64,000 nt of DNA, from the NCBI GenBank assembly GCA_028749115.1, contig JAQURD010000008.1, positions 1,218 to 65,217 on the forward strand, given 5' to 3'. The translations under genes and the position numbers were made by a program. The DNA comes from Acidobacteriota bacterium (GTDB taxonomy: Bacteria; Acidobacteriota; Aminicenantia; Aminicenantales; Saccharicenantaceae). The notes beneath the pieces are model-generated. The model was not told the DNA's origin. It saw only the letters and a list, made by a program, of their open reading frames with translations, and made no database searches. Of the stretch, positions 1 through 64,000 are shown piece by piece (the stretch's first letter is position 1; each line of letters starts with the position of its first letter).

Positions 1-173
1 TAGCCATTACTGGCAAATTCATCGCCATAGGGCTTGAGCTTCGGAAAAGGATTGTGACAGACCTTACAGCTGATGCTGTATTTGCGGGCAAAAGCAGGTA
101 TTGACCAGGCTTCGATGGCAAGAATAAAAACTGAAACCAGGCAGAGCAAAAACGTGCCCACAGTTTTTTTCAT
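1..173 (-). CDS. Partial (runs off window start) heme-motif outer-membrane/porin-like protein, ExtI-like N-terminus
   Basis: Manual translation from ATG at 173 (SD GGAGG): MKKTVGTFLLCLVSVFILAIEAWSIPAFARKYSISCKVCHNPFPKLKPYGDEFASNG. Signal peptide followed by IPAFARKY-x3-CxxCH-x2-FPKL, which I recall as typical of single-heme beta-barrel proteins. Confidence 0.7.
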   Translation of the reverse strand, partial: MKKTVGTFLLCLVSVFILAIEAWSIPAFARKYSISCKVCHNPFPKLKPYGDEFASNG

Positions 174-196
174 CTTTTTCCTCCACTAAAACTTCT

Positions 197-1567
197 TCAG
201 TCAACAACGTTTATCGTAGTTTGATGCCTGTTAACCTCAATCGGCTCTGTCTCGTCGCCGGGGACGCCAAGAAAATCAGCCACCGGTTTAACCAGTCGCT
301 GATAATAAAGAGCTGCTCTGACTGTCAGCGGTCCAGCTGGAATATTATCCGGCAAAACAAAACTGCAGGTTTCAATTTTTGTTTCCTTTGGACCAATTCT
401 ATAATCAACGCCCTGACTTTTGGTGTTCCACTGCTGGATGGTCATCCTTCCTTGCGGGTCAAAATAAGGCAGACGGAAAATGCGGTCACCAACAGGGACA
501 CCATCTCGCTGCACACCTTTAAAATTTGGATCATTGAGAGCTATACCCATATCCTGATAGGCCAGAGTGTCGGCAGCAATGGTGTATTCTTCCCCTTCAA
601 ATCCTTTCTTATCTACAGGGAGATGATAAACATTACCTCTGGCATCAACTGCCTCAACATGAAGCCAGACAATCCTGTCCTCAACTGAACCAGTTGGAAA
701 CTTGTGCCCGGTCTTCTGATTAAAAAGGACAACAGTGAATTTGACCTTGTCTCCGGGTACCGCCTCACTGACATCAGGATGGACTCTGAGCTCAATGGTT
801 CCCCGAATTTTGCCTGGATCATGGGCTCCATGAAAAAGATGCTGACGGACGTCAGGATAAGAAGCCCCCATCGAAGCACTCTTGCCTGGAGCATAAGTCA
901 TATGACAATCGTGGCACTTTACCCCTTCCTGGGCATAAGGTCCAGCTTGCCACTCAAGATGGGTGGATTTAACCCAGACACCATAGGGGCTTTTTTCATT
1001 ATGACAGGTTCCACAAAAATCAGCCTTGGATAGAAAGTCCGACTTGACAAGATTGTGTTCAGGAGAACTATTGTTCTGACGCGGCCCAAATTTATTCTTG
1101 CCTGGCTCGGAAATCCAGTTAAAGTTAAATGGGGTATCGCCAGCCATGCCGGTTATCGTGTGGCAGACCTCGCAGGAGACTGATTCATTGGCTCTGGTGC
1201 CTTTAGCCGGGATAGCCGGAGGAATGTCGCCGGCTAAAAAGGCCAGGGGCGTGTGGCAACCATTGCAACCGGCTTTAACCCCGGCCACCACCGTATCTTT
1301 CTCCGCCTGAGGAACAGCCAGTTTGAAGTACTCAATTTCATCCCAGTGATGGGTATAGGCTTGAGACATCATGGCCTGTTTCCACTGCTGATAGATGTCA
1401 TTATGGCATTGAATACCGCAAAAGGTTGGCGTTTGATAGTCGCTGTATTTTCTTGAACCTAAAGCCTCATCTCCAGCTTTTTGTAAGCCAGAAGAAGCTA
1501 TTAAGCCGAGAGAAACAGCCAAGATGAGGGGTAAAACTACACCCAGCCATCTAGAGAGTTCTTTCAT
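197..1567 (-). CDS. Periplasmic multiheme cytochrome c (5 hemes), resembles Geobacter ExtKL-type proteins
   Basis: N-terminal signal/TM; heme motifs CGIQCH, CNGCH, CEVCH, CGTCH, CHDCH; C-terminal beta-rich domain. Confidence 0.85.
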   Translation of the reverse strand: MKELSRWLGVVLPLILAVSLGLIASSGLQKAGDEALGSRKYSDYQTPTFCGIQCHNDIYQQWKQAMMSQAYTHHWDEIEYFKLAVPQAEKDTVVAGVKAGCNGCHTPLAFLAGDIPPAIPAKGTRANESVSCEVCHTITGMAGDTPFNFNWISEPGKNKFGPRQNNSSPEHNLVKSDFLSKADFCGTCHNEKSPYGVWVKSTHLEWQAGPYAQEGVKCHDCHMTYAPGKSASMGASYPDVRQHLFHGAHDPGKIRGTIELRVHPDVSEAVPGDKVKFTVVLFNQKTGHKFPTGSVEDRIVWLHVEAVDARGNVYHLPVDKKGFEGEEYTIAADTLAYQDMGIALNDPNFKGVQRDGVPVGDRIFRLPYFDPQGRMTIQQWNTKSQGVDYRIGPKETKIETCSFVLPDNIPAGPLTVRAALYYQRLVKPVADFLGVPGDETEPIEVNRHQTTINVVD

Positions 1568-1606
1568 AAGACCCTCTTCTTTTTCTCCATTCTCTACTTA
1601 ATTTAT

Positions 1607-1635
1607 ATGTTAAGTAAAAGGAAACCCACTGTCAA
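1607..1635 (-). promoter_or_regulatory. Putative sigma70 promoter of the cytochrome operon
   Basis: Minus strand TTGACA (1635-1630), 17-nt spacer, TAACAT (1612-1607). Confidence 0.5.
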
Positions 1636-1887
1636 GTTTTAGCTAATAACACCCTCTTTGAACAGTTCTTTAATGCCTGAACTTAGCATAAGTTATTAAC
1701 CTTAATAATCCGAACGAATCGGCAACAATTCTAATGCTTTAACTTCTCTAAGCAAAAAGCTGGGTAATAAAACCGCAGGTGGGGTCTATCAAGATCATAA
1801 ATGGCAATTAAAATTATTTATCAGCTAACTTCATTTACTTGGAGACAAGGAAAATGTTAGAATAATTAGCACCAAGAGGAGGAAAAC

Positions 1888-3450
1888 ATGAAACAAGACA
1901 AAAAGAGTCTAAGTTATGGAAGTATCTTTCTGTCCGTCTTGATGGCTTTATCTTTCTGGGTAAATACAGGTTGCTCGCCGGCCAAAAAGTCAGAGGCAAT
2001 TAAGGCTAAAGAAATCTCTCTTGGCCAGCTTCATCCTGGCCTGATCAAAGAGACCATGCAGGTAAGCCCTGGCCTGAACCACTTAGCGTACGCAGCTAAA
2101 AGCGGGGAAAAGTATATCATGGTTATTGATGGACAGGAAAGTCAGGAATATGATGGTATCCATCTGCCTGACTCAATTTTCAGTTCAGACGAAAAGACAA
2201 CTGTTTACGGCGCCTGGCGTAACGATAAGATCATGGCCGTCATTAATGGCCAGGAAAGCGAGCCATATGCAAGGTTACGCCTGATACGGTTCAGTCCTGA
2301 TGGTCAGAGATTGGCCTATTGGGTAGCAACCGGAGAAAAAGAAACCGACCTTAAAGCTAACCTAATAGTTGATCGGAAAGAAGGTCCGGTCTATAGGTGG
2401 TTTGGCGAGAGCAGCCCCGGACCGTTTGGAAATGATGTAACTAAATATCGTCCGGTGTTCAGTCCCGATAGCCACCGCCTGGCCTATGTTGCCCTGATTG
2501 GCCAGCAGGAACTAATCGTAGTTGATGGGAAAGAAAGCGATAAATACGATGAGATTGTCTCTGCTCCTATCTTTAGCCCGGATAGCAAAAGAGTCGCTTA
2601 TATTTCTAGAAAGGATGGCCAGTACCGCACAGTTGTTGATGGACAGCCCGGCCAAGAATATGAAAGGATTGAAAATCTTATGTTCAGCCCTGATAGCCAG
2701 AAATTCGCCTATATTGCCTGCCGTCATGACAACCAATTAGTAGTTGTTGACGGAACTGAGCAACCTGAGTTCCGGATGATAGACAGACTGATGTTCAGCC
2801 CTGATGGAAAGCATCTGGCCTATGTGGCGGATGAAGGGCAAAATCAAGTTTTGGTGCTTGATGGCCAGAAGAGCACACCTTTTGATCTAGTTGATCATCT
2901 GGTTTTCAGCCCGGACTCACAGCATCTGGCCTATTCTGTTTTATCAGACCAGAAAACGCTGCTATATGTTGACGGCCAGGAGAAACCTAGTTATAGATTT
3001 GTAGTTTCTATTGACTTCAGTCCGGACAGCCAGAAGATCATCTATACCGGACGTGAAGGGCTGGATCAGATGGATTTATTGATCAACGGAGAAAAGGCTA
3101 AAAGTTATGAGGAAATAAGTTCCTGGGTGTTCAGCCCTGATGGCAAAAGAATGGCTTACTGGGCAAAGAGAGATGGAAAGAATTTTATAGTCGTTGATGA
3201 CCTCGAAGGGCAGGCTTATGATTATCCTTCTTATCTTTATCAGGACAAATATCAACCGGTCTTTAGCCCTGATGGGCGGCACCTGGGCTATGTGGCTTTA
3301 AAAGGCAACCAAAATTTGGTCGTGATTGATGGAAAAGAAAGCAGGCTATATGACGAAATTCTAACTCCGCTAGTCTTTGATGGCCCTGTTAATTACCATT
3401 TCCTGGCTATAGATAAAAATCAGGTCTTTCGAGTAGAGGGGAAATTATAG
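1888..3450 (+). CDS. TolB/PD40-like repeat beta-propeller protein, probable lipoprotein
   Basis: SD GAGGAGG; lipobox-like NTGC; nine FSPDxxxxxY repeats plus degenerate copies at about 38-aa period. Confidence 0.8.
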   Translation: MKQDKKSLSYGSIFLSVLMALSFWVNTGCSPAKKSEAIKAKEISLGQLHPGLIKETMQVSPGLNHLAYAAKSGEKYIMVIDGQESQEYDGIHLPDSIFSSDEKTTVYGAWRNDKIMAVINGQESEPYARLRLIRFSPDGQRLAYWVATGEKETDLKANLIVDRKEGPVYRWFGESSPGPFGNDVTKYRPVFSPDSHRLAYVALIGQQELIVVDGKESDKYDEIVSAPIFSPDSKRVAYISRKDGQYRTVVDGQPGQEYERIENLMFSPDSQKFAYIACRHDNQLVVVDGTEQPEFRMIDRLMFSPDGKHLAYVADEGQNQVLVLDGQKSTPFDLVDHLVFSPDSQHLAYSVLSDQKTLLYVDGQEKPSYRFVVSIDFSPDSQKIIYTGREGLDQMDLLINGEKAKSYEEISSWVFSPDGKRMAYWAKRDGKNFIVVDDLEGQAYDYPSYLYQDKYQPVFSPDGRHLGYVALKGNQNLVVIDGKESRLYDEILTPLVFDGPVNYHFLAIDKNQVFRVEGKL

Positions 3451-3566
3451 AAGAGAAAAGATAAAAGACAACTAGCCATAAGAAAAGAAGATGAAAGGCA
3501 GGGCGGAAAATTATCCCCGTAGTGAGTAGAAGCTATTCTTGATTAATCTAGCTCGATACCGAACAT

Positions 3567-4235
3567 TTAATAATATGTTGTCCATTTTTCATGCTCGGGC
3601 AGAAAAATCATCCATCTAAAACAAATTGCTCCAAAGGACCTGACTTCAAAAGTTTCAATTTCTTTACTGATAGGATGGTAAACACCTTCTATCATCAAGC
3701 GGGAGTTCTGGCCCAAGCTTATGCCCAGGCCGGCACTTAGCTGAAGCTCAACTAGAAATTTATCATCATTTGAAGAGTGAGCCCACTCAACCCCGGCCAG
3801 GGCAGCCAGAGTATATTTTATTTTCCCCCGGTCTGAGAAAAACCTTGGTCCGATCAAAATGGTGTATGAATTAAGACTGGCTTCCGATAATAAAACATCC
3901 CACTCGCCATGAGTTCTTCTATATTCGAGACGTAAATCAGCAGTGGTGGAGGTGGTCTTCTGTTTGGGCACCGTGAAAAAACCGAAGCCTAAAGACATAA
4001 TTTCTCCCTTATTTTGTTTTATGTCCTGGTTCAAAAAAGATTTTTGAGGAGAGTATTCACCATAAAAATAATACCAGCTGGAAGTAAAAGAAATCAGCCT
4101 GGGTGTTTTGACCTCAACTTCTACCTCCTGACTCTTAGCCGGCGTGACCAGAAAACAAATTATTAAAACTCCCATTAATAAAACAATCTGGCACCTCAGA
4201 GAAGGACAAATCGCATTCCTCAACGGATGGTTCAT
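3567..4235 (-). CDS. Hypothetical exported protein, probable small outer-membrane beta-barrel
   Basis: SD GAGGAGGAG; signal peptide; alternating hydrophobic strands rich in aromatics. Confidence 0.55.
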   Translation of the reverse strand: MNHPLRNAICPSLRCQIVLLMGVLIICFLVTPAKSQEVEVEVKTPRLISFTSSWYYFYGEYSPQKSFLNQDIKQNKGEIMSLGFGFFTVPKQKTTSTTADLRLEYRRTHGEWDVLLSEASLNSYTILIGPRFFSDRGKIKYTLAALAGVEWAHSSNDDKFLVELQLSAGLGISLGQNSRLMIEGVYHPISKEIETFEVRSFGAICFRWMIFLPEHEKWTTYY

Positions 4236-4250
4236 GCTACTCCTCCTCTT

Positions 4251-5825
4251 TTATATCTTCCCGGCAATATAAACATAGTAGTCAGGTATCGCACCAAAGT
4301 ATTCTCTTTTATAAACAAGATAGGCTTTAATCTTATATTGACCGGGAGAAAGATACTTTAAATCGCAGCCCTTTATCCCGGCCAGATGATAAAAAGGACC
4401 TGACCTGGTCATGCCACTAACTTCCAGAATCGAGCCATATTTATATTCTTTGCTAACAATGATCTCTATTTCCCTTTCTTCTGGTGGTAAAAGAGGTCCA
4501 AATTTTCCAGCATTGGCCAGCAAGTTATTTTCAGTTGTACTTGCCAGAAGATAGTCTTCAGGCTTCATCTTCTTAAACTTATCAAGTTCAGTTTGAAGAT
4601 AGGCGATTTTTTCTTTTTTGTCCTGACGTACATAGGCCTTGTACCGTTCTATTTCCATCTCTATGGCTCTGACAGTTGCTTCTATGAGTTCTTGTTTAAG
4701 TTGAGCGATTTGATTTTGCTCTAGCTCTTGCTCTGAAGAGTTGTCTTTAACTTCTACCGGGCCTTCTTTTCTAACTGAAGATATAATGAAATAAGGCTCA
4801 TTCTTAGCTAAAGGTATGATCGGATTTTTAACTGTGATGGTATAAGGCATGCTAAAACCGAAATCCATTTTTAGATCATATTCAATGACTACACCTTCAG
4901 GAAAAAGGCCTTTACAATTGTCTGGAGTCTGCTTTATGAAAGTGATCTCATAGGCAGGAACTTGCGGGTCTATTCCCTCAACTTTTTTTACCTCTGCCTT
5001 TATGCTCTTTTTTTCTGTACATCCGCCAGTGTTAATCCTGATGGACAGCCTGTTCTCCTCTGCTTTGATCCCTCTCAAAATTAATATTCCTGTCTCACCA
5101 GGCCGGAATGAATAGGCTTGTGCTGTGTCTGACTTTGATTCATCATCCAGACCTTTTGCTAACTCTCCTCCTTCTACTACCGTAAATCCTTTACTCGCCG
5201 GTTTAGCTGTCTCTGATTCTGTTACCTTTTCATGTCGATCGGTAGGTAAATAAGCCTCTGCTTTTTCTCTTACCCCAGGCGAGGCCACTTCCTGACAGGA
5301 GATCAAATTGTTCTCTCTGAGAATATAGCATTGGCTTTCTTTTTTTGACGGGCAGCAAAGTGCATCTGTCTCTTTATGAGTCAACAAATCAAGCCTGATT
5401 CTGGCCACCTTAGACCTGGACCCGGGTGGAAAGGCGGCCTTCTCTTCCGCCTGCAGTTTCTCAATTCTAACCCTGTCTCCAAGATAAATTGAATTGGTCT
5501 GAACAATGTCGCGGCCCCGCGACAGCAGAGCTGTTATCTCGTAAAATGTGCCACTGCCTCCGCTATTCTGAGCGAGGATAACCACGGCGTCCGGCTCATT
5601 ATCTCCATTCAGATCTTTAATGACAAAAGAATGCAGCCGGACATGCTCGTAGTCAGGAAAACCTTTTTCATATTCGCCGTTTTTTAAGGTGACTGTCTCT
5701 TCGCCATAAGCCAGGTGATAGCTGAAATTTTTAACCTGTTCCTCCGTTATACCCTGAGCCCCGGCCTTATTATTAGCAACTATTAAATTGCCAACTAAAA
5801 ATAAAACAACGAGAATTTTTCTCAT
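4251..5825 (-). CDS. Hypothetical exported multidomain protein
   Basis: Likely start ATG 5825 (SD GGAGG; MRKILVVLFLV signal peptide) rather than 5873; contains DLNGD and SGGSGTFY motifs and paired Cys. Confidence 0.65.
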   Translation of the reverse strand: MRKILVVLFLVGNLIVANNKAGAQGITEEQVKNFSYHLAYGEETVTLKNGEYEKGFPDYEHVRLHSFVIKDLNGDNEPDAVVILAQNSGGSGTFYEITALLSRGRDIVQTNSIYLGDRVRIEKLQAEEKAAFPPGSRSKVARIRLDLLTHKETDALCCPSKKESQCYILRENNLISCQEVASPGVREKAEAYLPTDRHEKVTESETAKPASKGFTVVEGGELAKGLDDESKSDTAQAYSFRPGETGILILRGIKAEENRLSIRINTGGCTEKKSIKAEVKKVEGIDPQVPAYEITFIKQTPDNCKGLFPEGVVIEYDLKMDFGFSMPYTITVKNPIIPLAKNEPYFIISSVRKEGPVEVKDNSSEQELEQNQIAQLKQELIEATVRAIEMEIERYKAYVRQDKKEKIAYLQTELDKFKKMKPEDYLLASTTENNLLANAGKFGPLLPPEEREIEIIVSKEYKYGSILEVSGMTRSGPFYHLAGIKGCDLKYLSPGQYKIKAYLVYKREYFGAIPDYYVYIAGKI

Positions 5826-5843
5826 CTGATCCTCCTGCCTTTT

Positions 5844-6075
5844 ATTTTTCCCACCATCTATCCATAGTCTCAAACTTTTCCAGTTCTAAAAAGATACCCC
5901 CCTTAAAAGTTAACTTATAACCGCCTGAAACATTCATCGTCTTATCATCAGGAGATATAACAACTACTACTCCCTCAATAACACATAATTTAGCATTGTC
6001 TTCGTCTTTTTTCCAATAGAGAATTTCGTTCCTTTTATGCCAAATACGGCCCCGGCGAACCTTTTCATTTGTATA
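5844..6075 (-). pseudogene. Possible degraded gene fragment
   Basis: Open frame of about 75 codons (GIIYTNEKVRRGRIWHKRNEILYWKK...MDRWWEK*) ending at the RBS of the next gene, with no start codon and several stops upstream. Confidence 0.25.
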
Positions 6076-6573
6076 AATAATTCCTTATTTACCTGATTTC
6101 TAAGTTCCTCATCTTTAAGGTATTCTCCAATTGTCTTTATATCTTATTCTTATCTTTCGTTAATTTGCTTTCTGGCTTCCTTCTTGCCTAAAATTAAGAA
6201 AATTAAGATAGATCCAAAAACAAGAGTACTTCTCTAAATCTGTGTGGAACAACATCTTTGTTTGACTTCTCACTCAGAACGGCCCGAAGAATCTGTTTAT
6301 ACCACATCTTTACCTCTGTGGCTTAAACAACAAGAGCTGGCGAAAAAACCTAATTTTGCTCCTTTTAATCGTATTATTTTCTCTCCACCTGCTTATGCCA
6401 AGTTTTCAACTACTTAATTTTCAACTTTTGCTAACAGTTTTTGGCCATATTATTACTCGCTACATCATTAAATTTTCGAGGTCTGCAACTAACATTATAA
6501 AATTAAGGGAGACTGACCTGTCTGGAGGGCTTTTTTTGTTTTTTTTCTTCTTCTTAAGCTGGTTGAAAAAGGC

Positions 6574-6847
6574 GCAGCCGTGCACCCGGTGTCGACTGCC
6601 CTTCCCCTGCGGACCTCGCTTCCTCGAAGCTCCGGTCAGGCTGGCTGCCACACAAGAACCTGGCTGCTACCGTTGCTACCTTCCGGTCCTGGCGGGTTAA
6701 CAACTGGCTCTTTGCGCAGGGCCCGAACCTTCATCACCCCTAGAAGCAAACCTGGCCAGAAAACTGACAGCCTCGGCCGGGAATTCAGCCCCACTGGAGC
6801 GGGTTGTGGGTACAGGGCACCGCTGGCTCCCCGCTTAGCACGGCTGC
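6574..6847 (-). ncRNA. ffs: Signal recognition particle RNA, large bacterial type with Alu domain (about 274 nt)
   Basis: 5' GCCGTGCTAAGCGGGGAGCCAGCGGTGCCCTGTACC closely resembles the Bacillus scRNA Alu domain; helix-8 motif AACCCGCCAGGACCGGAAGGTAGCAACGG; termini GCAGCCGTGC/GCACGGCTGC form a perfect 10-bp stem. Confidence 0.93.
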
Positions 6848-6853
6848 CTATTG

Positions 6854-6862
6854 ATTATAACA
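6854..6862 (-). promoter_or_regulatory. Extended -10 promoter of SRP RNA
   Basis: TG-T-TATAAT ending 6 nt upstream of the predicted RNA 5' end. Confidence 0.7.
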
Positions 6863-7007
6863 TAATCTGACTCAGAATATATTTTTTCAAAGGCCGGCAA
6901 GCCATAACTTTCATTATTTAAGCAAAAATTATTTCCTGATTTTTTTGTTCAATGTTTTTTATAAAACTTAACTGCCAGGCCAATTCTCTTCTTCGGTCCG
7001 TTTATCT

Positions 7008-9626
7008 CTACAAGCCCTCGGGATAAAACAAAGCATTCAAGATAAATTTGTAGGTTCCATGAGATTGGGCCCGGTGTTGAGCCCTGAAACCAATCAGAGC
7101 AATATGTCCCAGACCGCTTTTAACATCCACGACAGCTGCTTTCCGGCTAAGGTATTCTTCACCCAGTAACCAGCCACTCAGCAGGATATTATCATCTGGA
7201 TAATAAGCCACGACTTTTCTGTCCATTTTAGAAGAAGTTGGTGCCCAGGTATCAAAAGCCAAACTTTGATTGAAAAGAGCCGCTGCTTCTTCGCCCAGCC
7301 CATAGCCAAGCGGGGTGGTGTTATCAACTTTAAGCCTCAAAATCGAAACAGGACAGAAAAATTTGTTGCGGTCAACACCACCAAGCAAATTTCTAGCCGG
7401 AGCACCCAGATCATTAGTGGCCAGTTCACTGGCTTGATTGAGAGTTACCAAAATTCCACCGGCCTCAACAAAAGCCTTCAGGGCATCTACTCCTTCCTGC
7501 CCGATGCCTCCTTCGTATTCGGGCGGCATTTGACTCATAAAAAACCGGGCCGGTTGCCCTGGACGCTGAAAGCGACCGGTTTTAATAATTTCCGCATTCT
7601 CGCTGGCCAGAATAATGACATCGATGCTGGCCTTGAGATCAACTTTTTTGCCCTTTGTTCCCTTAAAATCCTGATTATGAAGGACAGTATAGGTGAAGCC
7701 TAAATCATCCAGCATATAACGCGTCCAGCCTTCATCGGCATTACCGCGCCACGATTGGTAAATAGCAAGTCTGGGAAATTTAATGGGAGCTTTATCAATA
7801 GAGGATATATCAGGAAGAGATTCAATTTTAACTGGCCACTTTTCCAAAAGCCCGGCGAGAGTCCGACTGACAGCTGAAGAATTTTGGATCAAAAAAGCTC
7901 CAGCTGGTAGCTCCGCCTGTCCCACTTTAATTCCATTTTTTGCCCGCCACATTTCAGCTTTATTTTTAAGCAGTCCAAAGGCTACAGCATAAGAGGCATT
8001 AAGCCTCGGATCGAGAACCAGGTAAGCAGAGTCAGGTAGATTAACCTTTGAATATTCAACTTCTTCCAGCTTGTCCAGGGCTACTTCAAACGGCTTATCA
8101 ATCTGGTCACAGAGAACACCCATTTGAAGTGGTAGCGTCCAGGCTGCGTTATCGTAAGGCGGAACAGGTGGGCCTCCCGGATACTGGCGCAAATCTGGAT
8201 ATTTTTGTCTCTCTAAAAGCGCCCAGGTATAAGCTTTATTGGGCTGAGCAACAAGGACGACAAAAGATCCGGCTGGATAAAACCGCCCATCAGCGATAAA
8301 ATCTCTGGTAGCCTGATGCACTTCTACCCCGCCCAGCTGCAGAATTTCAATCATCTTAAGGGTGGTTAGATAATCGGGTTGATCCTTGTTGATAACAAAG
8401 GCATAGGGTTGATTTTTGTCCTTAACCTCAATGCTCTGCTTTGACATTAAATAGGAATTATAGAGAAAATCCTCTTTGTTCAGCCAGGTCGTCTTAATCA
8501 GGCTTTTTGAGACCACCAGTTCATAATCGACTATATCACGCAGGCGCCACCAGCCGCCGGGCCAGGGATCAAGAAAATCCATTTTCTTCTCATAATAATC
8601 TTTCGAAACTTCCGTTGGCTCAATATAAATCGGAGTAGCCACACGCACCGAGGCCGCTTCGCTCAACAGGCCGACAACGTTATGCAGCCAGGAGGTATCA
8701 TCACAGGAACCAATCCACCAGCCAGTGTAACTCCGACCGTTAACCACACCTTTATAGCCATGTTTCTGCAAATCATAGGCCATATTGACGCCGCAGAGAT
8801 TGACGCTCCGCCAGAGCAAGGGCTGGATATTGGGCAGAGGGGGATCCATAAAGGGGGGAACAAAGAGGCGAGCGCCATTAGAGCCCATCTGATGTTCATC
8901 TATATGAATTTGAGGAAACCACTCATGGTAGAGCACGCGGGTGACCGCTCTGGTTTCGGCCAGATTCAGCATGAAGAAATCGCGGTTATCATCGTGGCCC
9001 GCATAATGATGGTAAAGCCAGGGCATACTGCTCCCTTCGTACTCTGTTCCGATATACTTACCATACCAATCGACAACCATCTGCTGGCCATCAGGATTGA
9101 TAGAAGGACAGAGAAGCACAATAACATCATGGAGAGCCTGATTTACATCGAAAAAGGCTTGACCGGTGATAAGATCATAAGCCAGCTCCATGGCCATTTG
9201 AGAGGCAGCTATTTCGGTCGAATGGATGTTGCAGGTAATAAGCAAAATGGCCTTGCCTTCTCGGGCCAGCTGCCGGGCCTGTTCAGGTGTTAGACCTCTG
9301 GCTTCCTTCAAGCGCCGCGCAATTTCACGGTAGCCATCGACGTTTTTTAAATTATCTTCACTGGAGATAACGGCCATGATGATGTCTCTGCCCTGGGTGG
9401 TCTTGCCAATATTAAGAACAGTGAACTGCGAAGACTGTTTGTCCAGCAATTCAAAGTAAGCCTTGATTTGATTATAGTCAGCCAGTTTCCGGTCTTCGCC
9501 CACCTTAAAACCTAGAAATTTATCAGGCGGCGTTTGAGCTAAAAGAAAATAGGGCTTAACGACGACCAGCAAAAATATAATCAAAAATAAGATTCTTATA
9601 ATGCTGCTTGAATTTTTATTAAACAT
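7008..9626 (-). CDS. M14 zinc carboxypeptidase-family secreted peptidase with C-terminal class I glutamine amidotransferase-like domain
   Basis: Signal peptide; NIHSTE (HxxE), NPDG, DDNRD and IDEHQM motifs. Confidence 0.85.
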   Translation of the reverse strand: MFNKNSSSIIRILFLIIFLLVVVKPYFLLAQTPPDKFLGFKVGEDRKLADYNQIKAYFELLDKQSSQFTVLNIGKTTQGRDIIMAVISSEDNLKNVDGYREIARRLKEARGLTPEQARQLAREGKAILLITCNIHSTEIAASQMAMELAYDLITGQAFFDVNQALHDVIVLLCPSINPDGQQMVVDWYGKYIGTEYEGSSMPWLYHHYAGHDDNRDFFMLNLAETRAVTRVLYHEWFPQIHIDEHQMGSNGARLFVPPFMDPPLPNIQPLLWRSVNLCGVNMAYDLQKHGYKGVVNGRSYTGWWIGSCDDTSWLHNVVGLLSEAASVRVATPIYIEPTEVSKDYYEKKMDFLDPWPGGWWRLRDIVDYELVVSKSLIKTTWLNKEDFLYNSYLMSKQSIEVKDKNQPYAFVINKDQPDYLTTLKMIEILQLGGVEVHQATRDFIADGRFYPAGSFVVLVAQPNKAYTWALLERQKYPDLRQYPGGPPVPPYDNAAWTLPLQMGVLCDQIDKPFEVALDKLEEVEYSKVNLPDSAYLVLDPRLNASYAVAFGLLKNKAEMWRAKNGIKVGQAELPAGAFLIQNSSAVSRTLAGLLEKWPVKIESLPDISSIDKAPIKFPRLAIYQSWRGNADEGWTRYMLDDLGFTYTVLHNQDFKGTKGKKVDLKASIDVIILASENAEIIKTGRFQRPGQPARFFMSQMPPEYEGGIGQEGVDALKAFVEAGGILVTLNQASELATNDLGAPARNLLGGVDRNKFFCPVSILRLKVDNTTPLGYGLGEEAAALFNQSLAFDTWAPTSSKMDRKVVAYYPDDNILLSGWLLGEEYLSRKAAVVDVKSGLGHIALIGFRAQHRAQSHGTYKFILNALFYPEGL

Positions 9627-10183
9627 AAACTCCTCCTCTTTTGATTATAATTGTTTTTTACTATTCTCCACACTTCCAGTCAAGACAAAGTCAGCTCAGC
9701 AACTAAAGTCAGCTCGAAGCTCTCTTTATTTGCCAAACTCTTATAAGATTTAAGTGGAGAAAATATCGAGCGGTTTTCCCTGCTGAAGTTCCTGATTGAT
9801 CAACGAGCTGAAGAAAAGCAGACAATATTTTTGGCCCGGTGCTGTGTGTGGTCTGAAATATTTACAAAGCTGATGTCTGTGCTTTCTCTTCTTCATATTT
9901 ATTAGTTTTATACATTGTTTAATAGTCCATGACCTCGGGGTAAATCTAAGAAAGTAACCAAAAACAAAACTTTCCGTCGAAAAAATACAACTAAAAAATA
10001 GAGTTGGCCTTCAGTCCGAGAACGAAAAAGCTAAGGAAGAAATCCGGACAGGTGAAAAATCAGAACAACCTGTAAAAAACTCTTCGGACCTATTATCTGG
10101 CCGGCCAGACAGCTAGCCGCTTCTATTTTCACTAAGATGCCCGGTTAAAAAAAGAAAAATGGTTGACAGATGCTAATAATCTA

Positions 10184-10873
10184 TTAATCACGGGAATTGC
10201 GGATGAGAATCATTCTCAGTAGCTGGATAGCAGCCATGGCGGTAGAAGCCACATAAGTCATAGCGGCGGCTTTAAGAACACTCCTCGCTCCATCAACCTC
10301 TTTGGCATTCAGAAATCCTCTTTCCTGAAGAATGGCCAGCGCCCGGTGAGAGGCATTAAATTCAACCGGCAGAGTAATTACAGTAAAGAGAACAGCTGCG
10401 CTGAAAAGCAGAATACCAATGTCCATCAGGATACTCGGGCCGTGTCCGCTAAAAAGAAGACCAACAAAAAAAAGTGGAAAAGCCAGATTCGAGCCCAGAC
10501 TGGCCACCGGGTAGATAAGATTCCTCAAAGCCAGAAAAGCATAGCCCTGTGCATGCTGAATAGCATGGCCAGCTTCATGAGCAGCCACACCCAGAGCGGC
10601 GATCGATGAACTATCATAAACATCTTCAGATAACCGAAGCACTTTGGCCTTCGGATCATAATGGTCAGTCAAATGGCCCCTGGTTTTTTCAATCCTGACT
10701 CCATTAGCCGGGCTGTATTTTAAAATTTCACCAACCGCCTCGGCCGCGGTCAGTCTTGAAGAAGAGACAACCTGGCTGAACCGGGAAAAGGTCGATTTAA
10801 CCTTGTTCTGGGCATAAATAGCAAAAATAAAAACAGGTATCAGCAGCCAGATTGTGTAATCAAAATAGAACAT
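10184..10873 (-). CDS. Putative neutral zinc metallopeptidase (YugP-like membrane protein)
   Basis: LTDHYDP, AAHEAGHAIQH (HExxH), TLPVEFNAS. Confidence 0.9.
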   Translation of the reverse strand: MFYFDYTIWLLIPVFIFAIYAQNKVKSTFSRFSQVVSSSRLTAAEAVGEILKYSPANGVRIEKTRGHLTDHYDPKAKVLRLSEDVYDSSSIAALGVAAHEAGHAIQHAQGYAFLALRNLIYPVASLGSNLAFPLFFVGLLFSGHGPSILMDIGILLFSAAVLFTVITLPVEFNASHRALAILQERGFLNAKEVDGARSVLKAAAMTYVASTAMAAIQLLRMILIRNSRD

Positions 10874-11095
10874 CTCGTTTCCTCCTGAGTTTTATATTTT
10901 AGCTGAAAAAGGCCCGCCGGTAAATATGCTGGCCGTCAAAGGATGATTAAAATCTCCTTCCTAGGCCAGGCATAAATATCACCATTTTACCAGCAGTCTT
11001 GCTTAGACGAGGCAGACTTATCTGACAACCCCATCTTAGCAGACACTACCACTCCTCTTTTCAATAGTACTTTATCCAAAGATAATCTGGTAGAT

Positions 11096-11482
11096 TTACT
11101 GTTGTAATATCTTGATAGCCTCATCAATATTGGACACGTCCAGAATTATAGAAACTTTATCGGCCACCTGGCTCAGGGTCCCATAGCAGTATTCGACATT
11201 AATTCCCTCGTCACCTATTCGCGTGACCACCTCGGCTAAAGCCCCTGGCTTGTTCTCAAGATGAACCAACAGAACATCACGTAGCTCAGTCGTATAATTT
11301 AGCTTATTGAGGATTTTAATCGCTTTGTTTAGATTTTTAACATAAATCTTGGCCGTATCCTGGAAAACACCTATAGCTTCAACATTGATGTCATTTTCAG
11401 CCAGCTCGCTAAGCATTTCCCCCAAAATCGAGGGCTTATTTTCCAGGATAACAAATATTTCGGTAATTCTTTCAAAATCCAT
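11096..11482 (-). CDS. Tandem ACT domain protein
   Basis: Two LENKPx-L...INVE repeats in 128 aa. Confidence 0.85.
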   Translation of the reverse strand: MDFERITEIFVILENKPSILGEMLSELAENDINVEAIGVFQDTAKIYVKNLNKAIKILNKLNYTTELRDVLLVHLENKPGALAEVVTRIGDEGINVEYCYGTLSQVADKVSIILDVSNIDEAIKILQQ

Positions 11483-12162
11483 AGAACCCTCCCCTATTCT
11501 GTATTTTTTTCCCCATAATTCCTATCATGATATTATCAAACAACTTATATCTATTTATTAGCCCATTAAAAAACATTTTTCAACTGAAATTTATCAAAAC
11601 CAGAGCTAGCCCGGTTTCCATCAGCATTATCAAACTCACACAAAGGGACCCGATTCAATCCAACGTTACCATTTGCCATGCATAGAAAATACATATTCTG
11701 GTTTGAAATAATCTAAGGTGACGCCAATATTGTAATTTTTACTTAACCACCTTATTGATAAAGGTGCAAAATCTTCAGGTAACAGAGAGCCGGAACGACT
11801 CGATCAATCATCAACTCTCTAAGTTTTTACACGACTAAAAACAAGCAAAATAACAAACGACTCTTAACTCTCCTTTTTTAGCTGGAATAGTCCAATTGGC
11901 CAATAAATAGACCAGCCTTTCGTCAACAATCCAGGCCGACTTGAATCATTTCCTGCATTGTTCCATCCTTATCTGTTTATTATTTATTATTATCTCCGTA
12001 GCTAAGTCACAAACATAAACTGATAAAATACCATACCTACCGTCTCATTGCCTGAGCATAAACAGGCGAACCTATACCTCTTTGGAATCTATAGGATCTC
12101 TCCACTGCCAGCCAGTATCGGTTTTTAGAGACTAAGGTCGAAAGCTAAAATGCTATTTTTAT

Positions 12163-12558
12163 CTAATTTGATATATATTTCTCGTAGCCATAAAATACCC
12201 GGTTATAGTAGAACGAGTCTAAAAACTCCTGCAAATATTTTTCCTGACCAGGAACTGACGGCAAAACAAACAATATTACTTTTTCTTTAGAAACGCCAAT
12301 CAGACAAGGGCTTATTGCTGGCATAAACTTCTTGTATTTACTAACCGGTTCAAATTCGAATCTAGCGCCAGTTGTCTCCTTAATCTTCTCGCTGTCCTCT
12401 ATCTCCTCATCAGGTATGATACCCCTGGCAATATACTGTGGTGGCAAATTGTTGAGAACATTTATGACCCTCAAACACTGGGGACAATCATGAGAATGAA
12501 AATATAAAAATAAATAGAATGGAAATATCTCATTGGCTATTAATTTTTTTAAAGTCAA
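12163..12558 (-). CDS. Thioredoxin-fold-like CxxC protein, probably N-terminally truncated
   Basis: HDCPQC motif after a hydrophobic beta-strand; SPC (cis-Pro-like) motif; TTG start overlapping the upstream ORF with no clear SD. Confidence 0.5.
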   Translation of the reverse strand: MTLKKLIANEIFPFYLFLYFHSHDCPQCLRVINVLNNLPPQYIARGIIPDEEIEDSEKIKETTGARFEFEPVSKYKKFMPAISPCLIGVSKEKVILFVLPSVPGQEKYLQEFLDSFYYNRVFYGYEKYISN

Positions 12559-13159
12559 CTGGTTTTACATTTTCTCCCAGCTGAAGCTCATAGGGCAGAA
12601 GGTAATCACGGCTGTCGTTATTTATATCTATGGCAAAAAGGACGTAAGCTTTATCAGCATTTTTATCGGTGATAGGCAATCTGGCAATTAATACCTTTTC
12701 TTTTTCGTCCATCAGTCTGCCGTCCAGTACCGAAGTTACAATTGTTTGCTTAATCTGCTGGAAATTTAAGTCCTTATCAATACTATAAATATATAATTTC
12801 TTGGTGCTGGTATCTGAAATGAGCAACTTCCCGTTTTTATAATCATGAAGCCAGGGATTAACAAACTCATCCGGTCCGTAACCTCTCCGGCCAAAAACGC
12901 CGACAATCTTACCTTCACCATCAGATATCTTAAAATCGCCGGCACGGCCATCACAGACGATAACATAGCCATTTTCCGTAACTACAAAACCTCTGGGAAA
13001 ATCAATAAAAAAGCCTTCCTTCTGAACAAGCTGGGTCTTGCCCTCATAGACTATATCTATAGCTGCTAAAGATTTTGTAATAAACAGAACGAGAAAAAAG
13101 ATAGAACAAACAGACAACCTTTTTTTTCTCATCTGAGCATTGGCAATAGAAATAAGCAC
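12530..13159 (-). CDS. 6-bladed (NHL-like) beta-propeller protein, probably C-terminally truncated
   Basis: Signal peptide; FGRRGYGPDEF motif; 209 aa is short for this family. Confidence 0.7.
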   Translation of the reverse strand: MLISIANAQMRKKRLSVCSIFFLVLFITKSLAAIDIVYEGKTQLVQKEGFFIDFPRGFVVTENGYVIVCDGRAGDFKISDGEGKIVGVFGRRGYGPDEFVNPWLHDYKNGKLLISDTSTKKLYIYSIDKDLNFQQIKQTIVTSVLDGRLMDEKEKVLIARLPITDKNADKAYVLFAIDINNDSRDYLLPYELQLGENVKPVDFKKINSQ

Positions 13160-13193
13160 CCTGATTTTTATTTCAATTTAATTCAGGGAATTA

Positions 13194-13412
13194 TTAACAG
13201 CAGTCTCCAGAGTGAGCATCACGACACCAGCATAAACTAAGATCACATTCATAGCATCTATATCCCGGTGCTTTACATAGCGGATCATCATAGTACATCC
13301 CTTTAACTTCCGGCATATTGGCTCTAGCCTTAATGGTAAAATTTGGAAGGACAATAAAACATGAAATAACGATGCACAAAACCACAATCCAGATAAGACT
13401 CTTTTTGCCCAT
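13194..13412 (-). CDS. Small secreted Cys-rich peptide (72 aa)
   Basis: SD AAGGAGG 6 nt before ATG; signal peptide ending ARA; mature part contains 7 Cys (CKAPGYRCYECDLSLCWCRDAHSGDCC). Confidence 0.75.
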   Translation of the reverse strand: MGKKSLIWIVVLCIVISCFIVLPNFTIKARANMPEVKGMYYDDPLCKAPGYRCYECDLSLCWCRDAHSGDCC

Positions 13413-13733
13413 TTTTTTCCTCCTTAATTATAAAAATTTAATTTAAGTTTCTCCGTTTTTAGCGATATCATGCATAATCACTTGCTTTTAACCATCAACA
13501 TGCTTCTGCCACAGCTTGGCTTTTTCTTTTGCCTTTTGTTTTTAAGATAAAAAAAAACACCTTTGTCAAGTATTTTTTTAACTCAATGAATAGTTTATAA
13601 TCCAAGGGAGAGGTTTATTTAATCAGAGGTCGGCTCTTCCTCTTACCTTCGCCAGAGGTAGGAACCAAATAAATCGGCTTTCAAGCAATTTACCCTTTTT
13701 TTCTCTTGTGGCGCCTTTATTCTTTACTTCCTT

Positions 13734-15149
13734 TTAAAATATCTTCCCTGGATTGAGGATACCCAGTGGATCAGCGGCCTGTTTAATTTTCTTCATCAGT
13801 TCAATCTGGGCTGCTTCCATGGTCAATGGGAAATAATTTTTTTTGTAAAGGCCAATACCATGCTCACCAGAAATAACTCCACCACGGCCGGCTGCATCCT
13901 TGAACAGCTCCTGCCTGGCCTTTTCCAGTTTGTCTTTTATCTCATCGACATTAATCGGCACTATCTGGCCATTCTCATATTTAGCTTTCATCAGATGGGT
14001 GTGGACATTGCCATCGCCGGCGTGACCGAAAACAGGAAGCCACAGCCCGTATTTTTGAGCAACTTCGTGAATTTTTCTAACATGTCCGGCTATTTCCGAG
14101 CGGGGCACGCTGGTATCCAGGATGTCAATCGTCTCTTTTTTTATAGCTTCATAAATCTCAGAACGAATTTTCAAAACTTCATCCTGTTTAGCCGCCGTAT
14201 CAGCCACAAAAACATCCAGGGCTCCATTGTCGAGTACAATATCGGCAATTTCGTCTGTTAGCTTCCCCAGGTGTTCTTCTGAAGCCGCATCAACAATAAT
14301 CATCAGGTGCATGTCTCCTAAATGAGTTGGCCAGTTAAGATGAAGGTGCTCTTCTGTCAACCTGAGCACATCCAGGCCGGCAAATTCGACCGCCATGGGC
14401 AAAAGACCACGATCAAAAATGAGCGGCACGTTATCTATGGCTTGCTCAATGCCATTAAAAGGAATAACCATTGTCCGGAGAAAAGTTGGCCTGCTCATCA
14501 CCTGGACAATAGCTCTGGTGATTACCCCCAGCGTGCCCTCCGAGCCAATAAACAAATTCACCAGATTATAACCGGAAGAATTTTTGATGAGCTTGCCGCC
14601 AGGATGGATAATCTGCCCGTCGGCCAGGATAACCTCCATTCCCCTGATATAATTACGTATTCCCCCGTATTTGACCGCCCGGCTGCCGCCAGCATTGGTG
14701 GCAATCATACCACCAAACATCGCCCCTTCATCTCCAGGATGTGGCGGGAAATAAAACCCCTGCTTTTCGACCTGGGTAATAAATTCGCCCAGAGTCAGCC
14801 CGGCTTCTACCACTGCCACCTGATTTTTCTGATCGAGCTCCAGGAACTTATTCATTCTCTGGAAACTCAACACTATCCCCCCATAGACGGGCACACAGCC
14901 CCCGGCCAGGCCGGTTCCACCACCCCGTGCTGTAACGGGTAGTCGGTGCTGGCTGGCCAGTTTTAAAATGGTTGAAACTTCCTCTGCCTTCCCCGGTCTG
15001 GCCACCACTTCCGGCTGATAATTTCCCTGACGATTGACGTATTCATCATAAGCATAAATTCCCACTTCCTCGGCAGAAGTAATTACATTTTTGTCGCCAA
15101 CCGATGATTTAAGCTGACTGAGGATTTCTTCATTAATCTTTCCATACAT
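13734..15149 (-). CDS. FAD-binding oxidoreductase, GlcD/D-lactate dehydrogenase family
   Basis: RGGGTGLAGG, GSEGTLG, HAGDGNVH, SGEHGIG, LNPGK motifs. Confidence 0.9.
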   Translation of the reverse strand: MYGKINEEILSQLKSSVGDKNVITSAEEVGIYAYDEYVNRQGNYQPEVVARPGKAEEVSTILKLASQHRLPVTARGGGTGLAGGCVPVYGGIVLSFQRMNKFLELDQKNQVAVVEAGLTLGEFITQVEKQGFYFPPHPGDEGAMFGGMIATNAGGSRAVKYGGIRNYIRGMEVILADGQIIHPGGKLIKNSSGYNLVNLFIGSEGTLGVITRAIVQVMSRPTFLRTMVIPFNGIEQAIDNVPLIFDRGLLPMAVEFAGLDVLRLTEEHLHLNWPTHLGDMHLMIIVDAASEEHLGKLTDEIADIVLDNGALDVFVADTAAKQDEVLKIRSEIYEAIKKETIDILDTSVPRSEIAGHVRKIHEVAQKYGLWLPVFGHAGDGNVHTHLMKAKYENGQIVPINVDEIKDKLEKARQELFKDAAGRGGVISGEHGIGLYKKNYFPLTMEAAQIELMKKIKQAADPLGILNPGKIF

Positions 15150-15323
15150 AGTCCAACTGCCCCTTAAATTTATATATAAATTCTTCCGATTAAAATATTG
15201 CCACTGCCGCTAAGAACAACTTATTTATTTTACACTCTATAGATGGAGATCAGTAAATTTTCTTTGTCTATCATCTCTGGTTAATTTTATCTTTTTTTCC
15301 CCTGCTGACCACAAAACATGTCT

Positions 15324-17150
15324 TCAGGACAGCAACGATTTAACCGCTTCTACTATCGCCGCCGCATCAATTCCATATCTCGACATAAGCTCTTCTGGCC
15401 GCCCGGAACGAGGCAGTTCTCTAATGCAGAGATGCTTCCACAGTTTTTTTTCGGGCAGGGTGAGAGCAACAGCTGTGCCGAGCCCGCCGTGTTCAAAATG
15501 ATCTTCAACCACCACTACCCTCCCACCTGTTTCGCTGGCTGACTTTAAGATTGTTTCTGTATCAAGGGGCTTAATAGAATAAGCATCTATAATTCTAATA
15601 TTTATTCCTTCTTCTTTAAGGAGGTCCGCTGCCTTTAGAGCTTCATGAACGGTGATGCCGGCCGCAATTACTGTGACCGTATCCTGCTGGCTCCGCCGTA
15701 GAATTTTTGATCCGCCAGCTGGAAATTCCTCTTCTGGATGATAAATGATGGGGGTAGCTGGCCTGGTTGTCCTGATATACGCTATTCCTTTCTGACTGGC
15801 TACTTCCTTGACGCACTTTTCAGCAGAAACCCCATCCGAGGGATAAAGCACTAAGCAACCCGGGATGGGCGTGAACATACCTAAGTCTTCCAGTCCCATC
15901 TGTGACGGCCCGTCCTCACCGATGCTAACTCCAACATGAGAACCACATAATTTTATATTAGAAAAAGAATAGGCGGCCATCCTGATCTGGTCATGAGCTC
16001 TGGTCAGAAAAGCCGCAAAAGTGGCAGCAAAGGGCAGAAAACCTTTGGCAGCCAGTCCCATAGCCATGCCAATCATATTCTGCTCAGCTATGTACGATTC
16101 AAAAGAGCGTTGGGGAAAAGAAGCAAAAAATTTATCCGTATAAGTTGAATTTTTGACATCACCATCAATGGCCACCACCCGGTCGTTGATCCGGCCAAGT
16201 TTTTGGAGCGCCAGGCCATAGGCCAGTCTGGTGGCGGTTTTATCCTTATAGGACGGCAAGTCAAATTCGACACTATCTTTAAATTCTGGCCCTTTAACTT
16301 TCTGCCGGCTTCTGACATATCTTCTGGCTTCAATATCAGGCATTGGTCCAACTTCAGCTAAGGCCTTGTCCAGCTCTTCAGGCTTAAGCGGCTTGCCATG
16401 CCATCCATTTTTATCTTCGATAAAAGAAACCCCTTTACCTTTGATCGTCCTGGCTAAAATAACCTTGGGCTTCGGTCCAAGGCGGGCTTTGGCCAGAGCT
16501 TCAAGAAGCTTTTCAACTTTATGACCATCAACCTGATAAACATCCCAGCCAAAGGCCTCAAACTTTTTAGCATAGGCTTTTAAATCGTGCTGGTGCATGG
16601 TCGGCTCAGACTGCCCCAGCCGGTTCACATCCACAATAGCTACCAGGTTTCCCAGTTTAAACTCGCGCCCGGCATTGGCTGCTTCCCAGACCGCCCCCTC
16701 GGCGCACTCGCCATCGCCCATCAGAACAAAAGTCCGGGCTTTGACTCCGGCCAGCTTTTGAGCCAGAGCCAGCCCAACACCGACCGACAACCCCTGGCCA
16801 AGAGAACCGGTGGCGGCTTTGACCCAGGGCATGCGCGGTGTGGGATGCCCTTCCAGATCGCTGGTAATTTTCCTCAGATTAAGAAGTGAATCCTGAGAAA
16901 TAATTCCGGCCTCGGCATAGGCTGCCCACAGAATCGGAGCAGCATGTCCTTTGGACAGAACGAATTCATCGTTCTCCCGGGCCTCAGGGTCACCAGGATT
17001 AAAACGCATTTCATGAAAAAAAAGGCAGGCCATGATTTCAGCGCAGGACAGGCAGGTGGAGGGATGCCCTGAACCAGCCGCCGTCGTCATCTGGAGGGAA
17101 TGAATTCTGAGGCGTTTGGCAATTTTTTCTAAAATAGATATAGAAGACAT
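15324..17150 (-). CDS. tkt: Transketolase (single chain)
   Basis: SGHP, LSKGHA, GDGE TPP motif, GEDGPSQ. Confidence 0.93.
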   Translation of the reverse strand: MSSISILEKIAKRLRIHSLQMTTAAGSGHPSTCLSCAEIMACLFFHEMRFNPGDPEARENDEFVLSKGHAAPILWAAYAEAGIISQDSLLNLRKITSDLEGHPTPRMPWVKAATGSLGQGLSVGVGLALAQKLAGVKARTFVLMGDGECAEGAVWEAANAGREFKLGNLVAIVDVNRLGQSEPTMHQHDLKAYAKKFEAFGWDVYQVDGHKVEKLLEALAKARLGPKPKVILARTIKGKGVSFIEDKNGWHGKPLKPEELDKALAEVGPMPDIEARRYVRSRQKVKGPEFKDSVEFDLPSYKDKTATRLAYGLALQKLGRINDRVVAIDGDVKNSTYTDKFFASFPQRSFESYIAEQNMIGMAMGLAAKGFLPFAATFAAFLTRAHDQIRMAAYSFSNIKLCGSHVGVSIGEDGPSQMGLEDLGMFTPIPGCLVLYPSDGVSAEKCVKEVASQKGIAYIRTTRPATPIIYHPEEEFPAGGSKILRRSQQDTVTVIAAGITVHEALKAADLLKEEGINIRIIDAYSIKPLDTETILKSASETGGRVVVVEDHFEHGGLGTAVALTLPEKKLWKHLCIRELPRSGRPEELMSRYGIDAAAIVEAVKSLLS

Positions 17151-17445
17151 TTTTTACTCCCGGAAAAAATTAGCTTTTATTATATTGTTAATCAAGGCCA
17201 GGCTCAAGCCAGAGAAAGATTATATAAACAGATGTCCGGGCATTTACTCTGCAAGTAGATAGCAGCTCACTTTGCAATTTTTGTCGTCAACCAGGGGCAG
17301 ATCAGTTAACCTGGACGGGTTGATCAAATATTTAGTCAGGGTAACTAAATAATTTAGTTGCTTCGGCCAGAGTCATAGCTAAGCAACTGAATAGATTTCT
17401 GATCAGTTTATTACCTGGCTGAAACTTCTCTTCATTAAGGGTCTC

Positions 17446-18246
17446 CTATTCGCCCATGTGAGCCAGCAATCCCTTGACTTTAACTACCCTAAACATGTGG
17501 AAAAAGAAAATCAGGACAAGAATAAGATAAATAAGATTCAGGCCAAAAGATTTAAGAAGATAAGCAACCGGAAAGCTTTGCCCGAAGATAACAGCTCTCA
17601 TGCCTTCAAAAACATAAGAAGCCGGCACGTAACTGGCTATTAGCTGAAGAAATTTTGGCAGAACAGAAACCGGATAGAAAACGGCTGAAACCGGTTGAAA
17701 TAGAATAGCAATACCCCAGGCTAAAACCTCCGCCTGCTGGCCAAACCTAAAAATAAAAGCTGTGGTTAAAAGGCCAATCGACCAGCCAAGGATAATCAGA
17801 TTAATCATAAAAGGCAAAAGATAAAGGCCGATAATAAAAAGATTAAAGGAATAAAGCAACCAGGCCAGAAGAGAACTGACCAGAAAAACCACTACTACCT
17901 TGAATAAAGAGACCAGCATCAGGGAAACAAGATATTCAGAGATGGTCAGCGGACTGACAAAAAGATTAAGGAAATTGCGGGCCCAGACTTCCTCCAGAAA
18001 TGAAACAGAAATGCCTTGCTGGGAGCGAAAGAGAATATCCCAGAGAATAAGGGCTCCCAGAAAAATCCCGAGGAAATTAGGGGCAGACTCACCCTGGGCA
18101 GAAAGTTTTGTAATGTAAACGCTGACAAACCCCCAGAGGAGGAGATCAAGCAGTGGCCAGTAAACTATTTCTATTAACCTGGTAAAACTGTGCCGATAGA
18201 GATAGGTATGGCGGAGAAACATGGCAGAGATCCGGCGGAAGCTCAT
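17446..18246 (-). CDS. ABC-2 type exporter permease
   Basis: About 6 TM helices; 4-nt overlap with the ATPase gene. Confidence 0.88.
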   Translation of the reverse strand: MSFRRISAMFLRHTYLYRHSFTRLIEIVYWPLLDLLLWGFVSVYITKLSAQGESAPNFLGIFLGALILWDILFRSQQGISVSFLEEVWARNFLNLFVSPLTISEYLVSLMLVSLFKVVVVFLVSSLLAWLLYSFNLFIIGLYLLPFMINLIILGWSIGLLTTAFIFRFGQQAEVLAWGIAILFQPVSAVFYPVSVLPKFLQLIASYVPASYVFEGMRAVIFGQSFPVAYLLKSFGLNLIYLILVLIFFFHMFRVVKVKGLLAHMGE

Positions 18247-18992
18247 GGCTCTACCTTCCTGGCAATTTTTAAAAAGACATCTTCAAGGTTTTCTCCACTG
18301 AAGCGGCTGACCACTTCCAGTGGCGTCCCGCGAGCAATAATTTCACCGTGATGAAGGAAAAGCAACCGGTCTGAAATAGCTTCCATTTCCTTCATGTTAT
18401 GAGATGTATAAAGAATAGCCATATTTTTCGTCTTTTTTATCTCCATCAGATAGGTTCTAGTTCGATCGGCAATATCGGGATCAAGGCTGGCCGTCGGTTC
18501 ATCCAGCAGCAAAATCTCGGGATCATTAATGAAAGCTTTAGCCAGGTTCAGCCTGGTTAATTGACCGGAAGAAAGGGTTCTGATTGCTTTATTAGCTGAT
18601 TCTTTTAAATCAAATTGTTCTATTAAAGACTCAATTTTTTGACGGGGCTTTTTGACACCATAAAGCCTGGCAAAAACCATGAGTGATTCCTTAACCTTCA
18701 GCGAATAAGGCATAGCCACATAAGTCGAGGAAAAATTCATCCGGCTCAAAATTTTTTCTCTCTGTCTCGATTTTTCAGGATTCAACCCCAATATTTTTAT
18801 TTCTCCCGAGGTAGGCAAAGTCAGGCCAAGAAGCATATGAATGATCGTCGTTTTGCCAGCACCATTAGGACCAAGCAAGCCAAGAATTTCACCTGGATAA
18901 AGTTCAAAACTAACTTCTTGAACCGCCTGAAAAGAATTAAATGATTTTGATAATCTGTTTACTTCGAGAACAGGCAAATTTTCCGGCCACAT
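18243..18992 (-). CDS. ABC transporter ATP-binding protein
   Basis: GPNGAGKT, LSSGQ, LLLDEPT. Confidence 0.95.
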   Translation of the reverse strand: MWPENLPVLEVNRLSKSFNSFQAVQEVSFELYPGEILGLLGPNGAGKTTIIHMLLGLTLPTSGEIKILGLNPEKSRQREKILSRMNFSSTYVAMPYSLKVKESLMVFARLYGVKKPRQKIESLIEQFDLKESANKAIRTLSSGQLTRLNLAKAFINDPEILLLDEPTASLDPDIADRTRTYLMEIKKTKNMAILYTSHNMKEMEAISDRLLFLHHGEIIARGTPLEVVSRFSGENLEDVFLKIARKVEP

Positions 18993-19047
18993 GTTTAACC
19001 TCCGGCTGATTAGTCTGGCTGATAAGCGGCGAGAAGGAAGTGTTTTA

Positions 19048-19076
19048 ATTATAGCAAAATAATAGGAATTTGTCTA
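19048..19076 (-). promoter_or_regulatory. Putative sigma70 promoter of the ABC operon
   Basis: TAGACA, 17-nt spacer, TATAAT. Confidence 0.55.
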
Positions 19077-19120
19077 TTCAGGCCTGCCGGTCTATTTTCT
19101 TTATATACAATAAGTTAGCA

Positions 19121-19289
19121 ACTACCGTCCCCTCTCCAACACCTGACCAAAGTCGTGGGCCAGGACAGGATATTTCCGGGGGGGAGTAAAACTCCCTTCG
19201 GCTCTGCACTTTGCCTTGCTGATCCGCCTGAGTTGAACGTTGTAATCCCCCAAAACTTCCCGGTGCTGGTGCATTCTCAGGGTCAGCAA
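19121..19289. ncRNA. Unassigned structured GC-rich intergenic element (candidate ncRNA)
   Basis: Several stems (19142-19164, 19182-19196, 19216-19289) in AT-rich flanks; G-U pairs favour the minus strand; no family recognised. Confidence 0.4.
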
Positions 19290-19407
19290 ACTAAGCAAAT
19301 GATATTTGAGACACACTCCTTGAAGCTGATGTGCACTTTAAGACGAAAGAAGGCATATCCTTATATTTTATTTATTATCAATAATATCCTGAAGCACGCC
19401 CCCATTT

Positions 19408-20436
19408 TTAAAATTTGATGCGGGGAAGAAATATTTTTTCATACAAAGCCAGGGCATAGCTGTCAGTCATACCGGCTACAAAGTCTGCCACTCTTCTGTC
19501 AACTGGGTCTCCTTTAGGATACTCTTTAACCCCTTCGCCTGGGTTCTTGAGCAAATATCCATAGAGTTCTTTAATCACTTTTCTGGTTTTATTCAAATCT
19601 TCTCTGGCTTCGGAATTTAAATAGACTTTATCATAAAGAAAATTTCTGAGGTCAAGCAAAGCCTGATAAATTCTCTGGCTCATGGCAATTTGTTCCAGCT
19701 CAATTTTCAGGCTCGATTCGACGACGTCAGTGACCAGACGATCTATCCTGGTTGAATGAAGCTTACCGAGCATATCGGTAATTTTTGACGGAATATCTTC
19801 TTCCTCAATAATGCCGGCTCTCAGCGCATCATCAATATCGTGATTAACATAAGCAATCACATCCGAAACCCGCACAATCTGGCCTTCCAGGCTGACCGGA
19901 CTGCCTTCCGGGTCATCATCCAATATTTCTCCACGGCCCTTCGAATGCCTTAAAATTCCGTCGCGAACCTCAAAAGTTAAATTGAGACCCTTACCTTCAT
20001 ATTCCAGCTTATCAACCACCCTCAAGCTCTGCTCTGAATGATGGAAGCCGCCAGTCAGGAGCTCATTTAAAACCTCTTCCCCGGCATGACCAAAAGGCGT
20101 ATGTCCCAGGTCGTGACCCAGGGCGATAGCTTCGGTCAGATCTTCATTCAGGCGAAGAGCCCGGGCAATCGTTCGGGCAATCTGTGACACTTCAAGGGTA
20201 TGAGTCAGCCTTGTGCGAAAATGATCGCCAAAAGGCGACAGAAAGACCTGGGTTTTGTGCTTTAATCGCCGGAATGATTTAGAGTGAATAATCCGGTCAC
20301 GGTCACGCTGAAAAGCAGTCCGCAAAAGATGAGGTTGTTCAGGCCGGAGACGTCCCTGGCTTTTAGCGCTCAGACAGGCCCGGGGCGAAAGAATCTTTTT
20401 TTCGAGACTTTCAATCTGCTCTCTGATATTGTTCAA
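19408..20436 (-). CDS. dgt: Deoxyguanosinetriphosphate triphosphohydrolase (HD domain)
   Basis: [47 protein letters not shown]. Confidence 0.95.
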
Positions 20437-20985
20437 TTTTTGCCTCTAGTTTCCAACATAAGTCCTCGTTTAACTCGCTTCTATTTAATCTAATCTTAAG
20501 ACTAAAGCCAGAACATGTCCAGCCTTTAGAGGTTATGTCCCCGGCCAGGTCATTTCCTGCTGAAGGGAAAGAAAGCGAGTAGAAAGTTCAAATTGACTTT
20601 TGAATTCGAGGAACGAATTTAGACTGAGAAGTCAGGGTGAATAGTTTCTTTAAAATTGGTTATTGTTCTTCATAAAAAATATTTCGCTTCACTCCTCCCT
20701 CTCAACCATGAAAGAAATTCATGATAGCCAGAAAAAATTTAATATCAAGCCAGCGATAATGCTTCTTCCCAGGACCGGCTTAAGCCCTGAGTCAGGATTT
20801 TATTTACAGCAGCCTGGAAGGTTATCAGACTATGACGCCCCAGATAAAACAGGATAAAAATAGCTTCTGGCAAATTAAACCGCTGATCAAAAAGAAAAAT
20901 ATGTTGCCTAGACCATAATAATTAGAGAAAATTATTTTTATAGTAATTTAAATTTTTATGATTATTTAATATCAGGAGGCCAGTT

Positions 20986-22183
20986 ATGAGCTATTCTCAT
21001 TCAAAACTTGAAACCTACCAGAACTGCCCGAGAAAATATAAGTTATGTTATCTGGACAGGCTCCGGCCGGAGGAAGAAGGCATTGAGGCTTTTCTGGGAA
21101 GCTGTTTCCACGAAACTATGGAGAAGCTCTATTCCGAACTCCGTTTCCGGGTGATGAGTCTGGAAGAGACCAAGGCCTATTATGAAAGTCTCTGGAAAAA
21201 GAATTTTCACGACAAAGTGAAGATCGTGGAGGAAGGCAGGACAGTTGACGATTATTTCCGGCTGGGGTTAAAGTTTATAGAAGACTATTATAAGCATTAC
21301 TATCCTTTCAATCAGAACAGGATTCTTGGCCTTGAGCTGGAACTGGAGATTGATCTTTATGGCGACAGTCGCTATCTGTTAAAAGGCTTTGCTGACCGCA
21401 TTGACCTGACACCAGATGGCCTAATTGAAATCCATGATTACAAAACCGCCTCCCAATTGCCCCCTCAAGCCACCGCCGATGCTGATCGCCAGTTAGCTCT
21501 CTATCAGCTTGGCATTAAACAAAAGTGGCCCTGGGCAGAAAAGTTCAGGCTGATCTGGCACTATGTAGCTTTTGATCAGGAGATATCTTCAACCAGAACA
21601 CCAGAGCAACTCGATCAACTGAGAGCCGAGATAGCCTGGCTGATAGACAAAATGGAAGCTGACCTGGAATTCCCGGCCCAGGAAAGCGGCCTCTGCCGGT
21701 GGTGTGCTTACTGGGCTTATTGCCCTTTGAAAAGGCATGAGGTAGAGCTCGACAAACTCCCCCCCAAACAAATATCTGGAAGAAGAGGGGGTGGTTCTCG
21801 TTGATAATTACATCAATTATTTCGAGCAGAAAAAACAGGCCGAGGAAGAGCTTGAAAAATTGAAGGAAGCCATAATTAAGTATGCTGAGAAGCACGAAGT
21901 GGCCAGAGTCAATGGAAGTCAGTATTATTTGAACCTGAGCAGCAAGAACCTAGTCAGATTTCCGGCCAAAGGTCAGGAAGAAAGGAAGAAGCTTGAAGAC
22001 ATTCTGAAGCAGGCAGGCCTGTGGTATGGCTTTGCCAGCCTTGACCTGAATAGTCTGGAAAGGGCCATTCTGGAAGAGACTTTAGATAGAGAAATTCTGG
22101 AAAAACTTAAAGACTTGATATCAAAAGAAAAATTGATAATGCTTAGACCGGGCAAGAAAAAGGAGAGTGAAGATCAGTTATAG
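20986..22183 (+). pseudogene. PD-(D/E)XK RecB/Cas4-like Fe-S nuclease split by a +1 frameshift (ORFs 20986-21804 and 21791-22183)
   Basis: DRID...IHDYKT nuclease motif; Cys in QNCP and LCRWCAYWAYCP; removing one C from the C7 run at 21759-21765 gives continuous LPPNKYLEEEGVVLVDNY. May be an intact gene with a sequencing error. Confidence 0.7.
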
Positions 22184-22527
22184 ACTTAACCCGGCAACTT
22201 ATAAATCACCGACCAGTGTGTTTCATAAATAATTTTACCTAAGTTGCCATCCATGGAGACGGGCCATCACAGAGAGTTTGAGGGGGACAATATCACGCCC
22301 CTCAGAGGCCAGCGGAGCAAAGAGAAAAGCTGGGAGGAGCAGGAAGAGCTTGACTTCCTCATGGAAGTGCCAAGTTTTGGTGGAGCATTTTGGCCAGGCA
22401 CTTATGAGAAAGGATACTAAGTTAGCCTGCCGGCCTGACTACGCCAGATTTTCTGACCTGACCTGAACTATCCAGGGCAGGCGATTTAGAAGGGTCTTCT
22501 GCATATATTCTTTATGCTTCTTATTCT

Positions 22528-23982
22528 TCAGACCTCTTCTGTTTTTATTTCCTTCAGGTTTTCGCTCCACTCTGGCTTCGGCCCTCTTAAATAGGAAATA
22601 AAGGAAGCAAGCAGGGTAATGATCATTGAGATTAAGAAGGCATGCCGGGCCCCGGAAATAAATTCATTGACAGCCAAGGCGGCAGAGGCGGTCTGGCGGC
22701 CGGTAAAAAGATTTTCTATCGCCTTTATATTTATGCTTGATGAAACAATAGCCATGGATAAGGCGATGCTGATCACCTGACCGGCGTTGTTCATCATAGT
22801 TCTTGTTCCAGCCGCTATCCCGCGCCTGCCTGGCGGTACCGAGCCCATTATTTCACTCGTGTTGGGTGAATTAAACATGCCTGAGCCAACACCCATAATG
22901 ACCATCCAGATGACCAGCTCGGTAAAAGAACTCTGAGACGATATCCCAATAAAGCCCAGCAAACCAAAGGCTGAAATTAAAAGCCCCAGTGAGGTTAAAC
23001 CCCTCGCCCCGTATTTATCTGATAACGAGCCGCTAATTGGAGATATGATCATCATGGACAGGGCAAAGGGAGTCAAAAAAACTCCAGCTCTTAATGGATC
23101 CAGACCCTTGACACCCTGAAAATAAAAAATAAGAAGGAAAGTTACAGCCCCTCTGGCTATGCCATTTAGCAAGATGCTGCTATAAGCAAAAGCCAGGATT
23201 CTTGTTTTGAAAAGCCTTAAGTCGAGCATAGGCTGGTCAGTATTATTCTCAACATAAATAAAGGCAGTCATAATCAGGATAGAGATGGCAAACAGCAGGA
23301 TAACCCGCAGGCTTTTCCAGCCGGCAAAACCTCCGAAGGATAAAGCCGTGAGAAAAAGCAGCAAGCCTGTCGTAAACAATGTAGTTCCAGCCCAATCAAA
23401 TTTCTGGCCGCGGGGTATTTTGGCCAGTTCTTTTAACTGAATCATCGCCCAGAGAGTGCCCAGAATTCCAACTGGAACATTGACATAAAATATATAACGC
23501 CAGCCAAGGTGTGCCAGGAAGCCGCCAAGAATTGGCCCGATGACTGAAGCAATGCTGATAACCATGCTGTTAATGCCCAGAGCCTTGCCCAATTCGTTTT
23601 TGGGAAAAGCATCAGTCACAATGGCTGTGCTGTTGGCAATCATCAACGAACCGCCAACCGACTGAATTAACCTGAAGGTTAAAAGTTGCTCACCTGTTTT
23701 TGACAGCCCACACAATAGCGAGGTCAGAGTAAAAATAATAAACCCGGAAACATAGAGCTTTTTCCGGCCAAACATATCGGCCACCCGGCCAATGGAAGGG
23801 ACAAGTATGGTCAGGGAGAGCATATATCCCATGACTATCCACATGATGACAGTGAAGCTGGTATTCAAGCTTCTCATAATATCGGGCAGAGAAATCATCA
23901 GCATACTGCCGCTTAAAACAGAAAAAAGAGCACCAAGGGTTGTGCAGGATAAAGCTATCCACTTATAAGGAACTTTTTTCAT
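22528..23982 (-). CDS. MFS drug:H+ antiporter, DHA2 (EmrB/QacA-like)
   Basis: GRVADMFGRKK motif A; about 14 TM helices. Confidence 0.9.
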   Translation of the reverse strand: MKKVPYKWIALSCTTLGALFSVLSGSMLMISLPDIMRSLNTSFTVIMWIVMGYMLSLTILVPSIGRVADMFGRKKLYVSGFIIFTLTSLLCGLSKTGEQLLTFRLIQSVGGSLMIANSTAIVTDAFPKNELGKALGINSMVISIASVIGPILGGFLAHLGWRYIFYVNVPVGILGTLWAMIQLKELAKIPRGQKFDWAGTTLFTTGLLLFLTALSFGGFAGWKSLRVILLFAISILIMTAFIYVENNTDQPMLDLRLFKTRILAFAYSSILLNGIARGAVTFLLIFYFQGVKGLDPLRAGVFLTPFALSMMIISPISGSLSDKYGARGLTSLGLLISAFGLLGFIGISSQSSFTELVIWMVIMGVGSGMFNSPNTSEIMGSVPPGRRGIAAGTRTMMNNAGQVISIALSMAIVSSSINIKAIENLFTGRQTASAALAVNEFISGARHAFLISMIITLLASFISYLRGPKPEWSENLKEIKTEEV

Positions 23983-24401
23983 CTGGTGTTTTCCTTCCCG
24001 GCTCTGTCTCTCAGGTTGTTTAGCCTGGCGAGTAGATTCTCAAATTGTTCTCCAGTTGCCAGTAATTTACTAACTTTTTCATCAATCAATTTGATTTGCT
24101 CTCTAATCATCTCCATATAATTACCGAGGATGGCCGCTTCAGCAGTTCCAGTTGATAGAATGGTTTGAACATCTTTATCCAGCTCAAGAGCATTCTTAAT
24201 TTCAGCCAGGCTGAATCCCAGTGATTCTTTTAAAGAAATTATTCTTTGAATTTTTTCTAGATCCTCATCTGTATAAAGCCGGTAGGCTGATTCTGCCCTT
24301 TGTGGAGCAATAAGATTTAAATCCTCATAATACCTTATGGCTCTTTTGGTCAGGCCTGTCATCTTAGAAACTTCTTCAATCTTATAAAATTTGTCACTCA
24401 T
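23979..24401 (-). CDS. MerR family transcriptional regulator
   Basis: IEEVSKMTGLTKRAIRYYEDLNLI...YRLY; overlaps the MFS start. Confidence 0.92.
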   Translation of the reverse strand: MSDKFYKIEEVSKMTGLTKRAIRYYEDLNLIAPQRAESAYRLYTDEDLEKIQRIISLKESLGFSLAEIKNALELDKDVQTILSTGTAEAAILGNYMEMIREQIKLIDEKVSKLLATGEQFENLLARLNNLRDRAGKENTR

Positions 24402-24422
24402 GGCGGTCAGCTTAATTGATAG

Positions 24423-24457
24423 ATATTACTCCCGGCTAACATTAACGTCAAGGTCAA
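24423..24457 (-). promoter_or_regulatory. Putative promoter/MerR-type operator for merR-MFS
   Basis: TTGACCTTGACGTTAATGTTAG; TTGACG-17-TAATAT; near-palindrome GACGTTAATGTT. Confidence 0.4.
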
Positions 24458-24704
24458 TCCCAGAAAAATTTATGCTCAATCCGTTTTTGATTTAATTTGA
24501 CCTCAAGTCAATATCAAAAAGCAGGAAAATTATTACCGCTAGATAATTAGCAGGAGGCCAATATGAGGCAATCTTTTAAGAGTTATCTCTGGTGCTTATA
24601 ACCAGAGCAAATAGAAAATCTTGAGCCATCTACTGGCTTTAAGTATAATTAAAGCCAATAAGTACACTGAGAAATATGCCGGGAGATATGCTGGTGGCAT
24701 TAAT

Positions 24705-25379
24705 ATGAAGACAGATAGCCTGGACTATATTGGTAAGAATGTAAGGGCAGTTTGGCAGGAGGTTCCTTCTTCTGTTGAGGTGGTTGCCGCCGCCAAAAAG
24801 CAAACACCTGAAAAAATAGTGGCGGCTATCGAAGCCGGGATCAAAATTATCGGTGAAAATTATATCCAGGAGGCGATGGCTGCTTTTCAGGTCATCGGCT
24901 ACAAGGCTAGCTGGTCCTTTATCGGCCATCTTCAAAAAAATAAGGTGAAAAAAGCAGTAGAGATTTTTGACATAATAGAAACGGTGGATTCGATTGATCT
25001 GGCAGAAGAAATAAACAGGCGAGCTGGTTTACAGGCCAAGATTATGCCCATCCTGATTGAAGTCAACTCGGGGCGTGAATCTCAGAAGTTCGGTGTCTTC
25101 CCGGAAAAAGTTGAAAAGCTGGCCCGGGCAATGATGGACTTGCCATATATTAAGCTTTCGGGACTGATGACCATGGGCCCGGCAGAAGGCGATCCCGAAG
25201 GTGCCCGGCCTTACTTCCGGGAGACAAAACAGATGTTCGATTACCTTAAGAATCTTAACCTGTCTCAAGCTGACTTCCATATTCTGTCTATGGGCATGAC
25301 TAATTCTTACCGGATAGCCATAGAAGAAGGAGCAACCAGAATCCGCCTTGGAGCAAAGATCTTTGGCTCGCGTCAATAG
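24705..25379 (+). CDS. yggS: YggS/PipY pyridoxal phosphate homeostasis protein
   Basis: VAAAK, GENYIQE, FIGHLQKNKVK, LSMGMT, IRLG; ATG 24705 is more plausible than 24621. Confidence 0.93.
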   Translation: MKTDSLDYIGKNVRAVWQEVPSSVEVVAAAKKQTPEKIVAAIEAGIKIIGENYIQEAMAAFQVIGYKASWSFIGHLQKNKVKKAVEIFDIIETVDSIDLAEEINRRAGLQAKIMPILIEVNSGRESQKFGVFPEKVEKLARAMMDLPYIKLSGLMTMGPAEGDPEGARPYFRETKQMFDYLKNLNLSQADFHILSMGMTNSYRIAIEEGATRIRLGAKIFGSRQ

Positions 25380-25421
25380 CGAATTCTCTATCAGTTAAAT
25401 CTTAATTAGTTGAGGTGTTAG

Positions 25422-26795
25422 ATGAAGAATAGATGGTCTGTTGTCTTTGGTGCCTTTATTATTCAGATCAGCCTGGGGGCTGTTTATATCTGGAGTGTTT
25501 TTCAAACCCCTCTCCTTGCCCATTTTCCGGCCTGGAATGAAAGACAGGTGACCTTGCCCGCTCAGATTATCCTGGCCTGCTTTGCCCTGGGCGTCATTGT
25601 TGCTGGCCGGATTCAGGATAAAATTGGGCCCCGGTCAGTCGCTATGGCCGGTGGTCTGATGCTGGCGGTTGGTTTGATGCTGGCTAGCTTGACCGGCAAC
25701 TTTCCGGCAACCAAGGCTCTAGACTGGCTGATACTTACCTATTCAGTCCTTGGCGGCCTTGGTATTGGCACAGCCTATGTCTGTCCTATCGCTACCTGCG
25801 TCAAATGGTTTCCAGATAAGAGAGGCCTGATTACCGGCCTGGCAGTAGCCGGCTTCGGAGCTGGTGCTTTCTTTTTTGCTCCTTTAGCTAAAGGGTTGAT
25901 TGATGGCAGCCATTATCAGCTTCTCGGGAAAAACCTTTTCCCTCTCCCTGAGGCCGGACTCTTTAATACCTTCCTGATCTTTGGAATTATTTTTCTGGTC
26001 ACAATTAGCGGCGGAGCTCTGTTGTTAAAGAATCCGGAAGCAGGCTATAGGCCGGCTGGCTGGAATCCGCCCCGTGAGCTGACTCCTGCTGCCAGCCTGA
26101 AAGTTAATTTTAGTCCCTCAGAAATGTTTTGCACCTGGCAGTTCTGGCTCCTCTGGACCGTTTTCTTAATTGGCTGCGGCGGCGGACTGATGATCATCAT
26201 GAAGGCTTCGCCTATCTGGCAATCGTTTGCTGTTTCCAGCCTGAAAGAGGGAATGGGTGCCGGACATCTTGAACAAATTGCTTCAGCCGGGGCCCTGGCC
26301 GTCTCTATTCTGGCTATTTTTAATTCTCTGGGCAGAATTATCTGGGGCAAAATATCTGATCTGGCCGGCCGGCAGCCAGCCATGCTGGCCATATGTTTTA
26401 TGGAAGGCCTGGCCATGCTGTTTTTACCTCAGATGAAGGCTTTTCCTTCTTTTTTAACGGGTATTTCAATTATAGGACTGTGTTTTGGCGGGCTGCTGGC
26501 TGTTTTGCCAGCTATCACCGCTGATTTTTTTGGGACTGAGCATTACGGAGCTAATTATGGCTGGATGTTCAGTGCTTATGGGGCAGGCGGGATTCTTGGC
26601 CCTTACTTAGCCGCCCGTCTGATGAAGACCTCAGCCATAGTCAGAATCAGAGAATTCCACGCCGGTCAGGAAAATTTGGAGCAAACCATGGTTGTTGGTG
26701 ATTACCAGCTGGCTTTTCTCTTGACTGGTGTGCTCTGCCTGGCCGCAGCTGCTGCCTTATTGCTCCTTAAAAAACCTAAGGCTGAGGAAAGCTGA
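25422..26795 (+). CDS. OFA family MFS transporter (oxalate/formate antiporter-like)
   Basis: GAVYIWSVF, KWFPDKRGLITGLAVAGFG, ADFFGTEHYGANYG. Confidence 0.9.
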   Translation: MKNRWSVVFGAFIIQISLGAVYIWSVFQTPLLAHFPAWNERQVTLPAQIILACFALGVIVAGRIQDKIGPRSVAMAGGLMLAVGLMLASLTGNFPATKALDWLILTYSVLGGLGIGTAYVCPIATCVKWFPDKRGLITGLAVAGFGAGAFFFAPLAKGLIDGSHYQLLGKNLFPLPEAGLFNTFLIFGIIFLVTISGGALLLKNPEAGYRPAGWNPPRELTPAASLKVNFSPSEMFCTWQFWLLWTVFLIGCGGGLMIIMKASPIWQSFAVSSLKEGMGAGHLEQIASAGALAVSILAIFNSLGRIIWGKISDLAGRQPAMLAICFMEGLAMLFLPQMKAFPSFLTGISIIGLCFGGLLAVLPAITADFFGTEHYGANYGWMFSAYGAGGILGPYLAARLMKTSAIVRIREFHAGQENLEQTMVVGDYQLAFLLTGVLCLAAAAALLLLKKPKAEES

Positions 26796-26965
26796 TAAGT
26801 CAGCTTTTTAATTTTGTCCTGGATTCACGGCTCGCCGGCCATAAGTTAACCTGTTAAAGAAACCGCCCGTTTTCATCTCCAGGGACCAGGCAGCAGCGAG
26901 AGTTTATTTCTTTTTATGGAGGCCGGAAATATCAAATAGGCTAATAATTATTTACCGGATAAAAA

Positions 26966-28240
26966 TCAATCCTGGCTGACTTTTTGATCTGGCTGCTCGT
27001 CTTTATCTTCTTCATCTTCAAGAAGTTCGCCCTCAACCTGAATTATACCGGCTTCCAGCATCTCTGGTTGAACCTGCTTTTTTATGATGTCGATCTGGCG
27101 AAGGGGTTTTTCCAATTGATTTTTGCGGGTAGAATTCAAAATCTGAAACTCAGTCTGGGCTTCGTCAATTCTTTTGCCGACCTTTTCCAGAGATTTAACA
27201 AAGGCCTGCCATTGCTTATAAAAAGACTCGAGCAACGTTAAAATCTGCCCGGCCGTATTCTGCAAATTAAAATTCTCCATAGCCTGGCGGATAATGGCCA
27301 GAACCGCGTAAAGTGTAATTGGAGAGCAGAGAATAACTTTTTTCTTCAAAGCTTCATCCAGCAGATCAGGGTCACTTTCATTGATAAAGGCATAGACCTG
27401 CTCGTTGGGGATGAAGATCAGGACATAGTCCAGAGTATTATTTTCGAGATCAATATAATTGCGAGTTGTCACCTCTTTTATTCTGGCCCTGGCATCTTTC
27501 ATAAATCGCTGCTTGTAATCTTCTTTTTCCCGGTCGTTAGAAGCTTCCAGACAATGGAGGTAATTATCAAGTGGAAATTTTACATCCATGTTTATCTTTC
27601 GCCCCTGGGGCAGGAAAAAAGTATAATCAGGACGCGACTCGCCACTATCACTCATAGTTTGTTTTTGATAATTCCGACCTTCGACCAAACCAATCAACCG
27701 CAGGATATCTTCAGCCATTCTTTCGCCCCACTGGCCCCGGGCCCGCGTGTTAGACAGGGCCTGCCGGAGCTGATTGGTAGTTTCCTGCAGCCGTCCGGTT
27801 TGTTCCAGGGCCTGGCGGAGCTGGCTGTCGAGCTGACTGAATTTGGCTGCGCCTTCCTTTTCCAGGTCAGCGATTAGAGATTGAAATTTACTCAGATCAG
27901 CTTTTATTCCTTCCAGTGTCTGGTCAATCAGCTCCTTTTTCCCTTCGAGTTCTTTTTTACCCAGTTCTGTCTGGCCCCTTAAATTTTCATTAGCCAGTTT
28001 TAAAAACTCGTCTGTATTTTTTTTAAGAGCCTCAAAAGAGAGAGAACCAAACGAGTCGCGCACCCGGGCTAGGAATATTTCCAGTTCTTGTGTTTTCTCA
28101 GCCTGGGCTTGAGAAACTAGTTGCTGGGCCAGTGCCTTATTACGTCTCTGATAGAAATAATTTATGACCAGAACCAGAAGAGCTCCAAAGGCAGTTCCGA
28201 TTACAAATGAAAATAATAAATTCATTAAAATACTCCTCAC
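26966..28240 (-). CDS. rmuC: DNA recombination protein RmuC
   Basis: N-terminal TM, coiled coil, RGQWGE, RPD, MDVKFPL, FIPNE. Confidence 0.92.
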   Translation of the reverse strand: MRSILMNLLFSFVIGTAFGALLVLVINYFYQRRNKALAQQLVSQAQAEKTQELEIFLARVRDSFGSLSFEALKKNTDEFLKLANENLRGQTELGKKELEGKKELIDQTLEGIKADLSKFQSLIADLEKEGAAKFSQLDSQLRQALEQTGRLQETTNQLRQALSNTRARGQWGERMAEDILRLIGLVEGRNYQKQTMSDSGESRPDYTFFLPQGRKINMDVKFPLDNYLHCLEASNDREKEDYKQRFMKDARARIKEVTTRNYIDLENNTLDYVLIFIPNEQVYAFINESDPDLLDEALKKKVILCSPITLYAVLAIIRQAMENFNLQNTAGQILTLLESFYKQWQAFVKSLEKVGKRIDEAQTEFQILNSTRKNQLEKPLRQIDIIKKQVQPEMLEAGIIQVEGELLEDEEDKDEQPDQKVSQD

Positions 28241-28344
28241 TTTTCTTCATAGATTTCTGTTGTCAGCAACTTGCAGTCTTCCTTGACCGATCTTTCAGGG
28301 CCCACCAGCCAGCTGTCTGAACTGACAGCAGCCAATTAAACCAA

Positions 28345-28800
28345 TCATTCCAGGTTTGAGCCCTCATCATCATCTAGACCGCTTTCTGGCTCATAGTCAA
28401 TATCGGGGGCCAGGATAGATTCATTGTCTGAAAAAGAGGAGTCAGGCTCTTCACCAGCAAATTCCTCACCCGCCTCACCATTTTCTCCTTTGGCCATGGC
28501 CCGGTCAATTTCTTCATTAAAATCAGGGCCAAGTTCATCACCTATTTCGCGGCCAAATTTTTTCATCCAGCGGGCCAGGCTTTGAGGATCGTTTTCATCC
28601 AGATCACCAAGCTTTGAGGGATCAGCCAGACTTTCCTGCCTCTGTTCTTCTGACCTCAGGACGGCAATTCTTGAGACCAGCCTGACCAGATCTGCTCCGC
28701 CGCAATGCTGGCAGCGTGGCTCAAAGCTACTCTTCACCGACAGCAAAAGAAAGGATGATTTCTGGCCACATTGGCGGCAGCGATATTCATAAATTGGCAT
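28345..28800 (-). CDS. FmdB family zinc-ribbon protein with acidic C-terminus
   Basis: MPIYEYRCRQCG...CQHCG. Confidence 0.88.
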   Translation of the reverse strand: MPIYEYRCRQCGQKSSFLLLSVKSSFEPRCQHCGGADLVRLVSRIAVLRSEEQRQESLADPSKLGDLDENDPQSLARWMKKFGREIGDELGPDFNEEIDRAMAKGENGEAGEEFAGEEPDSSFSDNESILAPDIDYEPESGLDDDEGSNLE

Positions 28801-29008
28801 AACTCACTTCCTTTGTCTATCATCCTCTTCCTTTTATATAATTTATACAAAAATTATCCCTAAAACAACTTCTGCCCGAAAGATGGGGTCTGACCAGTTA
28901 ATTTTCTTCGCTATCAATAACTTAAATCGTGCCCATGGCTGCCCTAGTTTGCAAAGTTAAGATCAAGTAATTCTTTGGTCAGTTTATAGCCAACAAAACA
29001 TTTAGACC

Positions 29009-29402
29009 TTATAAGCCCGATAGTTTGCTTTCTGGCGCAAAAGGAACAAGAATTTTACGGTCAAATCCCTCTCCCCGTGGCAGCCCCCCGCTCTTCGCCT
29101 GAATCCGACAAATCAAAGGCAAAGTCCCACTCGCTGTTTAAATTGAGCCAGCGCGAGCGGCTGAAATCAGGCCGTGGATATTCCGGCCTGGGAAGAGCAG
29201 AACTTTCAGGCTGCCCTGGTGATGAGACAGGAAGATTTAAGTCGTCGCGGCCCGATCCGAAGCGCCTTTCTTCGCCACTTTTCTCTGCCCCGGCCAGAAT
29301 CAGCGAGCTCAAAAAGAACAGCCCTACCCGCAAGAGACCAAGCATCACAGACGATCTTTCCTTCCAGCTTTTTCTCTGATCTGATTTAAAATTATTCTTC
29401 AT
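29009..29402 (-). pseudogene. Truncated, frameshifted glycoside hydrolase family 2 N-terminal fragment
   Basis: Signal peptide then PRPEYPRPDFSRSRWLNLNSEWDFAFD; a shifted frame continues GFDRKILVPFAPESKLSGL* (stop 29009). Confidence 0.75.
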
Positions 29403-29493
29403 TTTTTCCTCCACGGACGATTTAATCTGAAATCTATTTTAAAAAATGTAGTTAAATGTACCGTTAAATATCTAGCAGGCAAAAACATTTCAA

Positions 29494-30183
29494 TTAAAGT
29501 TTACCCGGCCTGCTGGCGACCAGGATGATCTCAAAATCAGCCGAGGTCTTTCTTATATTCATCCCTTTAGCTTTTAAATACTCCTCAACCTCAGCCAGGC
29601 TAACGCTGGAAACTTCATGTTCATCACCTTCGAGATGGTGGATTTCAGCTATCATGGCCAAACCTTCAGGGCTAAAATCACTGACAACCAGTTTCCCGCC
29701 GGGAGCCAGCACTCGCTGGAGTTCATCCAGGACGCGATAAGGGTTTTTTAAATGATGAACTAAATTGACGGCAAAAATGATATCAAAGGAATTATCCGCC
29801 AAAGATAGATTTTCTCCATCTTCTTGCCTGAGCTCCACCAGCCCGGCCAGACCATGGGCTTCGAGGTTCTGACGGGCAAATTCCAGCTGCTCAGCTGATT
29901 GATCAAAACTCACCAGCCGATAGCCTATCCTGGCCAGATTGATCGTCAGATGGCCCCGCCCAGTTCCTGCTTCAAGAATCCGGCCAGTTATCGGCTGAGC
30001 CGCCCGAATCACTGCCAGCCTTTCTCTATCCACATCATACCCAAACCGCTCATTAAGTTCTTTCCTTCTGGCTATTTGAGCTAGCGCTGAGTTTATTTCC
30101 TCTTTCTTATTAAGTTCTATTTGCTTGCTCTGATTTTCCTGAATTTGTTTTTTCTCCTGTTTGTTTTTCCTTTCATCCATCAT
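29494..30183 (-). CDS. Class I SAM-dependent methyltransferase
   Basis: ILEAGTGRG, FDII, LAPGGKL. Confidence 0.9.
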   Translation of the reverse strand: MMDERKNKQEKKQIQENQSKQIELNKKEEINSALAQIARRKELNERFGYDVDRERLAVIRAAQPITGRILEAGTGRGHLTINLARIGYRLVSFDQSAEQLEFARQNLEAHGLAGLVELRQEDGENLSLADNSFDIIFAVNLVHHLKNPYRVLDELQRVLAPGGKLVVSDFSPEGLAMIAEIHHLEGDEHEVSSVSLAEVEEYLKAKGMNIRKTSADFEIILVASRPGKL

Positions 30184-30355
30184 GTCTTTTCCATTTCAGC
30201 CCAAAATCACCTACAGCAAAAAGGCTAAAAGATATTCCTCAGTCCATCAGCCACCACGTAAAACCTGGCTTGAAGACAAGTCAAAATATTTCGGGCTGTA
30301 AAAGACAGACGAGAAGATCCTGGTCAGCAGCCTTCCGCCAGTATCCTGCCAGGCT

Positions 30356-32665
30356 TTAGATTGAAACAAATTTTTTCATAAAGTTGACGGCCCGATCGCT
30401 ACGGCGGAAAACAGGCAGGCCGTTTTTCTCCAGGTATTCAGCCAGTGGATCAAACAGCTGGCCGGCATCAATATTCACGATCATGGGTTTATCAGTCTTC
30501 TTAAAAGCTCTGACGAGATAGCCAGCCAGGCTGTTTTCAGCATAAATATTTTCGTGGTGAACTTCACCGGGCGGCAAAGTCTGAAGAGCGGCTGTCACGG
30601 GCACAATGGAGATAACTGCACAATCAATTCCCTCGTCTTCCAGCAGGGCTTCCACACAGGCCCCGAAGGCTGCATCATCAGCCATCGGCGTGACATCAAG
30701 CGGATTATGAACATCCTGCAACCGGTCAATGCCAAGAGGAGCTAAAGCCCTGTTAATTCTCTCGATAGTTGGCGGAGAAAATTCGCCCAGAATAAGTCTT
30801 TCCTTTTCCCCTCTTAGATTGTCAGCCATAATGACTGACTCAAACCCGGCATTGGAGACCAGAGCCACCCGGTTGCCTTTGACTTTTTTCCCGGAGAGGT
30901 AGGCCAGGCCTTTGATGATGCTCTCGAATTCTTCAATAGTTTCAGTGACAATAAGCCCGGCTCTTGACATCAGGCTTGAAGCCACAGCATAGTCGCCGGC
31001 TACCGAAGCTGTATGACTGGAGGTAGCTTTGCGTCCTTCCGGACTGCGCCCGGCTTTATAGACAACTATTTTCTGGCCAGCCTGAATTGATTTTTTGGCC
31101 GCCTGCAGAACATTCAATCCATCTCCAGGCTGCAGCCCCTCGAGATAAACAGCCTGAATCTTAACCTCTGGCCGGTCCTTTAGATACTGCAGATAATCAC
31201 CGGCCGTCAGATCAAGCTGATTGCCGATGGAAATGGCATAAACCGGTTCAATTCGTCCTTCATTGCTCATCCTGGACAGCATAAAGGCTCCACTCTGAGT
31301 GACAATGGCCAGACCGGCTTTAATTCCAGCTGGCCTTCTTAACTTGTAATCTGGAATGAAGATACTGTCATACTTACCAGGAGCAGAGATAACCCCTAAA
31401 CAATTGCCGCCATTGACTACCGGTACAATCTTACCTTCCCGCCTTTTTTCTTTTAAGAGGTGTCTTAAACTGGCTTCCAGGTCTTCAGTCCCGGCTTTTT
31501 CACCTAACCCGCCAGCAATAACAATGACGGAATAAGCTTTTTCCAGCTCAATCAATTCTTTCATCATTGGATAAACCTGCTCAGCCCCTAAGGAGTGAAT
31601 AAAAAGGTCAACAGTGACCGGCAGCTCAGCAACACCTGGAACACAGCGGCAGCCTTCTATTGATTGAACACCAGGTTTAACCACATAGATTTTTTCAGCC
31701 GGAAAACCATTTTTAAGTAAATTATTTAAAATAATATGGCCGGTATTCATTTTTTCTGAAACGCCAATCAGGCCAATAGTTTCGGGCTCGAGGAGTTTTT
31801 TTATCTGGGCAGTTGGCCTGGCTGATATCTCAGTCTTTCGCCGTGAAAAACGGCACAGTCCATCCAGCGGAACCAGCTGGCCGGCGCTCATCACCAGCGG
31901 ATTGACTTCAAGTTCTTCAATGGTATAGGTCTCTTTCTGATTAAAAAGAGAAAAATCCCGGCCGATAGACTGGAAAATTTCAACAGCCTGAATGAGCTTC
32001 TCTGGCTGAATCAATGCCTTTCGACCGCGGAACTCCGCCGCTATTTTCCCATAAATAGCTGTTTCTTCCAGCGCCGCTTTTATTGCTCGCGACGGCAGCT
32101 GATAGGAAGGCAAAATGGCCAGGCTGTGGCCAGGTTTTATATGGACATTGAGATATTCGACATCCAGGCCTCCACCGCCAAAGGTCACCACCGGGCCAAA
32201 ATCATTCGTGGTTCTCAGCCCCAACAGAATTTCTGAACCAAATCCGACCTGAAGATAATCAACCAGCTCAACAATCAAAAAACCCTTAATTGAAACTTCG
32301 ACTTCAGCCGGAGTAACTTTCTTACTGCCACCAAGCTGTGAGGCCGCCGCCCTTACCCGCTGCTTCATGTTTTTTATAGCCAGCTCAACTTCCCGGAGAG
32401 AATTTTTGGCAATGGCCACGCCGCCCACCTCAGATTTGTGCTGAATAAGAGGTGAAACAATTTTAACCACGACTTTAGGTGTCCTGATCTTTTTCAGTTG
32501 CTCAGCCTGAAGTTTCTTCCCAGCTGGCAGAAAAAGATGAACAGGCACCTTGAAGCCGAATAATCTTAAAAGTACATAAACCTCGGGTTCAAGCAGAAAG
32601 CAGCGTCCATCAGCCTCAGCTTTTTTAAAAATATTCCTGGCTTTGTCTAAGTTATTCTTTTCCAT
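30356..32665 (-). CDS. ADP-forming acetate/acyl-CoA ligase, beta-alpha domain order
   Basis: N-terminal ATP-grasp (KIVSP..QHKSEVGGV), then CoA-binding domain, QSGA and catalytic SSHTA. Confidence 0.88.
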   Translation of the reverse strand: MEKNNLDKARNIFKKAEADGRCFLLEPEVYVLLRLFGFKVPVHLFLPAGKKLQAEQLKKIRTPKVVVKIVSPLIQHKSEVGGVAIAKNSLREVELAIKNMKQRVRAAASQLGGSKKVTPAEVEVSIKGFLIVELVDYLQVGFGSEILLGLRTTNDFGPVVTFGGGGLDVEYLNVHIKPGHSLAILPSYQLPSRAIKAALEETAIYGKIAAEFRGRKALIQPEKLIQAVEIFQSIGRDFSLFNQKETYTIEELEVNPLVMSAGQLVPLDGLCRFSRRKTEISARPTAQIKKLLEPETIGLIGVSEKMNTGHIILNNLLKNGFPAEKIYVVKPGVQSIEGCRCVPGVAELPVTVDLFIHSLGAEQVYPMMKELIELEKAYSVIVIAGGLGEKAGTEDLEASLRHLLKEKRREGKIVPVVNGGNCLGVISAPGKYDSIFIPDYKLRRPAGIKAGLAIVTQSGAFMLSRMSNEGRIEPVYAISIGNQLDLTAGDYLQYLKDRPEVKIQAVYLEGLQPGDGLNVLQAAKKSIQAGQKIVVYKAGRSPEGRKATSSHTASVAGDYAVASSLMSRAGLIVTETIEEFESIIKGLAYLSGKKVKGNRVALVSNAGFESVIMADNLRGEKERLILGEFSPPTIERINRALAPLGIDRLQDVHNPLDVTPMADDAAFGACVEALLEDEGIDCAVISIVPVTAALQTLPPGEVHHENIYAENSLAGYLVRAFKKTDKPMIVNIDAGQLFDPLAEYLEKNGLPVFRRSDRAVNFMKKFVSI

Positions 32666-32725
32666 ATTAACTTACCTCATTTCTTACCGTTCATCTGATG
32701 ATAAAAGCCTCAAAAAGCTTACTGC

Positions 32726-33301
32726 TCACTTCTTAGCCGCCTGACGGCCAAGTTCAAAAGCTTTAAGATTAGTTTCAACTACCTTTTCACCTTTTGATTT
32801 AAACAGGATTTTTATGAATTTTTTCAAATTATCTTCTTGGAGAGGAAGATAAAGGGAGGCTGCTCCCAGCATGACCATATTTTCCGCCCGCAGGCTGCCA
32901 GCCTCTTTAGCCAGCTTATCCGCCTCCACCAGAACGCTGGCAGGCCCATTTGCTATTTCCCGGTAAACATCTTCAACTGGCGTGTAGTCCGGAATATTGA
33001 CAAAAGGGCTACGGCTTGAAATCACCACTCCCTGAGGCTTCAGGTAAGAAAAATAGCGCAGAGCTTCCAGTGGTTCGACACTTAGAATCAAATCAGCTTC
33101 TCCCTGTGGGATAAGCGGGCTGTAAACTTGTGTGTCTGACAGCCGCAGGTGGGATTGAACTGCTCCCCCCCGCTGGGACATGCCATGAACTTCAGCCTGC
33201 AGGAAATAAAGCCCTTCAGCCAGGGCCGCCTGATCAATGACAAAAGCAATAGACAGAATTCCCTGTCCGCCAACTCCAGCCAGAATAACGTTATAGGTCA
33301 T
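32726..33301 (-). CDS. iorB: Indolepyruvate ferredoxin oxidoreductase beta subunit
   Basis: GVGGQG, EVHGMSQRGGAV. Confidence 0.93.
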   Translation of the reverse strand: MTYNVILAGVGGQGILSIAFVIDQAALAEGLYFLQAEVHGMSQRGGAVQSHLRLSDTQVYSPLIPQGEADLILSVEPLEALRYFSYLKPQGVVISSRSPFVNIPDYTPVEDVYREIANGPASVLVEADKLAKEAGSLRAENMVMLGAASLYLPLQEDNLKKFIKILFKSKGEKVVETNLKAFELGRQAAKK

Positions 33302-33303
33302 CC

Positions 33304-34902
33304 TTAGCTCCTTTTCTTATCACCGAGAATCTGGATGCACTCACGTCGGGCAATGATGACAGAAAGGCCGTGATAAGCAAGTTCCTCTCTGATGATCCCC
33401 GTATTGAGCTGATGATTTTTGGGTAAAGGTATAATGACTCGAAGATGATCTTTATTTATCCCCAAACCGATCAGCAGCCGATCCAGTGGTTCACCTGTGC
33501 CAAAACTGGGCTGAGCTCCCGTCATGGCGACTGTCCCGTTATCCAGAATAATAACCGTCATATCCGTATTTGAATAAACTGCATCGAAAAGAGGAGTCAG
33601 TCCGGAGTGGGCAAAAGTAGAATCGCCAATGACTGCGACTGATGGATAAACACCGGCTTCCGCTCCTCCTTTAGCCATGGAGACACTGGCGCCCATGCAG
33701 ACGCAGGTTTGAATAGCTTTATAGGGAGGGAGAGCGCCCAGAGTATAACAGCCAATATCAGAAAAAACATTAGCCCGGTCATAGCCCTGAAGGGCTTCAT
33801 TTAGTGCTTTATAGGTATCCCCGTGCGGACATCCCGGACAGAGCTGCGGCGGCCGGGCAGGCAGCCGGAAGTCACCTGTACTCAAGCCAGTCTTAACGGG
33901 CAAATCAAGAGCCTTAGCTACTATCTCCGGTGTTAATTCACCTGAAGCCGGGATGGTGCCATCCATTTTTCCCCTAATGACTTTCCCTGGAAGGCCAGCA
34001 ACTCCGCGAATAAACCGTTCAATAAATGGATAGCCTTCCTCAATGACTGTCAACTCATCTATCTGTTCAATCAGCTTTAGAAGTTTCTGTTCTGGAAAAG
34101 GATAAGTGGCAATCTTAAGAAAGGCAGGCTTTAAAGCCAGCCTGTTATAGAACTCTCTAAAATAATTATAAGCCAGACCGGTGACGACAACACCAGAACG
34201 ACTCCCCTTCTCTCCTGGAGACAATTCATTAAACAGACAATTCTCAGCATAGTTTTTCAGATCTTTCTGCCTTCCGAGCAGCTCTTGATAACGGCGGCGG
34301 GCGTTGGCTGGGAGGAGAGTCCAGTCCGGACCATAGCCGTATTTAGGATTCTGGTTTTTGCCTCTTGGTTCTCTAACCGCCACCGGCGCCCGGCTATGAG
34401 CCAGCCTGGTCACCAGTCTGATCATAACCGGCAGGCCAAATTTTTCCGACAGATCAAAGGCTTCTCTGGTGAGATCATAAGCTTCCTGGTGATTAGCCGG
34501 CTCAAGGCACAAAATCCGGGCAAAATCGCCATAATAGCGGCTGTCCTGTTCATTCTGAGAAGAGTGAAAGCCGGGGTCATCAGCCGAAACTACCACCAGC
34601 CCGCCGTTAGCGCCAGTAATGGCCGCATTCATAAAGGGATCAGCGGCGACATTCAAGCCAACATGTTTGAATGAGACCATGGCTCTCTGACCGGCAAAGG
34701 AAGCACCCAGAGCTTCTTCCATAGCCACTTTTTCATTGACACACCATTTGGCCACATATTTTTCCCCATTGCCAGGCTGCCTGATAAGAAATTCCATAAT
34801 CTCTGAAGCCGGGGTTCCAGGATATGAATAAGCAGCAGCCAGCCCGGAATGGATGGCGGCCAGAGCTACGGCCTCATCGCCAAGAAGGATAATTTTGTCC
34901 AT
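33304..34902 (-). CDS. iorA: Indolepyruvate ferredoxin oxidoreductase alpha subunit (no C-terminal ferredoxin domain)
   Basis: YPGTPASE, NEKVAME, CPGCPH, DIGCY, GDSTF. Confidence 0.93.
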   Translation of the reverse strand: MDKIILLGDEAVALAAIHSGLAAAYSYPGTPASEIMEFLIRQPGNGEKYVAKWCVNEKVAMEEALGASFAGQRAMVSFKHVGLNVAADPFMNAAITGANGGLVVVSADDPGFHSSQNEQDSRYYGDFARILCLEPANHQEAYDLTREAFDLSEKFGLPVMIRLVTRLAHSRAPVAVREPRGKNQNPKYGYGPDWTLLPANARRRYQELLGRQKDLKNYAENCLFNELSPGEKGSRSGVVVTGLAYNYFREFYNRLALKPAFLKIATYPFPEQKLLKLIEQIDELTVIEEGYPFIERFIRGVAGLPGKVIRGKMDGTIPASGELTPEIVAKALDLPVKTGLSTGDFRLPARPPQLCPGCPHGDTYKALNEALQGYDRANVFSDIGCYTLGALPPYKAIQTCVCMGASVSMAKGGAEAGVYPSVAVIGDSTFAHSGLTPLFDAVYSNTDMTVIILDNGTVAMTGAQPSFGTGEPLDRLLIGLGINKDHLRVIIPLPKNHQLNTGIIREELAYHGLSVIIARRECIQILGDKKRS

Positions 34903-35095
34903 TGACCTTTCCTTTGTTTTTATTACCTTTGAATTAAATCAAAATTTAAATTAGCTTAAAGGATACAATTTAAATCTTTCCACTGTCAAGGAAATTTCAT
35001 TTGTTAAATTACTATAATTCCTATAAAATTATGTTATATTAAGGTCAGCCCTGAGGTTAAACCGGCAGGCAGAATGACTGGACTGGAGGCATCAC

Positions 35096-35545
35096 ATGTT
35101 TAGAATTTCGACTAAAGGCCGTTACGGCACCAGACTGATGCTTAACCTGGCCCTGAATTATTGCTACGGTCAGAAAGCCCGCTCGTTGAAAGAAGTGGCA
35201 GAAGAGGAGGATATTTCCATCAGGTATCTTGAACAGATTATCATCCCTCTTCGTGTTCACCACCTGGTAAAAAGTATCCGGGGAGCAGGAGGGGGCTATA
35301 CCTTAACCAGATCACCCGCCAGTATTACCCTGAGTCAGGTTCTGCTGGCCGTCGAAGGTAATTGCTGTTTGACTGATTGCCTGGAAGAAGGCAGCCAGTG
35401 TCAGAGGATGGCCCATTGTACCGCCTATGAGATCTGGAAAGAGGCCACCCGTATCATGAAGGAATATTTCGATTCAGTCAGCCTTGAAGATATGGTGAAA
35501 ATGGCCCAGAAAAAGAGCAAACGAAAGGCAAGGAAACTAAAATAG
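35096..35545 (+). CDS. Rrf2 family regulator with candidate Fe-S Cys ligands
   Basis: ISTKGRYG, RGAGGGY, CCxxxCxxxxxxCxxxxHC. Confidence 0.92.
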   Translation: MFRISTKGRYGTRLMLNLALNYCYGQKARSLKEVAEEEDISIRYLEQIIIPLRVHHLVKSIRGAGGGYTLTRSPASITLSQVLLAVEGNCCLTDCLEEGSQCQRMAHCTAYEIWKEATRIMKEYFDSVSLEDMVKMAQKKSKRKARKLK

Positions 35546-35577
35546 CCGCTCAAATTAAAACAAATGGCAGATTTCAT

Positions 35578-36945
35578 TTGATAAGATTCTTATCATCGCT
35601 CAGGCTGGCAATTATTCTTCTCATCTTGATTATTATTCTATCAATCATAGGAACTCTTTTACCACAGGGAGAAACGCCTGGTTTCTACCAGAACTATTTT
35701 CCCCACTGGTCAGGAGTCATCTCAGGCTTGCAGTTTGATCATCTTTACCGTTCGCCGCTTTTTCTAAGCCTGGCCTTCCTTTTTCTGCTGAATATCATTT
35801 TTTGTTCAATCAAACAATTACCACTGAAGTTTAAACAGTTAAAGGGTCAGATTGAATTTTTACCAGCCGGGGGTCAGCCAGTCAATCATAAAAAGCTGGC
35901 TGCCGGTTTTTCTGACTGGTTATGGCTTTTGCCTAACTCCCTGGCAGAAGAATTAAGAAAAAGGCATTATCAGGTAAACATAAAAGAGTCCGGCGGCCGG
36001 AAAACCTTAGTCGCTCAAAAAGGCTGGCCAGGGCTCTTTGGTCCAGAGTTTGTCCATGCTGGTTTAATTATCATTATTATCGGTGGACTTATCTCTGCTT
36101 TCTTCAGCCAGAGAATTCCACTGGCCCTGACGGAAGGTCAGACAGTTGATCTCCCGGGAAAAAGTTTTTCTGTGCGCCTCGATAGATTCACCACTGATCA
36201 CTATCCAGACGGCTCAGTTAAAAACTGGAAGAGCCTGATTTCTATTATTGACCGCGGCCAGGTAAAGGAACAAAAAACCATAGAAGTCAACCGTCCGTTT
36301 AAGTATGACGGGCTGAACTTTTTCCAGATGAGCTACGGCTTCGACTGGGACAGGACAAAAGTTGAACTTGAAATAAAGGATAGAAGTGGAATGGTCAGAA
36401 ACCTGGGAGTTACCGTTGGCGAGAGAGTTCAGATAGAACCGGAAATCAACCTGCGCCTGTTAAATTTTATTCCCGATTTCGGCCTGGATGAAAAAGGCCA
36501 GCCGGTCGGCCGTTCGGCTGAAGCCAATAATCCGGCCGCTCTGATTCAAATCAGCAGGAATGGAATGCCAGTTTATCTGGGCTGGATTTTTTATGACCAC
36601 CCAGATCAAGCCCGTGCCTACCGCCAGTCAGATCTAAACCTGGAGATGAGCTTAAAAAAATTTGAAGCTCCATTATTTTCTGGCCTGGAAGCCGCCAGTG
36701 ATCCCGGTATGAATCCTGTCTGGCTGGGATCGGCCGTTCTTTTTCTCGGCCTTCTGGCCTCTTTTTATTTTAATTTTTGCCAATTGGCCGTTAGAGTTGA
36801 GCCGTCAGAAAGACCGCTATTTTTGGCCAGTAGCCGCCACCATCAGACTGGCTTTTACCAGGAACTGGAAAGGCTGCTGGAGTCAAGACCAGCCATAGCC
36901 AAGAATTCAGCCAGAAAAAAAGGGAGGGAGACGCCTGATGAATGA
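35578..36945 (+). CDS. Cytochrome c biogenesis protein ResB/Ccs1 (system II)
   Basis: SIIGTLLPQ, LFDHLYRSP-like motif, VHAGL, EVNRPF, DPG before the C-terminal TM. Confidence 0.88.
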   Translation: MIRFLSSLRLAIILLILIIILSIIGTLLPQGETPGFYQNYFPHWSGVISGLQFDHLYRSPLFLSLAFLFLLNIIFCSIKQLPLKFKQLKGQIEFLPAGGQPVNHKKLAAGFSDWLWLLPNSLAEELRKRHYQVNIKESGGRKTLVAQKGWPGLFGPEFVHAGLIIIIIGGLISAFFSQRIPLALTEGQTVDLPGKSFSVRLDRFTTDHYPDGSVKNWKSLISIIDRGQVKEQKTIEVNRPFKYDGLNFFQMSYGFDWDRTKVELEIKDRSGMVRNLGVTVGERVQIEPEINLRLLNFIPDFGLDEKGQPVGRSAEANNPAALIQISRNGMPVYLGWIFYDHPDQARAYRQSDLNLEMSLKKFEAPLFSGLEAASDPGMNPVWLGSAVLFLGLLASFYFNFCQLAVRVEPSERPLFLASSRHHQTGFYQELERLLESRPAIAKNSARKKGRETPDE

Positions 36946-37750
36946 ATCTGCTCTGCAGCTTGCTTCTTTTATTATCTATTTTCTGGTTATGCTATCAGGC
37001 TTCGCTTCCTTTTTCGGCTCTAAAAATAAATGGCCAGTAATTTCTTATTATCTGGCTATAAGCGGCTTTATTATCCAATCAGCCAGCTTACTGGTTAGAA
37101 CCCTGGTCAGCGGCCATGCCCCTTTTACCAATATGTATGAATCCATAAACTTCCTGACCTGGTCGTGCGTGCTGGTTATTATCATCTTTGAACGGAAATT
37201 CAAACTGGACAAAGCCTGGCCATACTTCTGGCTGATTATTGTTGCCTTGATGGCCCTGGTTTCCTCGCCGGTTTTACCGAAAAATATAACCCCTCTCGTC
37301 CCTGCCCTGCAAAGCTACTGGCTCTGGTTGCACGTCTCAGTTACTCTTCTCGGTGAGGCTTTTCTGGCTGTGGCTTTTGTGGCCAGCATTCTTTATCTCA
37401 CCACCGGTCATGGATCATCCAGAAAAACAGAAAATGAGAAAAAGAAGAATAAATATGACTTCATCGCCTATCGGGCAGTGGCGGCTGGTTTTCCCTTATT
37501 TACCCTTGGTGCTCTGGTTTTTGGTATGATCTGGGCCAGCCGGGCGTGGGGGCGTTACTGGGGCTGGGATCCAAAAGAAGTCTGGTCTCTTATTACCTGG
37601 CTTTTTTATGCTCTTTATCTTCATACAAGGCTGGTCAGTGGCTGGAAAGGGAAAAAATCCGCCCTTATCGCCATTATTGGTTTTCTGGCCGCTCTTTTCA
37701 CCTTTTTTGGTGTTAATTACCTGATTTCCGGCCTTCACACTTATGTTTAA
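36938..37750 (+). CDS. ccsA: Cytochrome c biogenesis protein CcsA/ResC (system II)
   Basis: GHAPFTNMYE, WLWLHV, WWD domain WGRYWGWDPKEVW, SGLHTY. Confidence 0.93.
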   Translation: MNESALQLASFIIYFLVMLSGFASFFGSKNKWPVISYYLAISGFIIQSASLLVRTLVSGHAPFTNMYESINFLTWSCVLVIIIFERKFKLDKAWPYFWLIIVALMALVSSPVLPKNITPLVPALQSYWLWLHVSVTLLGEAFLAVAFVASILYLTTGHGSSRKTENEKKKNKYDFIAYRAVAAGFPLFTLGALVFGMIWASRAWGRYWGWDPKEVWSLITWLFYALYLHTRLVSGWKGKKSALIAIIGFLAALFTFFGVNYLISGLHTYV

Positions 37751-37805
37751 GCGTCTACCAGCAGCCACAGCAATCATAATATAAGTAATGAGTAATGCAA
37801 ACGTC

Positions 37806-38687
37806 CTAAGGAAGCGTTCTTTCTGCCGCTTCTATCGTATTCATCATCAGCATGGTGACAGTCATCGGGCCAACCCCGCCTGGAACGGGAGTAATAGCGG
37901 CTGCCTTTTCCTTGATAGCTTCAAAATCGCAATCTCCAACCAGTCTGAAGCCCTTGGCAGCAGATGAATCTGGCACCCGGTTGACGCCAACGTCGATGAC
38001 CACGCAGCCTTCCCTCACCATATCAGCTATGATCGTTTTGGGGGCACCCATAGCCGCAATGAGAATATCAGCCTGAAGTGTATATTTTTTTATGTCTTTA
38101 GTTCCTGTATGACAGATAGTCACGGTGGCATTGGCCCCTGGCTTTTTCTGCATCAGCAGAGCAGCCAGCGGCTTGCCGACAATGTTGCTTCTCCCGCAAA
38201 TAACGACATGCTGCCCTTCAGGACTAAAGCCACTCCGGACGAGCATCTGTTGAATTCCATAAGGAGTACAGGGCAGAGGGCAGGGCTCACCCCGGAGAAG
38301 CTTGCCAACGTTGACCGGATGAAAGCCATCCACATCTTTTTCGGGAGAAATAAAATTTATCACCTTGTCTGGATTGACCCATTTAGGCAAAGGTAATTGC
38401 ACCAGCACTCCATGAAAGCGTTTATCCTGATTGAGGCCTGCCACATTTTTTAATATTTCTTCTTCAGCGGCGTCACCGGGAAGCCGAACAGTTTCTTCAA
38501 AGATACCTATTTCTTCCGCAGCTTTGGCCTTGGCAGTGACATAAGAGACCGAAGCCGGATCCTCACCAACAAGGATCACGCCCAGGCCAGCGACCAATCC
38601 CCTGTCTTTAAGCTTTTGAGCTCTCAGTTTTAGTTCTTCTCTGATAGCTCCCGCCACTTCTTTTCCAGATATTATCTTTGCCGGCAT
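37806..38687 (-). CDS. folD: Methylenetetrahydrofolate dehydrogenase/cyclohydrolase
   Basis: KDVDGFHP, PCTP, GRSNIVGKP, TPVPGGVGPMT. Confidence 0.97.
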   Translation of the reverse strand: MPAKIISGKEVAGAIREELKLRAQKLKDRGLVAGLGVILVGEDPASVSYVTAKAKAAEEIGIFEETVRLPGDAAEEEILKNVAGLNQDKRFHGVLVQLPLPKWVNPDKVINFISPEKDVDGFHPVNVGKLLRGEPCPLPCTPYGIQQMLVRSGFSPEGQHVVICGRSNIVGKPLAALLMQKKPGANATVTICHTGTKDIKKYTLQADILIAAMGAPKTIIADMVREGCVVIDVGVNRVPDSSAAKGFRLVGDCDFEAIKEKAAAITPVPGGVGPMTVTMLMMNTIEAAERTLP

Positions 38688-38849
38688 TTCTTTCTCCTTT
38701 TTAGATACTAACTAACGATTATATTAAAGTTAACTGAAAAACCAGTCGGGGTCAACTGACGCTTTTAGCCTGACAAAAAAACCAGCTGAAAGCTGTTAAA
38801 CCTGGCTTGTTCGCTCAATTCCGAATTTATCTGCCCGCAGAACCAGTCG

Positions 38850-38954
38850 TCAGTTATTGCGCCGATTCTTCTTCCTTCCTTGGCCAAGAAAATAATAGTT
38901 AACAAAAAAAATCAAAACCAGGCCAGCGGCCGTTATTGCGATTTTAATCATCAT
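38850..38954 (-). CDS. 34-aa single-TM micro-protein downstream of copA
   Basis: MMIKIAITAAGLVLIFFVNYYFLGQGRKKNRRNN*; GAGG SD; one hydrophobic helix with a basic tail; 34 nt after the copA stop. Confidence 0.6.
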   Translation of the reverse strand: MMIKIAITAAGLVLIFFVNYYFLGQGRKKNRRNN

Positions 38955-38988
38955 CGTTAGTGCCTCTTATTTTTCTGTTTCTTCCATA

Positions 38989-41481
38989 TTAAACTTTTAT
39001 TCTGTAAAGTCTTAAAGAGTTATAAACGACGGTAACTGAGCTGAAAGCCATAGCCAGAGAGGCGATCATCGGATTAAGACTAATCTGAAAAAAGGGATAG
39101 AGAACTCCAGCCGCCACCGGCAGGCCAATAAGATTATAGAAAAATGCCCAGAAAAGATTTTGCCGGATGACTCGCCTGGCCTGACGGCTGAGTTTAAGAG
39201 CAGTCACTACCTTATTCAAGCTTCCGCTGACCAGGTTAATATCGGCCGATTCCATGGCTATATCTGTGCCTGACCCCAGGGCCAGGCCGACATCAGCCTG
39301 AATCAGAGCCGGAGCATCATTGATTCCATCCCCGACCATAGCTACCAGTTGGCCTGACTTTTGAAATTCTCTAATTATGTCGAGCTTTTCCTCCGGCAAA
39401 AGCCCGGCATAGACTTCATCCAGACCTAATTGCCTGCCCACAGCCAGAGCCGTTTTTTTGTGGTCTCCAGTCATCATCACAGTTTTAAGGCCCATATCTT
39501 TAAGCTCTTTAATAATTGAAGATGCCTCCTCTTTCAGTTCATCAGAGGCAGCCAGAAGGCCAAGAAGCCCACCTGTCTCCAAACTGGCCACCCCGACTAG
39601 AGTTTTCCCCTCATTTTCCAGTGCTTCAATTTCCTGATTGACGGCCTGGTTCCATTTTATGCCTGCTGAGGACAGAAAACGAAAATTACCCAGCAAGATT
39701 TTCTGACCCCTGACTTTAGCCTTTATACCCTGTCCTTCTTTAGTAGAAAATTCCTCTGGTTCAGGAATAGATAGCCCTGCTTCCCCAGCTCTCCTGACAA
39801 TGGCTTCACCCAGGGGATGCTCAGAAGCTTTTTCAGCTCCGGCAGCCAGTTCTAAAAGCAGATCCGGTGTTACTCCGGGGCTTACCATAATGTCTGTCAC
39901 CACCGGTTGACCCTTAGTCAGAGTGCCGGTTTTATCAAAAAAGACCAGGCTAACCTCGGCTGCTTTTTCCAGGGCTTCACCACTTTTGATCAACATACCC
40001 TTTTCTGCCGAGCGCCCGGTGGCCACCATGACCGCCGTCGGAGTAGCCAGGCCAAGAGCACAGGGGCAGGCAATAATCAAAACTGAAACAAAACTTAAGA
40101 TAGCTCTGGTCAATGCTGGCTGTGGCCCAAAGTCAAACCAGATGATGAAAGCCAGAATGGCTATTGATATAACTACCGGCACAAAATAGCTGGCTATTTT
40201 ATCGGCCAGGCGTTGAACCGGAGCTTTGCTGGCCTGAGCTTCCTCCACTTTTTTTACAATCTGGGCCAGAACAGTCTCTTTCCCAACTTTGGTCGCTCTG
40301 AATTTAAAATAGCCAGTCCGGTTGATGGTCGCACCGATGACCTCATCTCCAGGCTGCTTAAAAACAGGCAAACTTTCGCCACTAATAACTGATTCATCTA
40401 CCGAGCTTTGCCCCTCTACCACCTGGCCATCTACTGGTATTTTTTCACCCGGCCTGATCACCACCAGATCACCGGCTACTACCTCCTCTGCTGGAATTTC
40501 CATTTCTTTTCTATCTCTAATCACCCGGGCCGACTGAGCCTGAAGCCCGGCCAACCTTCTCAATGATAAAAACGTCCGGCTTCTGGCTCGTGCTTCAAGA
40601 TATCGTCCCAGAAGAACCAGAACAATGATGACTGCCGAAGTATCAAAATAAACATCCGGCTCAAGCCCTGCCCGGTAGAAAATTCCTGGCCAGACAGTCG
40701 CCATGGCTGAATACAAATAGGCAGACAGAGTGCCAATGCTGACCAGCGTATTCATATCGGCTGTCCGGTGAAGGAAAGACAGCCAGGCACCGCGCAAAAA
40801 ACTCCAGCCTGAATAGAACTCCACGATGGTCGCCAGGAACCACAGTAAATAGTGGTTGGAAAAAAAGGGCGGCAGCCAGGGAAGTAAAACCCGGAAGCTA
40901 CCTAATAAAATGGGAATAACCAGAACTCCACCGAGGATAAGCCTCTGCTTTAACCAGGAAAGCTCCTCTCCAGCTTGCCTTTCGGTGCGGCTGATTGGCT
41001 CTGGCCCGATCCCGGTAAGCACCTCATAGCCTGCTTCCTTGATCGCCTGTTTCATCTCAGACAGTCCTGTTTCTCCCGGGATAAATTCGACAGAGACCCT
41101 GGCCAGGGCAAGATTAGCTGAGGCTTCAATCACACCTTTCAGACCCTTCAGGGCTGCTTCTACCCGGCTGACACAGGAAGTACAGGACATACCTTTAACC
41201 GGCAGTTCAACCTTTTCTCTAACAGCCTGATAGCCAAGCCGGTCAATAATTCTAACCAGTTCAGCTTCACTTACCTGCTGCCGGTCAAAGACCACTGAGG
41301 CAATATTACTGGCAAAGTTGACAGAAGCTTCCTCTACTCCGGGTGTTTTTTTCAGGGTTTTTTCTATTTTAAGAGCGCAATTGACGCAATGCAGGCCGGA
41401 AACCGGCAGATTAATCTTTTCCAGCCGGCAGCCTTTTCTTTCCACTTTTTCCTGTCTTTCAACTTCCTTAGCCATGGTCAT
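38989..41481 (-). CDS. copA: Cu(I)-translocating P1B-type ATPase
   Basis: Two HMA domains (CVNC, CTSC), TGES-like SGES, CPC, DKTGT, HP, GDGIND, YN and MAFSS. Confidence 0.95.
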
Positions 41482-41682
41482 CTGTCCTTTCCATCTTTAG
41501 CTATTTGAAGCGTTAAAAAGATCAAGCCCTATCTTTAGATTAAATCTATTATACACATTTCTTATAGGAATAATATAATTTGCCGTCAGCTGGAAAATAG
41601 CTGCCAGACAGAACCTGGCCGCTGGTTGCCCTGAATAGAAGCCTCCGCTCAGAACGGTCGGCTGCTCACCCGATACCGCCGT

Positions 41683-41711
41683 TTGCTTGCCTGATTTAAT
41701 TGTGCTAAACT
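41683..41711 (+). promoter_or_regulatory. Putative promoter of yebC-ruvCAB-queA
   Basis: TTGCTT-17-TAAACT with TG extension. Confidence 0.45.
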
Positions 41712-41741
41712 TTTTTTAAGGTTCGAAAAGAGGAGAAAAGT

Positions 41742-42497
41742 ATGTCAGGACACTCAAAATGGCATTCTATAAAACATAAGAAAGCAGCCATCGATGCCAA
41801 GCGCGGCAAGATGTTCACCAAGCTGATCAAGGAAATCAGCGTGGCTGCTCGCCAGGGAGGCGGCGATCCGGAGAAAAACCCCCGCTTGCGCAAGGCGATT
41901 GCGGATGCTAAAGGCGTTAATATGCCAGCCGATAATATCAAGCGGGCCATTATGAAAGGCACAGGCCAGCTCGAAGGAGCAGCTTACGAAGAGGTCGTTT
42001 ATGAAGGCTATGGGCCAGGAGGCGTGGCTATTTATATCACCGCTTTAACTGATAACAAGAACAGGACAGTAGCTGAGCTTCGACATGTTTTTTCCAAACT
42101 GGGTGGCCGGATGGGTGAATCAGGCTGTGTGGCCTGGATATTCAAAAGGCAGGGATATATTGATGTAGAAAAAAGCAAGGTCGAGGAAGAAAAGCTGTTG
42201 GAAATTGCCCTGAACGCCGGAGCCGAAGATGTCAGAGATGACGGCAGCAACTTTGAAGTTGTCACCACGCCCGAAAACTATGAAACTGTGATTGAGGCCC
42301 TCAAGCAAAATAAGATTGAAATTGCCGACTCGAACGTTGGCTATCTTCCTCAGAATTATGTCAAACTTGAAGGTAAACAGGCTGAACAATGTTTAAAGCT
42401 GGTGGAAGAGCTGGAAGATCATGATGATGTTCAGAGCGTTTCGGCCAATTTTGATATTGATGAGGAAGAAATCGCCCGTTACTCAGTGGCTGAATAG
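41742..42497 (+). CDS. yebC: YebC/PmpR family protein
   Basis: [31 protein letters not shown]. Confidence 0.97.
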
Positions 42498-42516
42498 GAT
42501 AGAAGTGGCCTGATCA

Positions 42517-43029
42517 ATGAGGGTGCTCGGGATTGACCCCAGTCTTCAGTCGTCGGGATTTGGTATTATTGATGACGAGGCAGAAGTTTTGCAAGCCGTG
42601 GTTTATGGAGTTATCAAGCCAGAACGAGCAGCCACTTTCCCTCAAAAGTTAAATGAAATCCGGACTGAGCTGGAAAAAATTATTGATCTTTATTCCCCGC
42701 AGGAAGTGGCTATTGAAAATCCCTTTTACGCCAGAAATGTCAGGACAGCTCTATCCTTAGGACAGGTCAGAGGGGCAGTTCTTATTGCCGCTGCTTCCCG
42801 CCAGTGTCAGCTCTATGAATACTCTGCCCTGGAAATAAAAAAAGCAGTGACCGGTTATGGCCAGGCCGAAAAGGACCAGGTTCAACGCATGGTAAAAATA
42901 ATGCTTAACCTTGAAGACGACCGGATGCCGCTGGATGCTTCTGATGCTCTGGCCGCGGCCATCTGCCATGCCTACCAGCGGCTGGCTGGCCTTAACCTGA
43001 AACCGGAGAGGAAAACAGGAAAATTATGA
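42517..43029 (+). CDS. ruvC: Holliday junction resolvase RuvC
   Basis: LGIDP, AIE, KKAVTGYGQAEK, DASDALAAAICH. Confidence 0.96.
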   Translation: MRVLGIDPSLQSSGFGIIDDEAEVLQAVVYGVIKPERAATFPQKLNEIRTELEKIIDLYSPQEVAIENPFYARNVRTALSLGQVRGAVLIAAASRQCQLYEYSALEIKKAVTGYGQAEKDQVQRMVKIMLNLEDDRMPLDASDALAAAICHAYQRLAGLNLKPERKTGKL

Positions 43030-43613
43030 TCTCTTATATCAAGGGAAAAATTCTGAAAAAAAAGCCAGGTGAAGTGGTCATCGAGGCCAACGGACTGGGC
43101 TATTCACTGCTGATTCCGCTTTCGACTTATTTCAAGCTGGGCGAAACCGGCTCGTCAGCCGAGTTGCTGGCTTATACCCACCTGACAGAAAATGCCCTGT
43201 TGCTTTTTGGCTTCTATAGCCAGGGAGAAAAAGACATTTTCTTGAAGCTGATCAGCATCTCCGGCATTGGTCCCAAACTGGCTCTGAATGTACTTTCAGG
43301 GATTCAAACCTCTGAACTCGAAGAAGCAGTTAAAAACACCAATGTCACCAGGTTGTCGATGGTTCCGGGCATTGGCCAGAAGACCGCTTTGAGAATAATC
43401 ATGGAGCTTTCCGATAAACTCGAAAAAAAAGAAAAAGTCTTGAGCAAAAGAGGATCAAAAGAAAGAGAAGATCTGGTTTCAACCCTGGTTAATCTCGGCT
43501 TCCGAAGAAAAGAAGCTGACGAGGTGGTAGATCAAACTCTTTCCTCTCTTGGCCGTGAGACTGGTTTCGATCAATTATTGAGAGAATGTTTAAAAAGAAT
43601 GTCAAAAATATGA
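43026..43613 (+). CDS. ruvA: Holliday junction branch migration protein RuvA
   Basis: LFGF, ISGIGPK, VPGIGQKTA. Confidence 0.96.
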   Translation: MISYIKGKILKKKPGEVVIEANGLGYSLLIPLSTYFKLGETGSSAELLAYTHLTENALLLFGFYSQGEKDIFLKLISISGIGPKLALNVLSGIQTSELEEAVKNTNVTRLSMVPGIGQKTALRIIMELSDKLEKKEKVLSKRGSKEREDLVSTLVNLGFRRKEADEVVDQTLSSLGRETGFDQLLRECLKRMSKI

Positions 43614-43668
43614 GGGCCAGGCTAGTGAACAAGATCAGAAAGAAATCATACCCTGATGAGGAGCAGAT

Positions 43669-44688
43669 ATGCCGGCTATTTTGACACCTATCAAAACCAG
43701 AGAGGATGTGCTTTTTGAAGATTCTCTCCGGCCGCAAAAATTTGAAGATTTTATTGGACAGGATAACATCAAAGCTAACCTGAAAATTTTTATTCAAGCG
43801 GCTAAAAAAAGAAATGAAAATCTCGATCATGTTCTTCTCTATGGGCCGCCCGGCCTGGGCAAGACCAGCCTGGCCTATTTAGTTGCTAAGGAGCTGGGGG
43901 TGGGTATTAAGCCTACTTCCGGCCCAGTGATTGAAAAAGCCGGAGATTTATCAGCCATTCTGACCAGCTTGCAGGATAAAGAACTTCTTTTTATAGATGA
44001 AATCCATCGCCTACATCCTTCCTTAGAAGAAATTTTATATTCGGCCATGGAGGATTTTAGCCTGGATGTGATTATCGGTCAGGGGCCTGGAGCTCGCAGT
44101 CACAAACTTAAAATTAAAAGATTTACTCTGGTCGGAGCTACCACCCGGGCTGGCAAAATAACTGCCCCTCTGCGCAGCCGCTTCGGGATTGTTCACCGGC
44201 TCGATTATTATCAGCCAGAAGATCTGAAGAAAATCATCCTTCGTTCAGCCAGAATTCTGAAAGTTAAGGTTGAAGAAGGAGGAGCAGAGGAAATCGCCCG
44301 CCGGGCACGGGGAACTCCCCGGATTGCCAATCGCCTGCTCCGCCGGGTAAGAGATTTTGCTGAGGTCAAAGGCGATGGTCTGATTGATGAAAGGGTTGCC
44401 AGGAAAGCACTGGATCAAATGGAAGTTGATGTTTTTGGCCTGGACGATGTTGATAGAAAAATTTTATATACCATTATGGAAAATTTCAGTGGTGGTCCCG
44501 TTGGTATCAACACCATCGCCGCCGCTATTGATGAAGAGAAGGAGACCATTGAAGCCATCTATGAGCCTTATCTGATGCGCCTTGGTTTTCTGGAAAGAAC
44601 ACCCCGCGGCCGCCAGCTGACAGCTAAAGCTTATGATCACTTAGGAAATCACCAACCGGCTGACCAGCGACAGAAGAAGCTGTTTTGA
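43669..44688 (+). CDS. ruvB: Holliday junction helicase RuvB
   Basis: [32 protein letters not shown]. Confidence 0.98.
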
Positions 44689-44697
44689 TCTTCGGTC

Positions 44698-45750
44698 ATG
44701 ACTGAAAAAATTCTTCTATCTGACTATGATTTCGAATTGCCACGCGAGCTTATTGCTCAGGAGCCTTTGCCGCACAGGGACGATTCAAGAATGATGATCG
44801 TCAACCGTCAGGAAAAAGGTATTCATCACCGCTACTTCCAGAATTTAGCCGAATACTTTGGCCCGGGTGATGTTCTGGTCATCAATGATTCAAAGGTTGT
44901 GCCAGCCAGAGCCTGGGGTCGTCTGGCCAGCCAGCAGGAAATCTACATTGAATTTCTCTTCATAAAAGAAATAGAGCCGGCAGTCTGGGAGGTCCTGTGC
45001 CGGCCTGCCCGGAAAGTCAGACAAGGGGTCAGATTAATATTCAGTTCTGAACTCGAAGCCGAAGTAGTAAGTTCTGGCCAATTAGGCCACCGGCTGCTGC
45101 ACTTCAATTCAAATGAGGTTAAGAACAAACTCAAGAAAATTGGCGTTCCTCCCCTTCCCCCTTATATTAAAAGGCAAAAAGATGACCCAAGACTGAAAAC
45201 GATTGACCGGGAACGTTATCAGACCATTTATGCTGAGCAGGAAGGATCAATCGCCGCCCCAACAGCTGGTTTGCATTTTACCGAGGAAAGCCTCGAGACC
45301 CTGCGAAATAAAGGCGTGGACATTCTGCGGCTAACTCTGAATGTCGGCGAGGCTACCTTTCAGCCAGTAAGAGTTCATGAAATCACACACCACCGAATGC
45401 TGACCGAGTATTTTTATATACCTGAAAAGACAGCTCAAGCTATTAACCTGGCAAAAAAAGAGGGCAGAAAAATTACTGCCGCCGGCACCACAGTGGTCAG
45501 AACATTAGAAGGTTCCTGGTCAGCCGGTCAATTGCCGGCCGGAGAGGGCAGCACAAGCATTTTTATTTATCCGGGTTTTAGATTTCAGGTAGTGGACAGG
45601 CTTCTAACTAATTTTCATCTACCCAAATCAACCCTGATTATGCTGGCCAGTGCCTTTGCCGGCCACGACCTTATCATGGCTGCCTATAGAGAAGCAGTTG
45701 CTCACCGTTATCGCTTTTTTTCTTATGGCGACTGCATGCTTATTTTTTAG
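44698..45750 (+). CDS. queA: SAM:tRNA ribosyltransferase-isomerase
   Basis: PLPPYIKR, AAPTAGLHFT, TNFHLPKSTL, FFSYGD. Confidence 0.97.
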   Translation: MTEKILLSDYDFELPRELIAQEPLPHRDDSRMMIVNRQEKGIHHRYFQNLAEYFGPGDVLVINDSKVVPARAWGRLASQQEIYIEFLFIKEIEPAVWEVLCRPARKVRQGVRLIFSSELEAEVVSSGQLGHRLLHFNSNEVKNKLKKIGVPPLPPYIKRQKDDPRLKTIDRERYQTIYAEQEGSIAAPTAGLHFTEESLETLRNKGVDILRLTLNVGEATFQPVRVHEITHHRMLTEYFYIPEKTAQAINLAKKEGRKITAAGTTVVRTLEGSWSAGQLPAGEGSTSIFIYPGFRFQVVDRLLTNFHLPKSTLIMLASAFAGHDLIMAAYREAVAHRYRFFSYGDCMLIF

Positions 45751-45798
45751 GTTATTTAAGAAAAGGTTTTCCCTCCAATTCCAGCAGTTAGTCCATTC

Positions 45799-47190
45799 TT
45801 AACTTTCAATGATGCCGAGAGGCAGGGTTGTTTTCCAGCGGCCGCGGGTAAAATCAGGAAAAGCTACCGGCTTAGAGCCTTCTGCTACTGATTTTTCAGT
45901 CAGAGCTGAAACGACACTCCAGGCCGCTGCCTCATAGACATTCATATCCATCGGCTGGCCTGTGCGCAGGCATTCAATCAGGCGGTAATCCTCAATAAAA
46001 TCCATGCCGCCATGCCCTCTCCCTTCTCCTTTTTGAGCCAGTTTTTTCCAGAGAGGATGTTCAAACTCAACCGCATATTTTTCAATATCTTCCCAGTCAT
46101 CATCAGGGCTGCGGCCTTCCACATAAATCCGGTCAGGCCATTTCTGCAAAATACCTTTTGTTCCCTGAAGCAGATGTATCCGGTTGTAAGGACGGGGCAA
46201 ATTCGTATCGTGAATTAGAATAATAGTTTTGCCCAGCCTGGTTTTGATCAGAGAAGTATTAATATCACCCAGAGCAAACTTTTCTTCAGCCTGAGGTGAA
46301 TTCGGCCCAAATTTTTCCTCGGCATAGAGGTGAAGACCGAAAGGGGGCGAACTCATGGAGACTAAATAATCAAAGGCATCTCCCCTGTTGATATTCATAC
46401 ACTGAGCGATCGGGCCAAGGCCATGAGTCGGATAAAGATTGCCATTTCTCTTCCAGGAGTGCTGACGCCGCCAGCGTCCTTCTCCTTCACTGGAAAATTT
46501 GACCGCCCTCAAGTCATGGAGGTAACCACCGGCAGCATGAACAATCTCTCCCAGCAGGCCACGTCTGACCATATTCAGGCTCATCAATTCAATCCGATCG
46601 TAGCAGCAGTTTTCCATCATTACACAATGTTTCTTATATTTTTCTGCGGTTTCCACGAGTTCCCAGCATTCCTCCAGAGTAACAGCCGCCGGGACTTCAG
46701 TCGCGGCATGCTTGCCATTTTTCATGGCCGCCACACAAACCGGCACATGCCATTCCCAGGGAGTAGAAGTAAAGACCAGGTCAAGGTCTTCTTCCTGACA
46801 CATTTTCTGAAAATCCCAGGGACCAGCCGAATAGCCTTTTGGCCTGGGAAGTCCAGCCTCTTCCACCCATTTCTGAGCTCTGGCCACCTTTTCCTGATCA
46901 ATATCCCCAATAGCTTTTATTTCCAGGCCATCAATATTCAGAAAATTCTGCAGATGAACCGAGCCCATGCCCCCTACTCCTACCAAACCTATTCTTACCA
47001 CCTCCAGCGGATTAGTAGAAAAAAGCGGTCCGTAATCATAAGAAGGTGGTGGGACTTGACCGCTAGCCTGACTTCCAGCTTCCAGTCTCCGGCCCGCCAG
47101 CCAGAGGCCAGCTGTTCCGGCTAGTCCGAGTTTTAAAAATTCTCGCCGGCTTTTAACCTCCGGTTGAGGCTGATCTTTTTCGTCCATCAA
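45799..47190 (-). CDS. Tat-exported Gfo/Idh/MocA protein, GH109 (alpha-N-acetylgalactosaminidase-like)
   Basis: SRREFLK Tat motif; TPWEWH, MMENCCY, YPTHG, GHGGMD. Confidence 0.88.
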   Translation of the reverse strand: MMDEKDQPQPEVKSRREFLKLGLAGTAGLWLAGRRLEAGSQASGQVPPPSYDYGPLFSTNPLEVVRIGLVGVGGMGSVHLQNFLNIDGLEIKAIGDIDQEKVARAQKWVEEAGLPRPKGYSAGPWDFQKMCQEEDLDLVFTSTPWEWHVPVCVAAMKNGKHAATEVPAAVTLEECWELVETAEKYKKHCVMMENCCYDRIELMSLNMVRRGLLGEIVHAAGGYLHDLRAVKFSSEGEGRWRRQHSWKRNGNLYPTHGLGPIAQCMNINRGDAFDYLVSMSSPPFGLHLYAEEKFGPNSPQAEEKFALGDINTSLIKTRLGKTIILIHDTNLPRPYNRIHLLQGTKGILQKWPDRIYVEGRSPDDDWEDIEKYAVEFEHPLWKKLAQKGEGRGHGGMDFIEDYRLIECLRTGQPMDMNVYEAAAWSVVSALTEKSVAEGSKPVAFPDFTRGRWKTTLPLGIIES

Positions 47191-47360
47191 TTTCTCCTTT
47201 CTGTTTCCTTTGTATTTCAGCTTAATCTATTTTTTAATTTTCATCAAAAACAGCAGATTATTAAGGCTCGAAATCTTGTATCTGTCTCAGAGATTGAATT
47301 CAATCAGGCTTTCCCCTGGACTGCTGATTTTTCTGCTTTGATTTTAGCCCTCCCTCATTA

Positions 47361-47882
47361 TTGCTTCATGAGAAAATCTATATAAAATCATAATCATTGC
47401 CTCACGTAAGAATCTAGACGAAACGTTGTGCAGTTTTTCTTATATCTTTGAAGCCGGAAGAGCTTGGCCTGAAGTCTTTCCGTCTATTTTTTCAGATCAA
47501 CTACATTAAGTTCTTTGTATGTTGCCAGGAGTTTTTCTTTTTGTTCGTCCTCAATGTATGGTGATTATAATAATCTCTGATAAGGGGTCTTAGGGCTATC
47601 ATATCTCTTTATGACCAGGCGGTCTATCCTCTCTTTGCTCTTAAGCTTCATGGTTACGTGGAAGAAATTATAATACAGTCTGGAGATAGAATACAGCTCG
47701 TTCAACAAAGCCAGTTACTTCGATACTGCTCGTTGAGCCTTTAACTCTAATTCGAACTCTTCACGCCCCGGTAGATCTCTATCCTTAGTTTGGCTTGAAA
47801 TCCAGCCAGAAGGCAAAACATTTTCGTCTAGATTTTCTCGTGAAGCAACGAATCAGTTTCGTATAGATTTTAAGTGAGGCAA
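47361..47882 (-). mobile_element. Internally deleted IS remnant (DDE/rve-type transposase C-terminus, doubled inverted end repeats)
   Basis: Minus-strand frame LLNELYSISRLYYNFFHVTMKLKSKERIDRLVIKRYDSPKTPYQRLL* with internal stops; repeats at 47361-47386 and 47397-47423 are inverted relative to 47822-47848 and 47857-47882. Confidence 0.75.
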
Positions 47883-47891
47883 TTCGTCCTC

Positions 47892-47920
47892 TTGACAAAG
47901 CAGAAGATGGTGATTAAAAT
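47892..47920 (+). promoter_or_regulatory. Near-consensus sigma70 promoter of leader-trpB2
   Basis: TTGACA (47892-47897), 17-nt spacer, TAAAAT (47915-47920). Confidence 0.8.
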
Positions 47921-47929
47921 CAAAGCAGC

Positions 47930-48022
47930 ATGAGCAAAGATTTGAGCTTTCATCAATTCAACTTAAGCCCAAAATCTTGCCTTCTATCATCCCTTCTTTC
48001 CTGGTTCTGGTGGGCGGACTGA
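47930..48022 (+). CDS. trpL: Trp-rich leader peptide (30 aa)
   Basis: MSKDLSFHQFNLSPKSCLLSSLLSWFWWAD*; three TGG in four codons just before the stop; lies between the promoter and trpB2. Confidence 0.8.
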   Translation: MSKDLSFHQFNLSPKSCLLSSLLSWFWWAD

Positions 48023-48037
48023 TCCGCCCGAGAACTA
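48002..48037 (+). promoter_or_regulatory. Attenuator-like hairpin overlapping the Trp codons
   Basis: TGGTTCT/AGAACTA and GGGCGGA/TCCGCCC stems with the CTGA loop containing the stop codon; followed by a G-free C/U-rich tract. Confidence 0.65.
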
Positions 48038-48113
48038 TCTCCCCCCATTATTTTATTTATTTTTTCTAATTTTTTTATTTATTTTCAACTTTAAAGGAAC
48101 GAAGGAGAATAAA

Positions 48114-49394
48114 ATGTTGAAGTATGCTTCAAGAGATGAAAAACATCTACCTGCTAAATTTTATAATCTAAAAGCCGATCTGCCAGAATTGCCGCCGCCG
48201 CCATTGCATCCAGTGACCAGGCAGCCCCTGAAACCTTCCGACCTCGAAGCCATTTTCCCCAGAAGCTTTATTGCCCAGGAAATTTCACTGGAAAGAGATA
48301 TCCCTATTCCCCAGAAGGTTCTCGATGCCTATTCAGTCTTCCGCCCGACACCTCTCATCAATGCTTCTAAACTGCAGGCTTATCTGGAGACACCGGCTAA
48401 AATATTTTATAAATTTGAAGGAGTTAGCCCAACCGGCAGCCACAAAACCAATACGGCTCTCATGCAAGCCTATTTAGCCAGCCAGGATGGTGTCACCACC
48501 CTCTCGACTGAAACAGGAGCAGGGCAATGGGGCACGGCTCTAGCCTATGCTGGCTCGCTTTTCGGGGTGAAAGCCAGTGTTTATATGGTCAGAAGCAGTT
48601 TCCGGCAGAAGCCTGGACGGCGAATTATGATGCAGCTTTTTGGAGGTGAAGTGACAGAAAGCCCCAGCCCGACAACTGATTCCGGCCTGAAATATTATCA
48701 GGAAAATCCAGACCATCCCGGCAGCCTTGGTATCGCTATCTCCGAGGCAGTGGAAGTTGCAGTTAAAAATCCTGACGTCAAGTATTCACTTGGTTCTGTT
48801 CTCGATACTGTTCTTATGCACCAATCGATCATTGGTCTGGAAGCTCAATCTCAATGTCAGGAAATCGGTTTTGAACCAGAGATAATTATTGGCTGTGTGG
48901 GCGGTGGTTCAAATTTTGCTGGACTGAGTTTTCCTTTTTTACGCCGCAATCTGAAAGAAAAGGCCAGGACGAGATATTTAGCCATCGAACCAGAAGTCTG
49001 CCCTTCCATTACTGGCGGCGAGCTAACTTATGATTACGGCGACAGCGTCGGCCTGACGCCTCTCCTCTTTATGTACACCCTGGGTAAAGATTTTATTCCT
49101 CCAACCATCCATGCCGGCGGCCTGCGCTACCATGGGATGGCTCCCCTGGTCAGCCATCTCGTTAAGCTGGGCCTGGTTCAAGCTAAAGCTTACCCCCAGG
49201 ATAAAGTATTTCAAGCGGCTGAAATATTTCTAAAAACTGAGGGCATCCTACCGGCACCAGAAACTGCACATGCCATAGCAGCAGTGATCGATGAAGCTCT
49301 ACAGGCTAAGAAATCTGCCCGGGCAGTCAACATCTTATTTAATCTTTCAGGACACGGTTTCCTGGATATCAGTGCTTTTGACAATCAAAAATAA
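48114..49394 (+). CDS. trpB2: Tryptophan synthase beta chain, TrpB2 type
   Basis: SPTGSHK (PLP Lys), TETGAGQWG, GCVGGGSNF, HAGGLRYHG; no adjacent trpA. Confidence 0.93.
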   Translation: MLKYASRDEKHLPAKFYNLKADLPELPPPPLHPVTRQPLKPSDLEAIFPRSFIAQEISLERDIPIPQKVLDAYSVFRPTPLINASKLQAYLETPAKIFYKFEGVSPTGSHKTNTALMQAYLASQDGVTTLSTETGAGQWGTALAYAGSLFGVKASVYMVRSSFRQKPGRRIMMQLFGGEVTESPSPTTDSGLKYYQENPDHPGSLGIAISEAVEVAVKNPDVKYSLGSVLDTVLMHQSIIGLEAQSQCQEIGFEPEIIIGCVGGGSNFAGLSFPFLRRNLKEKARTRYLAIEPEVCPSITGGELTYDYGDSVGLTPLLFMYTLGKDFIPPTIHAGGLRYHGMAPLVSHLVKLGLVQAKAYPQDKVFQAAEIFLKTEGILPAPETAHAIAAVIDEALQAKKSARAVNILFNLSGHGFLDISAFDNQK

Positions 49395-49458
49395 GTTAAA
49401 AATTAAATCTTCACCGGGGAAAAGGCTTATTTCCTTTTCCCCTTCTGTTTTTATTATT

Positions 49459-50847
49459 TTATATTTCTTCCATTCTGATGGTGAAATGCCTTAGCTGAGG
49501 TGATTCGCGGACAATTCTCATCCCCCGGACTTCATCACGATTTTCATAAAGCCTGATGATAGCTTCAGCCACATATTCAATTTGAGCACTGGTATAGACC
49601 CGCCGGGGTATAGCCAGGCGGACCAGCTCCAGTTTGGGGAAAATCTCACGGCCGGTTTTTGCATCTTTTTTAGCAAACATGATGGCACCAATTTCTGAGG
49701 TTCTGATACCAGCTTGCCGGTAGAGAGCAACAGTTAAAGCCCAGCCCGGATATTGATGCCGCGGAATATGCGGTAAAAACCGGTCGGCCAGAAGGTAGAT
49801 GGCATGACCACCAAAAGGCTTAAGCACTGGCACACCTGCCTGGTCGAGCAGTTGCCCGAGATAAGCCACCTGACTGACCCGGTAATCAAGATAATCCTCT
49901 TCAAGCACTTCTTCCAGTCCGCGGGCGATAGCTTCCAGATCACGACCCGCCAATCCTCCATAGGTTGGAAAGCCTTCACCCAAAATTAATAAATTTTTTA
50001 CCTTCTCTGCCAGTTTATCATCATCAAGGGTGACAAAACCGCCGATATTAACGAGGGCATCCTTTTTGGCGCTCATGGTCGCCCCCTGCCCATAGGAGAA
50101 AATTTCCTGGGCGATGTCGAGAATACTTTTGCCTTCATAGCCTTTCTCGCGTTTCTTGATAAAATAGGCATTTTCAGCAAAACGGCAGGCATCGAAGAAA
50201 AGCGGAATCCTGTGCTGCTTACAGATCTGACTGACTTCTCTAATATTTCTAAGTGAAACCGGCTGGCCACCACCGCTATTATTGGTAATGGTTAGCATGG
50301 CCAGTGGGATTTTTCCCGTCCCTTTTTTTTCAATAAACTTTTTTAGCCGGGAAGTATCCATATCTCCCTTAAACGGATAGTCAGAATCCGGGTTATAGGC
50401 TTCATCTATGACCAGATCAACGGCAGCCGCTCCCCTGGCTTCAACATTAGCCCTGGTCGTATCAAAATGATTATTGCTCGGGACATAGTCTCCTTTTTTG
50501 ACCATAGCTCCAAACAAAATTCTTTCGGCCGCCCTTCCCTGATGGGCAGGAATGACATGTTTAAAGCAGAAGATGTTTTTCACGGCTGCTTCCAGATGAT
50601 AAAAGCTCCTGGCTCCAGCGTATGATTCATCACCGACCATCAGTCCGGCCCATTGATGATCACTCATGGCTGATGTCCCGGAATCAGTCAGAAGATCAAT
50701 TAAGACTTTTTCCGCCGGAATGTTGAAGACATTAAAGCCTGATTCCTTAAGGACATTTTCCCTTTCCCGCCGGCTGACGGGCTTAATCCTTTCCACTGAT
50801 TTAATGCGAAAAGGCTCAAGCGGTGGCTTTGGACTTTTTATATTCAT
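49459..50847 (-). CDS. tnaA: Tryptophanase
   Basis: IDLLTDSGT, SAKKD (PLP Lys), GFPTYGGL; C-terminal LRHFT (His as in tryptophanases, whereas tyrosine phenol-lyase has LRFFT). Confidence 0.88.
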   Translation of the reverse strand: MNIKSPKPPLEPFRIKSVERIKPVSRRERENVLKESGFNVFNIPAEKVLIDLLTDSGTSAMSDHQWAGLMVGDESYAGARSFYHLEAAVKNIFCFKHVIPAHQGRAAERILFGAMVKKGDYVPSNNHFDTTRANVEARGAAAVDLVIDEAYNPDSDYPFKGDMDTSRLKKFIEKKGTGKIPLAMLTITNNSGGGQPVSLRNIREVSQICKQHRIPLFFDACRFAENAYFIKKREKGYEGKSILDIAQEIFSYGQGATMSAKKDALVNIGGFVTLDDDKLAEKVKNLLILGEGFPTYGGLAGRDLEAIARGLEEVLEEDYLDYRVSQVAYLGQLLDQAGVPVLKPFGGHAIYLLADRFLPHIPRHQYPGWALTVALYRQAGIRTSEIGAIMFAKKDAKTGREIFPKLELVRLAIPRRVYTSAQIEYVAEAIIRLYENRDEVRGMRIVRESPQLRHFTIRMEEI

Positions 50848-50913
50848 TTTTTCTTCTCCCTGAACAATTTATTTTCAATCTCGCAGCAACAAGATCTTAT
50901 TATATTTTGCCCT

Positions 50914-51813
50914 TTAAAAAGAAACAATTTTTTTAAAATCCTGATATCTTTTGATCAGGTCAGAGGGCGAGGCTTGCAATAAGCCAGCCAGGCCAAAATC
51001 TTCAATGGCTAAGGAAGCTACCAGGTTACCATAAACTGCTGCTTTTTTAATCTCACGGCGGTTAAACTCCCCGCGGCTGGCCAAATAACCCAGAAAAGCA
51101 CCAGCAAAAGCATCACCGGCTCCGGTTGGATCGACCACATTATCGCAGGGATTAGCTACTACACTAAAAACAAATTTCTCGCCAAAAACCATAGCTCCAT
51201 GTTCGCCCTTTTTAACAATTATTAGCCTGGGTCCGGAGGATTGAAGTTTCCTTCCAGCCCGGACAAGATTAAATTCACTGCTTAAAAGACGCGCCTCTTC
51301 ATCATTGGCGAATAGAATGTCTACTTTTTGTATTGCTTCAAAAAGAGCCTCAGGATTAGTTTCAATCCAGTAGCGAATGGTATCCATCGCCACCAGTTTG
51401 ACTTTTTTCATTTGAGACAGAATATCATCGTGGCTTTCAGGGTCAAGATTGGAAAGAAAAACAATTTCAGCCCGCCGGTAAGGCTCAGGCACGACGGGCT
51501 GGAAATCCTGCCAGACGTTGAGATCGGTCTTAAGGGTTGTCCGCTGGTTTGGATCAGTAGCATATAACCCATGCCAGGCGAGCGTTTTTCCTCTTTTTAT
51601 CTTGAGCCCTATCAGATCGATGTTCCTGGCACTGAGAAGAGCCAGGATTTCTCGCGGAAAATCCTGTCCAGCCACCGATACCAGGCCTGGCCTGGTAAAG
51701 AAACTGGCTGCAACGGAAGCATAAGTGCCGGAGCCTCCCGGAATCCGGTCTCGCCGGCCAGCCGGTGTTTCAATTGTATCAAAAGCCACTGAGCCAACTA
51801 TGACCAGATTCAA
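50914..51813 (-). CDS. PfkB family carbohydrate/nucleoside kinase
   Basis: GGSG, NDEE, DPTGAGDAFAG. Confidence 0.92.
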   Translation of the reverse strand: MNLVIVGSVAFDTIETPAGRRDRIPGGSGTYASVAASFFTRPGLVSVAGQDFPREILALLSARNIDLIGLKIKRGKTLAWHGLYATDPNQRTTLKTDLNVWQDFQPVVPEPYRRAEIVFLSNLDPESHDDILSQMKKVKLVAMDTIRYWIETNPEALFEAIQKVDILFANDEEARLLSSEFNLVRAGRKLQSSGPRLIIVKKGEHGAMVFGEKFVFSVVANPCDNVVDPTGAGDAFAGAFLGYLASRGEFNRREIKKAAVYGNLVASLAIEDFGLAGLLQASPSDLIKRYQDFKKIVSF

Positions 51814-51825
51814 ATAAGACCTCGT

Positions 51826-52704
51826 TTACAGGTATTTACCAATCAATGGCCGCAAATTTTTCACTGTTTCACGGTTTCTGGCATCAGGAGCAGTAATGAT
51901 GGTATTTTTAAGACCTTCCTGGCAATCACAGGTTTCGCCCTCTAATTGATTGATGGACGCCAGGGCCTTCTTAATGATATTTTTAGCATTAGAAATATTC
52001 GCCTCGAGATTGGCTAAGACCAGTTCCACCGTCACTGTCTCTTCCTGACTCTTCCAGACATCATAATCAGTTACCAGGTTCATGGTGACATAGCACATTT
52101 CAGCTTCACGGGCCAGACGGGCCTCAGTCGCCGCCGTCATGCCGATGACATCAGCTCCAAACTGCCGGTAAACTTTTGATTCAGCCTTAGTCGAAAAGGC
52201 CGGGCCTTCTATGCAGACATAAGTGCCGGCTGGATGGGCCGACAGGCCAAGGTCCCGGGCAATGTGATAAACATGTTTGGAAAGAACCGGGCAGACAGGA
52301 TGGGCCAGACTGATGTGGGCTACCAGTCCCTGCCCAAAAAAAGTATTTGGACGATGTGTCCGGTCAATAAACTGGTCAGCCAGAACAATATCCCTGGGTC
52401 TTATTTCCTCCTTCAGGGAACCGACAGAATTAACTGAAATAACTCTCTTTACTCCAAGAAGCTTGAAGCCATAAAAATTCGCCCGGTAATTAACTTCGGC
52501 TGGCAGAAAACGATGCCCGCGTCCGTGGCGGCTTAAAAAAGCGACCATAACTCCTTCCAGCTCTCCGACAATATAACTGTCAGACGGCTGGCCAAAAGGA
52601 GTTTTTAAAGAAATTTCCCGGGCCTGCCGCAGGCCATCAATTTGATAAAGACCCGTCCCGCCTAAAATTCCGATGCCAACTACCGGTAATTCTTTTTTAT
52701 TCAT
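51826..52704 (-). CDS. mtnP: S-methyl-5'-thioadenosine phosphorylase
   Basis: GILGGTG, TPFGQPS, FLSRHGRGH, IEGPAFST, VTDYD. Confidence 0.93.
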   Translation of the reverse strand: MNKKELPVVGIGILGGTGLYQIDGLRQAREISLKTPFGQPSDSYIVGELEGVMVAFLSRHGRGHRFLPAEVNYRANFYGFKLLGVKRVISVNSVGSLKEEIRPRDIVLADQFIDRTHRPNTFFGQGLVAHISLAHPVCPVLSKHVYHIARDLGLSAHPAGTYVCIEGPAFSTKAESKVYRQFGADVIGMTAATEARLAREAEMCYVTMNLVTDYDVWKSQEETVTVELVLANLEANISNAKNIIKKALASINQLEGETCDCQEGLKNTIITAPDARNRETVKNLRPLIGKYL

Positions 52705-52822
52705 TTTTAAAGTACCTCATAAAGTCAATCTATACTATTTATATCTCCCGTTAGTCAAGACACTTTGATTTTTTTGCCTGAAAAAGCTATGCTGATATCA
52801 ATATTTAAGGCTAAATAAAATT

Positions 52823-53989
52823 ATGAAATATATTTATTTTGACTGTTCAAGCGGTGCCAGTGGCGATATGATTCTGGCTGCCCTTCTTTCCTTAGGAGTC
52901 CCGCTCAAGAAATTTAAAGAAGCCATCAAAGGCTTGAAGCTGCCAGTTGAAATCAGGGTTTCCAGTAGCAAATCGCTGGGTTTTAGAGGAACAGCAGTTA
53001 AAGTAATAACTGCTGGCAGTTCTCCTGTTAGAAATTTTAAAGAAGTTTCCAGGATTATCAAACAATCAAAATTTAAGCCGGCCGTCAAAGAGAAAGCCAT
53101 TAAGGTTTTCCTGAAGCTTTTTCAAGCTGAAAGCCGGGTTCATGGCACAAGTTTTGACTGTACTCACCTCCATGAAGCGACGGCCGATGACGCTCTGGTT
53201 GACATTGCCGGCAGTTGCTGGCTGCTCGATGAGCTCGAAGCTAACCAGGTTTATTTTTCTCCAGTTAACCTGGGCAGTGGCTTTATCAAGACGAATCATG
53301 GCCTCTTGCCCGTGCCGGCCCCGGCCGTGGCTGAACTGATGATTGGATATCCTGTCTATAGCACCGGCGATCAGACTGAGCTGCTGACTCCAACCGGAGC
53401 TGCCATTCTGACCGCTCTTGGCAAGTGCTGGCCTGAGAAACCGCAATTAGTTTATGACCGCCTGAGTTATGGACTTGGTCACAAAAAGCTTGAATTAATG
53501 CCAAATGTTCTCCGTGCTTTCTATGGTGAAATGGACTCATTAAAATTGGCGCCAGCTGTCTTTCAGATCGAAGCCACTATTGATGATGCTTCTCCCCAGC
53601 TTCTTGGCCATTTTATGAATAAAGCTCTTGACCTGGGAGCCCTGGAATCTTACCTGACACCTGCTGTTATGAAAAAAAACCGCCTGGGAAGTAAATTAAC
53701 TGTCCTGGTTGAGGCTGATAAAATAGAAAAGCTGATCGAAGCTATTTTCAGGGAAACAACAACTATTGGCGTCAGGTATTTCCCTGTCGCCAGGCGGGTT
53801 TTGCGGAGAGAAACAACTGAAATCAGGCTCGGCTCTCAAAAAATCAGAATAAAACAGGCCTTCCTTGGAAAGGAAATTATAAATATTCAACCTGAATATG
53901 AGGATTGCCGCCGGGCAGCAGAAGCTCTGAACATGTCACTAAAGGAAGTCATCCACCTGTCTCTAAAAAAATTCAAAAAAAGAGGTTAA
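52823..53989 (+). CDS. larC: Nickel pincer cofactor biosynthesis protein LarC
   Basis: [34 protein letters not shown]. Confidence 0.92.
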
Positions 53990-53990
53990 A

Positions 53991-54608
53991 ATGGCAGCTA
54001 ACAAAATAAATAAGCCAGGGAAAAATATGGACCAGAAAAAAATAGAAGAGGCTGTTTATCAGTTGCTGGAAGGCATCGGTGAGGATCCAGAAAGGTCAGG
54101 CCTCAAGGGAACACCTGGCCGGGTGGCCAGAATGCTGGACGATATTCTGGGCGGCATCAAAACTGATCCAGCTGAAGATTTAGAGGTATTCCAGGACGAA
54201 AAGCACGATGAGATGGTCCTCATCAGGAATATCCCCCTTTACTCTGTGTGTGAACATCACCTTTTACCCTTCGCCGGTGTGGCTCATATAGCTTATATCC
54301 CGAAGGAAGGAAGAATTGTCGGCCTGAGCAAGATTGCCCGGCTGGTTGATACTCTGGCCAGAAGGCTGCAGGTGCAGGAAAGACTAACCAAGCAAATCGC
54401 CGACACGCTTAACGCCACTCTTAATCCCCTGGGAGTCATGGTGGTTATCGAAGCCGAACATCTCTGCATGTCAATGAGAGGCATAAAAAAGCCCAAAGCT
54501 ATAACTGTGACTTCAGCAGTCCGGGGTTCATTCCGCAATAATCCGGCCACCCGGACGGAAGCCATGATGCTCATAAGAGGAGGCCTGCCCGGTGGAAGAG
54601 AAAGCTAA
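53991..54608 (+). CDS. folE: GTP cyclohydrolase I
   Basis: [30 protein letters not shown]; alternative start at 54027. Confidence 0.96.
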
Positions 54609-56550
54609 GAAGACCTTCTATGTGACCACACCTATTTATTACGTTAACGATGTGCCTCATATCGGTCATGCTTATACGACGATTATTGCTGATGCAATGG
54701 CCCGTTATCAACGTCTGAAGGGAAAAAAGGTCTTTTTTCTGACCGGCACGGATGAACATGGTCAGAAAATAGAAAAAAGTGCAGTGGAAAAAGGCTTAAC
54801 TCCGCAGGAACTGGCCGATCAGGTGGTAGTCAGGTTTAAAGATTTGTGGCAAAGGCTGAATATTTCCTATGATTATTTCATCAGAACAACAGAAAAATTT
54901 CATCAGGAAGGTGTGCAGAAAATATTTAAAAAGCTGATGGCTCAGGGTGACATTTATAAAGGCAGCTATCAGGGCTGGTACTGCGTTTCTGAAGAAAATT
55001 TTTTATCAGAAGATGTGCCACTCGAGCCTGAAGGTTATAAGCTCTGTCCTGATTGCGGCCGCCAGGCTGTTCTTCTAGAGGAAGAAAGCTACTTTTTCCG
55101 CCTGTCGGCTTATCAACAGGCTTTGCTGGATTTCTATCAATCTCATCCGCATTTTGTCCGGCCGGCCAGCCGGATGAATGAGGTAGTCAGTTTTGTCCGG
55201 CAAGGGCTGAAAGACTTAAGTATTACCAGAACTTCTGTCACCTGGGGAATACCCGTCCCGGGCGATCCCAGGCATACAATTTATGTCTGGTTTGACGCCC
55301 TTCATAACTATGTCACTGCTATCGGCTATGACTGGAATCCGGAACTTTTTGCCACCTTCTGGCCGGCGGATATCCATCTGATCGGGAAAGATATTCTCCG
55401 CTTTCATGCTATCTTCTGGCCGGCTTTTCTCATGGCAGCTGGTTTTGAACTGCCGGCGACAGTTTATAGCCACGGCTGGTGGCTCAAAGATGAAGCCAAG
55501 ATGTCCAAATCTAAGGGCAATGTTCTTGACCCATATTTTATTCTGGATAAAGCCGGCACCGATGCCTTGCGCTATTTTCTGCTGAGAGAAATACCTATTG
55601 GCCTGGACGGCAGCTTCTCGCACGAGGGATTTGTTCACCGGATAAATTCAGATCTGGCCAATGACCTGGGGAATCTTGTTCAAAGAACTTTAACTATGGC
55701 TGTCAATTACTTTGAAGGACAGCTGCCGCCTCCAGCTGAAGAAAATGATGCAGACAGGGAACTGGCCAGGCAGTTTGATGAAACAAAGACTAGAGTCTAT
55801 GAGTTTTATGATGACCGGTCCCTGAACCGGGCGCTCGAGGAGATCTGGTTTTTCCTCAGTCTAACCAACAAGTACCTGGCTGACCATGAACCCTGGAAAC
55901 TGGCCAGCCTGCCCGAAAAAAGAGAGCGGCTGGCCAGAGTCATTTATCAGGCTCTTTGTGCCATCAGAGGAGCCAGCTATCTTCTTTATCCGGTAATGCC
56001 CGGGACTTCGGAAAAAATCTGGGAATTGCTCGGTGAAGCCAGACAGCCTTCCAGCCTGCTGACTTCTGGGCTTGACTTTTATGATTATCAACGTGGCGAA
56101 AATATTAGCCGGGCAAAAGCCATTTTCCCCCGGATTGACCTCAATGAATTTATCAGCGAGACAGAGAAAAAGACTGGAGTTAAAACCTGTCCGGCCGGAG
56201 AGATGAAGGCGAAGGAGAAAAAAATGGAATATATTACCTACGAAGAATTTAAAAAGATGGATTTGAGAGTAGCTAAGGTTATAGCGGCCGAAAGAGTAGA
56301 GGGAACAAAAAAACTTTTGAAATTGCAGATTGACCTCGGGACTGAACAAAGGCAAATTATTGCTGGTGTAGCTGAGACTTATTCACCTGAAGATTTACTG
56401 AATAAAGAGTTTATTGTTATTGCTAACCTCCAGCCGGCTGTTATCCGGGGGATTGAATCTCAGGGGATGCTGCTGGCAGCCGAGATTGAGAACCTGGCTA
56501 TTATTCCTTTTTTTGACCGGGAAATTCCACCCGGGACAAAAGTCAAATAG
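54592..56550 (+). CDS. metG: Methionine--tRNA ligase with C-terminal tRNA-binding domain
   Basis: [17 protein letters not shown]-terminal DLRVAKV...SQGMLLAA. Confidence 0.97.
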
Positions 56551-56568
56551 AATTAAACAGCTAGGAAA

Positions 56569-57210
56569 TCAGTCTTCATAGAGAACTGGCCAGATTTCTT
56601 CGAAGGGGATTTTACCTTCCCTCTGGCCGACAGGCTTAGAACCAGTCAAGTCAATGATAGTGGAAGGTTTTTCGCCAGGGGTCTGACCACCATCAATAAA
56701 AAATGGCAACCGGTCAGCAAAAACACGGAAAACCTCATCAAATGAAGATAAAGGCTGGTAGCCGCTGGCGTTGGCACTGGTCGAAATTAATAGAGCACCA
56801 GCTTTTTTAATCAACTGTCTGAGCCAGTCAGGCGAGGGCACACGAACAGCAATGGTTTGCTCTGGCCCATGGAAACTCTGAGGCAAAAGTCCACTTCTGG
56901 CTTTAAGCACCAGTGTCAGAGGTCCTGGCCAGAAGGCCCTGGCCAGCTGGAAAAAAGAGACAGGCGGCTCCTGTATCGAAGACAGCACCATCTCCAGATC
57001 AGAGGCACAAAAAGGCAGAGGCTTGCCTTCGTGCCGGCCTTTTAACTGAAAAATCTTCTGATAAACATCAGGAAAAATAGCAAGACCTCCCAGTCCGTAG
57101 AATGTTTCGGTCGGGAAAATCAGTAGTTCTTTCTGGTTCAGAATACGGGCTAAAAACTCCAGATCTTCATTTTTCAGCCCGCCATCAATCAATTGAAATA
57201 TTTCTGCCAA
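56569..57210 (-). CDS. tsaC: L-threonylcarbamoyladenylate synthase (YrdC/Sua5 domain)
   Basis: PTETFYGL, KGR..KP, WPGPLT, STSAN, PSTIID. Confidence 0.93.
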   Translation of the reverse strand: MAEIFQLIDGGLKNEDLEFLARILNQKELLIFPTETFYGLGGLAIFPDVYQKIFQLKGRHEGKPLPFCASDLEMVLSSIQEPPVSFFQLARAFWPGPLTLVLKARSGLLPQSFHGPEQTIAVRVPSPDWLRQLIKKAGALLISTSANASGYQPLSSFDEVFRVFADRLPFFIDGGQTPGEKPSTIIDLTGSKPVGQREGKIPFEEIWPVLYED

Positions 57211-57394
57211 GCTTTCACCTCGTCAGGGCTTAACTTCCAGGAAATTGCTTATTTGATTTAAGATAACCCAGGTTCAGTCCAGTTTCAAGCAGGGAAAATG
57301 GTCAGATGTCGCCAAAAAGTAACAATCTGGCTTTAAATAACTGCTATTCTGGCTGGCATAAAACTTGCTATAATACAGCGGTGAGGAGGTAAAA

Positions 57395-58162
57395 ATGAAA
57401 AAGAAAGCAGTTATCTTTTTGATTGGTCTGATGTTGATTCCGGTTGTAGCTTCTGCCGGCATTTTCACTTTCAGGTATAGCTACTTTGTCCCCAGGATGA
57501 GCGGCGGGGAAAACAGTCTGTGGAATATCGAATTCGAGAATACGAACTTGAAGAAGTCAGATTATCAGTCCGGCATGTTTGGCCTTGCTTATGAATACTT
57601 TCTTAACCGTAACTTCAGCCTGGTCTTTTCACTGGATTTTTACAGCCGGGACAGAACCGGTTATTACCGGGACTGGTCTATGTATGCGGTAGATGACATG
57701 GATTTTGCTTTCCCTTATAGCCAGTTTCCCGGTGGCGATGATATTATTCATTCTTTTAAGGTTTCTCAAACTCCTCTACAGTTATCCTTGAAGGTTACCC
57801 CTCTCGGCCGGCAGGTGCGATTTGTTCCCTATTTTGGTGGCGGTGTGGGAATCTATTTCTGGTCGGTTAAACTCGCCGGAGATATGATAGATTTTTCAGA
57901 TCCTTATATTTATACCGATCCCGAACTGGGAGAGATAACCGTTTATCCTGTTTATTATACTTATGCCAGCGAATCAAAGCGCATTTCTATTGGTCCCAAT
58001 GTCTTTGCCGGGGTGATGATTCCTTTAGGTAAGCAGGTAACTCTTGATCTCAATTTCCGCTATCAATTTTTAAAACCCGCGTTTAATGATGCTTTTGTAG
58101 GTTTTGAAAGTTTTGATTTGAGCGGTTATTCTCTGGTCGCCGGGATTAATTACTGGTTTTGA
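57395..58162 (+). CDS. Outer-membrane beta-barrel protein
   Basis: SD GAGGAGG; signal peptide; PYFGGGVG strand; C-terminal GINYWF. Confidence 0.8.
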   Translation: MKKKAVIFLIGLMLIPVVASAGIFTFRYSYFVPRMSGGENSLWNIEFENTNLKKSDYQSGMFGLAYEYFLNRNFSLVFSLDFYSRDRTGYYRDWSMYAVDDMDFAFPYSQFPGGDDIIHSFKVSQTPLQLSLKVTPLGRQVRFVPYFGGGVGIYFWSVKLAGDMIDFSDPYIYTDPELGEITVYPVYYTYASESKRISIGPNVFAGVMIPLGKQVTLDLNFRYQFLKPAFNDAFVGFESFDLSGYSLVAGINYWF

Positions 58163-58193
58163 TAGCCAAGCTCTCCATTTCCACTATCTATCA

Positions 58194-58229
58194 GCCGGGT
58201 CCTGCTTCTGCCGGGCCCGGTCTTTCTTT
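58194..58229 (+). terminator. Putative intrinsic terminator
   Basis: CCGGGTCC/GGGCCCGG stem followed by TCTTTCTTT, between convergent genes. Confidence 0.5.
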
Positions 58230-58246
58230 ATACCAGGCCAGAAAAA

Positions 58247-59086
58247 CTAAACGCCCAATGATTTAATCATTTCCTCGTAATATTCAGCCTGGCTGATCTG
58301 GCCTCTTTTTCTGAAGCCATTGGCCAGAATCGTAGATTTCCGCTTAATTTCCTTTTTAATCAGTAAAGCAGCATCTTCATCGACGCCTGAGTTTAGAGCC
58401 TTCCACAGAGCCTTAACCCGCCACCGGTCATTTCCCCAGTATTTCCTGGATAGTTGATCGGCATGTCCTCCCCTTTTAATGATCAGAGGAGAAGATAAAT
58501 AATAATAAGGATAACGCAACGCAATTCTAATTCCCAGGTCATAATCCTCCGCCACCGGGAGGGCCTCATCAAAAGTGCCAATGTCTTCAAATAGCTGCCG
58601 CCTGAAAACCGCCGACGACAGGCTCAAAAGACAGAGAGATAATGTTTTCTCCAGGATAAAGCCTGAAGATTTCTGGTGTTTTCTGGCTTGATTGACTCTC
58701 TTCCCCCGCCTGATCCAGATTTCTTCGGCCAGACAGAAAGGAGCAGAAGGAAAAACCCCAAGATAGTTCATCTGTACTTCCATTTTGGACGGCAGCCAGA
58801 GGTCATCTGAGTCTAAAAAAGCAATAAATTCACCACGGGCCAGAGCCAGGCCCCGGTTACGGGCCGGACTCACTCCCCGGTGGGTCTGATGATCATAGTG
58901 GAGATTAGGCACAGTTTGAAGATATCCGGCGAGGAAAGACTCTGTCTGATCCGTAGAACCATCATCAATAATCAGAAGCTCCCAGTCTTGAGGATTTTTA
59001 ATAAAATAAGTCTGAGCCAGAACAGAATCAATGGCTTCAGCTAAAAATTGCTGGCGATTATAGGTGACAATAATGGCACTGACCAT
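58247..59086 (-). CDS. Glycosyltransferase family 2
   Basis: IIVTYNR, IDDGSTD, ARNRG, FLDSDD, EDYD. Confidence 0.93.
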   Translation of the reverse strand: MVSAIIVTYNRQQFLAEAIDSVLAQTYFIKNPQDWELLIIDDGSTDQTESFLAGYLQTVPNLHYDHQTHRGVSPARNRGLALARGEFIAFLDSDDLWLPSKMEVQMNYLGVFPSAPFCLAEEIWIRRGKRVNQARKHQKSSGFILEKTLSLCLLSLSSAVFRRQLFEDIGTFDEALPVAEDYDLGIRIALRYPYYYLSSPLIIKRGGHADQLSRKYWGNDRWRVKALWKALNSGVDEDAALLIKKEIKRKSTILANGFRKRGQISQAEYYEEMIKSLGV

Positions 59087-59104
59087 AGGTCCTGGAAGAA
59101 ATCC

Positions 59105-60070
59105 TCAGTGAGCCTTTTCTTTTCTTATTGAGTCAGATTTATCAAGAGTAAAGGGCAGCATTCCCCAGGCTGAATCAGCCGTTATCTCTGCTCTGAGGTT
59201 AAAAGGAACCAATTCTTTTTCCAGATTGTCCCGCAGTTCTCTGCCCATCTCAAAAAAATCAAGCATGAGGGGGAGGCTGAAAGTCTTAAGCCCGCCCGGC
59301 TCGAGAGCTTTATCGCCTGCTATTTCGCCCTGATAAATTAAATGGTCAGCCAGCCGGAGTTCAAGCCCGATGGTTTGAATCAATAAATCATAGGAATTCT
59401 GGTTTTTTAGCTGAAAGCTAAAGACAAACTCAGCGCCTCCCAGAGTTAAATCTTTAACATTCAAGGGAAGAAAGGTCAGGACTGGCAATTTAAATAGAGG
59501 GAATTCCATGGCAAAAGTAAATGGCACTTTTTCGATCCTGTTCTTTTCATTTCTGAAAAACATTTCCCCCGAGGCGAAACAGGTGGCCTGTTTCTGTCCT
59601 TCACTTAGAACTCCTGGCAGGTACTGGTAACTGATTTTCACCGGAAAATGGAGCCTGGCTGTTTGCCTGGAACTAATAGTCATCTCTTCATTGAGAGCTA
59701 CCTGCTGTTCGAAAAAATTATGACTGTTGATGGCCACTCCGTAGAAGTAAGAAACCAGTACATAATTTTTATCGGAATTATTCTTGATAGAAGGATAAAA
59801 GGATAAAGTCAGTCCTTCCGGGCTGACTTCAGTTATTTTTTTATCCTCTAGACTAATGACCAGATTCCTGGAAGCAGGAGTTGCCGAAGATCCGGCACTA
59901 AAAATGACAACCAGGCAGACAGTCAGGATGGCCCTGGTCAGAGATACAAATTTTTTATTTCTCATTCTGGTAGCCACTTCTCTAAAAAGTTTAAAATACC
60001 TCAAAAAATGATTATTTACAAGTTGACCAAAATTTCTTCTGGATATTTTCGAACGATTAGTTATACTCAT
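59105..60070 (-). CDS. Tandem LEA_2 (WHy)-domain envelope protein
   Basis: N-terminal TM/signal; two domains each with N-x-N/S-x-Y-D/K pattern. Confidence 0.65.
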   Translation of the reverse strand: MSITNRSKISRRNFGQLVNNHFLRYFKLFREVATRMRNKKFVSLTRAILTVCLVVIFSAGSSATPASRNLVISLEDKKITEVSPEGLTLSFYPSIKNNSDKNYVLVSYFYGVAINSHNFFEQQVALNEEMTISSRQTARLHFPVKISYQYLPGVLSEGQKQATCFASGEMFFRNEKNRIEKVPFTFAMEFPLFKLPVLTFLPLNVKDLTLGGAEFVFSFQLKNQNSYDLLIQTIGLELRLADHLIYQGEIAGDKALEPGGLKTFSLPLMLDFFEMGRELRDNLEKELVPFNLRAEITADSAWGMLPFTLDKSDSIRKEKAH

Positions 60071-60294
60071 AAAAAGACTTAAAGAAGTAAGGAGGCAGTG
60101 ATAAGGCTAATAGACGGTCTGGCTGACAATGTGGTCAAATGGACAGTTGATCATCAGATAGAACGTAAGCTCACCAGTTTGAGCAAGACTCAACGATCAG
60201 AAGCTCAAAAAAGAAGGAAAGCCGCCTCCTCCTCCTGCCTGCCAGATAGGCCCGGGTCTTCCCAGCTGCTAAAAAATCAGTAAAATAGGCTTTG

Positions 60295-61752
60295 ATGAAA
60301 AAATTTTTACCGGCTAATTTTGAACACAGAAAGCTATTTGTCCGCCTTTTTGGCCGGGATATCTATGTGGTTGGCGGCCTGGTGCGTGATCTTTTGCTTA
60401 ACCGGCCTGTCCATGAAGTCGATCTCCTTATTCAGGGGCACCCCTTAGATGAAATTATTAAAAAGCTCGAACCTTATGGGCGGGTTAATCTGGTTGGCAG
60501 GAGTTTTGGCGTTATCAAGTTTACCATTGATGGCCTGACCTACGACCTGGCTCTTCCCCGCAAGGACCGGCCAGCGGGAGGAGGTAAAGCAACCCATCGC
60601 CGTCATAAGGATTTTCTGATCGAAGCCGATCCTTCTCTGCCTCTAGAAAAAGATCTGGAAAGGCGTGATTTCCGTTGTAATAGCCTGGCCCTCCGGCTGG
60701 CTGACGGGAAAATTATCGATCCTTTTAATGGTCAGGCTGATATTGAGCAGAAGATTATCCGGCTGACCAATCCCCACTCTTTCCCTGATGATCCGCTGCG
60801 GGTTTTAAGAGCTGCCAGATTTGCTTCTGTTCTTGAGTTTGAAGTTGATTCTGAAATTTACCTGGCAGCCAAAGAAATTGATTTGACAGGACTGAGTGTC
60901 GAGAGAGTTAATGAAGAATTGTTTAAAATACTGCTTTTTTCGCCTCGCCCGTCTCGCGGCCTGCAGGAAATGCTTAAGCTAACGGTCATCAGACAGCTTT
61001 TCCCCGAACTTGACCGTTGTAGCCTGGCTATTCAGGACTCATATTTTCATCCGGAAAAGGATGAAGCCGGACATCATACAGTCTGGGCTCACCTTTTGCT
61101 GTCTGTCGATCAGGCCAGAGCCATCAGCCGCCTGGCCGGTTTAGAAACCACCAGGGAGTTAGCCCTGCTGCTGGCTAGCCTCTATCATGATAGTGGGAAA
61201 CCGGCGACAGCCCACTGGGAATATAAAAAAGACAGATTGGTCATTACCAATAATGGCCATGATATTTTAAGTGAAAAAATAGCCAGAAGCTTTTTTTCTC
61301 GTCAAAAAATATTTTCCTGGAATGGTTTCGACCTCCAGGCCATTGTCCCGATGATTATCCGCCATCATCACCAGGCGTCAGAATTATGGCATAACCGGGC
61401 CAGCGTCACCAAAAAGGCTTTTAACCGCCTGGCTGCCAGGGTAAAAGGAGAAATTGACCTGTTAATTTATCTCGATGCCGCCGATCGTGCCGGCCGGAAA
61501 AAAAGGCTGATAACAGAACTTGACCGGCAGGCTATCTGGTTGTTTAAGAAATTTAAGGAACTGAAAATAAATAAGGAAACCATTGTGCCCCTGATAATGG
61601 GCCGCCATCTGATGAAACTTGGAGTAGCTCCCGGACCGGGTATGGGCCAGCTTCTCAAGAAACTCTATGGTTATCAGCTTGATAACCGTTTTGAAACCAG
61701 AGCAGAAGGCCTGAAACTGGCCAGAAAATTAATAGAGGAGAAGAAGTCATGA
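60295..61752 (+). CDS. cca: tRNA nucleotidyltransferase (CCA-adding/poly(A) polymerase family) with HD domain
   Basis: VGGLVRD, RRDF, DDPLRVLRAARF, LYHDSGK. Confidence 0.88.
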   Translation: MKKFLPANFEHRKLFVRLFGRDIYVVGGLVRDLLLNRPVHEVDLLIQGHPLDEIIKKLEPYGRVNLVGRSFGVIKFTIDGLTYDLALPRKDRPAGGGKATHRRHKDFLIEADPSLPLEKDLERRDFRCNSLALRLADGKIIDPFNGQADIEQKIIRLTNPHSFPDDPLRVLRAARFASVLEFEVDSEIYLAAKEIDLTGLSVERVNEELFKILLFSPRPSRGLQEMLKLTVIRQLFPELDRCSLAIQDSYFHPEKDEAGHHTVWAHLLLSVDQARAISRLAGLETTRELALLLASLYHDSGKPATAHWEYKKDRLVITNNGHDILSEKIARSFFSRQKIFSWNGFDLQAIVPMIIRHHHQASELWHNRASVTKKAFNRLAARVKGEIDLLIYLDAADRAGRKKRLITELDRQAIWLFKKFKELKINKETIVPLIMGRHLMKLGVAPGPGMGQLLKKLYGYQLDNRFETRAEGLKLARKLIEEKKS

Positions 61753-62717
61753 GAGTTCTGGTAACCGGAGGAGCCGGTTATATCGGCTCTCATACGGTTA
61801 AAGAGCTCCTCAAAAAAGGCGAGGAAGTAATAGTTTTTGATAATTTTAGTTCTGGCCGGAAAGAACTGATCTGTGGCGGTGAAGTCATTAGAGGGGACCT
61901 CCAGTCAAAAGAAGAAATCAAGCAGGTCTTAAAGGAATACCGGCCGGAAGCGGTTTTGCACTTTGCCTCCTTAATTCAGGTAGCTGAATCATATACCGAT
62001 CCAGCCAGATATTATTATCATAACCTCCTGACATCACTTAACCTTCTCAATTCTATGGTGGAGCTGGGCATAAAGTTTTTCATCTTTTCTTCGAGTGCCG
62101 CCGTTTATGGCCTTCCCCATGAAACACCTATTACTGAAGATCATCCGCTCCAGCCAATTAATCCTTATGGAGCCACTAAATTCATGGTGGAGAGGATGCT
62201 CCAGGACTATGACCGCGCTTATGGCCTGAGATATATTTCGCTGCGCTATTTTAATGCAGCCGGAGCCGATCCTGATGGTCAGTTGGGTGAATGCCATCAG
62301 CCAGAAACCCATTTAATTCCCAGCCTGCTTCTCCACCTGTTGGGTAAAAAGGAAGACTTTATGATTTGCGGCCGTGATTTTCCCACGCCGGACGGAACAG
62401 CCATCAGAGATTATGTTCATGTGACCGATCTGGCTGATGCTCATGTCCTGGCCCTCGACAGGCTTCTGACCGGAACTGGCAGTCAGATTCTTAATCTTGG
62501 CTCGAGCCGTGGTTACTCTGTGCTTGAAGTCATAAAAGAAACCGAAAGAGTAACCGGCCGGGCCCGGCCGTTTAAGTTTGGGCCGAAAAGGGAAGGAGAT
62601 GTACCAGTTCTCCTGGCCTCAAGCGAAAAGGCCGAAAACTACCTCGGCTGGAAAAGAAAATATTCAGATCTAACAACCATCATCAACACGGCCTGGGAGT
62701 GGCACCTGACCCACTGA
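61749..62717 (+). CDS. galE: UDP-glucose 4-epimerase
   Basis: TGGAGYIGSH, SSSAAVYG, PYGATK, LRYFNAAGA. Confidence 0.96.
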   Translation: MRVLVTGGAGYIGSHTVKELLKKGEEVIVFDNFSSGRKELICGGEVIRGDLQSKEEIKQVLKEYRPEAVLHFASLIQVAESYTDPARYYYHNLLTSLNLLNSMVELGIKFFIFSSSAAVYGLPHETPITEDHPLQPINPYGATKFMVERMLQDYDRAYGLRYISLRYFNAAGADPDGQLGECHQPETHLIPSLLLHLLGKKEDFMICGRDFPTPDGTAIRDYVHVTDLADAHVLALDRLLTGTGSQILNLGSSRGYSVLEVIKETERVTGRARPFKFGPKREGDVPVLLASSEKAENYLGWKRKYSDLTTIINTAWEWHLTH

Positions 62718-62809
62718 GGAGCCAGAGGCAGCTTAGCCTGGTGTTGATTTAAAAGCAGTTTTGATGTTATAAATTTGGTGTTATAAATTTATCTAAGAGA
62801 GTAGTTGAT

Positions 62810-64000
62810 ATGACAGTTAACAAATCAATTATAAGAATTATTTGCCTGGCCATTATAATTTCGATAGGAGCAGGATGTTCTTCTCACCCAAACCAGGCCA
62901 CTAAGGTTAGACAGGTTCCGGCCGCGGGCAGGTCAAATCCAGAGAAGGCTGCAGACAACCCTGACAGGCCACTGCTAGCAGAAAAAGATCAGAGCCTCGT
63001 AGCTGCCGAGACAGCTACTTCTTCTATCGCTGACCTTCAATCTGAAGCAGCCACCACCGGGGCAGAATCTCCAGAAGCTGGATCGACTGTGGAGGAAGTA
63101 TATGCCCTCTATCAGGAAGCTCAGGCAGAGCTGGAAAAAGGGCAGCTCGACCAGGCTCTGGACTGGCTCGATAAAGCCTATGCCGCTCTGCTAAAAATTG
63201 ATGCTTCTCCTGATTCCCCGCTGGTTCAAGAAAAAAACGATCTGAGAATATTGTTGGTTCAGAAAATTCAGCAGGTTTATGCTTTCCGGCTTATGCCGCC
63301 CGGAAGCAATCACAAAACAATTCCTCTGGTAGAAAATAACTGGGTACTGGCAGAAATTAAATCCTTCCAGACGGCAGAAAAGAGATTTTTTGAAGAGGCC
63401 TACACAAGATCAGGCCTTTACCGTCTGATGATTATAGAAGAACTTAAGAAAGCGGGTTTGCCGGAAGAACTTTCCTGGATGCCTCTTATAGAAAGCAGTT
63501 ATAAACCAAGAGCACTGTCAAGGGCCAGAGCCCTCGGCTTATGGCAGTTTATCGCTTCCACCGGCTATAGATATGGACTCAAGAGAGATAAATACATTGA
63601 TGAAAGAATGGATCCGGTTAAATCTACCAGAGCAGCTATTAGATATCTTAGCGAGCTGCATGATTTCTTCGGTGACTGGTCAACAGCTATCGCCGCTTAT
63701 AACTGCGGAGAGGTAAGAGTTCAGAGTGTAATCCGCCAGCAAAAAATTGATTACCTTGATAATTTCTGGGATCTGTTTTCTAATCTGCCCTATGAGACAG
63801 CCCGTTATGTACCACGATTTATTGCTACTCTGCTGATCATAGAAAACCCTGAGAAATATGGTTTTAACCTGCCTCCTGTTTATCCCGCCTTATCGTTCGA
63901 AACCGTCAGCCTGACCAAACCCATCAAACTTTCAGTCCTGGCTTCAAGCCTTGGCTTGCAGGCTGATATTCTAAGCCAGCTTAATCCGGAACTAAGGTAT
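62810..64000 (+). CDS. Partial (runs off window end) MltD-like lytic transglycosylase lipoprotein
   Basis: Manual translation: lipobox GAGC; LPEELSWMPLIESSY, ALGLWQFI, DERMDP, AAYNCGE. Confidence 0.9.
   Translation, partial: MTVNKSIIRIICLAIIISIGAGCSSHPNQATKVRQVPAAGRSNPEKAADNPDRPLLAEKDQSLVAAETATSSIADLQSEAATTGAESPEAGSTVEEVYALYQEAQAELEKGQLDQALDWLDKAYAALLKIDASPDSPLVQEKNDLRILLVQKIQQVYAFRLMPPGSNHKTIPLVENNWVLAEIKSFQTAEKRFFEEAYTRSGLYRLMIIEELKKAGLPEELSWMPLIESSYKPRALSRARALGLWQFIASTGYRYGLKRDKYIDERMDPVKSTRAAIRYLSELHDFFGDWSTAIAAYNCGEVRVQSVIRQQKIDYLDNFWDLFSNLPYETARYVPRFIATLLIIENPEKYGFNLPPVYPALSFETVSLTKPIKLSVLASSLGLQADILSQLNPELRY

Follow-up and report, generated by a model that had tools for sequence, protein, structure and literature searches.

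How a stand-alone trpB2 gene is controlled when it is preceded by a short open reading frame that ends in clustered tryptophan codons, and by what kind of switch, are the questions raised by this locus, which is located in the 64-kb stretch of DNA analyzed here (hereafter the window). What we describe is most likely a known control principle, the amino-acid leader peptide, in a lineage-specific variant, by which an enzyme converting indole to tryptophan is most likely switched on when tryptophan is short.

Anatomy of the leader and its target gene

The target gene (48114-49394; the leader features and trpB2 are all on the + strand) was assigned by HMM matches as trpB2, a stand-alone TrpB-like PLP enzyme of 426 aa. 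Its product matches TIGR01415 over the full length with 603.6 bits (cutoff 518.85) and NF009057 with 637.9 bits (cutoff 366), while the canonical TrpB model gives only 139 bits (cutoff 392). The nearest relatives of this TrpB2 are named Candidatus Saccharicenans or Aminicenantes. A canonical terminator is located 3' of the gene (49416-42), and the convergent neighbour of trpB2 is a tryptophanase-family gene.

The leader is a compact element of approximately 190 nt. The first-pass annotation of this DNA had proposed a consensus promoter, and the sigma-70-type promoter found at 47892-47920, composed of TTGACA (47892-97), a 17-nt spacer and TAAAAT (47915-20), agrees with this description, having 11 of 12 matches and being the top-scoring promoter-like site of the region 47200-49600. 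The 30-aa uORF ending in W-F-W-W-A-D was likewise recovered: it occupies 47930-48022, comprises 30 codons plus a stop and encodes MSKDLSFHQFNLSPKSCLLSSLLSWFWWAD. Three Trp residues fall within its final six codons, and the regulatory codons UGG-UUC-UGG-UGG (W25, F26, W27, W28) span 48002-48013, with Trp codons at 48002, 48008 and 48011. The ATG is located 9 nt past the -10 hexamer, with no Shine-Dalgarno (SD) sequence and no room for one. This spacing, like the anti-SD tract within the uORF that is described below, had been overlooked in the first-pass annotation. The uORF is, judging from this arrangement, probably leaderless or preceded by a 5' UTR of 0-3 nt. The 64-kb window contains 22 promoter-like sites, and a promoter-plus-ORF pairing of such kind is found only at the trpB2 leader.

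The Trp codons are held in a bipartite hairpin (48002-48037) whose core, GGGCGGA/UCCGCCC, is conserved class-wide. Its outer stem (48002-08/48031-37) comprises 7 bp with one G-U pair, its inner stem (48011-18/48023-30) 8 bp with one U-G pair, and the CUGA loop (48019-22) includes the UGA stop codon of the uORF (48020-22). The earlier description of this hairpin, with the Trp codons in the stem and the stop in the loop, stands, except that 15 bp rather than 14 are counted when wobbles are included. The predicted energy is -21.2 kcal/mol (z = -3.56), and none of 200 shuffled sequences folds as well. The hairpin is followed by a rut-like, largely unstructured and G-free linker (48038-48094) with a C-run at 48041-46 and an A/U-rich remainder; the composition corresponds to what had been noted previously, a C-run followed by a U-rich part before the SD, and the G-free run as a whole measures 63 nt (48033-48095) instead of about 55 nt. 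The trpB2 ribosome-binding region (48095-48116) comprises the SD strand of a long-range helix (48095-48108) with GGAG at 48104-07, and the start codon at 48114-16.

Conservation across Aminicenantes

At 25 of 25 distinct Aminicenantes loci, trpB2 is preceded by the uORF, its tandem Trp codons and the hairpin core, UGGUGGGCGG-N6-CCGCCC, and no leader motif was found outside the trpB2 upstream sites on either strand of 1.19 Mb of fetched DNA. Such recurrence goes far past what chance would produce. Because uORF, tandem Trp codons and hairpin recur at all 25 loci and nowhere else in this DNA, the uORF is, on the strength of sequence comparison, a genuine Trp-codon leader controlling the stand-alone trpB2. 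A metagenome scan provided 3 further Aminicenantes loci among the matches listed, and it sampled trpB2 loci broadly across other phyla. The first-pass annotation had presented the uORF as a Trp leader peptide of trpB2 and had suggested examining Trp-codon conservation upstream of orthologues: the codons UGGUGG are present in 24 of the 25 loci (L009 has UGC UGG), and both the tandem Trp codons and the open frame are kept across TrpB2 identities of 65-100%.

The promoter is found at the same place, with 10-12 of 12 matches, in 21 of the 22 related loci that were scored (L008 has 9 of 12), and the uORF start codon is positioned 6-9 nt past the -10 hexamer in 20 of 22. The uORF is 30 codons long in the Saccharicenans clade (32 in L002), 26-35 codons in most others and 47-49 codons in one clade; its frame and length are kept across loci, and the N-terminal peptide sequence varies freely. 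The peptides end in WWAD, WWAV, WWAA, WWAGPSA, WWAGPAAQ, WWAPLRAL or WWRAEHSAR, the W-x-W-W pattern being found in the Saccharicenans clade and WW elsewhere. Between the Trp residues and the stop there are 2 to 8 residues, depending on the lineage (2 in one clade, 5-8 in the others), and neither a terminal Pro nor the W-x3-D-x7-P pattern is present in the leader peptides of the Aminicenantes loci. The genes neighbouring trpB2 and its leader vary among loci, and a candidate regulator gene is linked at none of them.

RNAalifold analysis of 23 leaders returned the 6-bp core stem as the single consensus helix, its one compensatory pair being that of L172/L174, and gave no 2:3 antiterminator of the mutually exclusive kind. 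The GGGCGG/CCGCCC stem, nearly invariant in sequence, is the most conserved feature of the leader, and its 6-nt spacer is fixed in length and free in sequence. The linker, which in these 23 leaders aligns too poorly for covariation analysis, has a mean composition of 10% G and 24% C over the 23 loci; in lineages of high GC content (65%), the values are 11-15% G and 34-36% C. In distant clades a C-rich patch starts 0-6 nt past the uORF stop codon, and no U-tract follows the stem. The non-classical architecture that had been recognized in the window, without a 2:3/3:4 pair, thus extends to the 23 Aminicenantes leaders, none of which has a canonical terminator. A classical 1:2/2:3/3:4 scheme was considered and rejected, as G-rich segments are confined to the Trp/GGGCGG arm and the SD, and no competing stem with the C-rich 3' arm is available because the linker is G-free. 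An ermC-like scheme, in which a freed 3' arm displaces the anti-SD, was discarded as the C-rich 3' arm has no alternative partner.

Searches against known families gave no relevant result. Rfam 15 at gathering score yielded nothing but SRP RNA in the window, a search of 47850-48160 at E values up to 10 gave nothing better than E = 1.8 and no relevant family, and the L007 and L161 leaders had no matches. Reading of the window leader sequence revealed neither TRAP-type (G/U)AG repeats nor T-box features. The earlier supposition that this arrangement had not been described in the lineage agrees with our literature searches, which turned up neither a leader specific to trpB2 nor any attenuator described in Aminicenantes. 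The combination of a Trp leader with a stand-alone trpB2 recurs in several other phyla with classical terminators, long ones being present in 14 of 19 Trp-rich trpB2 leaders from other phyla among the matches listed. That a Trp-sensing leader of the architecture described here is specific to Aminicenantes is part of our best explanation, which we hold to be about evenly balanced.

Proposed output of the leader

The best complement of the trpB2 ribosome-binding site (RBS) anywhere in the window transcript is a pyrimidine tract, UCCCUUCUUUCCU (47990-48002), inside the uORF and directly 5' of the hairpin and Trp codons. In the minimum free energy (MFE) fold it pairs over 12 bp with the SD region at 48095-48108. 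The predicted opening energy of the trpB2 RBS is 9.5 kcal/mol, compared with a median of 4.2 kcal/mol among 33 window genes, so that this site is sequestered more strongly than most of those. The best whole-transcript complement of the RBS begins between -24 and +1 relative to the tandem Trp codons, in the zone that the footprint of a stalled ribosome is predicted to occupy, in 18 of 23 loci. About half of the lineages have extended, lineage-specific complementarity, as in L014 (UUUCCUCCUG/CAGGAGGAAA plus CCUGG/CCAGG), L170 (UUCCUCCUGG/CCAGGAGGAA), L008 (CCUCCUUCG/CGAAGGAGG), L081 (GCUGUG/CACAGC) and L171 (more than 20 nt). Comparison of cognate with non-cognate anti-SD/RBS pairing gave a permutation p = 0.0007; comparison with composition-matched shuffles gave p < 0.05 for 7 of the 17 representatives of lineages, a Stouffer Z of -6.2, and p = 0.07 for the window. 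At 11 of the 25 loci (L001, L003, L163, L005, L010, L006, L007, L082, L083, L172 and L174) complementarity is no better than expected from composition, and the MFE fold of several of them has the SD paired to the C-rich patch located past the hairpin, a segment predicted to stay outside the footprint of a stalled ribosome. Some pairing with any SD is to be expected from RNA that is rich in C and U and poor in G.

We propose that this element is a Trp-tRNA-sensing leader operated by the ribosome, whose main output may well be translational, through SD sequestration, rather than terminator/antiterminator switching. A simpler switch at the translation level is suggested because the tract at 47990-48002 pairs with the trpB2 SD. 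From the strong promoter, the mRNA would start at the uORF AUG or at most 3 nt before it, and translation would be leaderless. When Trp-tRNA is plentiful, ribosomes would pass W-F-W-W and be released at the UGA of the loop; once vacated, the RNA would fold, the GC hairpin (48002-37) would form, and the helix 47990-48002/48095-48108 would stack on it and bury the trpB2 SD, the G-free linker being unable to compete for the anti-SD. When Trp-tRNA is scarce, a ribosome would stall when its A site is occupied by the first UGG (48002); based on standard footprint geometry (-21 to +6), it should cover approximately 47987-48014, and thus the entire anti-SD tract and the 5' arm of the hairpin, so that the SD would remain free and trpB2 be translated. 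Transcriptional polarity or termination would probably reinforce the OFF state, since the untranslated C-rich, G-poor leader would be open to Rho and close relatives have a modest U-tract after the hairpin.

With a ribosome simulated at the stall site, opening the RBS was predicted to cost on average 2-3 kcal/mol less, and 4-9 kcal/mol less in L161, L165, L171, L014 and L008; a ribosome simulated at the stop codon brought no such decrease. In the window itself the stalled ribosome did not lower the predicted opening energy (9.2 vs 9.0-9.1 kcal/mol), and the AU-rich linker is an alternative partner for AAUAAAAUG. RNA folding with ribosome footprints, suggested in the first-pass annotation as a check, showed a clear effect for certain lineages but not for the window.

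The translational model has no compelling role for the GGGCGG/CCGCCC stem, the most conserved feature of the leader, and none for the motif of a C-patch and U-run located 8-17 nt past the stem. Another reading, which we regard as rather unlikely, would place the invariant hairpin, which contains the Trp codons and in one clade also the stop codon, at the core of an undescribed switch instead of treating it as a passive clamp; in this switch one leaderless Trp sensor would have outputs that differ by lineage: SD sequestration, a bulged terminator formed by the tandem Trp codons with the C-patch and U-run, or Rho loading. If true, these lineage-variable outputs would represent a natural series of attenuators moving between translational and transcriptional control. 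The pairing of the tandem Trp codons with the downstream C-patch was also evaluated as a terminator: its position is consistent, and its energies are modest and not above those of shuffled sequences (mean z = -0.8).

The first-pass annotation had proposed either of two effects of stalling, prevention of the hairpin or shielding of a rut-like tract, neither of which is the best-supported output. The former corresponds to pyrBI-like single-hairpin transcription attenuation, in which the hairpin acts as a weak or interrupted intrinsic terminator that is occluded by the stalled ribosome, with no need for an antiterminator. The 5' arm does contain the Trp codons. In 20 of 23 loci the tandem Trp codons have their best complement 8-17 nt past the stem, often with a U-run after it, and in the closest relatives (L001-3, L161, L163, L165) an extended hairpin (approximately -20 kcal/mol) precedes UCUUUUAC or GUCUUUUUAC, where 5-6 of the initial 8 nt are U. 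This modest U-tract, however, follows an interrupted stem, the window hairpin has the 3' tail UCUCCCCCC with 2 U in 8 and no U-tract, and the distant clades have no U-tract either. No terminator-like site was called in the window leader, and none of the 23 Aminicenantes leaders has one at the hairpin (two unrelated weak matches are located further 5'), while canonical terminators are used elsewhere in the lineage (49416-42). Tryptophan-replete and starved states would moreover be poorly distinguished, since by geometry a ribosome that ends translation at the uORF stop, which is located in the loop or shortly past the stem, should block the hairpin like a stalled one. We therefore consider this mechanism unlikely.

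Shielding of a rut site would mean that the leader acts primarily by Rho-dependent attenuation: the stretch between the distal uORF and the SD, rich in C and poor in G, would serve as rut, and the uORF ribosome would gate Rho loading and termination before or within trpB2. The 63-nt G-free run with its C6 patch, the G-poor linkers of the 23 loci and the C-rich patch close to the uORF stop codon in distant clades, which resembles the tnaC rut site, are in line with this proposal, which nonetheless appears distinctly unlikely: a ribosome stalled at the tandem Trp codons reaches approximately +13 nt, leaving the C-patch and the whole linker exposed, and the tract is mostly U/A in an AT-rich window. 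Rho would rather be secondary to SD control because starvation would protect against it only via trpB2 translation.

It is very unlikely that the hairpin is primarily a site for a protein or other factor, either an RNA-binding regulator or a regulator of a DNA palindrome operator (GGGCGG-N6-CCGCCC), with a secondary role for the uORF. Conservation of the stem in sequence, beyond mere pairing, and the 6-nt spacer of fixed length and free sequence would fit such a site, but at 25 loci the stem always overlaps the in-frame tandem Trp codons of an open, promoter-proximal uORF, and there is no linked candidate regulator gene among the varying neighbours; the L172/L174 change preserves pairing and fits an RNA or a palindrome equally. 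TnaC-like sensing of free Trp, with high Trp arresting the ribosome near the stop, masking the C-rich tract and inducing trpB2, is highly improbable in spite of the C-rich patch adjoining the stop codon in distant clades and the tryptophanase-family neighbour, as the Trp-to-stop spacing is not conserved, tandem Trp codons are the hallmark of starvation sensing, and there would be little physiological reason for excess Trp to induce an enzyme that makes it.

Significance and comparison with known leader systems

To our knowledge, almost all characterized amino-acid leader peptides work by terminator/antiterminator switching and are from Proteobacteria, Actinobacteria and Firmicutes, and we know of the type that combines a leaderless sORF with SD sequestration only for cysteine in mycobacteria. 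If SD sequestration is the output of the trpB2 leader, this type is extended to tryptophan and to the uncultured Aminicenantes (Acidobacteriota). A putative Trp-starvation leader on a stand-alone trpB2 is found here and, as classical attenuators, in at least 5 other lineages. Such wiring would provide independent genomic support for TrpB2 making tryptophan in vivo by indole salvage, and speaks against some unrelated TrpB2 role.

Like E. coli trpL (Rfam Trp_leader, RF00513), the trpB2 leader consists of a short ORF with tandem UGG codons upstream of a gene for Trp synthesis, and the sensing of charged tRNA-Trp through ribosome stalling, as in trpL, is proposed for it. Unlike trpL, it has no intrinsic terminator, 2:3 antiterminator, uORF SD or Rfam match, its Trp codons are inside a single conserved hairpin, and its target is a stand-alone trpB2 rather than trpE or a trp operon. 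With TnaC and the tna operon it shares a Trp-related leader peptide, a C-rich, G-poor tract near the stop and a tryptophanase-family gene nearby. TnaC, however, senses free Trp via a conserved W12-D16-P24 nascent peptide and induces catabolism, whereas the trpB2 leader has tandem Trp codons, a variable Trp-to-stop spacing and a biosynthetic or salvage target.

In cat/cmlA and ermC, as proposed here, a ribosome stalled on the leader masks or rearranges the RNA that sequesters the SD, and the direct-masking geometry resembles that of cat/cmlA. The stall in those systems is triggered by a drug and nascent-peptide arrest, whereas its cause here would be an A site left empty at Trp codons. The four-segment 1:2/3:4 arrangement of ermC is absent from the trpB2 leader. 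In the actinobacterial LEU element, the run of regulatory codons of a candidate leader peptide pairs with the SD of the biosynthetic gene downstream, and this pairing forms, as here, the base stem of a compact, terminator-free structure (Seliverstov et al. 2005, PMC1262725). The LEU element differs in amino acid and lineage and in having a pseudoknot, and mutation data there spoke against leader-peptide control (PMC1262725).

The polycysteine attenuators of mycobacteria are similar in layout. In Ms5788A, a 90-nt leaderless sORF is followed by a 97-nt spacer and its regulatory codons pair with the SD, a mechanism shown by mutagenesis to be translational (Canestrari et al., bioRxiv 10.1101/834739). 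The trpB2 leader differs in sensing Trp, in belonging to Acidobacteriota/Aminicenantes instead of Actinobacteria, in having its anti-SD mostly just 5' of the regulatory codons rather than within them, and in carrying an extra invariant GC hairpin, absent from the Cys leaders, that holds the Trp codons and the stop. The mycobacterial leader, moreover, forms one long, very stable duplex, whereas the element described here has a G-free unpaired linker and is known from its sequence. Both have a sORF of about 30 codons, leaderless in mycobacteria and probably so here, with regulatory codons near its 3' end and a spacer of approximately 90-100 nt before the SD that pairs with the regulatory-codon region; and in both, as we propose for trpB2, no terminator is needed, as the stalled ribosome itself blocks the sequestering duplex.

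The trpB2 leader and its conservation in the Aminicenantes

The stand-alone trpB2 gene (48114..49394 (+), 426 aa) encodes a bona fide TrpB2: its product scores 603.6 bits against TIGR01415 (cutoff 518.85) and far below the cutoff of the canonical TrpB model, and its nearest relatives are labelled Candidatus Saccharicenans or Aminicenantes. The first-pass annotation had described a Trp attenuator upstream of this gene, and the sequence reads exactly as it stated. A TTGACA-17-TAAAAT promoter (47892-47920 (+), 11/12 matches), the top promoter-like site found by a promoter scan of 47200-49600, is followed by a 30-codon uORF (47930-48022 (+); MSKDLSFHQFNLSPKSCLLSSLLSWFWWAD), whose UGA stop codon sits in the CUGA loop of a bipartite hairpin (48002-48037 (+)) comprised of a 7-bp outer and an 8-bp inner stem. 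This hairpin folds at -21.2 kcal/mol (z = -3.56), which none of 200 shuffled sequences equalled. On its 3' side a G-free run of 63 nt (48033-48095 (+)), including a C6 run (48041-46), leads to the trpB2 SD sequence GGAG (48104-07 (+)) and the ATG at 48114.

A feature absent from the first-pass annotation is the proximity of the uORF start codon to the -10 hexamer, 9 nt in the window and 6-9 nt in 20 of the 22 loci scored. Such a short distance leaves no room for an SD, so the 5' end of the transcript probably coincides with the AUG or lies no more than 3 nt from it, and the uORF is probably leaderless or near-leaderless. The genes of this window do not generally use leaderless starts, since among its 22 promoter-like sites (at least 10/12 matches in 64 kb) only that of the trpB2 leader has a start codon 5-11 nt further on that opens an ORF of at least 10 codons.

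Loci carrying trpB2 (designated L plus a number) were collected from species-representative genomes, from metagenomes (matches listed) and by exact-protein look-up. The same arrangement was found in every Aminicenantes-type locus, 25 distinct sequences among the matches listed, with a TrpB2 identity to the window of 65-100% and a locus GC content of 40-67%. Its elements are a near-consensus promoter, a short ORF whose tandem UGG codons (WW; W-x-W-W in the Saccharicenans clade) lie towards the 3' end and are followed by only 2 to 8 further codons, the common motif UGGUGGGCGG-N6-CCGCCC, a linker of 50-95 nt that is poor in G, and a strong SD. The N-terminal two thirds of the uORF peptides are unrelated in sequence (MSKDL.., MRENF.., MFKRE.., MCNGT...), despite which the frame is open throughout, and the length is 30 codons in the Saccharicenans clade (32 in L002), 26-35 in most others and 47-49 in one clade. 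A search of both strands of 1.19 Mb of fetched DNA with a relaxed pattern of the hairpin motif gave 24 occurrences, each of them preceding an Aminicenantes trpB2. The open frame, held length, free N-terminus and confinement of the motif to trpB2 identify a regulatory leader peptide and exclude chance. The proposed Trp leader peptide is therefore real, a WW-bearing uORF with hairpin belonging to all Aminicenantes-type loci among the matches listed, and the Trp codons, whose conservation the first-pass annotation had named as a check, are kept. The element is very probably a ribosome-mediated sensor of Trp starvation acting on trpB2.

Tandem Trp codons are missing only from L009, in which UGC UGG (Cys-Trp) at ~3900 stands in place of the UGG UGG of its close relative L008 (~540). 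L004 (~3890-3935) carries a variant hairpin, GGGGGGGG-TCGAGG-CCCCCC, with flanks otherwise identical to L161/L162 (~2390-2435); the arms still pair, one Trp codon is lost, as is the stop codon of the loop, and the variant is either a strain difference or an assembly error. In the clade of L173, L175 and L176 (200-2500), the uORF of 47-49 codons ends in ..SWVWWRAE[H/L]SAR, the hairpin 5' arm holds an additional CGG codon, and the linker contains a second conserved small hairpin (GCCUC-N4-5-GAGGC).

Convergent to trpB2, and sharing its hairpin terminator (49416-49442), lies a gene of the tryptophanase / tyrosine phenol-lyase (TPL) family (49459-50847 (-)), for which NCBIfam gave no decision between tryptophanase and TPL. 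The gene order trpB2 >< tnaA-pfkB-MTAP is shared by the Saccharicenans-clade loci but is not preserved in more distantly related Aminicenantes. The window also encodes a bacterial large SRP RNA (6578-6843 (-); Rfam, 153 bits).

Read-out of the Trp signal

The architecture had been called non-classical, and correctly so. The terminator scan that calls a textbook terminator after trpB2 (49416-49442) detected no canonical intrinsic terminator in the window leader, where the sequence directly 3' of the hairpin is UCUCCCCCC, and a terminator-like site at the hairpin was found in 0/23 Aminicenantes leaders. The only helix that RNAalifold returned from these leaders was a core stem of 6 bp, in which one pair alone is compensatory (L172/L174, G-C to C-G), and no Rfam family matched the window leader. 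The leader contains no G-rich segment besides the Trp/GGGCGG arm and the SD, which leaves the C-rich 3' arm without an alternative partner and rules out a 2:3 antiterminator on structural grounds.

The read-out that we prefer, at even odds, is translational attenuation through sequestration of the SD, possibly reinforced by Rho or a terminator. In the MFE fold of the window, a pyrimidine tract within the uORF (anti-SD, 47990-48002, UCCCUUCUUUCCU) adjoining the hairpin pairs with 48095-48108 over 12 bp, including GGAG, and opening the trpB2 RBS is predicted to cost 9.5 kcal/mol (median over 33 genes of the window, 4.2 kcal/mol). The 16-nt transcript segment that best complements the trpB2 RBS starts at -24 to +1 relative to WW in 18/23 loci. 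In several lineages the complementarity extends past the SD core in a lineage-specific manner (UUUCCUCCUG/CAGGAGGAAA plus CCUGG/CCAGG in L014, UUCCUCCUGG/CCAGGAGGAA in L170, CCUCCUUCG/CGAAGGAGG in L008, GCUGUG/CACAGC in L081, and >20 nt in L171), and anti-SD/SD pairing is stronger in cognate than in non-cognate combinations (permutation p = 0.0007). Compared with composition-matched shuffles, the pairing is significant in 7/17 lineage representatives (combined Stouffer Z = -6.2) and borderline in the window (p = 0.07). Against the model, in 11/25 loci scored the complementarity of the anti-SD does not exceed that expected from its CU-rich composition, and in some of these the SD pairs instead with a C-rich patch 3' of the hairpin.

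The expected ribosome positions agree with the model. Given the usual size of a footprint, stalling with the first UGG codon in the A site would, in the Saccharicenans clade, mask about -21..+6 relative to WW and with it the whole anti-SD and the hairpin 5' arm, whereas a ribosome at the stop codon would cover -3..+24 and leave the anti-SD free. When a simulated ribosome was imposed as a folding constraint, the opening energy of the RBS fell by a mean of 2-3 kcal/mol, and by 4-9 kcal/mol in L161, L165, L171, L014 and L008. It remained essentially unchanged in the window (9.2 vs 9.0-9.1), a weakness of the model, because AAUAAAAUG has an alternative partner in the AU-rich linker.

Rho-dependent termination, suggested in the first-pass annotation together with a single-hairpin form, would likely amplify translational repression. 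The linker averages 10% G and 24% C (11-15% G and 34-36% C in GC-rich lineages), a G-poor, C-bearing composition resembling a rut site; as it lies outside the reach of a ribosome stalled at WW, Rho is not retained as the switch. Termination controlled by direct occlusion of the hairpin, as in pyrBI, would suit the closest relatives, which have 5-6 U in the first 8 nt past the extended hairpin, but this U-tract is lost in the window and was never present in distant clades, and a ribosome releasing its peptide at a stop codon in the loop or past the stem would prevent hairpin formation just as effectively as stalling.

SD sequestration does not explain the near-invariant stem sequence GGGCGG/CCGCCC. 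A protein-binding or operator site would fit such invariance, but leaves the conserved in-frame Trp codons unexplained. Sensing of free Trp as by TnaC is contradicted by the Trp-to-stop spacing, which varies from 2 to 8 residues, and by a direction of regulation that would make no physiological sense. In 20/23 loci, a C-rich patch followed by a U-run (for example ACCCCCAUUUUU, CCCAUCUAUUUU, CCACCCUAUUUUU) lies 8-17 nt 3' of the hairpin (48038-48060 in the window); of the whole linker this element complements the WW codons best, and it has no role under the SD-sequestration model.

Trp leaders of trpB2 in other phyla and comparison with known systems

Of 167 trpB2 loci among the matches listed, 56 have a Trp-rich uORF upstream of the gene, versus 4/167 and 10/167 in two control regions. 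Outside the Aminicenantes they occur in Bacteroidales, Sutterella, Clostridia, Kiritimatiellae, Lentisphaeria and many unassigned metagenome contigs, with typical peptides such as ..AYWWWS.., ..NWWWWQ.. and ..FFGWWLW.., and WWW/WWWW leader ORFs located 100-290 nt upstream of trpB2 (L023, L032, L041, L056, L057, L059, L061, L066, L074, L088, L099, L101, L102, L105, L138, L151, L152 and L156). These trpB2 genes are also stand-alone, with unrelated or absent downstream genes, and Rfam gave no matches in their leaders. In L156 a glycine riboswitch (3141-3229) separates trpB2 from a serine hydroxymethyltransferase gene, and in L066 a lysine riboswitch (5538-5759) lies downstream of trpB2.

The presence of such uORFs in several phyla indicates that wiring trpB2 to a Trp-starvation sensor is a recurrent solution. 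The Aminicenantes are set apart by how the Trp signal is read out: a long perfect terminator (10-16 bp plus T-run) separates uORF and trpB2 in 14/19 leaders of the other phyla. The sensor is thus of a known kind, and its architecture is an undescribed, lineage-wide variant, with a probably leaderless uORF, Trp codons within an invariant hairpin, neither terminator nor antiterminator, and an anti-SD in the stall footprint. Its closest precedent is the mycobacterial Cys attenuator Ms5788A, a leaderless sORF of 90 nt with a 97-nt spacer, whose regulatory codons pair with the SD and which was shown to be translational by mutagenesis and fusion design (bioRxiv 10.1101/834739); the actinobacterial LEU element (PMC1262725) follows a similar general plan.
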